DNA of 29,660 nucleotides from a virus. Lineage: Duplodnaviria > Caudoviricetes. Positions 1 to 29,660 of this stretch are shown here, piece by piece. Both the position numbers and the translations under genes were made by a program. Each line of letters opens with the position of its first letter. Position 1 is the first letter of the stretch. The notes beneath the pieces are model-generated. The model saw only the letters and a program-made list of their open reading frames with translations, did not search any database and was not told where the DNA came from. Location: positions 1-29,660 of the IMG/VR virus record IMGVR_UViG_3300037520_002130; one strand, 5' to 3'.

Positions 1-2
1 TA

Positions 3-1133
3 ATTGGTGGTAATAATTTAGTTAATCTTACTGTTAATTATATAAGAACCGAATCAACTGGTGTTGGTATTACTAGTAATGCGGGTGTTAATACAAGAAT
101 AAATTTAAACGTAACTAGAATTAACGGAATTAGCGGAACAAATATTACACCAATAGCAACTACAATTTATTTAGATGGATATACTGATTCTATTAATGGT
201 AGAATTAATGTAATTGGTGGTGAGACAAAAATTATTAATGTTCAAGATGGTGAAATTGACACGACATTTAGCGGTTATTTTGATAACTCAACATCCGGTA
301 CAATAACAATTTCAGGAGGTAAAGTAACATTACAAATGGAAAATCAAGATCCAACAACAGGATTTAATATTAGTGGTGGTGATGTTACTTTGAATGGTAC
401 TTGGGTAAATGATGATATGTCGGCACCTGCCGATTTAACAGGTGGTGTTTTGAGAATGAACTGTGATTATGAGTATGGTGGACCTAGTTTTGCTCAGACA
501 AGATATTATGGATTAAGAGTTAATGGAGGTACTTTAATCCTCAACGGAACAATAAGAGTTAATTTTCCAGCAAGTTTAGGTCTTAATAGTTACAATTCTT
601 TACAAGCATCGCCAATTGTATTTAATTCAGGTAAAATAATTATAAATGGAGGAACTCTAATATCTAATATTAGTGGGGCAACAGCAATACAAACAACTTC
701 ATCCGGATTATCACTAAAGGTGTACTCGGGAGGGTTAAATACTAATTTAAATCAAAATGGTGGTGTTCTTGCTGGAAAAAAAATGAGAATAAAATATACC
801 GTTAATTCTGTTGCTACAACAACAATAGTTTTAAATGATGGTACGGGTGGTAATGAAACATTCACTGAAACTGATACAACAACATATAACACAACCACAC
901 TTTTAGCACAAAGAATGGTTAGTTTAATTAACACTTCAGGAACTTTAGATATTACGGCATCACAAGATACACCAGGTGGAGATGATTATTTTTATGCTGA
1001 ATCCGATACCGCAAATAACCAATACACACTTGTTAGTACCACCAATTTAACCGTATTTGCGATAAGTCCAGGTATGTTTTCATTGGCACAATCGGTTTTA
1101 GGACCAATAATAGAAGATACAGATATAGAATAA
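3..1133 (+). CDS. 5'-truncated Gly/Asn/Thr-rich virion structural protein (beta-helix-like tail component)
   Basis: The frame of ORF 336..1133 is open back to position 3 (IGGNNLVNLTVNYIRTESTG...), so the gene starts upstream of the window. It has repeated 'ISGG.V.L / INGG.L' strands typical of beta-solenoids and abuts the giant fibre gene. Confidence 0.55.
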   Translation: MGGNNLVNLTVNYIRTESTGVGITSNAGVNTRINLNVTRINGISGTNITPIATTIYLDGYTDSINGRINVIGGETKIINVQDGEIDTTFSGYFDNSTSGTITISGGKVTLQMENQDPTTGFNISGGDVTLNGTWVNDDMSAPADLTGGVLRMNCDYEYGGPSFAQTRYYGLRVNGGTLILNGTIRVNFPASLGLNSYNSLQASPIVFNSGKIIINGGTLISNISGATAIQTTSSGLSLKVYSGGLNTNLNQNGGVLAGKKMRIKYTVNSVATTTIVLNDGTGGNETFTETDTTTYNTTTLLAQRMVSLINTSGTLDITASQDTPGGDDYFYAESDTANNQYTLVSTTNLTVFAISPGMFSLAQSVLGPIIEDTDIE

Positions 1134-1134
1134 T

Positions 1135-4100
1135 ATGGCAATAACACAAAGTACAATAAGAAACGGTAATGGTATAACATTTACAATTGTTGTTGACTCG
1201 TCAAGTGATTGGAGTGGAGTTACAAATTCAACCTATTTTAAGGATTTATCCGATGGGTTAATCTATTATAAAAATTCTTCAGGTGTTGTAATTGGTTTAT
1301 ATGATACTTTCACAGGTGGAACAATTAACGGTTTAACCGCAACAACAATATCTGCAACCACATACCAAAATTTACCTACAGATGTAAATGTGACAGGAGG
1401 TACTTTTTCTGCAGGTACAATAACATTTACAAATAATACAGGAGGAACGTTTAACGTTACAGGACTAACAACAGGATCAACGTCCACTTTAACGGGAGTA
1501 ACTAGTGTAGGTACAGGTATAACGATATTTGATAGTATTGTAGATGGAGATATAAAAATAAATTCAATAACAGGTGATACATTAGAAAAAATCACTACAT
1601 CATTATCTGCAAATACAATACAATTAGGTATTAATGAACAAAATTTAACTCTTTGGCCCTTAGTTGTTAATGGTAATAGATTAATCGATGGTAGTGTTTC
1701 ATATGTTAGTGGATTAACATTTGATGTAAGTCCATTAAATTATATAATTGACGGTCAGTTATATAATATACCTTCATCAACTCAAGTTACGTTAAATTCA
1801 GGTGACTCTACATTTGATAGAATTGATGTTATATTTGCCGATATTAGTGGTAATACGGGAGTTTTAGAAGGAACACCATCCACCAATCCAGAAAAACCAA
1901 TTGTTGATTCTACAAATCAAGTCGAAGTAACTTTTGTTAGTGTACCTGCAAATTCATCATTACCAACAATTTCAACAAGATTAATTTATGATGAAAATGT
2001 TGGTCAACCAACCGAATGGAATTTTTTAAGGTTTGGTAATCAAACTTTTAGAATATCAGGTAGTTCTACTGCACAGGCTTATACTGGTACAAAATCAATA
2101 AGTGTTAGTGGTTTAACTACATCAGGAGGTAGTTGGAGTAATGGTTTTGTTTTATCCGCGACAACACCAACAGACACAAACCAATATGCCACTTTACAAT
2201 TTGCGATAAGAAATATGAGTGGCAACTCAGCAAACACTTATATTTTAATTCAATTTTTAGGTCAGACAGGAAATGTTTTAAGTACAAATAATATTTTTCT
2301 TTGGGGTGGTGCTGCCACAGGTAACAATATACCATATAATGCCACATCAAACGTAACATCTTGGCAATTAATTTCAATACCTCTTTGGAGATTTTATCTA
2401 TCTAATACAAATGTTTATGGTGTTAGGTTTAGTTATCAAGTTGGTTCTACTGTCGCAAGACACTATTTTGATAAAATAGAGTTAGTTGAGGGGTCCGCAT
2501 CTTCACCACCATCAAACAGTTGGACAACAATAAAAGGTGACAGTGCAACAACAATAACGGCACCAAACCCAAATGCAACTTTAACAATTTCAGGAGGAAC
2601 AAATATTAGTTCATCTATTTCAGGAACATCTACGGTTGTTTTAAATTTAGATAATAACATCAATTTAAATAGTGTTACCGCAACAACAATATCTGCAACA
2701 ACATATCAAAATTTACCAACCGATGTTAGAGTAACTGGCGGAACGTTTTCTGCTGGTACTATAACTTTCACAAATAACACAGGTGGAACGTTTAACGTAA
2801 CTGGACTAACAACAGGGTCTACTTCGTCAGTAATCGGAGACTATCTACCATTAAGTGGAGGTACCGTTACAGGTCAAACTTTTTTTACATCAGGTGTGTC
2901 AATTTCTGGTTCAGTCGAAACAAGCGGTTCACAGGTGTATCATAAAACGGATATTTTTGTAGTTGAAAACCAAACAATTAATGGGTCTTTACTTGAAGCT
3001 ACAAATTCGGGTGTTAACATATGGAGCACGAATACTTATCTTTCAATTGATGCTGAAAATAGACAACTAGTAAAATCAGATGGAAGTACAATTTCTTTTG
3101 ATTGGGAAAATGGTATTTTAACCGGACAAACAAATGTAGGATCGTCAACCATATCAGCAACAACATACCAAAATTTACCGATAAGTGGATTAACTGAAGG
3201 AAACTACATTAATATAAGTGGATCTAATGGTAACTATACGATATCAGTAACAGGTTTAACACAAGGATTAAGCGGAGATTATTTACCTTTAAGTGGAGGA
3301 ACCGTAACTGGGGGAACTGTTTTTACAAGTGGAGTAACCGCAAATACAATATCAGAAACGTCATATATTGATTTTACAACAGGGGCAACCAATCCTTCTG
3401 CGTTTGCGGGTAGATTATTTTTTGATAGTGGTGAAAAGGCTTTATCGTATTTTGATATTATTAATAACACAGTCCCAATCGCGATGGGACAACAATTATA
3501 TACAAGAGTATGGAACAATACCGGAACTCAAATTGATAAAGGTAAGGTAATTGCAATTACGGGAACATCAAATAATTTACCAAGTGCAGTTTTAGCGACT
3601 AATAATCACGCACCAGGTTCTGCTAGACCTATTGGGGTTGCCGCAGAAAATATACTAAGTGGTAGTGAAGGATTAGTAATTAATAATGGTATTTTAAGTG
3701 GAATTACAATAAACACATTTTCAAACGGAGATACTCTATACCTATCCGACACATTACCTGGTGAGTACGTTTCATCAACATCATCATTAGCTTTTAGTGC
3801 AAGAACCAATGAAATTGGTTATGTTATTCAAACAGGTACCACAACGGGTAAACTTTATGTAAATATTAATAACGAAGATAGTAATCTTACATTAACAGAT
3901 ATTGAAAGAAACATTCTTGAAGGTAATGTCATTTCAACAGGTGTGTATGAATATACTGGTATGACAATTAATAGTTCAACAACCGTTAATGTCTCACCGA
4001 TGAAAGGGTGGATTGTTAGAAATACATATGATTACGCAACCTTACCTGATGTCACAAATATTTATTATACAGGTGGAACGGGAATTACAATTACCAATAT

Positions 4101-6333
4101 CGCAACCGCAGACGCCACTTACTTATTGGTTAATAGTGCGTCAACATTATACCAACAAACAACATTTCCAACACCACAAGAAAGAAGAGAAAATATATTT
4201 TTAGGTAAAGTAGTTCACCCAAATAGAACATCATTATTAACGGTAAATAATACGGTTGATTATGATGTTTCTCCAATGTCCGCACTTCGTGATTTATGGT
4301 CACCTATAAAATTAATTAATCAGGGGGTTTTACCTTCATTTAACACTGGACTAACATTTAATACGAGTTTAGGGTCTCTATATGGTAATGGTATTGGGTG
4401 GACAACTAATCAATTAAATCCTAATAGCGTAACTATATCCGCAAAAACCTCAGCATCTTTTTTCTATAGAACACAAACTGGCGGAACTAGTGGTTCGGTT
4501 TCAGTTATTGACCCAACAAAATATGATGTTAATGGTGTAATTACAAGTGTTGGGACTGCGGGTAGTAATGACGCAACAAACCAAAGAATTTATCTTTACC
4601 CTACAGGAGTAATAAATGTTTTATATGGGCAGACAAGATATGCAACATTAACAGAGGCAATTGCAAATATTGATTCGGAGACTTTTGTTACTTATCCTAA
4701 TGCGGAAACTACTGCAATTTTGATTGGTGTTATATCGGTAAGAAATGACATTGTTGATGATGGTCAGCCGTTAACAAATACCAATTACGCAAAATTAACA
4801 CTTGTTTCTAAATTTGGTGAAAGTTTTGGTGGAACTGGAGGGTTATCAACAACTAATCTCCAACAAGCTTACAACAACTCAACTGAACCTGAGATTACTA
4901 CAAACTCAACTTTAGGTCCGTTAAGTGTTAAAAATGGTGCTGGAACTGCCGACAATATAACAAACGTATTTGAGGGTGTAAACTCAGGAGGGACAACAAC
5001 TGCTTATGTTCGTGCTGACGGTGCAATTTATGGTAGTACAATATCAGGAGTAACCATATCTGCAACAACATATCAAAATTTACCTGATAATGTTACGGGT
5101 AAATACCTTCCATTAAGTGGTGGAACGGTAACCGGAAATACTATATTTACAAGTGGATTGACCGCAAATACTTTAAATGTCACAGGAAACACGTCACTAC
5201 AATCAATATCAGGTTCAAGTTTAGATATTAGTGGAAATACAAAAACAATTAATCTACAAGTAACGTCTGGAGCAAGTGCTGGGTATGTTTTAACTTCAAT
5301 TGATTCTAGTGGTAGTACTCAGTGGTTACCTATCGGGTCAAGTGGATCACAGTTGGATCCTGTCATTTCAATAACAGGTACAACACCTGGAACTAATGTT
5401 GTGGGTGATAGGTATTTAATTAGTGGTGGTACAGGAATTTGGTCAGGGAGAACAAATCAAATTGCTGAATATACAGGTGCTAGTTCACCAAATTGGAGCT
5501 ACACAATACCTGTTGTTGATAATGTGGTGTTTGTTACTAACACTTTAGTTACTTACCGATATGATGGAACTAATTGGATTGCTTGGCAAGGAAGTGCGAT
5601 ATTACAAAATGGTAATAGTTTAGGTACCGCGATTAATATTGGAAGTAATAATAACCAAAATCTAACATTTAGGACATCAGGACAAACAAGGGTCACAATA
5701 TCGGCTAGTACAGGTAATGTCGGTATCGGCACAACAACACCAAGACAAAGATTGGATGTTAGCGGAAATACAATTATTTCAAGCGGGTTAACTGCTCAAA
5801 CTGCGGTATTTTCTTCATCTTCGCAAAATGTTTTAACCGTTATCGGTTCAGGAAATAGTACTACTTCACCATTATTTAGTGTTCAAGGATCAAGTGGTGA
5901 ATTATTTAGTGTGACTGATAGTTTAAGAGGATCTTTATTTAGTGTTAATGATATATCAGGTCTTCCTATTATGGAGGTATTTTCAGATAACACAACATTG
6001 TGGGGTTCATATCAGGCGCCATCATTAAATACAACAACAAGGGTGTCTTTAACTGCAGGAACAAACACAATATATTCAATACCAACAAGTGCATACACCG
6101 GAGCGTTTTATGAATACACATTAATCAGTACGGGAACAACAGGAGCAAGAGCGGGACAAATTATGACTATATGGAGTGGAACAAGTGCAAACTTTACTGA
6201 AACATCTACATTAGATATTGGAATAACTACGGGAGTAACATTCACAGTTGCGGTTAGTGGAAGTAATGCGGTATTAAGTTCATCTGCAACAACCGCAGGA
6301 TGGACGGTTAAAACTATAATAAGGAGTATATAA
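1135..6333 (+). CDS. Giant tail fibre / receptor-binding structural protein (1732 aa)
   Basis: Gly/Thr/Ser-rich, with recurring TISATTYQNLP (x4) and YLPLSGGTVTG (x3) shaft motifs and a GNVGIGTTTP motif. It carries a CBM-like insert (WQLISIPLWRF...YFDKIELV, ~1984-2493) and a DUF2793-like segment (GDRYLI...WSGRTNQIAEY...YRYDGTNW, ~5356-5580). Confidence 0.75.
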   Translation: MAITQSTIRNGNGITFTIVVDSSSDWSGVTNSTYFKDLSDGLIYYKNSSGVVIGLYDTFTGGTINGLTATTISATTYQNLPTDVNVTGGTFSAGTITFTNNTGGTFNVTGLTTGSTSTLTGVTSVGTGITIFDSIVDGDIKINSITGDTLEKITTSLSANTIQLGINEQNLTLWPLVVNGNRLIDGSVSYVSGLTFDVSPLNYIIDGQLYNIPSSTQVTLNSGDSTFDRIDVIFADISGNTGVLEGTPSTNPEKPIVDSTNQVEVTFVSVPANSSLPTISTRLIYDENVGQPTEWNFLRFGNQTFRISGSSTAQAYTGTKSISVSGLTTSGGSWSNGFVLSATTPTDTNQYATLQFAIRNMSGNSANTYILIQFLGQTGNVLSTNNIFLWGGAATGNNIPYNATSNVTSWQLISIPLWRFYLSNTNVYGVRFSYQVGSTVARHYFDKIELVEGSASSPPSNSWTTIKGDSATTITAPNPNATLTISGGTNISSSISGTSTVVLNLDNNINLNSVTATTISATTYQNLPTDVRVTGGTFSAGTITFTNNTGGTFNVTGLTTGSTSSVIGDYLPLSGGTVTGQTFFTSGVSISGSVETSGSQVYHKTDIFVVENQTINGSLLEATNSGVNIWSTNTYLSIDAENRQLVKSDGSTISFDWENGILTGQTNVGSSTISATTYQNLPISGLTEGNYINISGSNGNYTISVTGLTQGLSGDYLPLSGGTVTGGTVFTSGVTANTISETSYIDFTTGATNPSAFAGRLFFDSGEKALSYFDIINNTVPIAMGQQLYTRVWNNTGTQIDKGKVIAITGTSNNLPSAVLATNNHAPGSARPIGVAAENILSGSEGLVINNGILSGITINTFSNGDTLYLSDTLPGEYVSSTSSLAFSARTNEIGYVIQTGTTTGKLYVNINNEDSNLTLTDIERNILEGNVISTGVYEYTGMTINSSTTVNVSPMKGWIVRNTYDYATLPDVTNIYYTGGTGITITNIATADATYLLVNSASTLYQQTTFPTPQERRENIFLGKVVHPNRTSLLTVNNTVDYDVSPMSALRDLWSPIKLINQGVLPSFNTGLTFNTSLGSLYGNGIGWTTNQLNPNSVTISAKTSASFFYRTQTGGTSGSVSVIDPTKYDVNGVITSVGTAGSNDATNQRIYLYPTGVINVLYGQTRYATLTEAIANIDSETFVTYPNAETTAILIGVISVRNDIVDDGQPLTNTNYAKLTLVSKFGESFGGTGGLSTTNLQQAYNNSTEPEITTNSTLGPLSVKNGAGTADNITNVFEGVNSGGTTTAYVRADGAIYGSTISGVTISATTYQNLPDNVTGKYLPLSGGTVTGNTIFTSGLTANTLNVTGNTSLQSISGSSLDISGNTKTINLQVTSGASAGYVLTSIDSSGSTQWLPIGSSGSQLDPVISITGTTPGTNVVGDRYLISGGTGIWSGRTNQIAEYTGASSPNWSYTIPVVDNVVFVTNTLVTYRYDGTNWIAWQGSAILQNGNSLGTAINIGSNNNQNLTFRTSGQTRVTISASTGNVGIGTTTPRQRLDVSGNTIISSGLTAQTAVFSSSSQNVLTVIGSGNSTTSPLFSVQGSSGELFSVTDSLRGSLFSVNDISGLPIMEVFSDNTTLWGSYQAPSLNTTTRVSLTAGTNTIYSIPTSAYTGAFYEYTLISTGTTGARAGQIMTIWSGTSANFTETSTLDIGITTGVTFTVAVSGSNAVLSSSATTAGWTVKTIIRSI
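1336..2826 (+). repeat. Intragenic direct repeat (~145 bp; copies at ~1336-1485 and ~2677-2826)
   Basis: TATTISATTYQNLPTDV(N/R)VTGGTFSAGTITFTNNTGGTFNVTGLTTGSTS is encoded twice, differing mostly at synonymous positions. Confidence 0.9.
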
Positions 6334-6335
6334 AA

Positions 6336-7067
6336 ATGGCTTTTCATTATTCACCAAATATAGTTACAGACGGTTTAGTGTTGTATTTAGATGCTGCAAA
6401 TACTAGATCATATGTTTCTGGTTCTACAAGTTGGAATGACTTAACGGGTAATAATCTAAATGGTAATTTAGTAAATGGACCAACATTTTCAAACACAAAT
6501 AATGGTTATATAAGATGTGATGGTTCTGATGATTATATTGAAGTATTAGATAATTCTTTATTGGATTTTGGGTCCAATAATTTTACAGTTGAGTATTGGT
6601 TTAGAAAATTATCAACTTCTGTAGGTGTTGGTAATGATAACGTTTGGGGGGTTAATAAATGGAATATAGGTTCGTCTCCAGCAACAAACGAATGGACGTT
6701 AACTATTGGTGGTACTAACGTTGATAGTTACTCATTTTCAGTTGGGGTCGGTACAACACTATATTCTACAGATTTAAGTGTTGATAAATTATCAATAAAT
6801 TTTTGGTATCAATTGGTTGGTATTAGAAACGGAAGTTCTTTACAAACATATCTTAATGGTGAATTAAAACAAGATGTTTCACCTTCTGGTTTTTCATCAT
6901 CATCTGTTATAAACAATGTCGGAAGAAATTTAAGAATAAATAATAGTGCAGTAAACGCCTTTTACACTAGAGCCGATAATTCAATTGTTAGAATATATAA
7001 TAGATCTCTATCCGAAACAGAAATCCGTCAAAACTATAATACAACTAAAAACAGATTTGGAATATAA
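6336..7067 (+). CDS. LamG / concanavalin A-like lectin domain protein (paralogue 1)
   Basis: Motifs PNIVTDGLVLYLDAAN..SY, FTVEYW, WYQLVG, YLNG and YNRSLS.TEI.QNYN fit the Laminin_G_3 pattern of phage tail proteins. Confidence 0.85.
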   Translation: MAFHYSPNIVTDGLVLYLDAANTRSYVSGSTSWNDLTGNNLNGNLVNGPTFSNTNNGYIRCDGSDDYIEVLDNSLLDFGSNNFTVEYWFRKLSTSVGVGNDNVWGVNKWNIGSSPATNEWTLTIGGTNVDSYSFSVGVGTTLYSTDLSVDKLSINFWYQLVGIRNGSSLQTYLNGELKQDVSPSGFSSSSVINNVGRNLRINNSAVNAFYTRADNSIVRIYNRSLSETEIRQNYNTTKNRFGI

Positions 7068-7762
7068 TGGCAGGAAATGTGGCTCCAAATATAATAACAG
7101 ATGGTTTAGTTTTATGTTACGATCCGGCTAATACAAAATCATTTGTAAGTGGATCAACAACTATTTTTGATTTAACTTCAAGCAAAGATAATGGATCATT
7201 AATTAACGGTCCGACATTTAATGGTGAAAATGGCGGTAGCATAGTTTTTGATGGAACAAACGATTTAGTTCAGGGTTCTGGAATTTCTAATATAACATCA
7301 TTTACCATTTCAATATGGTTTAAAATGACAGGGCCTGGAAGTACTGGCGGAGCATCAAATACCATATATAATTCATTATTTGGGATAAATTCAGGAAATA
7401 GAAGAATATTAGTTGCTAGCTCAGCAAATACGGGACAAACTGAAGGCACCATTTTAGTACAAATGGGAGGATCTAATTATTTTAGTACAAGTCTCACTGT
7501 AACAAATGTATGGAATAATGTGGTTTATACTTTTAGTCCAAATATTGCAACACTTTACGTTAATGGTATTATACAGACAACTCAGTCTAACTCAAGTGTG
7601 ACATTTCCGGATGCTAACATTTATTTAGGTGCATATAATAACCCAATAACCGCATATGCGATGAAAGGAAATATCGCACAAACCTCAGTATACAACCGAT
7701 CACTTTCATTATCAGAAGTCTTACAAAACTATAACGCAAGCAAAAGGAAATTTGGCCTATAA
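7067..7762 (+). CDS. LamG / concanavalin A-like lectin domain protein (paralogue 2)
   Basis: Motifs PNIITDGLVLCYDPAN, FDGTND, FTISIW, WNNVVYT, LYVNG and YNRSLSLSEVLQNYN. Coupled to the previous gene by a TAATG overlap. Confidence 0.85.
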   Translation: MAGNVAPNIITDGLVLCYDPANTKSFVSGSTTIFDLTSSKDNGSLINGPTFNGENGGSIVFDGTNDLVQGSGISNITSFTISIWFKMTGPGSTGGASNTIYNSLFGINSGNRRILVASSANTGQTEGTILVQMGGSNYFSTSLTVTNVWNNVVYTFSPNIATLYVNGIIQTTQSNSSVTFPDANIYLGAYNNPITAYAMKGNIAQTSVYNRSLSLSEVLQNYNASKRKFGL

Positions 7763-7777
7763 CAAATATATATTAAT

Positions 7778-8041
7778 ATGGAAACACAAGATTACGAACA
7801 AAGAGAATTTATGATATTTAACGTATCTGAATTAAATTTAATTGATTTTACACAAGTACTAGAAACATCAATCGACACAGTTAGAAAAAGTGTTGATGAA
7901 ACAAAAACATTTGTAAAATGGGATGGTAACACAATACCCTCAAGTGTTGATTCATTAACAACCAAAGAAGGTCCTTATACTTATGAGGAAATTTTAGTGA
8001 TATTATCGGGACCTGAATGGACAAGTAATGAAATGATATGA
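7778..8041 (+). CDS. Small acidic hypothetical protein embedded in the LamG cluster (possible fibre chaperone/accessory)
   Basis: Clean 87-aa ORF whose stop overlaps the next start (ATGA). Function is inferred from position only. Confidence 0.6.
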   Translation: METQDYEQREFMIFNVSELNLIDFTQVLETSIDTVRKSVDETKTFVKWDGNTIPSSVDSLTTKEGPYTYEEILVILSGPEWTSNEMI

Positions 8042-8748
8042 GTACAACACAAGGAGGGCCGGGAAATATTGCAACGAATGGTATCATATTATATTTAGAT
8101 GCGGCAAATCCTTATTCATATGTTAGTGGTTCTACGTCATGGAACGATTTGTCTTTTGATAAGATATCAAATAATGTGACTCTTTATAATGGTGTCGGAT
8201 TTGATTCAAATAATGTAGGGTCTTTATCTTTTGACGGAACAAATACATATTCAAGATCAAACATTCAATTTGCAATGCCACAACAAATTACATTTTCTTG
8301 TTGGGTAAAAATAGGTCCTCAAACACAATCACAGACGTTAATCGGTGATTTTGGTCAAAGTTCAACTTTAGGTTATATATGGATTTTTAGGGCTAGTAGC
8401 GGGTCCAATACTTTGGGATTTCAATATTCTAATGGTACAACTGCACAATCAATAAGTACTAGTAGTTTTTTTCTTAATTTTAATAATGTATGGGTTAATG
8501 TTGCTGTTAGTGTTGACTATGTTGATGGTGGTGTTTTAAGGGTTTATAGAAATGGTGTGTTATTAAACGGTCAATTTTTAACAACACCACAAATTCCAAG
8601 AAATTTATTCAAATATTTTGGTTCGTATGGTGTTGCATCAAATGTTATTGAAGGAAATCTTTCAAGTGTTTTGTTGTACAACAGAATACTTTCAAATGCC
8701 GAAGTTTTACAAAATTATAATGCGTTACGCACAAGATATAGAGTTTAA
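8038..8748 (+). CDS. LamG / concanavalin A-like lectin domain protein (paralogue 3)
   Basis: Motifs NIATNGIILYLDAAN..SYVSGSTSWNDLS, FDGTN, ITFSCWVK, WVNVAV, VYRNG and YNRILSNAEVLQNYN. Confidence 0.85.
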   Translation: MSTTQGGPGNIATNGIILYLDAANPYSYVSGSTSWNDLSFDKISNNVTLYNGVGFDSNNVGSLSFDGTNTYSRSNIQFAMPQQITFSCWVKIGPQTQSQTLIGDFGQSSTLGYIWIFRASSGSNTLGFQYSNGTTAQSISTSSFFLNFNNVWVNVAVSVDYVDGGVLRVYRNGVLLNGQFLTTPQIPRNLFKYFGSYGVASNVIEGNLSSVLLYNRILSNAEVLQNYNALRTRYRV

Positions 8749-8750
8749 TA

Positions 8751-8758
8751 TATTTATA
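8751..8758 (+). promoter_or_regulatory. TATTTATA motif, putative phage late promoter
   Basis: Lies 4 nt before ATG 8763. The same motif precedes many plus-strand structural-type genes. Confidence 0.5.
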
Positions 8759-8762
8759 TAAT

Positions 8763-9095
8763 ATGGCAAATGAATTAATAGTAAAAAACGGATTAATTTC
8801 TAAAGGACAAATAACTTTAGAAGGTGGATTATCTTCAACGGGAAGTCAAAATTTTACAATAGAGAATCCGGTTATTATACAGGGTTCTTTAAGTGTGACA
8901 AGTAATATTGTTATAACTTCCGATGTCGATTCTTCTATTAATCTTTCGTCTGCGGGAACTAATTCTGGAAGTGGTTTAGTGATACCAACATCAATACCCG
9001 CGGAACCGGTTTCTGGTTCAACCTACGTTGATTTATCTGCTTTAAGGCTTTACATCTATGACGGAGTAACATGGAGGAATACTTTATTAAGTTAA
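8763..9095 (+). CDS. Short virion structural protein (tail-fibre-like)
   Basis: MANELIVKNGL N-terminus and P..P..GS.Y.D...LYIYDG.TW C-terminus, both typical of phage fibre-type proteins. Confidence 0.55.
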   Translation: MANELIVKNGLISKGQITLEGGLSSTGSQNFTIENPVIIQGSLSVTSNIVITSDVDSSINLSSAGTNSGSGLVIPTSIPAEPVSGSTYVDLSALRLYIYDGVTWRNTLLS

Positions 9096-9581
9096 ACTAA
9101 CTTCAGGTTTAAAAAACACCCTTTCCTTACTACCAACCATTTGTTTATACCACAATCCTTTATCATCTAACCAAACATAAGGGTCTTCAGGATTTTCAGT
9201 CCAACCATGTTTTGTATAATATTCAAAATCTTTACGTAATAGATTTGCTCTATGAGATGAATGAAATTCTTCACAACCCAACCAATGAGGTAAAATAAAT
9301 TCACCTTCAATAACTTCGTACTCCATTGTGTTTTTAAAACCACGAGATTTCCATACATCTATACTATCGTTGTAATATTGTTTAAGTGCATTTACATAAT
9401 CACGCCACATTACAGAACATGGGTGATTTAACCAACCCTTGTAAGGTTTACCATCTTTACGTAAACGACCCGTGATTGCAGATATAATTTGGTAAGACTC
9501 AACTCGTTGTTTACCGAGTCGTTTATTATCTAAAGATTCTAATGACCTTTTAAAATCTAAATATGGGAGGAATGTTTGCAT
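9087..9581 (-). CDS. Pyrimidine-dimer DNA glycosylase / endonuclease V-like protein (MSMEG_6728 family)
   Basis: MQTFLPY.DF...LD.KRLGKQRVE..QI, GW.NHP...MW..Y..AL, PHWLG..FH.SHRANLLRKD. The start is moved to ATG 9581 because the family begins at MQTFLP. Confidence 0.85.
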   Translation of the reverse strand: MQTFLPYLDFKRSLESLDNKRLGKQRVESYQIISAITGRLRKDGKPYKGWLNHPCSVMWRDYVNALKQYYNDSIDVWKSRGFKNTMEYEVIEGEFILPHWLGCEEFHSSHRANLLRKDFEYYTKHGWTENPEDPYVWLDDKGLWYKQMVGSKERVFFKPEVSLT

Positions 9582-9585
9582 ATCA

Positions 9586-9593
9586 CAAAGATA
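9586..9593 (-). promoter_or_regulatory. Bacteroidota housekeeping -7 promoter element TATCTTTG
   Basis: Exact TAnnTTTG match on the minus strand, 4 nt upstream of ATG 9581. Confidence 0.65.
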
Positions 9594-9674
9594 CAACAAT
9601 TTTTGATATAACCGATTGACTTAAATGATTTTTTATGATATATATTATATAAATAAACGTTTAATTTTTATAAA

Positions 9675-9857
9675 ATGAAAAAGTTAGTATTAGTGTGTCT
9701 TACGGTTTTGACCACAATTTCTCTAATGACTTCTTGTGGTGAAAAAACAGCAACTCAAAATGCTACTGAAGTGGCTACACCTAACGCAACAACTGAAGAA
9801 GTTGCTGAGTCAACAGTGAACGCAACAGATGTGGTTGCTGACACAACAAAAAATTAA
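9675..9857 (+). CDS. Small lipoprotein (60 aa)
   Basis: MKK, a hydrophobic stretch and lipobox LMTS-C21, followed by a low-complexity Thr/Ala/Glu tail. It has its own terminator. Confidence 0.75.
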   Translation: MKKLVLVCLTVLTTISLMTSCGEKTATQNATEVATPNATTEEVAESTVNATDVVADTTKN

Positions 9858-9880
9858 TTTTCTATTTCTCTAGAAAGTTG

Positions 9881-9912
9881 ACCTCACTCTTAATAAGATG
9901 TGAGGTTTTTTT
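9881..9912 (+). terminator. Intrinsic terminator after the lipoprotein gene
   Basis: ACCTCAC...GTGAGGT stem followed by a T-tract. Confidence 0.7.
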
Positions 9913-9919
9913 ATTGCAC

Positions 9920-9948
9920 AAAAAAACCCCACCTGTGGAGATGGGGGG
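9920..9948 (-). terminator. Intrinsic terminator downstream of the tmRNA
   Basis: Minus strand reads CCCCATC-TCCACA-GGTGGGG-TTTTTTT. Confidence 0.7.
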
Positions 9949-9956
9949 ATATGAAG

Positions 9957-10367
9957 TGGAGGTGCGGAGGCTCGAACTCCGGTCCATAATATCCTGTCAG
10001 ATAAGGACTACACGTTTAGGTTAACATTTTCTAATGTTCCAAAATATTTGATTTTTTACTTGACCAAAAACAAGGTTAGTTTGTTCTTCACCATCGTAAA
10101 CCAACAATCAATAGACGACTCGATTTCGGGTTCAGTCGTATTCCACCTTTGTAAAGACTTCTGTTGCTAGGTTATATGTCCACCGACCCCCCGTTTCCGT
10201 GCTTAACTTAAGCTACAGTAACTTGCTCAGTTGAAATTAAACCAACCACTGAAAGGTTATCAAGTACGTTGCCGTATATAAATGTGAATCAGTTTTTAAA
10301 GAGATTAACTCAGTCTCTACGCGCCCTTATTCCTCAGCCAATACCTGTCAAATCCAAAAACACCCCC
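9957..10367 (-). ncRNA. ssrA: tmRNA (SsrA), ~411 nt, CCA not fully encoded
   Basis: 5' GGGGGTGTTTTTGGATTTGACAGG and 3' GGACCGGAGTTCGAGCCTCCGCACCTCCA form an acceptor stem GGGGGTG/CACCTCC with the G3:U alanine determinant, A discriminator and T-arm. Internal tag ORF at 10273..10208. Confidence 0.93.
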
Positions 10368-10387
10368 ATATTTTCAAAGAACTTATA

Positions 10388-10395
10388 CAAAGATA
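10388..10395 (-). promoter_or_regulatory. Bacteroidota -7 promoter element TATCTTTG for the tmRNA
   Basis: Exact TAnnTTTG match 20 nt upstream of the mature 5' end. Confidence 0.65.
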
Positions 10396-10433
10396 ATATA
10401 TTTGTTTCTATTATCCAATATATTTATATAAAT

Positions 10434-11633
10434 ATGTTGAAAAAAAAGTTTATTTTTGAAAACGAAGATGAAGATCCTGACAACTGGTCTGATTATAAAA
10501 ACATCATGCATTTAGCAAAAAATAGAATCAGTCCATATAACGTTCATTTTGAAACATCTGATGGTAAAAGTTTTGATGATATTATTGAAGTTACTCGCGA
10601 TGGTATAATTTTTACTTTTGATGGGTTAGAAGATTATTTAAAATTCTTTTTTCCTGAAGAATATGGTGAAAATAGTGAAGATGGTGAGTATGATGCCAAA
10701 TATTATGATGCCATGTATAATGGTAGATGGGAGTGGTATAATGATTTTTATGATAGAGATAGTGAAGATTGGAAAGAAGGTTATGTTACAGATAGATTAA
10801 GAAAAAATCATTTAGAATTAATTAGAGATATAACAAAAACTATTTCACCAAGACTTTATACAAAACTATCAAAAATGTTAGAAGAAGGTACTCCTCTTGA
10901 ATCAGAATTAAATATTGAAATAAGAGATTTTTTAGATACCATAGATATTGGTGATGAAATAACAGAAGCCTACACAGATGCAAATTATGCTGCGATTGTA
11001 GATGAAGTACCAAAAGGAATTAAAGACACATATTGTGATTGTTTAAGAAATGTTGGCGTTGAAAGATATAGTCAAAAATATTGTTTTTGGAAATATGAAA
11101 TGGATTGGGGATCTTGTATGATGTTATATGCTCGTTTTGGAACTGATGAAGATAAACTTTTAGATTTATTATTTGAAGCAATTAGAAAAGATAATATTAG
11201 ACATTTGCCAGTTTATTATGAAATGCAATATGAATTTTGGGACACTCAGAAATTTGAAGACACTTGGAATAGTGGTGTTGAAAGAGTATTAGAAAAGAAA
11301 TTGGAAGAAATACAAAGTGATTCTGAAAAATATGATGAAAAATATTTTGAAGTTTTAGATAAAGTATCTCAACTTGGCGGGCTTAATACTTGGATCAGAA
11401 CAAAAGACAAAAAATATGAAATATTAATTGATGATATTGAACCAAGTACTAGTTTAATTAGATATAAAATTAAAGAACCTTATCTTCAAAACTTAATTCA
11501 TAATAAGTGGAATACTAAAGTAGGAAAAACTGATATTGATAGTTTAATTAGTATGATTTATAATGAAAAATTATTTAACATGATGGAGCATCTTGATAAA
11601 TTTTCAATACTTAGAAATAAGACGTTCCTTTAA
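10434..11633 (+). CDS. Acidic hypothetical protein (399 aa), possibly a head-internal protein
   Basis: The track start (TTG 10269) overlaps the tmRNA. ATG 10434 (MLKKKFIFENEDED) follows TATTTATA at 10421-10428. No family recognised. Confidence 0.7.
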   Translation: MLKKKFIFENEDEDPDNWSDYKNIMHLAKNRISPYNVHFETSDGKSFDDIIEVTRDGIIFTFDGLEDYLKFFFPEEYGENSEDGEYDAKYYDAMYNGRWEWYNDFYDRDSEDWKEGYVTDRLRKNHLELIRDITKTISPRLYTKLSKMLEEGTPLESELNIEIRDFLDTIDIGDEITEAYTDANYAAIVDEVPKGIKDTYCDCLRNVGVERYSQKYCFWKYEMDWGSCMMLYARFGTDEDKLLDLLFEAIRKDNIRHLPVYYEMQYEFWDTQKFEDTWNSGVERVLEKKLEEIQSDSEKYDEKYFEVLDKVSQLGGLNTWIRTKDKKYEILIDDIEPSTSLIRYKIKEPYLQNLIHNKWNTKVGKTDIDSLISMIYNEKLFNMMEHLDKFSILRNKTFL

Positions 11634-12644
11634 TATTTCATATAAGTAAACTAAATCATCATCATTTATAAAAAGATTATTACCATCAAAAATATCTGAT
11701 ATTGTAATACCATCTTTTTCTTCAATAACATCAATACTTTCTAATTGATGAACTGGGTAATCTTCTTCCTCATCTTCAAATTGTAATAACGAGTTCATAA
11801 CAGTTTGTGGTGTGTATACGATTGGTTTATATTCGTATTTATATTTTTTCAAACCCAATTCTTTAACCATATTTAACCCTGCTGTAATTGCATTTTCAAC
11901 ATCTTCTATTGAAACAAATTCTTGATTTGAGTGCATGTTATAATAACCACAAGACATATTGATACAACAAACATCAATTTTCTTTTTTAATTGTGATATA
12001 TCAGTATAAGGGTGTGATTGAACAAGCATTTCATTTCCAAACGCATTTTCAATAACATCTAATGTTTTAGTAAAAAATTCACTATCACGTTCAAATAAAC
12101 GAACTCCCGAGCAAATCTCGGATATTAAATGATTACCAGGTGCGTCATATTGAGTGATATAACCAACATCTCGTAAAAAGGTTTCATCACATTTTGAAGA
12201 TCCGTGACATCCTGTTTCTTCTGAAACAAATAGACCAATTTTTACTTTATCTAATGTTTTTAATAACTCTAAACAAATAAAAATACCACATTTATCATCA
12301 CCACCAATACCTGTTGGGTTACCATCTTCGGTGTATGCTTTTAAGCACGGAACCTCATCATTACTAAATGATTTACCAAAAGTATTGGGTCTGATGAGGT
12401 TTTCTTCTTTAACTACGATTTTATCTACCTTATGATGAACGGTGTCCGTGTGGGCAATAAACATTGGATAATATTCACCTTCGTTTAATTTACCTTTAGT
12501 TGCATATATATTCATCATATCATCTCGGTAGTAGGAGACGCCTGGAATTGTGTCAAGTTCATTACAAAGATATTCTACCATATCTTCTTCTTGATATGTT
12601 TTAGAAGGGACCGATAGTAACTCTTTGAATTTGTTTAGGTTCAT
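11604..12644 (-). CDS. Zn-dependent peptidase/hydrolase, M20/M28/M42 clan
   Basis: Metal-ligand motifs AHTDTVH, GGDDKCG, SEETGC.GS, QYD and GYYNMHS.QE. Confidence 0.85.
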   Translation of the reverse strand: MNLNKFKELLSVPSKTYQEEDMVEYLCNELDTIPGVSYYRDDMMNIYATKGKLNEGEYYPMFIAHTDTVHHKVDKIVVKEENLIRPNTFGKSFSNDEVPCLKAYTEDGNPTGIGGDDKCGIFICLELLKTLDKVKIGLFVSEETGCHGSSKCDETFLRDVGYITQYDAPGNHLISEICSGVRLFERDSEFFTKTLDVIENAFGNEMLVQSHPYTDISQLKKKIDVCCINMSCGYYNMHSNQEFVSIEDVENAITAGLNMVKELGLKKYKYEYKPIVYTPQTVMNSLLQFEDEEEDYPVHQLESIDVIEEKDGITISDIFDGNNLFINDDDLVYLYEILKERLISKY

Positions 12645-12657
12645 TTAAATTTTTTTA

Positions 12658-12675
12658 TAAAGATAGTATATTTAT
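12658..12675. promoter_or_regulatory. Back-to-back promoter unit 1: minus TATCTTTA + plus TATTTAT
   Basis: Sequence taaagata-gta-tatttat; the same layout recurs at 14052 and 15357. Confidence 0.6.
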
Positions 12676-12693
12676 TAATAAAAACAAAATTAT

Positions 12694-13533
12694 ATGAAAA
12701 ATATTTTATCAAGTTTAAACGAAGGTGAAAAAAAAAGAATATTAGAAATGTATTATACTGGTTCTGCAAAAAAATACCTTACAGAACAAAAAGTCTATAA
12801 AGATGGTGGATATTCTTACAAAGTTGAAAATAATAAGTATTATTATAGTACAGATGATGGTAAAACTTGGTCTGAACAAACAAAACCCGAAGGAATTAAG
12901 GCGATACAAGGGGTTATTGCAAAACAAGGAGGAACAACCACAGGTACAACGTCAAAACAGAGTGGTACTGAAAAAACTCAGACCTCACCCGCAAAAACTC
13001 AGGCAAAAGAAAGAGTAACGGGGTTAGAGGACATTAATAAATCAATAAGTGCATTAAACAAATGGTCGATGGAAAACCCAATAAAGATTGACTACGATAA
13101 TACAGGTATTTATTCAGTGCAACTAAAACTATTAACTAGATCAATTAAAGAACACGTAGACTCAAAAAATTTTAAAACTGAATTTACTTATCCATATGGT
13201 GTTAGTGCTACTCTTATAAGGTCTAATGGTGCAACTGTTAATGATAAAAATTATTTGACTTTAAAAAGTGCTGATTGTTTTAAATCCTATAGTGTAGATT
13301 GGAAAGAGGGGATGCGTGTTGCTAGTTGGAAAACACTATCTGAAAAAATTACAAATATATATAATGGATGGTATAAAGGTAACCAAGGAGTAAAATTTTG
13401 TGGGTATAAAGATGTATTCTTAACCAATACAAATGGTATTTCAGCTCCAACCACAGAAATACAAAATTTAGTTTTTAATATTGATGCTGGTAGAATATAT
13501 AGTGAGACTTTAAATCATTGGGATCGATTATAA
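12694..13533 (+). CDS. Cassette 1 cargo protein: conserved N-terminus (MKNILSSLNEGEKKRILEMY...STDDGKTW) plus unique C-terminal domain
   Basis: First ~80 aa are near-identical to 14088..14906, followed by a Thr/Ser/Lys linker and then unrelated sequence. Confidence 0.8.
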   Translation: MKNILSSLNEGEKKRILEMYYTGSAKKYLTEQKVYKDGGYSYKVENNKYYYSTDDGKTWSEQTKPEGIKAIQGVIAKQGGTTTGTTSKQSGTEKTQTSPAKTQAKERVTGLEDINKSISALNKWSMENPIKIDYDNTGIYSVQLKLLTRSIKEHVDSKNFKTEFTYPYGVSATLIRSNGATVNDKNYLTLKSADCFKSYSVDWKEGMRVASWKTLSEKITNIYNGWYKGNQGVKFCGYKDVFLTNTNGISAPTTEIQNLVFNIDAGRIYSETLNHWDRL

Positions 13534-13536
13534 TAG

Positions 13537-14034
13537 TCAATTAATTTTTATTATAAATTCAGAGTCTTTGTGAAAAATACCCATACCAAAATTAGGTGTG
13601 TGAGAAGATTCCCAAAAATAAAACCTGTAACTAATATTTTTTTCTAAATCAACATACTGACAAATATTTATTTTTTTGTTTTTACTATGGTCAGTCCAAT
13701 CAGTTACTTTGTAATATATTTTAAATATTTTATTTGGTTTTATAACTAAAACAGAATCAATTTTATTTTTTTGAGCTAATGAATCTTTGTGATCCATTGA
13801 GAGTTCAAAAACTAAATTTTCTTTATCGTTTAAATTAAATAGTTGTGTTGTCCACATACCCAAGTCCGAAGTCAAATTTTCTGAATTCAAAGTTAAATTT
13901 TCAAGTGCGAAAATGTTTTTAATTTCAGAACCATAATATGTATACATTTCTGAGCGTAAAACCTTTATGGTAATAACTTGAGAAAATGTAATTAAAGAAA
14001 TCAAAGAGAAAAATAATGTGATTAAGGTTTTCAT
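13537..14034 (-). CDS. Cassette 1 partner: Sec signal-peptide protein, beta-rich
   Basis: MKTLITLFFSLISLITFS-Q, a Bacteroidota-style signal with Gln at +1. First 25 aa are identical to 14889..15341. Confidence 0.8.
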   Translation of the reverse strand: MKTLITLFFSLISLITFSQVITIKVLRSEMYTYYGSEIKNIFALENLTLNSENLTSDLGMWTTQLFNLNDKENLVFELSMDHKDSLAQKNKIDSVLVIKPNKIFKIYYKVTDWTDHSKNKKINICQYVDLEKNISYRFYFWESSHTPNFGMGIFHKDSEFIIKIN

Positions 14035-14051
14035 GATTATTGTTTTTTTTA

Positions 14052-14069
14052 TAAAGATAGTATATTTAT
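14052..14069. promoter_or_regulatory. Back-to-back promoter unit 2
   Basis: Sequence taaagata-gta-tatttat. Confidence 0.6.
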
Positions 14070-14087
14070 TAATAAAAACAAAATTTT

Positions 14088-14906
14088 ATGAAAAATATTT
14101 TATCAAGTTTAAACGAAGGAGAAAAAAGAAGAATATTAGAAATGTATTATAAAGGATCTGCAAAAAGATATCTTGCAGAACAAAAAATTTATAAAGAAGG
14201 TACATATTCTTACAAAGTTCAAAATAATAAGTACTATTATAGTACTGATGATGGTAAAACTTGGACTGAACAAACAAAACCTGAAGGTATTAAAGCAATA
14301 AAGGCGGTTATTGAAAAACAAGGAGGAACTGTTGATCAAAAACCACAAACACCTCCAGGTAATCCAAGTGCATACAGTACTCCTGGTACCTATTACGCAA
14401 AAGCACCTAACGGAACTAAAATCGGTATAAATAATACAGAATATAAAAAACAGGATTGGCAAGACTTAGGTGGTTCTGGTAGGGTATATTTATTTGGTCA
14501 AGACCCAAAAACAGGAAAATGGAATATTAGTTATGGGTCGGTTTCATGTAACACTGGTCAAATTGATGGAAATTATAAACCTTTAGGTACTGCACCTGAA
14601 GTTGTAGAATACGTTTCTAACAATTTTTGTGGTGAGGAAATAGGTAAAAAAGGTAGAATGTCAGGAAGTCAACCAAAAGTAACCGTATCAAAAGGCACTT
14701 ATCCAATAAAATCAGTATGGAAAAGAAAAAATGACGACTTAGCACAATGGAAAGAGGCATGGTTTACTGATTCTTTGGCCGATATAAGTTGTTCATCAAA
14801 AAAGGTAACGTTTACTGATAAAGGTAAAGCAATACCAGGATTTAAAGATTATTCACCTAAAGATATTAAGGCCATTGAGGACGCTCTTTTAACTGTTTGT
14901 TCTTAA
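14088..14906 (+). CDS. Cassette 2 cargo protein: conserved N-terminus plus unique C-terminus with four Cys
   Basis: Paralogue of 12694..13533 over ~80 aa only, with a Pro-rich linker (QKPQTPPGNPS). Confidence 0.8.
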   Translation: MKNILSSLNEGEKRRILEMYYKGSAKRYLAEQKIYKEGTYSYKVQNNKYYYSTDDGKTWTEQTKPEGIKAIKAVIEKQGGTVDQKPQTPPGNPSAYSTPGTYYAKAPNGTKIGINNTEYKKQDWQDLGGSGRVYLFGQDPKTGKWNISYGSVSCNTGQIDGNYKPLGTAPEVVEYVSNNFCGEEIGKKGRMSGSQPKVTVSKGTYPIKSVWKRKNDDLAQWKEAWFTDSLADISCSSKKVTFTDKGKAIPGFKDYSPKDIKAIEDALLTVCS

Positions 14907-15341
14907 AACCAAATATTTAGTAGGTATTATAATTCTAGTGTAGTCATACACATTATCATACCACATGTAGTAAACTTTATTTTTATCCTTAGTTAAATCA
15001 ATAACATATTGTGTCTTCCAAGGATTATTAACATCACCATCCCTTGGTTCAGTCATCCAAACAGTTAATAAATTGTTTTTTGTTGAAACACTATCAATGT
15101 TAATAGTAAACTGTTTAACACCATTAACTACGTAAGTTGATTTTTTATTATTTAAATCAATTTGATACTCAAAATTTTTATATTCTGTTGAGGTTATTTC
15201 AAGTGGATCTGACATTACGTGGTCAAAATCACTAAAACCAAAAGTTGCTTGTGTCACAAACTCCGATACTTTTATAGTAATAACTTGAGAAAATGTAATT
15301 AAAGAAATTAAAGAGAAAAATAATGTAATTAAGGTTTTCAT
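14889..15341 (-). CDS. Cassette 2 partner: Sec signal-peptide protein, beta-rich
   Basis: Same signal peptide as 13537..14034. The mature region is only faintly similar (IDSV, QY(V/VI)DL.K). Its 3' end overlaps the cargo gene by 18 nt. Confidence 0.8.
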   Translation of the reverse strand: MKTLITLFFSLISLITFSQVITIKVSEFVTQATFGFSDFDHVMSDPLEITSTEYKNFEYQIDLNNKKSTYVVNGVKQFTINIDSVSTKNNLLTVWMTEPRDGDVNNPWKTQYVIDLTKDKNKVYYMWYDNVYDYTRIIIPTKYLVLRTNS

Positions 15342-15356
15342 GATTATTGTTTTTTA

Positions 15357-15375
15357 CAAAGATAATGTATTTATA
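15357..15375. promoter_or_regulatory. Back-to-back promoter unit 3: minus TATCTTTG + plus TATTTATA
   Basis: Sequence caaagata-atg-tatttata; both elements are perfect matches. Confidence 0.65.
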
Positions 15376-15393
15376 TTATAAAACAAAATTTTT

Positions 15394-17178
15394 ATGAAAA
15401 ATATTTTATCAGAAGAAGAATTAAAAAGATATAGAGATTTAATGAATTATGATTCAAAAAAATCTCAAGGACTTTTAAGTGAAAATAAAGATTTTTTATT
15501 TGAGGCTTACGGAAAAGAATTTATCTCAGAAGAAGATAGAATCCGAAATATGCATTTAGATGCAATTAATGAAGATGGTGGAAAAAAGAAGAAAAAAAGA
15601 GTTTATAAAAGAGTTGATTTTGGACCTTTTGACGTGTCCTACTCAAAAACACCATCATATAGTAAAGGGTATAAAAAAACAGGAACACTTGATCAGTCAG
15701 ACACAAATTATAAATTTTTACAAGGTGGTGCGTATGAGTCAGAATATAAACCTGGCCGTTTTTACCAATCATTTTTTGGTAAAGAAAAACAAAAACTATT
15801 TAGAGAAACTTCAGAACACGATTATTCATTAATATTTGGGTATATTCTTAATGGTAAAAGTTTTAAAAAAGAAGATTTAAAAGATCAAAAATATTATCGT
15901 ATATTCATTGAAAGGCCTGCATTGTTTGAAAATAAAACACGTATTAAATATGTACCAATATTTAAAGTTTTAAAAGATGAAAAAATTGTAACAAGAAAGT
16001 TAATTCAATCAGATAGGTTCCAACAACAAACGGCAATATGGGAAGAAATTAAAGAAAAAGATCCAGCATATGCTGCTGACATTATTACTTATGTGAAATT
16101 TAATGACTGGATTGAGAGGGTTATATTAAAAAGATATGACGACACGGAAGAAATACCACCTGAAGATATTGTAAAAGAAACAGACCCGACAAAAACAGTA
16201 ACAGAACCGACAAAAACAGTAGAAGAACCCGATGAAAGTGAAGGAGTACCGATGATGGGTGCCGATTTTGGAATATCAGGAAGCGGTAAAAACAATTTAT
16301 ATATTGATAATTGTTATAAAGTAGATACTAACACTAAAAAGAAAATTGATGAAGAAATTGTTCAACCAATACTTGATGTTTTATCCAACATTCCTGAAAC
16401 GGTTGATAATAAAAAATTGATTTCAAAAATGATGAAAGGTAAAATTAAATTTACTTGGAGAGGTTGTGTTAATTCAGTTAATTTCACATCAAGCGCTAGT
16501 AGATTTAGAAACTCTAAAGGAACTACTTGTGACGCATCCAAATATACGTTTTTAGAACTTTCTAAATTAAGGGCTGAAAATGCAAAAAATTATATCATTA
16601 AAGAACTTATAGAAAAAAATAAAATGGCTTGGTGTACCGGAAAACCAATCATTAATTTAAATTATGCCGGTTCAAACGGTGATGGTACTTCAGGACCGAA
16701 CCCACCTAATGGATTTTCTTATATTGCAAAAGGTGAAAACAAAATGACGCCAAATGCCGATCCGACAAAAGATTTGTTTAACTTTAATGGTAGAGTAATA
16801 AAAAGAGATGAATGTGGCGCACCGTTGGCTAAAAAATCTGATTACGATAAATATAAGTACACAATTATAAATGTCGATGCGGCATTTAATTTTGAATTAA
16901 TGGAACCTGAAGTTCCTGAAGTCACTCAACCACAAACAACAACAACACCTGAAGACAAAAGTGAAACTCCAGGTGATGAAAAGGTTGAACCAAAAGTGGA
17001 AGTAAAGGCGGAGTCTCAATGGTACAGTGCGGATTTTTATGGTGAAGAAGAGATTACCGAAATAAAAAGAAAATGGAGGTGGAACTGGACAGGGTTTAAA
17101 AGTCCAAGAAAAAAACAAAGCGGCGAATCTTGGATAGGTAGAAAAGTAAAAACCGTAATATGTAACCAACCTGATTAA
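15394..17178 (+). CDS. Cassette 3 cargo protein (594 aa) with a divergent OmpA-like peptidoglycan-binding domain
   Basis: MKNILS start and an internal SEEDRIRNMH copy of the leader motif. VNFTSSAS...LELSKLRAENAKNYI resembles the OmpA-C LS..RA..V..YL signature. Thr/Pro/Glu linkers flank the domain. Confidence 0.6.
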   Translation: MKNILSEEELKRYRDLMNYDSKKSQGLLSENKDFLFEAYGKEFISEEDRIRNMHLDAINEDGGKKKKKRVYKRVDFGPFDVSYSKTPSYSKGYKKTGTLDQSDTNYKFLQGGAYESEYKPGRFYQSFFGKEKQKLFRETSEHDYSLIFGYILNGKSFKKEDLKDQKYYRIFIERPALFENKTRIKYVPIFKVLKDEKIVTRKLIQSDRFQQQTAIWEEIKEKDPAYAADIITYVKFNDWIERVILKRYDDTEEIPPEDIVKETDPTKTVTEPTKTVEEPDESEGVPMMGADFGISGSGKNNLYIDNCYKVDTNTKKKIDEEIVQPILDVLSNIPETVDNKKLISKMMKGKIKFTWRGCVNSVNFTSSASRFRNSKGTTCDASKYTFLELSKLRAENAKNYIIKELIEKNKMAWCTGKPIINLNYAGSNGDGTSGPNPPNGFSYIAKGENKMTPNADPTKDLFNFNGRVIKRDECGAPLAKKSDYDKYKYTIINVDAAFNFELMEPEVPEVTQPQTTTTPEDKSETPGDEKVEPKVEVKAESQWYSADFYGEEEITEIKRKWRWNWTGFKSPRKKQSGESWIGRKVKTVICNQPD

Positions 17179-17179
17179 T

Positions 17180-17680
17180 TTAATCAGCTACTATACCGAC
17201 GCAGATTATTTCATTATCGACCGAATATCCAAAGGCGAACACATAGTTAAATTTACTTGCTGTGATTTCTTTTTTGTGTGACGGAGACCCCATAAAACTA
17301 TCAAAAATTAATTTGGCTATTTCTTTTTCGTTTAATTTATCAAATTGACCTACCCTACACAATACTTCGCCATATTGTGTATATCTTTTACTTAATTTTT
17401 TATTTTTGTTTACAGTCTCACTGAATCGGTCAAATAAATTATAATATTTATTATCTCCGTGTTTATGGGATAAAAACATATTTTTTTTGGTTTTTAAGTA
17501 ATCTAATTGAAGATTTGCGACAGGTAACAACCCTTTGTCATTTTTTGGTTTCCAATTTCTATTATAAACTTCTGAAAGATATATTGAGTCGTAATACTTT
17601 GCAACAAGATCTAAATCTTTTTGACCTAAACTAAGTAAAGAAATTAGTAAGAATAATAATGATAAAAAAAAAGTTTTCAT
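17180..17680 (-). CDS. Cassette 3 partner: secreted CAP (SCP/PR-1) domain protein
   Basis: Signal peptide MKTFFLSLLFLLISLLSLG-Q and CAP motifs LSH, YGEVL and FMGSPSHKKEI. TAAGTTTG -7 element at 17700-17707. Confidence 0.75.
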   Translation of the reverse strand: MKTFFLSLLFLLISLLSLGQKDLDLVAKYYDSIYLSEVYNRNWKPKNDKGLLPVANLQLDYLKTKKNMFLSHKHGDNKYYNLFDRFSETVNKNKKLSKRYTQYGEVLCRVGQFDKLNEKEIAKLIFDSFMGSPSHKKEITASKFNYVFAFGYSVDNEIICVGIVAD

Positions 17681-17731
17681 AAGTTTTTTATTTATATTAC
17701 AAACTTACGAAAACTTTCAATATTTACAAAA

Positions 17732-19768
17732 CTATTTTTTACGTTTTGTTGGTTTTTTCACTTTAACCTCAGTTTTTTTATCCTTTTCGTTGTATGATAG
17801 AATAAATTTAGATCCTTTGTCTGGGTTGTCTGTTATTATTTTATCAGTTATTGCATCATCCACCCATTTTTGAATTGTTCTTTTCAAAATCCTTGCACCA
17901 AACCTAGTGTCAGTACCAATACTTATTATGTGTTTTTTTAAACTATCCTCAACTTCTATATCAAAATCAATTGAAGAAACTCTTTCATACACTTTTTCAA
18001 GTTCCAATTCGACTATTTTTAATAAGTCAGACTCATTAAGGTCTTTAAAGTAAATTATCTCATCAAAACGGTTAATAAATTCAGGAGCAAACTTTTTGAA
18101 TAATTCTTTTTCTAATACGGATTTTATTTCTTCTTCTTTTTTTTCTGTTTTAGAACTTGTTGAAAATCCAACACCTGTACCAAAATCCTGTACTATTTTT
18201 GTCCCAACATTAGAAGTCATTAAAATAATGCAATTTTTAAAATTAATTTTTCTTCCGTGCCCATCAGTTAAAAACCCTTCATCTAACATTTGTAAAAATA
18301 CGTTGAATATTTCAGGGTGAGCTTTTTCTATTTCATCTAATAGAATAACAGAATATGGTTTATTTTTAATTTTATTTAAGAATGGAGATCCGTCTTCATA
18401 TCCAACATAACCTGGTGATGTTCCTGTTAATTTTGATGTTGCAATTTTATCTGAAAATTCACTCATATCTAATCTAATAAGTGCATCTTCGGTATTGAAC
18501 ATATGTTTTGCTAATTGTTTTGCCAACTCAGTTTTACCAACACCTGAATTACCAATAAGTAATCCACTGAATATTGGTCTCTTTGGGTCATTCAAACCTA
18601 CTTTATTTCTTTGTATTGATCTTGATATCTTTGCAACTGCGTCGTCTTGACCAATAACCTTAGTACATAAAGTATCTTTTAAAGTTTTTAGTTGTTCTGT
18701 TTCGTCGGTTGAAATTTTTGATATTGGTATTTTTGTCATTAAAGACGCAACGTCATAAACAATGTCTTCAGTTACTTCTCTTTTAAATAGATTTCTATTT
18801 TTTTCAAATTCTGCCTTTTCCCTTTCTAAATCGTTTAAGACTTTTCTTTCTTTGTCTCTAAGATTTGCTGCTTCCTCGTATCTTTGGCTATTAATGACTC
18901 TAACTTTTTCTTCTTTTATTTCTTGTGCTTGACGTTTTAAATCCTCAATAATTTCAGGTAATTTAATTTCAACTTGAGATCTTGCACCAACCTCATCAAT
19001 AATATCAAATGCCTTATCGGGAAACTCTCTATCTGTAATGTATCTATCTGCCAATTCAACACATAGTTTTAATATATCATCACTATATGTTACCTTGTGG
19101 TGATCCTCATACCTTTCTTTTGAATTTTGAAGGATTTGTAATGTCTCTTCTTTTGTTGATGGATCAACCATAACTTTCTGAAATCTTCTTTCAAGTGCTC
19201 CGTCTTTTTCAATATTTTTTCTATACTCTTCTAAAGTGGTTGCTCCGATACATTGAAGTTCTCCTCTTGAAAGTGCTGGTTTAAAAATATTTGAAGCGTC
19301 CATTGATCCAGATGCGTTACCCGCACCAATCATTGTATGTATCTCGTCAATGAATATAATAATGTCAGGATTATTATATAACTCTTCCATTATGACTTTC
19401 ATTCTTTCTTCAAACTGACCTCTATATTTTGTTCCTGCAACAATTGATGTCATGTCTAAAGAAACTATTCTTTTACCTGATAAGTTTTGTGGACAATCTC
19501 CCTCAAATATCTTTTTGGCTAACCCCTCAACAATTGCGGTTTTACCACAACCTGGTTCACCTAATATAATAGGGTTATTCTTTTTTCTTCTTGATAGAAT
19601 TTGTGCAATTCTGTTTATCTCATCTTCTCTACCAACAACAGGGTCCAATTTACCTTCTTCAGCTAATTTAATTAAGTCTCTTGAGAAATTATCTAAAACG
19701 GGTGTTTTTGATTTTGTTTCAGGTTGTTTATTTTTTGATTTATCCATGTCGTCGTAAGATTCAATCAT
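17732..19768 (-). CDS. clpC: ClpC-type AAA+ unfoldase lacking the N-terminal Clp-repeat domain
   Basis: NBD1 GEPGCGKT/FIDEIH, pore loop KYRG, UVR middle domain (QRYEEAANLRD), NBD2 GNSGVGKT/LLDEIEKAHP, GYVG loop and ClpP-docking VGF loop. Confidence 0.92.
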   Translation of the reverse strand: MIESYDDMDKSKNKQPETKSKTPVLDNFSRDLIKLAEEGKLDPVVGREDEINRIAQILSRRKKNNPIILGEPGCGKTAIVEGLAKKIFEGDCPQNLSGKRIVSLDMTSIVAGTKYRGQFEERMKVIMEELYNNPDIIIFIDEIHTMIGAGNASGSMDASNIFKPALSRGELQCIGATTLEEYRKNIEKDGALERRFQKVMVDPSTKEETLQILQNSKERYEDHHKVTYSDDILKLCVELADRYITDREFPDKAFDIIDEVGARSQVEIKLPEIIEDLKRQAQEIKEEKVRVINSQRYEEAANLRDKERKVLNDLEREKAEFEKNRNLFKREVTEDIVYDVASLMTKIPISKISTDETEQLKTLKDTLCTKVIGQDDAVAKISRSIQRNKVGLNDPKRPIFSGLLIGNSGVGKTELAKQLAKHMFNTEDALIRLDMSEFSDKIATSKLTGTSPGYVGYEDGSPFLNKIKNKPYSVILLDEIEKAHPEIFNVFLQMLDEGFLTDGHGRKINFKNCIILMTSNVGTKIVQDFGTGVGFSTSSKTEKKEEEIKSVLEKELFKKFAPEFINRFDEIIYFKDLNESDLLKIVELELEKVYERVSSIDFDIEVEDSLKKHIISIGTDTRFGARILKRTIQKWVDDAITDKIITDNPDKGSKFILSYNEKDKKTEVKVKKPTKRKK

Positions 19769-19847
19769 TGTTTAAAATTTTAATTTTTTATTTAGTTAAA
19801 GTTTAATATAATAACATATAATAATCAATGTTTTTTATGTTTTTGTA

Positions 19848-19905
19848 ATTTTGTCATATATACTGACATTTTGTCATACTTTATTTGTTTGGCATTTAAT
19901 TGGTG
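19848..19905. promoter_or_regulatory. Putative operator in the clpC / UVR-gene divergent region
   Basis: ATTTTGTCATA direct repeat (19848, 19868), palindrome TGACA-TTT-TGTCA (19864-19876) and a TTGGCA box (19889-19894). Confidence 0.5.
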
Positions 19906-19945
19906 TAAAATCATACCAAAATAAACTTATAAAAAAAATAAAATT

Positions 19946-20311
19946 ATGTTTAGTAGAAATTTTGAAAAATTATTTAACGAACTATGGTCGTCAGATCCAT
20001 TTTTAAATGGTGATAAATGGGAAAGAAAAAACTATAAGTCTGAAGATGGAAGTATTACATTTACTTACATTACAAATAAACGTGGGGACCTTAATAAACA
20101 AGACGAAGTGTCTTTATTGAAACAAAAATTAAACATTGCTGTTGATGAGCAAAATTTTGAGGAGGCAGTAGAGTTAAGGGACAAAATTAAAAATTTAGAA
20201 AAAAATAAAGAAGAACTTATAAAACTTAATAAAGAACTAGATGAATGTGTAAAAAAACAGGATTTTGAGAATGCAATCAAATTGAGAGATAAAATTAAAG
20301 GTTTAAAATAA
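19946..20311 (+). CDS. Tandem UvrB/UvrC (UVR) motif protein, candidate ClpC adaptor
   Basis: Two UVR motifs, LNIAVDEQNFEEAVELRDKIK and LDECVKKQDFENAIKLRDKIK. Divergent from clpC. Confidence 0.8.
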   Translation: MFSRNFEKLFNELWSSDPFLNGDKWERKNYKSEDGSITFTYITNKRGDLNKQDEVSLLKQKLNIAVDEQNFEEAVELRDKIKNLEKNKEELIKLNKELDECVKKQDFENAIKLRDKIKGLK

Positions 20312-20332
20312 ACTGTTCTTATTTTAGTTTTT

Positions 20333-20360
20333 AATCCACCAAATGGTGGATTTTTTATTT
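20333..20360 (+). terminator. Intrinsic terminator
   Basis: AATCCACC-AAAT-GGTGGATT stem-loop followed by a T-tract. Confidence 0.8.
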
Positions 20361-20389
20361 TTATATAATATTATGTAAAAAAAACGATT

Positions 20390-20638
20390 ATGGCTATTAA
20401 AAAAACTGAAATATTAGGGACCAAAATTATTTGTGAAATTGATTCAAGTAATTTAAAAACAACTGAATATGACACAGAGTCTAAAAAATTGGTTGTTGAA
20501 TTTAAAAATGGTATAAAATACGAATATGATGATGTTCCTCATAATATTTTTGCCCAATTAAGATTATCCGATTCGCAAGGTAAGTTTTTTAACACGTCTA
20601 TAGCAAAAACTTACAAATACAAAAAATTAGATAAATAA
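20390..20638 (+). CDS. KTSC domain protein
   Basis: SSNL....YD.....L.VEFKNG..YEY..VP......L....SQGKFFN..I pattern. Confidence 0.88.
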   Translation: MAIKKTEILGTKIICEIDSSNLKTTEYDTESKKLVVEFKNGIKYEYDDVPHNIFAQLRLSDSQGKFFNTSIAKTYKYKKLDK

Positions 20639-20660
20639 TTTTCACGCCATATTTATATAC

Positions 20661-21410
20661 ATGGCGAGTACCGAAAAAATTATCAATAGTTTTTATTTAC
20701 AAGAAACTTTTAACCCAGATTTGTGGGATAACCCTGAAAGTCCAAAAAAAGTAAAATTAAAACCTGAAATCAAAGACAGGTTATTAAAAGTTGCTAATCT
20801 ATTCATAGAATATTTAGATACCGACCTTTTTATTCAAGACATTATTTTAGTGGGATCATTAGTGGGTTATAATTGGAGTGAATTTTCCGATTTTGACATA
20901 CATATTCTAATTGATTTAAATGAGTCCGAAAATAAAAAATTAACAGAGGAATTGTTTAAATTAAAAAAAACTGTTTTTAACGCGGCTCACGATATTAGAA
21001 TAAAAGGTTATGAGACGGAATTGTACGTACAAGATTCTAATGAAAGAAATGAAAGTCAAGGAGTATATTCTTTAATGAATAATGAATGGTTAAAAACACC
21101 AGAAAGAGAAAATTTCAAAGTAGATAAGAAAAAACTTATGACCAAAGTAAATCAGTGGATGGATATTATTGATGGCGTTTTAGAAAATGCTGAAGACGAA
21201 GACATTGAAGATGCGGTCAAACTTGTAAAAAAATACAGAGAAAAATTAAGGAAGTATAGAACTTGTGGGTTACAAAAAGAAGGAGAATATTCTTATGAAA
21301 ATTTAGTATTCAAATTTTTAAGAAGAAACGGATATATTGCAAAACTTGAAAACTTTAAAAACGAGTTTGTAGATAAAAAATTATCGTTAGAACAAGAAAA
21401 TATTGAATAA
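20661..21410 (+). CDS. Pol-beta superfamily nucleotidyltransferase-like protein
   Basis: hG[S]...D.D signature DIILVGSLVGYNWSEFSDFDIHILID, with a third acidic residue candidate in ETELYVQD. Confidence 0.7.
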   Translation: MASTEKIINSFYLQETFNPDLWDNPESPKKVKLKPEIKDRLLKVANLFIEYLDTDLFIQDIILVGSLVGYNWSEFSDFDIHILIDLNESENKKLTEELFKLKKTVFNAAHDIRIKGYETELYVQDSNERNESQGVYSLMNNEWLKTPERENFKVDKKKLMTKVNQWMDIIDGVLENAEDEDIEDAVKLVKKYREKLRKYRTCGLQKEGEYSYENLVFKFLRRNGYIAKLENFKNEFVDKKLSLEQENIE

Positions 21411-21494
21411 ACAATAAATTCTTATATAACGATATATTTATATGTAGGCTTTTGCCTTAATTTTTATATTAATAAAAAAAGTAAAAAACAAAAC

Positions 21495-22898
21495 ATGGGA
21501 GATTTAAGACCTTTAGGGAGTGAAAAATTAGGAGGAATTGATAAAATCAAACGCATCATGGAGATTGCTAGATATAACGAAACTTTAAATCCAATTAAAG
21601 AAGAGGAGACTAATTCATTACAATATCATAAAACAATATCTGACGGATACACTTACGGAATAGTAAAAGAAAAAAACGGTTATATTATTAAAAAATCGTT
21701 AAATGAAGCACCAATGGAATATTTGGATAATATGAAAAGTAGAAAATATTACAGATCATATTCAGAGGCATTAAAAAGATTAAATTTAATCGTAAAAGAA
21801 TCAAATAGACTTACCGGATATCAAGAAGATATATCTTTAATTGGTGAACAAAAGTTCGTATTAAAGACTAAAAAGACTGCAGATGCCCCGCCAGCTGAAC
21901 CGGCAGGAGGAGCTGAACCGGCGGGTATGACTCCACCAGCAGGTATGGATGTACCACCGGCAGGTGCTGAACCACCAGCGGGTATGGATATGCCACCGGC
22001 GGGTATGACTCCACCAGCAGGTATGGATGTACCACCGGCAGGTGCTGAACCACCAGCGGGTATGGATATGCCACCGGCAGGTGCTGAACCACCAGCGGGT
22101 ATGGGTACTGATACAGGTATGGAACCAATGGCAGGTGCTGAACCAGGTATGGAACCGGGAATGGGTGCTGAACCAGGTATGGAACCGGGAATGGGTGCTG
22201 AACCAGGTATGGAACCGGGAATGGGTGCTGAACCAGGTATGGAAGAACCTGACATGGGAGAAGATGAAGAAGAAATGGGTCCTGTTGGTCTTAAAACTAT
22301 ACAAAAATTAACGGGAAGATTGAGTCAAAAAATTAGAATGTTTGATAAAGAAAAAGGTTTAGATTCTCAAGACATTAAATATGTTGTAAATTCAATATTA
22401 TCGGCAATTGATTTAACTAAACTTGACGATGAAGACAGAGATGATATTTTGGACAAATTAGAACAATATGAATCTTATGGTGAAGAAGGAGAAGGTGATT
22501 TAGATATGGAAGGTATGGATATGGAAGAACCTGAAATGGGTGCTGAGCCAGGTATGGAACCAGGAATGGAAGAACCTGCAATGGGTGAAGAAACTCCACA
22601 ACCTCCCGTTGCTGAGTCTAAGGTTGAAAGATTACTTATGAGTTACTTTGATGTTAAAAAATCTGAAAAACCCGTTTTAGAAGAAAAAATTAAAAAAGAA
22701 TACTTGAACCAAAAAATTAAAACTTTAAAAATTAAAAATGAAGTTATTAATATGAGTGAATCAAAAAAACAAATGGATTTAGGGGTATCTTTATTAAATG
22801 AAAACTATAAGTTTGTTGGTAAAACAAATCAAGAAAATTTAGTATTCACTAAAAATGGTAGACAAGTTAAAGTAACACCAAGAGGAAGAGTTATATGA
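21495..22898 (+). CDS. Acidic Pro/Met/Gly-repeat protein, probable head assembly/core protein
   Basis: Ordered termini flank low-complexity tandem repeats. Preceded by TATTTATA (21435-21442) and lies upstream of TerL/portal. Confidence 0.6.
   Translation: MGDLRPLGSEKLGGIDKIKRIMEIARYNETLNPIKEEETNSLQYHKTISDGYTYGIVKEKNGYIIKKSLNEAPMEYLDNMKSRKYYRSYSEALKRLNLIVKESNRLTGYQEDISLIGEQKFVLKTKKTADAPPAEPAGGAEPAGMTPPAGMDVPPAGAEPPAGMDMPPAGMTPPAGMDVPPAGAEPPAGMDMPPAGAEPPAGMGTDTGMEPMAGAEPGMEPGMGAEPGMEPGMGAEPGMEPGMGAEPGMEEPDMGEDEEEMGPVGLKTIQKLTGRLSQKIRMFDKEKGLDSQDIKYVVNSILSAIDLTKLDDEDRDDILDKLEQYESYGEEGEGDLDMEGMDMEEPEMGAEPGMEPGMEEPAMGEETPQPPVAESKVERLLMSYFDVKKSEKPVLEEKIKKEYLNQKIKTLKIKNEVINMSESKKQMDLGVSLLNENYKFVGKTNQENLVFTKNGRQVKVTPRGRVI
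21917..22078 (+). repeat. 78-bp tandem repeat x2 (PAGMTPPAGMDVPPAGAEPPAGMDMP)
   Basis: Exact copies start at 21917 and 21995. Confidence 0.92.
22134..22244 (+). repeat. 30-bp tandem repeat x3.7 (GAEPGMEPGM)
   Basis: ggtgctgaaccaggtatggaaccgggaatg at 22134, 22164 and 22194, partial at 22224. Confidence 0.93.
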
Positions 22899-23308
22899 AT
22901 TTAGTTTATGTAAACGAATTGGGACCTAACTACAGGGGAGATAATATTTACGAATTTATCTTTTCTGATATTGATGATGTTTGGGGTGAAGATTGGGATG
23001 CAGAACCAGCGGCAGGTAAACCACTACCACCTAATGTTGAATATATAAGAAAAGTAGGGGTTTTAAAAAATTCAGAAATAAATTTAACCTTAATTCAAAA
23101 CTCAGATTTTTTTGGTGTTTATGACGCAATAGAAGGTGTTATTGCTTTAGCTTGGGAAAGATCTGATAGTGATGATATTTTAATTCACAAAAGAAAAAGG
23201 TTAGTTTTTCAATACGGAGAAAGTGTTGAAACTGTAGAAAATAAATTATACGAAAGAGATGTCGTATTAAAATGGGAGAAAAATTTAGTAAGCGATGAAA
23301 CACATTAA
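22895..23308 (+). CDS. Hypothetical protein in the packaging operon
   Basis: Overlap-coupled to both neighbours (ATGA at the 5' end). No family recognised. Confidence 0.75.
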   Translation: MNLVYVNELGPNYRGDNIYEFIFSDIDDVWGEDWDAEPAAGKPLPPNVEYIRKVGVLKNSEINLTLIQNSDFFGVYDAIEGVIALAWERSDSDDILIHKRKRLVFQYGESVETVENKLYERDVVLKWEKNLVSDETH

Positions 23309-23897
23309 CCCTAAAATTGCAAGATTATTACACGAAGGTATTTCTATGTCAACATTAGAAAATATGTCTAATGATCAATTAAATTTACTATATAATAAAA
23401 TTGTTAAAGAACAAACAGTCCCACCAAACAAAACAGAGACAGTAACTGCAACTAAAACAACCGTACCACAGGGTGGAAATGCGACAGTAGCGGCAGGTTC
23501 TAAAGTTGAGGTTCAGGGAAATAGTGCTATTATAACAACAACCGAAACCGAATTAGGTGAAGAAGAAAAGGTTGGTAAAAAGAAAGAAGTTAAAGAAAGG
23601 GCTAAATCAAAAAAACAACAACAATTTTTTGGTATTGTAAGGGGAATGCAAAAAGGAGATACACCTAAAAAAGGTAAAGCAGGTGAAGCGGCTAAAGAAA
23701 TGAAACAAAAAGATGTTAAAGATTTTGCAAAAACAAAACACAAAGGTTTACCTGAAAAAGTAAAACCAAAGAAAAAAGAAACAAAAGAAGAGGATGAAGT
23801 AAAAAAACTAGAGGAGAACATAATGAGTTTAGTTGAAAAACATCTTTATCCTGAATTTAGTAAAAGAGATTTATTAAAAAATTTAAATAAAAGATAA
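23295..23897 (+). CDS. Hypothetical protein with a DUF3008-like basic segment
   Basis: AKSKKQQQFFG...A..M..KDVKDFAKTKHKGLPEKV resembles DUF3008. Confidence 0.6.
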   Translation: MKHINPKIARLLHEGISMSTLENMSNDQLNLLYNKIVKEQTVPPNKTETVTATKTTVPQGGNATVAAGSKVEVQGNSAIITTTETELGEEEKVGKKKEVKERAKSKKQQQFFGIVRGMQKGDTPKKGKAGEAAKEMKQKDVKDFAKTKHKGLPEKVKPKKKETKEEDEVKKLEENIMSLVEKHLYPEFSKRDLLKNLNKR

Positions 23898-23906
23898 ACC
23901 TGATGA

Positions 23907-25685
23907 ATGTCGTTATCAAAGGAACAAGCCTTATTAGAATATGCTAAATGTGTAAATAATACTCCTTACGCACTTAAAACATATTTACAAACTTACGACA
24001 ACACACAATCAAAATACGTTCCCTTAGAACTTTTTAATGACCAAGTAACACTTGTAAAAGATTACGATACTTGTGAAGAAAATATCGCATTAAAATATAG
24101 ACAAGCAGGGGTGTCTACAGTAACCTCAGCTTGGGCATCAAAAAGATTAGTTTTTGCTCGTAAAGAAAAACCTGAAAAAATCCTAATAATTGCAAACAAA
24201 ATGGATACTGCCGTGGAAATGGCAAATAAAGTTCGTGCATTTGTTGACCAATGGCCAAAATGGATGGGTGTTGGGTTTTCTTCTGAAAAAAACTCACAGA
24301 GACACTTTAAATTAACTAATGGTTGTGAAGTTAAGGCGGTTGCAACATCAAAAGATGCCTTACGTGGTTATACACCAACAATATTGATATTTGATGAGGC
24401 CGCGTACATCAATGCGGATGAAGACTTTTGGTCTGCTTGTATGGCGTCCCTTTCAACAGGAGGTAAAGTAATTGTAATATCAACACCAAACGGATTTGAC
24501 CCAATTTATTATTCTATTTACAGTCAGGCAGTTAAAGGAATGAATGACTTTAGAATAACTGAAATGTATTGGTTTAGAGATCCAAGATACTCTAAAGATT
24601 TACGACTAATTAAATGTGATGATATTGTTCATTATATGTTAAATAGAGGTGATTATGTTGATACAGATATCACAATTGATTATGGTGATATAAAAGTTAG
24701 TGAAAGAAACTTTGAAGAGATAAAACAAAAAATAGAAAACGAAGGGTATAAGGCTTATAGTTCTTGGTTTGAGGCAATGGCCAAAAAATTAAAGTTCGAT
24801 AAAAGAAAGATATCACAGGAGTTGGAATGTAATTTTTTAGGTTCGGGGGATAATGTTATACCCGCAGAAACTATGAAAAAAATTAAAGAAAAACACATTA
24901 AAGAACCTGAAAACAAACTTATGGGTGGGGCTCTTTGGCAATGGAAAGAACCTGTTGCGGGTCACAGATACATAATGGGCGTCGATGTATCAAGAGGAGA
25001 TAGTGAAGATTTTAGTACTTTATCTATTATTGACTTTGATGAAAGAGAACAAGTACTTGAATATATAGGTAAAGTTCCTCCTGATATTTTAGCAGAAATT
25101 GCCTATAAATGGGGTACCATGTATAATGCGTTTATTGTAACCGATATTACTGGTGGAATGGGTGTTTCGACATCAAGAAAACTACAAGAACTTGGTTATA
25201 AAAATTTATACGTTGATGGTGTTAATCCTGCAGATAAATGGAAGTGGGATCCTAAAAATCAAGATAAAATACCGGGGATTAACTTTAATTCAAAAAGAGT
25301 ATTAATCATACAGGCGTTTGAAGAAGCATTAAGATTTGATTTCTCTATGAGGTCACAAAGGTTGTTTAACGAATTAAACACTTTTGTTTATGTAAACGGT
25401 AGGCCTGATCACCAAAAAGGTCAACACGACGATTTAATCATGGCATTTGCTATGGCGGTTTATGTTGGGGAAACTTCGTTTGCACAATTAGAAAAGGCAA
25501 CTGAACAAGCAAAGGCTATGTTAGATTCTTGGTCAACAGACAAAAAAGCGTTTGCAGACTCCTCAATGAATTTTAATCCGGGGGTACCCGTATCTACTTA
25601 CAACAATAATGGATACCATAGAAACACATTAACACAAAGTGATTATGAAAAGTATTTATGGTTATTCGGTAATAGAAGAGTTTAA
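23907..25685 (+). CDS. terL: Terminase large subunit (T4 gp17-like)
   Basis: Walker A region KYRQAGVST, Walker B LIFDEAA, motif III ISTPNG, and RNase H-like nuclease motifs GVDVSRG and HDDLIMA. Confidence 0.93.
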   Translation: MSLSKEQALLEYAKCVNNTPYALKTYLQTYDNTQSKYVPLELFNDQVTLVKDYDTCEENIALKYRQAGVSTVTSAWASKRLVFARKEKPEKILIIANKMDTAVEMANKVRAFVDQWPKWMGVGFSSEKNSQRHFKLTNGCEVKAVATSKDALRGYTPTILIFDEAAYINADEDFWSACMASLSTGGKVIVISTPNGFDPIYYSIYSQAVKGMNDFRITEMYWFRDPRYSKDLRLIKCDDIVHYMLNRGDYVDTDITIDYGDIKVSERNFEEIKQKIENEGYKAYSSWFEAMAKKLKFDKRKISQELECNFLGSGDNVIPAETMKKIKEKHIKEPENKLMGGALWQWKEPVAGHRYIMGVDVSRGDSEDFSTLSIIDFDEREQVLEYIGKVPPDILAEIAYKWGTMYNAFIVTDITGGMGVSTSRKLQELGYKNLYVDGVNPADKWKWDPKNQDKIPGINFNSKRVLIIQAFEEALRFDFSMRSQRLFNELNTFVYVNGRPDHQKGQHDDLIMAFAMAVYVGETSFAQLEKATEQAKAMLDSWSTDKKAFADSSMNFNPGVPVSTYNNNGYHRNTLTQSDYEKYLWLFGNRRV

Positions 25686-25723
25686 TTTTTTCATTGTAGA
25701 ATTACTTTTAAAATAAAAAAAAT

Positions 25724-27559
25724 ATGGCAAAAAATAATTTAACGGTTTGGCAAAGGTTAGGGAAAGTTTTCGGTCCTAATTCTACTATGGATCAAGAATC
25801 TCCCGTTTTTAAATTTGATAAGAAGGAATTATTAAAAACAACAGACAAAAAAGAATACGAAAACGAAAAGTTACAAGCACAACAAACAATGTACATTGGA
25901 AAACAATGGCAAAAAGTTGAAAGTAATTTATATCAGCAAGCGGTTTATTATGAACCAACAAGAATGGCGTCTTATTATGATTACGAATCAATGGAATATA
26001 CTCCTGAAATTTCTGCAGCATTAGATGTATATTCTGAAGAATCGACAACACCAGATAAAGATGGACACATTTTAAAAATATATTCGGAGTCAAAAAGAAT
26101 AAAATCTGTATTGGTTGATTTGTTTAATAATAGGTTGGACATTAATACAAATCTTGCGATGTGGACAAGAAACACATGTAAATTTGGTGATAATTTTATT
26201 TATCTTAAATTAGACCCTGAAAAAGGAATTGTCGGGTGTCAGCAATTACCAAATATCCAAATTGAAAGGTTAGAGAAGGGTATGAGATTCCAACCTGACA
26301 AGTACTCACAAGAAATGGAAAACGACGCCCTGAAGTTTGTTTGGAAAGAAAAAAATATGGAGTTCAATACTTGGGAAGTTGGTCATTTTAGAATATTGGG
26401 TGATGATAGAAAACTTCCTTATGGTACATCTATGTTAGAAAAGGCTAGACGTATTTGGAAACAACTTTTATTATCTGAAGATGCTATGATGGTTTATCGT
26501 GTTTCAAGAGCACCTGAAAGAAGAGTGTTTAAAGTGTTTGTTGGTAACATGGATGATAAGGATGTGGATGCGTACGTACAAAAAGTTGCCAGTAAATTTA
26601 AAAGAGACCAAATTGCAGATCCAAATACGGGTAATGTTGATATGAGATATAACCAATTAGCAGTAGATCAAGATTATTTTATTCCTGTTAGAGATCCGGG
26701 TGCAACAAACCCAATTGAAACATTACCTGGAGGAACAAACTTAGCTGAAATTGCTGATATTGAATATATTCAAAAGAAATTAGTTACAGCATTAAGAATA
26801 CCAAAGGCGTATTTAGGATTTGAAGAGGCGGTTGGTGATGGTAAAAACTTATCATTACTTGATATTAGATTTGCAAGAACAATAAATAGAATACAAAAAT
26901 CTATGATTGCTGAATTAAATAAAATTGCAATTATTCATTTATTTTTATTAGGGTTTGAAGATGAATTAACAAACTTTACTCTTTCATTACACAACCCATC
27001 TAAACAGGCTGATTTACTTGGTGTTGAAGTTTGGAAAGAAAAAATACTATTGTATAAAGATGCCGTCGCTGAAATACAAAATTCGGTTGCGCCGGTTTCT
27101 GCATCATGGGCTAAAAAACATATTTTAGGGTTTTCAGACGAAGAAATAAGATTAGATTTACAACAACAAAGAATAGAACGTGCGGTTGCGGGTGAATTGG
27201 CAAAAACTGCCGAAGTTATTAGTAATACAGGAATATTCGACAATATTGATGCCCTTTACGGTAAAAAAGATGGTGCTGCTGGTGGTGCTGGTGCTGGTGC
27301 CGCTGCGGGTGGAGAAGCTGGTGGAGAAGCTGGTGGATCACCTCCTGATATGGGAGGTATGGGAGGTGAAACTGCACCTGCAGAACCACCATCGGCAGGT
27401 GGAGCAGAACCACCAACAACAGAAAGGCTAGTTAGAAATGACTTAGATTTGATACTTGAAAGAAACCTTTTTAATGATGATGAGGTATTAGAATTATCAA
27501 AAGGTAGAAATTCATTAGTGGAAATTAATAACAAACTGAGAGATTTAATTGATAAGTGA
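25724..27559 (+). CDS. Portal protein (T4 gp20-like)
   Basis: YRVSRAPERRVF...VGNM and DYFIPVR...IETLPGG.NL.EI.DIEY..KKL..ALRIP motifs, with a Gly/Ala/Pro-rich C-terminal tail. Confidence 0.93.
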   Translation: MAKNNLTVWQRLGKVFGPNSTMDQESPVFKFDKKELLKTTDKKEYENEKLQAQQTMYIGKQWQKVESNLYQQAVYYEPTRMASYYDYESMEYTPEISAALDVYSEESTTPDKDGHILKIYSESKRIKSVLVDLFNNRLDINTNLAMWTRNTCKFGDNFIYLKLDPEKGIVGCQQLPNIQIERLEKGMRFQPDKYSQEMENDALKFVWKEKNMEFNTWEVGHFRILGDDRKLPYGTSMLEKARRIWKQLLLSEDAMMVYRVSRAPERRVFKVFVGNMDDKDVDAYVQKVASKFKRDQIADPNTGNVDMRYNQLAVDQDYFIPVRDPGATNPIETLPGGTNLAEIADIEYIQKKLVTALRIPKAYLGFEEAVGDGKNLSLLDIRFARTINRIQKSMIAELNKIAIIHLFLLGFEDELTNFTLSLHNPSKQADLLGVEVWKEKILLYKDAVAEIQNSVAPVSASWAKKHILGFSDEEIRLDLQQQRIERAVAGELAKTAEVISNTGIFDNIDALYGKKDGAAGGAGAGAAAGGEAGGEAGGSPPDMGGMGGETAPAEPPSAGGAEPPTTERLVRNDLDLILERNLFNDDEVLELSKGRNSLVEINNKLRDLIDK

Positions 27560-27580
27560 TATTTATAAATAAAAAAATAT

Positions 27581-28312
27581 ATGAACACTTTTGGCACAAT
27601 CAAAACAAAAATAGAAAACACGGCAATTGAATTAGCAAAAAAACCTGAGTTTAAAAGGTTTATTTTTGAATTTAAACATTTGGTTTTAGAAAATAAGGAC
27701 CTATCTGAGTTGTATTACATTTATGACGATCTATCATCAAATAAAGGTCTTCCTAACGACATAGCAAATGATTACATTAACGAATCAATTGAATATTCTC
27801 AAATACTTTTGGAGAGTCAAGGTAACAGATTAAAAGATATTAATGTTTGGATAAATTCTTGGAATAAAAATACCTCTAATAATTATTCTGATATAGATAC
27901 CGCAATATACAAAACCGGTATAAAAAATTTAGAAAATATTTTAGAATCTAAAAAAAATATTAAAAATATAATTACAAAAGAAGAAAGTAGAAAAGAAATT
28001 ACTGAAAGTATTAATATACCAATTTCTTCTATGGTTAAAATAGCAAATGAAAATTTAAAAAAAGAGTTAGGTCATTTAAACGAAAATGATAAAAAAGAAT
28101 TAGATGAAATTTTATCACTTAACGGAGAAGAGTTAAAAGAAAATTTTGATAATCTTAAAAAACTTGTTTTGGATAACTTAAAAGTTTCAATTAATGAGTC
28201 ATCAGATAAAGAACTTGAGGGTACAATTAACAAAACAATCAATAAAGTAATGGAGTCAAAATGTAACCATTATGATTATTATAAACTAAAAAAATTAAGT
28301 TTGGGACTATGA
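27581..28312 (+). CDS. Helical hypothetical head-module protein
   Basis: Follows the portal gene, with TATTTATA at 27560-27567. Confidence 0.7.
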   Translation: MNTFGTIKTKIENTAIELAKKPEFKRFIFEFKHLVLENKDLSELYYIYDDLSSNKGLPNDIANDYINESIEYSQILLESQGNRLKDINVWINSWNKNTSNNYSDIDTAIYKTGIKNLENILESKKNIKNIITKEESRKEITESINIPISSMVKIANENLKKELGHLNENDKKELDEILSLNGEELKENFDNLKKLVLDNLKVSINESSDKELEGTINKTINKVMESKCNHYDYYKLKKLSLGL

Positions 28313-28581
28313 AAAATTTTTTTAAAAGTATCGGAAGATTATTTATGGATAGCCAAGGCAATGCATCTTCAAAAAGATTTGTAGGAATCTTATGTGGTGT
28401 ATCTCTTTGTATTACGTTATACGTGAATAGTTATTCTCATGGAGATATTAGACCATCTGACACGTTAGTAAATGCCGTTGCTATGTTAGCGTTTGGTTGT
28501 TTAGGTCTTACATCTACCGAAAAGATTTTTGGAAAAAAATCAGAAGTAAAAAAAGAAGAGGAAACTCAAGAAGAGATTTGA
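28309..28581 (+). CDS. Small two-TM membrane protein (holin-like)
   Basis: SSKRF followed by two hydrophobic helices and a charged C-terminal tail. Confidence 0.55.
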   Translation: MKNFFKSIGRLFMDSQGNASSKRFVGILCGVSLCITLYVNSYSHGDIRPSDTLVNAVAMLAFGCLGLTSTEKIFGKKSEVKKEEETQEEI

Positions 28582-28754
28582 TTCTTTTGTTTGTATTGAG
28601 CCTTTTTAATTTGAGCCCTTCGTTTTACGGAGGGTTTTTTAAATTCCTGTCTTTCTTGTAATTTTTGTATTTGTTTTGTCTTATAAATTTTAAACTTATA
28701 AGTTTTTAATGCTTGCTCTAAAGATTTTTCATTTTTTACGTGTACTATGATCAT
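28566..28754 (-). CDS. rpsU: Phage-encoded ribosomal protein bS21 (62 aa)
   Basis: MIIVHVKNEKSLEQALKTYK.K..KT.....L.ERQEF.KPSV.RR.....A.Y. The start is moved to ATG 28754. Minus-strand TATTTATA at 28775-28782. Confidence 0.9.
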   Translation of the reverse strand: MIIVHVKNEKSLEQALKTYKFKIYKTKQIQKLQERQEFKKPSVKRRAQIKKAQYKQKNQISS

Positions 28755-28860
28755 AAATTTTTTTGGTTTTAATATATAAATACTAACAATTTTTTTAATT
28801 TTTGACAAGAATTATTTTTTGATTATATTTTATAAAAAATAAACTTGAAAGTCATGATAA

Positions 28861-29310
28861 ATGAAAAAAGGAAAAACGTCAAAATTAAATGTTTTTGATG
28901 ATGCAAAATGTCACTATGGTACAGTAGACTCAAAAGAATTAAAATCAATTTACATTGTATTACAAACATGGGTAGAACCCAAATCTGAGGAAGATAATTG
29001 GACTAAAATTACAGGTCTCATAAAACGTCAAATACTACATACTCTATTAGAAGTTGTTGATTCTTCCACCTTTGAAAGGAAACAAATTGTGGATTTAGAT
29101 TTAAGAACAAGTGGTATACAAAAAAATAAAAAAAGTTTTTTAAATTTAGAAATAACCCTTTTTGTTCACGACAAAACTACAGATTTTAAATCAATTATGT
29201 TGAGGTCTAAAATAAAAAAAATCATAAATTCAATTTATTTTGATGACTTAAAAAATTCTAAGTATTTTACATTAAGTAAAACAAAAACTAAAGAAACCGA
29301 ATTAATATAA
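28861..29310 (+). CDS. Hypothetical protein between bS21 and the prohead protease
   Basis: Clean 149-aa ORF, with TTGACA (28802) and TATATT (28824) upstream. Confidence 0.75.
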   Translation: MKKGKTSKLNVFDDAKCHYGTVDSKELKSIYIVLQTWVEPKSEEDNWTKITGLIKRQILHTLLEVVDSSTFERKQIVDLDLRTSGIQKNKKSFLNLEITLFVHDKTTDFKSIMLRSKIKKIINSIYFDDLKNSKYFTLSKTKTKETELI

Positions 29311-29329
29311 TATTTATCATAAAAACATT

Positions 29330-29660
29330 ATGAAAATATTAGGACCAAGCGACACGGGTAAAGGAATTCTTTTGGAGTATGATGCAGGAATTATAAACCC
29401 AAACGAATATAGAAATAGCCAAGTAATTAAAGAATCTTATGGTCAATTAGATCATTCAAAACCTTTTGTATTTTACGCAACCTTACAAAAATATGGAGTA
29501 CCAAATAGAAATGGTAGGGTATACCCTGAAAAAATATTAAAAAGAGAGGCAGAAAGATATAAAGACATGATTAATAAAGGAATGTCTATTTCTGAACTTA
29601 ATCACCCTGAGTCTTCACTTATAGATTTAGATAGAGTTGCTCACCTTATCACTGAAGTAT
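29330..29660 (+). CDS. Prohead core protease (T4 gp21-like), 3'-truncated
   Basis: Not in the ORF track. Reads MKILGPSDTGKGILLEYDAG...LQKYGVPNRNGRVYPEKIL...SELNHPESSLIDLDRVAHLITEV, with the NRNGR.YP and ELNHP motifs. TATTTAT at 29311. Confidence 0.9.
   Translation, partial: MKILGPSDTGKGILLEYDAGIINPNEYRNSQVIKESYGQLDHSKPFVFYATLQKYGVPNRNGRVYPEKILKREAERYKDMINKGMSISELNHPESSLIDLDRVAHLITEV

Follow-up and report, generated by a model that had tools for sequence, protein, structure and literature searches.

Lake phages carry mobile two-gene cassettes in which a leader-bearing cargo gene converges on a gene for a predicted secreted partner, and related phages gain, lose and relocate these cassettes as units. 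Their hallmarks are the layout, repeat-bounded insertion at hot spots, family-level co-assortment, promoter boxes of opposite class on the two genes and a cargo that diverges faster than its partner; the cassettes are confirmed to extend across an uncultured clade with a T4-like portal, whose hosts are probably Bacteroidota. We give a probability of roughly 40% to the reading that both proteins hit one host envelope target in two waves, rather than acting as toxin and antidote. In the window, the whole 29,660-nucleotide (nt) stretch of a large lake phage that was analysed (IMG/VR virus record IMGVR_UViG_3300037520_002130), the array is arranged as follows.

11604..12644, minus strand: M42/M20-like peptidase, which flanks the hot spot on the left and is conserved
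12645..12693: head-to-head junction 1, left cassette boundary, with a putative promoter function suggested by motifs
12694..13533, plus strand: cargo 1, 279 aa
13537..14034, minus strand: partner 1, 165 aa, predicted secreted
13961..14329: repeated block with the partner-1 signal sequence, divergent promoter junction 2 (14035-14087) and the cargo-2 leader
14088..14906, plus strand: cargo 2, 272 aa
14889..15341, minus strand: partner 2, 150 aa, predicted secreted lipocalin/avidin-class beta barrel
15268..15411: repeated block with the partner-2 signal sequence, divergent promoter junction 3 (15342-15393) and the cargo 3 start
15394..17178, plus strand: cargo 3, 594 aa
17180..17680, minus strand: partner 3, 166 aa, predicted secreted, divergent CAP/SCP-like
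17681..17731: right boundary, a TAnnTTTG box upstream of partner 3, adjoining the ClpB stop
17732..19768, minus strand: ClpB/ClpC-like ATPase, which flanks the hot spot on the right and is conserved

The three gene pairs lie tail to tail with, in map order, a 3-nt gap, an 18-nt overlap and a 1-nt gap, and the ORF coordinates and gaps reproduced the original prediction of three convergent pairs with abutting or overlapping 3′ ends. As it had also claimed, MKNILS starts 3/3 plus genes, the minus genes fall within 150-166 aa (165, 150 and 166) and carry a predicted secretion signal (a hydrophobic N-terminus ending in S/G-Q, called by eye and with an in-house heuristic rather than SignalP), and the first two have 25 N-terminal residues in common. 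An assembly artefact was rejected: in lake runs X2 and X4, neither of which carries a flag as a potential source, contigs with 0 differences bridge each tail-to-tail junction, each junction being covered singly and the whole array lying on no single contig. The plus-strand gene at 10434 and the peptidase do not qualify as a cassette: they are recurring neighbours in G001, G002, G003 and G005, and the peptidase is non-secreted. A tmRNA was found by Rfam and missed by ARAGORN.

The hot spot lies between the peptidase and ClpB. Among 90 distinct alleles compared, 44 were empty, 16 held plus-strand genes only, 29 held cargo and partner and 1 had an extra partner; partner-only alleles numbered 0/90. 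The expectation that cargo and partner would co-vary across related loci was borne out, with homologous partners in 24/24 homologous-cargo cassette pairs at the hot spot and in 48/48 cases of cargos at least 30% identical. This pairing is independent of backbone kinship: phages with at least 90% peptidase identity shared a cassette in only 9/96 pairs, and the Spearman correlation of partner with cargo was 0.34, against -0.02 for partner with peptidase. Three cargo-partner combinations are found at more than one site. Among the 34 cargo families, a partner is invariably present in 15, invariably absent in 17 and variable in 2, counts that ignore relatedness; units carry 1-3 cargos per partner, L014, L073, L173 and G006 contain additional partners in tandem or as orphans, and record G007 had no cassette under the filters applied. 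Related genomes in these counts are not independent, and tight linkage by itself would also produce co-assortment.

Cargos set a shared N-terminal leader on unrelated bodies, and L062 and L183 carry the same body under two leader types (leaders were called with in-house HMMs seeded on hot-spot cargos); two leader queries gave no match in cultured phages. Cargo 1, with 4 other relatives in databases and no Pfam or PHROG family above the cut-off, has a leader with [IL]xE at 8, 16 and 29, then a block shared with cargo 2, a linker and a C-terminal domain (Cys195/Cys236). In cargo 2, the leader and shared block are followed in the predicted model by two beta-sheet-plus-helix domains with one Cys pair each (154/181 and 235/271; best pLDDT 78, remaining four models 51-60). 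Its 7 relatives are 69-89% identical, a search of viral contigs confirmed none, its alignment with cargo family P1 is confined to the leaders, and fold searches gave nothing clear (best Z 4.1, the second domain barely covered). Cargo 3 has a longer leader and a central domain with an SAS...L..R motif common to large cargos. This domain is weakly OmpA C-terminal-like, a lead only, at motif level and below threshold against PF00691 and solved structures (OprF 5u1h at E 0.28, with an LPP20-family chain ranked above it; score 0.85, OmpA on 10% of members), and the full-length large-cargo profile had no match in the PDB. No Pfam family scored above the cut-off in any of the 3 cargos of the window, the 35 related proteins from the plus strand or the 15 further large cargos. 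The Cys count is even in 37/41 Cys-bearing small cargos.

In T-even-type phages, the prohead protease has L/I-x-E specificity. Per 100 aa, [IL]xE occurs 6.29 times in leaders, 0.33 in small-cargo bodies and 1.82 in other proteins, and in large cargos 4.79 times in the leader versus 0.83 in the body, the body of cargo 3 in the window retaining several sites. A motif-rich leader and a motif-purged body fit a putative packaging of the cargo in the head.

Partner folds are mainly three, CAP, DUF2927 and a lipocalin-like barrel, and large cargos with one common domain pair with either CAP or DUF2927 partners. In the hot-spot set examined for this, each of the 28 distinct minus genes has a predicted signal peptide, and heuristic classification placed 79/79 partners in the Gln-type class and 0 in the lipoprotein-type class. 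The mature part of partner 1 has no family link, and its profile comparison with the partner 2 family was insignificant. Partner 2 joins partner cluster M0 (E 7e-13); the best solved match to its model (pLDDT 85) is a generic barrel (Z 8.6, rmsd 3.2, 96 aligned), Foldseek found none in the PDB at E<=0.001, only uncharacterised or unnamed phage proteins matched in a viral structure library, and no relatives were confirmed in metagenome contigs. Partner 3 is without a direct Pfam match (PF00188) and clusters with PF00188-positive partners, and its family profile matches BB0689 (4d53, E 1.5e-8). Scans for DUF2927 and CAP partners found no loci beyond the known set, and a DUF2927 search of four long records gave no signal, the controls being equally silent.

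At junction 1, the host-type box of the minus-strand peptidase stands back to back with the late-type TATTTAT box of plus-strand cargo 1, and junction 3 has a perfect TAnnTTTG on the minus strand. The original prediction of an early partner and a late cargo is backed by such motifs, which point to separate timing: the host-type TAnnTTTG box accompanies 75/79 partners and 0/79 cargos, and the late-type TATTTAT box 67/79 cargos and 3/79 partners.

Cargo was less conserved than partner in 57/61 comparisons. In the trio L059/L103/L199, partners are 91% and cargos 25-36% identical, with pN of ~0.05 for partner versus 0.45-0.54 for cargo. Partner identity of 74-91% stands beside cargos that are 25-36% identical or without a BLAST match; among pairs with at least 70% partner identity, 7/21 had no cargo BLAST match, of which one still aligns and six are the DUF2927 set. 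The proposed polymorphic toxin/immunity system is upheld in its constant N-terminus, variable C-terminus and co-assorting neighbour and is not supported in its strict toxin/antidote form: the cargos tested against Pfam matched no toxin family, cargo outpaces partner, one partner serves several cargos, and matching is at the family level rather than one-to-one with a cognate partner that diverges with its cargo. As in MuF and other polymorphic toxins (compare PMC12226406), a trafficking N-terminus is constant, the C-terminus is variable and a small gene lies alongside; here, however, no toxin domain was found and the neighbour is on the opposite strand, has another promoter class and outconserves the cargo.

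On the shared-target reading that we favour, the cargo would be a late product that follows the route of T4 internal proteins: its leader would take it into the prohead, cleavage at [IL]xE would trim it, and infection would eject it. Its paired cysteines, and in large cargos a possible wall-binding domain, would place its action in the envelope, as that of a putative non-catalytic binder. The partner would be made early from a host-type promoter, be exported to the periplasm, bind a conserved face of the cargo's target and keep it blocked, and later phages using the target would likely be hindered. Recombination between the repeated back-to-back promoter junctions would swap cassettes. The joint gain, loss and movement of the pairs likely reflect a mechanism that blocks either factors of the host envelope or competing phages.

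Two known systems bear on this model. T-even Ip1, Ip2 and Ip3 have a capsid-targeting sequence and inhibit cytoplasmic GmrSD nucleases (PMC3012670, PMC12373910). Like them, the cargos have a common N-terminal leader, unrelated variable bodies and a genomic hot spot, and are likely packaged and injected; the leader sequence differs, however, the bodies are larger and Cys-paired, and a secreted partner gene accompanies them, whereas none is described for T-even Ips in the available text of these papers. In the T5/BF23 module, pb5(Oad)/Hrs and Llp act on one receptor (PMC9586334, PMC4728585), and a divergent Hrs lies beside an almost identical Llp, the same asymmetry as between cargo and partner (PMC4728585). 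In both cases a virion protein adjoins a periplasmic blocker (export being predicted here), modules are exchanged and the virion protein diverges while the blocker is conserved. As described in the available text, pb5/Hrs is an essential tail-tip receptor-binding protein, whereas the cargo looks head-internal, optional and leader-bearing; Llp is a lipoprotein with one module per genome, whereas the partners look soluble, have at least three folds and come in several cassettes per genome. A cargo that looks head-internal and dispensable (44/90 alleles empty) counts against this likeness and offers no obvious route from target block to exclusion. Also counting against a shared target are the orphan and tandem partners, which resemble orphan immunity genes of toxin loci, the weak OmpA-like assignment and the many leader genes without a partner (90/102).

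It is possible, though we doubt it, that the partner neutralises the cargo directly: an ejected cargo would harm or remodel the envelope, and the partner would inactivate it by binding a surface conserved across the cargo family, giving self-protection or kin-specific immunity. This is in line with the 48/48 homologous partners, the split of cargo families into always and never partnered (kinship ignored), the extra tandem or orphan partners and the precedent of T4 Spackle (gp61.3), an early periplasmic inhibitor of the virion-borne gp5 lysozyme (PMC7677548). There too an early periplasmic phage protein is matched to a virion-borne one (cargo packaging being putative), but Spackle, in the available text, is a conserved helical bundle on a conserved enzyme, and an enzyme fold was not found in the cargos. 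Neutralisation sits poorly with cargos lacking a catalytic toxin family, near-constant partners facing divergent cargos, 1-3 cargos per partner and the absence of partner-only alleles, and in a first infection cargo would precede partner synthesis. Complex prediction for the cargo 2 domains with partner 2 scored 0.00, with the controls not folded, and was uninformative both ways. We hold with similar reserve a clade-wide, phage-versus-phage polymorphic system, in which an injected, variable, envelope-acting kit would be neutralised or sensed at the cargo-family level by partners of at least three unrelated folds, and co-infecting lake phages would tell kin by shared cassettes.

The pairing could also be a by-product of genome architecture, which we judge improbable: repeated early/late junctions would make any enclosed stretch a convergent late-plus-early unit, and its genes would hitchhike without shared function. 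In support of this, the head-to-head junctions, not the gene pairs, are the conserved DNA (12650-12935 versus 14044-14329, 91%; second repeat, 13961-14086 versus 15268-15393, 85%), T4-type genomes are shuffled by recombination between repeated promoter cassettes (PMC2839356), and genome-wide in 7 long related records 12/102 leader genes are partnered and 90/102 are not. As in the PeSL regulatory cassettes of RB49/phi1, repeated promoter elements flank swappable modules in hyperplastic regions; unlike PeSL as described in the available text of PMC2839356, the repeat is a back-to-back early/late junction that takes in coding DNA of the leader and the signal, and the swapped module consists of two convergent genes. 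A by-product, however, leaves the secreted nature of the early gene unexplained. In the same 7 records, 12/29 small secreted genes face a leader gene versus 17/743 non-secreted genes, and among genes with a host-type box 9/11 secreted versus 11/99 non-secreted genes do so (Fisher p 1.6e-6). Mere interleaving of early and late genes, the case that would have undone the original prediction, is thus not what is seen, since secreted genes preferentially face leader genes. Signal peptides predicted in all 28 hot-spot minus genes, the 0/90 partner-only alleles, although a lone early gene could exploit the repeats too, and pairing that holds to 30% cargo identity and across sites also argue against a by-product. 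Kin sensing in the manner of T4 lysis inhibition, in which the periplasmic partner would detect a superinfecting relative's cargo and delay lysis or trigger exclusion, would suit a dispensable, non-catalytic, hypervariable cargo as tag and a family-matched periplasmic partner as reader, but is highly unlikely: partners look soluble, without membrane anchor or visible holin link, and specificity would be lost where a fast-changing tag meets a static reader.

A literature search, mostly of non-subscription papers without supplements, found no paper on this layout of convergent cargo and secreted-partner cassettes. With these cassettes, a strategy that T4 internal proteins use in the cytoplasm would reach the cell envelope, and abundant freshwater phages would combine it with secreted phage proteins that form a large, mobile family. 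Matched and mismatched controls are ready to hand in the 79 natural pairs. If both genes hit one host target, the cassettes would map Bacteroidota envelope defences or receptors; if cargo and partner bind each other, lytic phages would have an effector/immunity system among themselves that virions deliver.

Cargo and partner co-assort, and do not fall independently as the original prediction of an effector/immunity (or exclusion) system would have had them do if wrong. Across 79 cassettes, each a plus-strand cargo tail-to-tail with a minus-strand, predicted secreted partner (one cassette was added by hand), partners were homologous in 71 of the 86 pairs with homologous cargos and in 101 of 2,995 other pairs, and in 48/48 pairs with cargo identity of at least 30%. 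Fourteen of the 15 exceptions share large-cargo sequence in part only; the other is cargo 1 against cargo 2 of the window. At the window's site (33 cassettes), homologous cargos had homologous partners in 24/24 pairs, only 9/96 pairs of close kin had a cassette in common, and partner identity correlated with that of the cargo (rho 0.34), not the peptidase (-0.02). Three cargo–partner combinations were found again at different sites. By partner status, 15 cargo families always have one, 17 never and 2 are mixed, counted with no correction for relatedness; having a partner is a trait of the cargo family.

The pairing is specific in one direction. Among small minus-strand genes in a hot-spot-biased set, 76/80 secreted versus 25/196 non-secreted genes face a gene with the cargo leader (N-terminal segment). 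Hot-spot cargos served as seeds for the HMMs that called leaders; signal peptides were called with our own heuristic. A genome-wide count over seven long related records (20-kb stretches, 1,665 ORFs, genes cut at stretch ends being lost) gave 12/29 versus 17/743, with optimistic p-values as the records are related; for genes with a host-type box it was 9/11 versus 11/99. Only 12/102 leader genes in these records have a partner, and the same filters found no cassette in one of them, G007. Secreted early-type genes thus seek leader genes, and leader genes do not seek secreted ones. The sole small minus-strand secreted gene without a facing leader gene in record G001 (L093:13187-13780) is a non-specific endonuclease (PF01223), a candidate exported nuclease acting on incoming DNA. 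Plus-strand secreted genes also run beside the head gene region, unpaired with leader genes, in L104 (G002), L096 (G003) and L085 (G001).

The window, a virus record of 29,660 bases, encodes a terminase and a portal that are both T4-like, together with a ClpB/C ATPase and an M42-like peptidase, and it holds the following features:
9675-9857 (+), lipoprotein-like ORF of 60 aa, kept in relatives
9954-10367 (-), phage-encoded tmRNA (Rfam RF00023, 94 bits; not detected by ARAGORN)
12645..17710 (approximately), array of three cassettes
17732-19768 (-), Clp ATPase whose N-terminus starts near the first AAA domain
21495-22898 (+), 467-aa protein lying upstream of the terminase and containing long Pro/Gly/Met/Glu repeats

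An ORF call that begins at 10269 overlaps the tmRNA, and its true start is probably 10434. The closest portals among phage records (36-38% identity) belong to Mel-JY01, one uncultured phage and Flavobacterium immuto phages, and the metagenome runs containing the stretch are mostly from lakes or freshwater. The host is probably a member of the Bacteroidota, judging by two conventions of that phylum, the TAnnTTTG box and signal peptides of the Gln type.

The predicted coordinates, gaps, MKNILS cargo starts and 25 common partner residues were all borne out on re-check. Of the 4 runs examined (24 were listed), X2 and X4 yield contigs that cross every tail-to-tail junction with 0 differing letters, and no contig holds the whole array. 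A contig of run X14 joins window 12688 to 17725 at 85% likeness, as in an empty allele, and is probably the empty allele of a relative. Conserved DNA, in stretches of 286 nt (91%) and 126 nt (85%), spans the head-to-head junctions, so the variable stretch between repeats comprises the cargo body and the partner mature domain.

To survey this hot spot, between the peptidase and the ClpB/ClpC-like ATPase, we gathered 80 viral (best 80 of 146) and 80 metagenome (best 80 of 232) loci on the peptidase, and 80 further loci on the KTSC gene. The 90 distinct peptidase–ClpB alleles, the window's included, comprise 44 empty, 16 plus-only, 29 with cargo and partner and 1 with an extra partner; none is partner-only. 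In alleles of close relatives, an empty site has one host-type box and a filled site has one at each end plus TATTTAT at the left, which suggests that cassettes may be exchanged by recombination at promoter repeats, a process described for PeSLs (PMC2839356). Other hot spots lie from ClpB/UVR to KTSC and near a pyrimidine-dimer glycosylase and the tmRNA. One Cys-rich cargo family at hot spots (16 members, mean 6.9 Cys; L028, L045 and L063 among them) never has a secreted partner. Near the glycosylase–tmRNA site (L011, L135, L147, L153), the gene opposite some leader genes encodes a hydrophobic membrane protein, rhomboid-like by eye.

Among the 79 cassettes, TAnnTTTG lies upstream of 75 partners and no cargo, and TATTTAT, a putative late-type box given its position ahead of structural genes, upstream of 67 cargos and 3 partners. 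The motif [IL]xE, the specificity of the T4-type prohead protease, occurs per 100 aa at 6.29 in leaders, 0.33 in bodies of small cargos and 1.82 in other proteins, the pattern expected of proteins exposed to that protease. One body (81% identical) stands under two leader types (L062:9434-9928 and L183), making leaders exchangeable modules. Fourteen of 55 small cargos lack Cys, and 37 of the remaining 41 have an even number; cargo 2 is modelled as two small domains, each Cys-paired, and a fold search of the model gave no clear known fold. The domain common to large cargos has an OmpA-like motif, with sub-threshold matches. The main partner families are CAP, DUF2927 and a beta family, and a number of partners fit none; the beta-family window partner is modelled as a lipocalin/avidin-class barrel, a generic structural match.

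The data do not support a strict polymorphic toxin–immunity system. No cargo reaches a Pfam cut-off, and cargos outpace partners in divergence: at partner identity of at least 45%, the cargo is the less conserved in 57/61 pairs, and in one trio identity is 91% among partners (pS 0.40-0.65) and 25-36% among cargos. Nor is matching one-to-one: 7/21 pairs with partners at least 70% identical lack a cargo BLAST match (one of the seven still aligns), units have 1-3 cargos per partner, and domain-sharing large cargos occur opposite CAP or DUF2927 partners alike. In its favour, cargos and partners match at the level of families, and some partners are tandem or orphan (L014, L073, L173, G006). Direct neutralisation of cargo by partner, for which Spackle offers a precedent (PMC7677548), seems unlikely but ranks second; hitchhiking is a distinctly poorer prospect, and kin sensing is highly improbable.

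Every ingredient has precedent; the combination has none in the literature searched, where we found no published description of it, and the partial text of a Flavobacterium jumbophage report mentions secreted candidates without the cargo–partner layout (PMC13573597). T-even internal proteins carry one packaging leader on unrelated bodies (PMC3012670, PMC12373910), a plan that the cargos appear to share, and the T5/BF23 module couples a divergent virion protein to an almost unchanged periplasmic Llp, both acting on one host receptor (PMC4728585, PMC9586334); the cassettes resemble it in pairing and in virion-protein/partner asymmetry. On these likenesses we tentatively favour (probability about 0.4) action in two waves on a shared envelope target. 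Its weak point is that the cassettes are optional, so that any benefit has to depend on the particular host or competitor. In this model, every step of which is inferred, from packaging and ejection to the location, timing and target of action, cargo would be packaged and then ejected, and cargo and partner may act at different times on one target in the host envelope.
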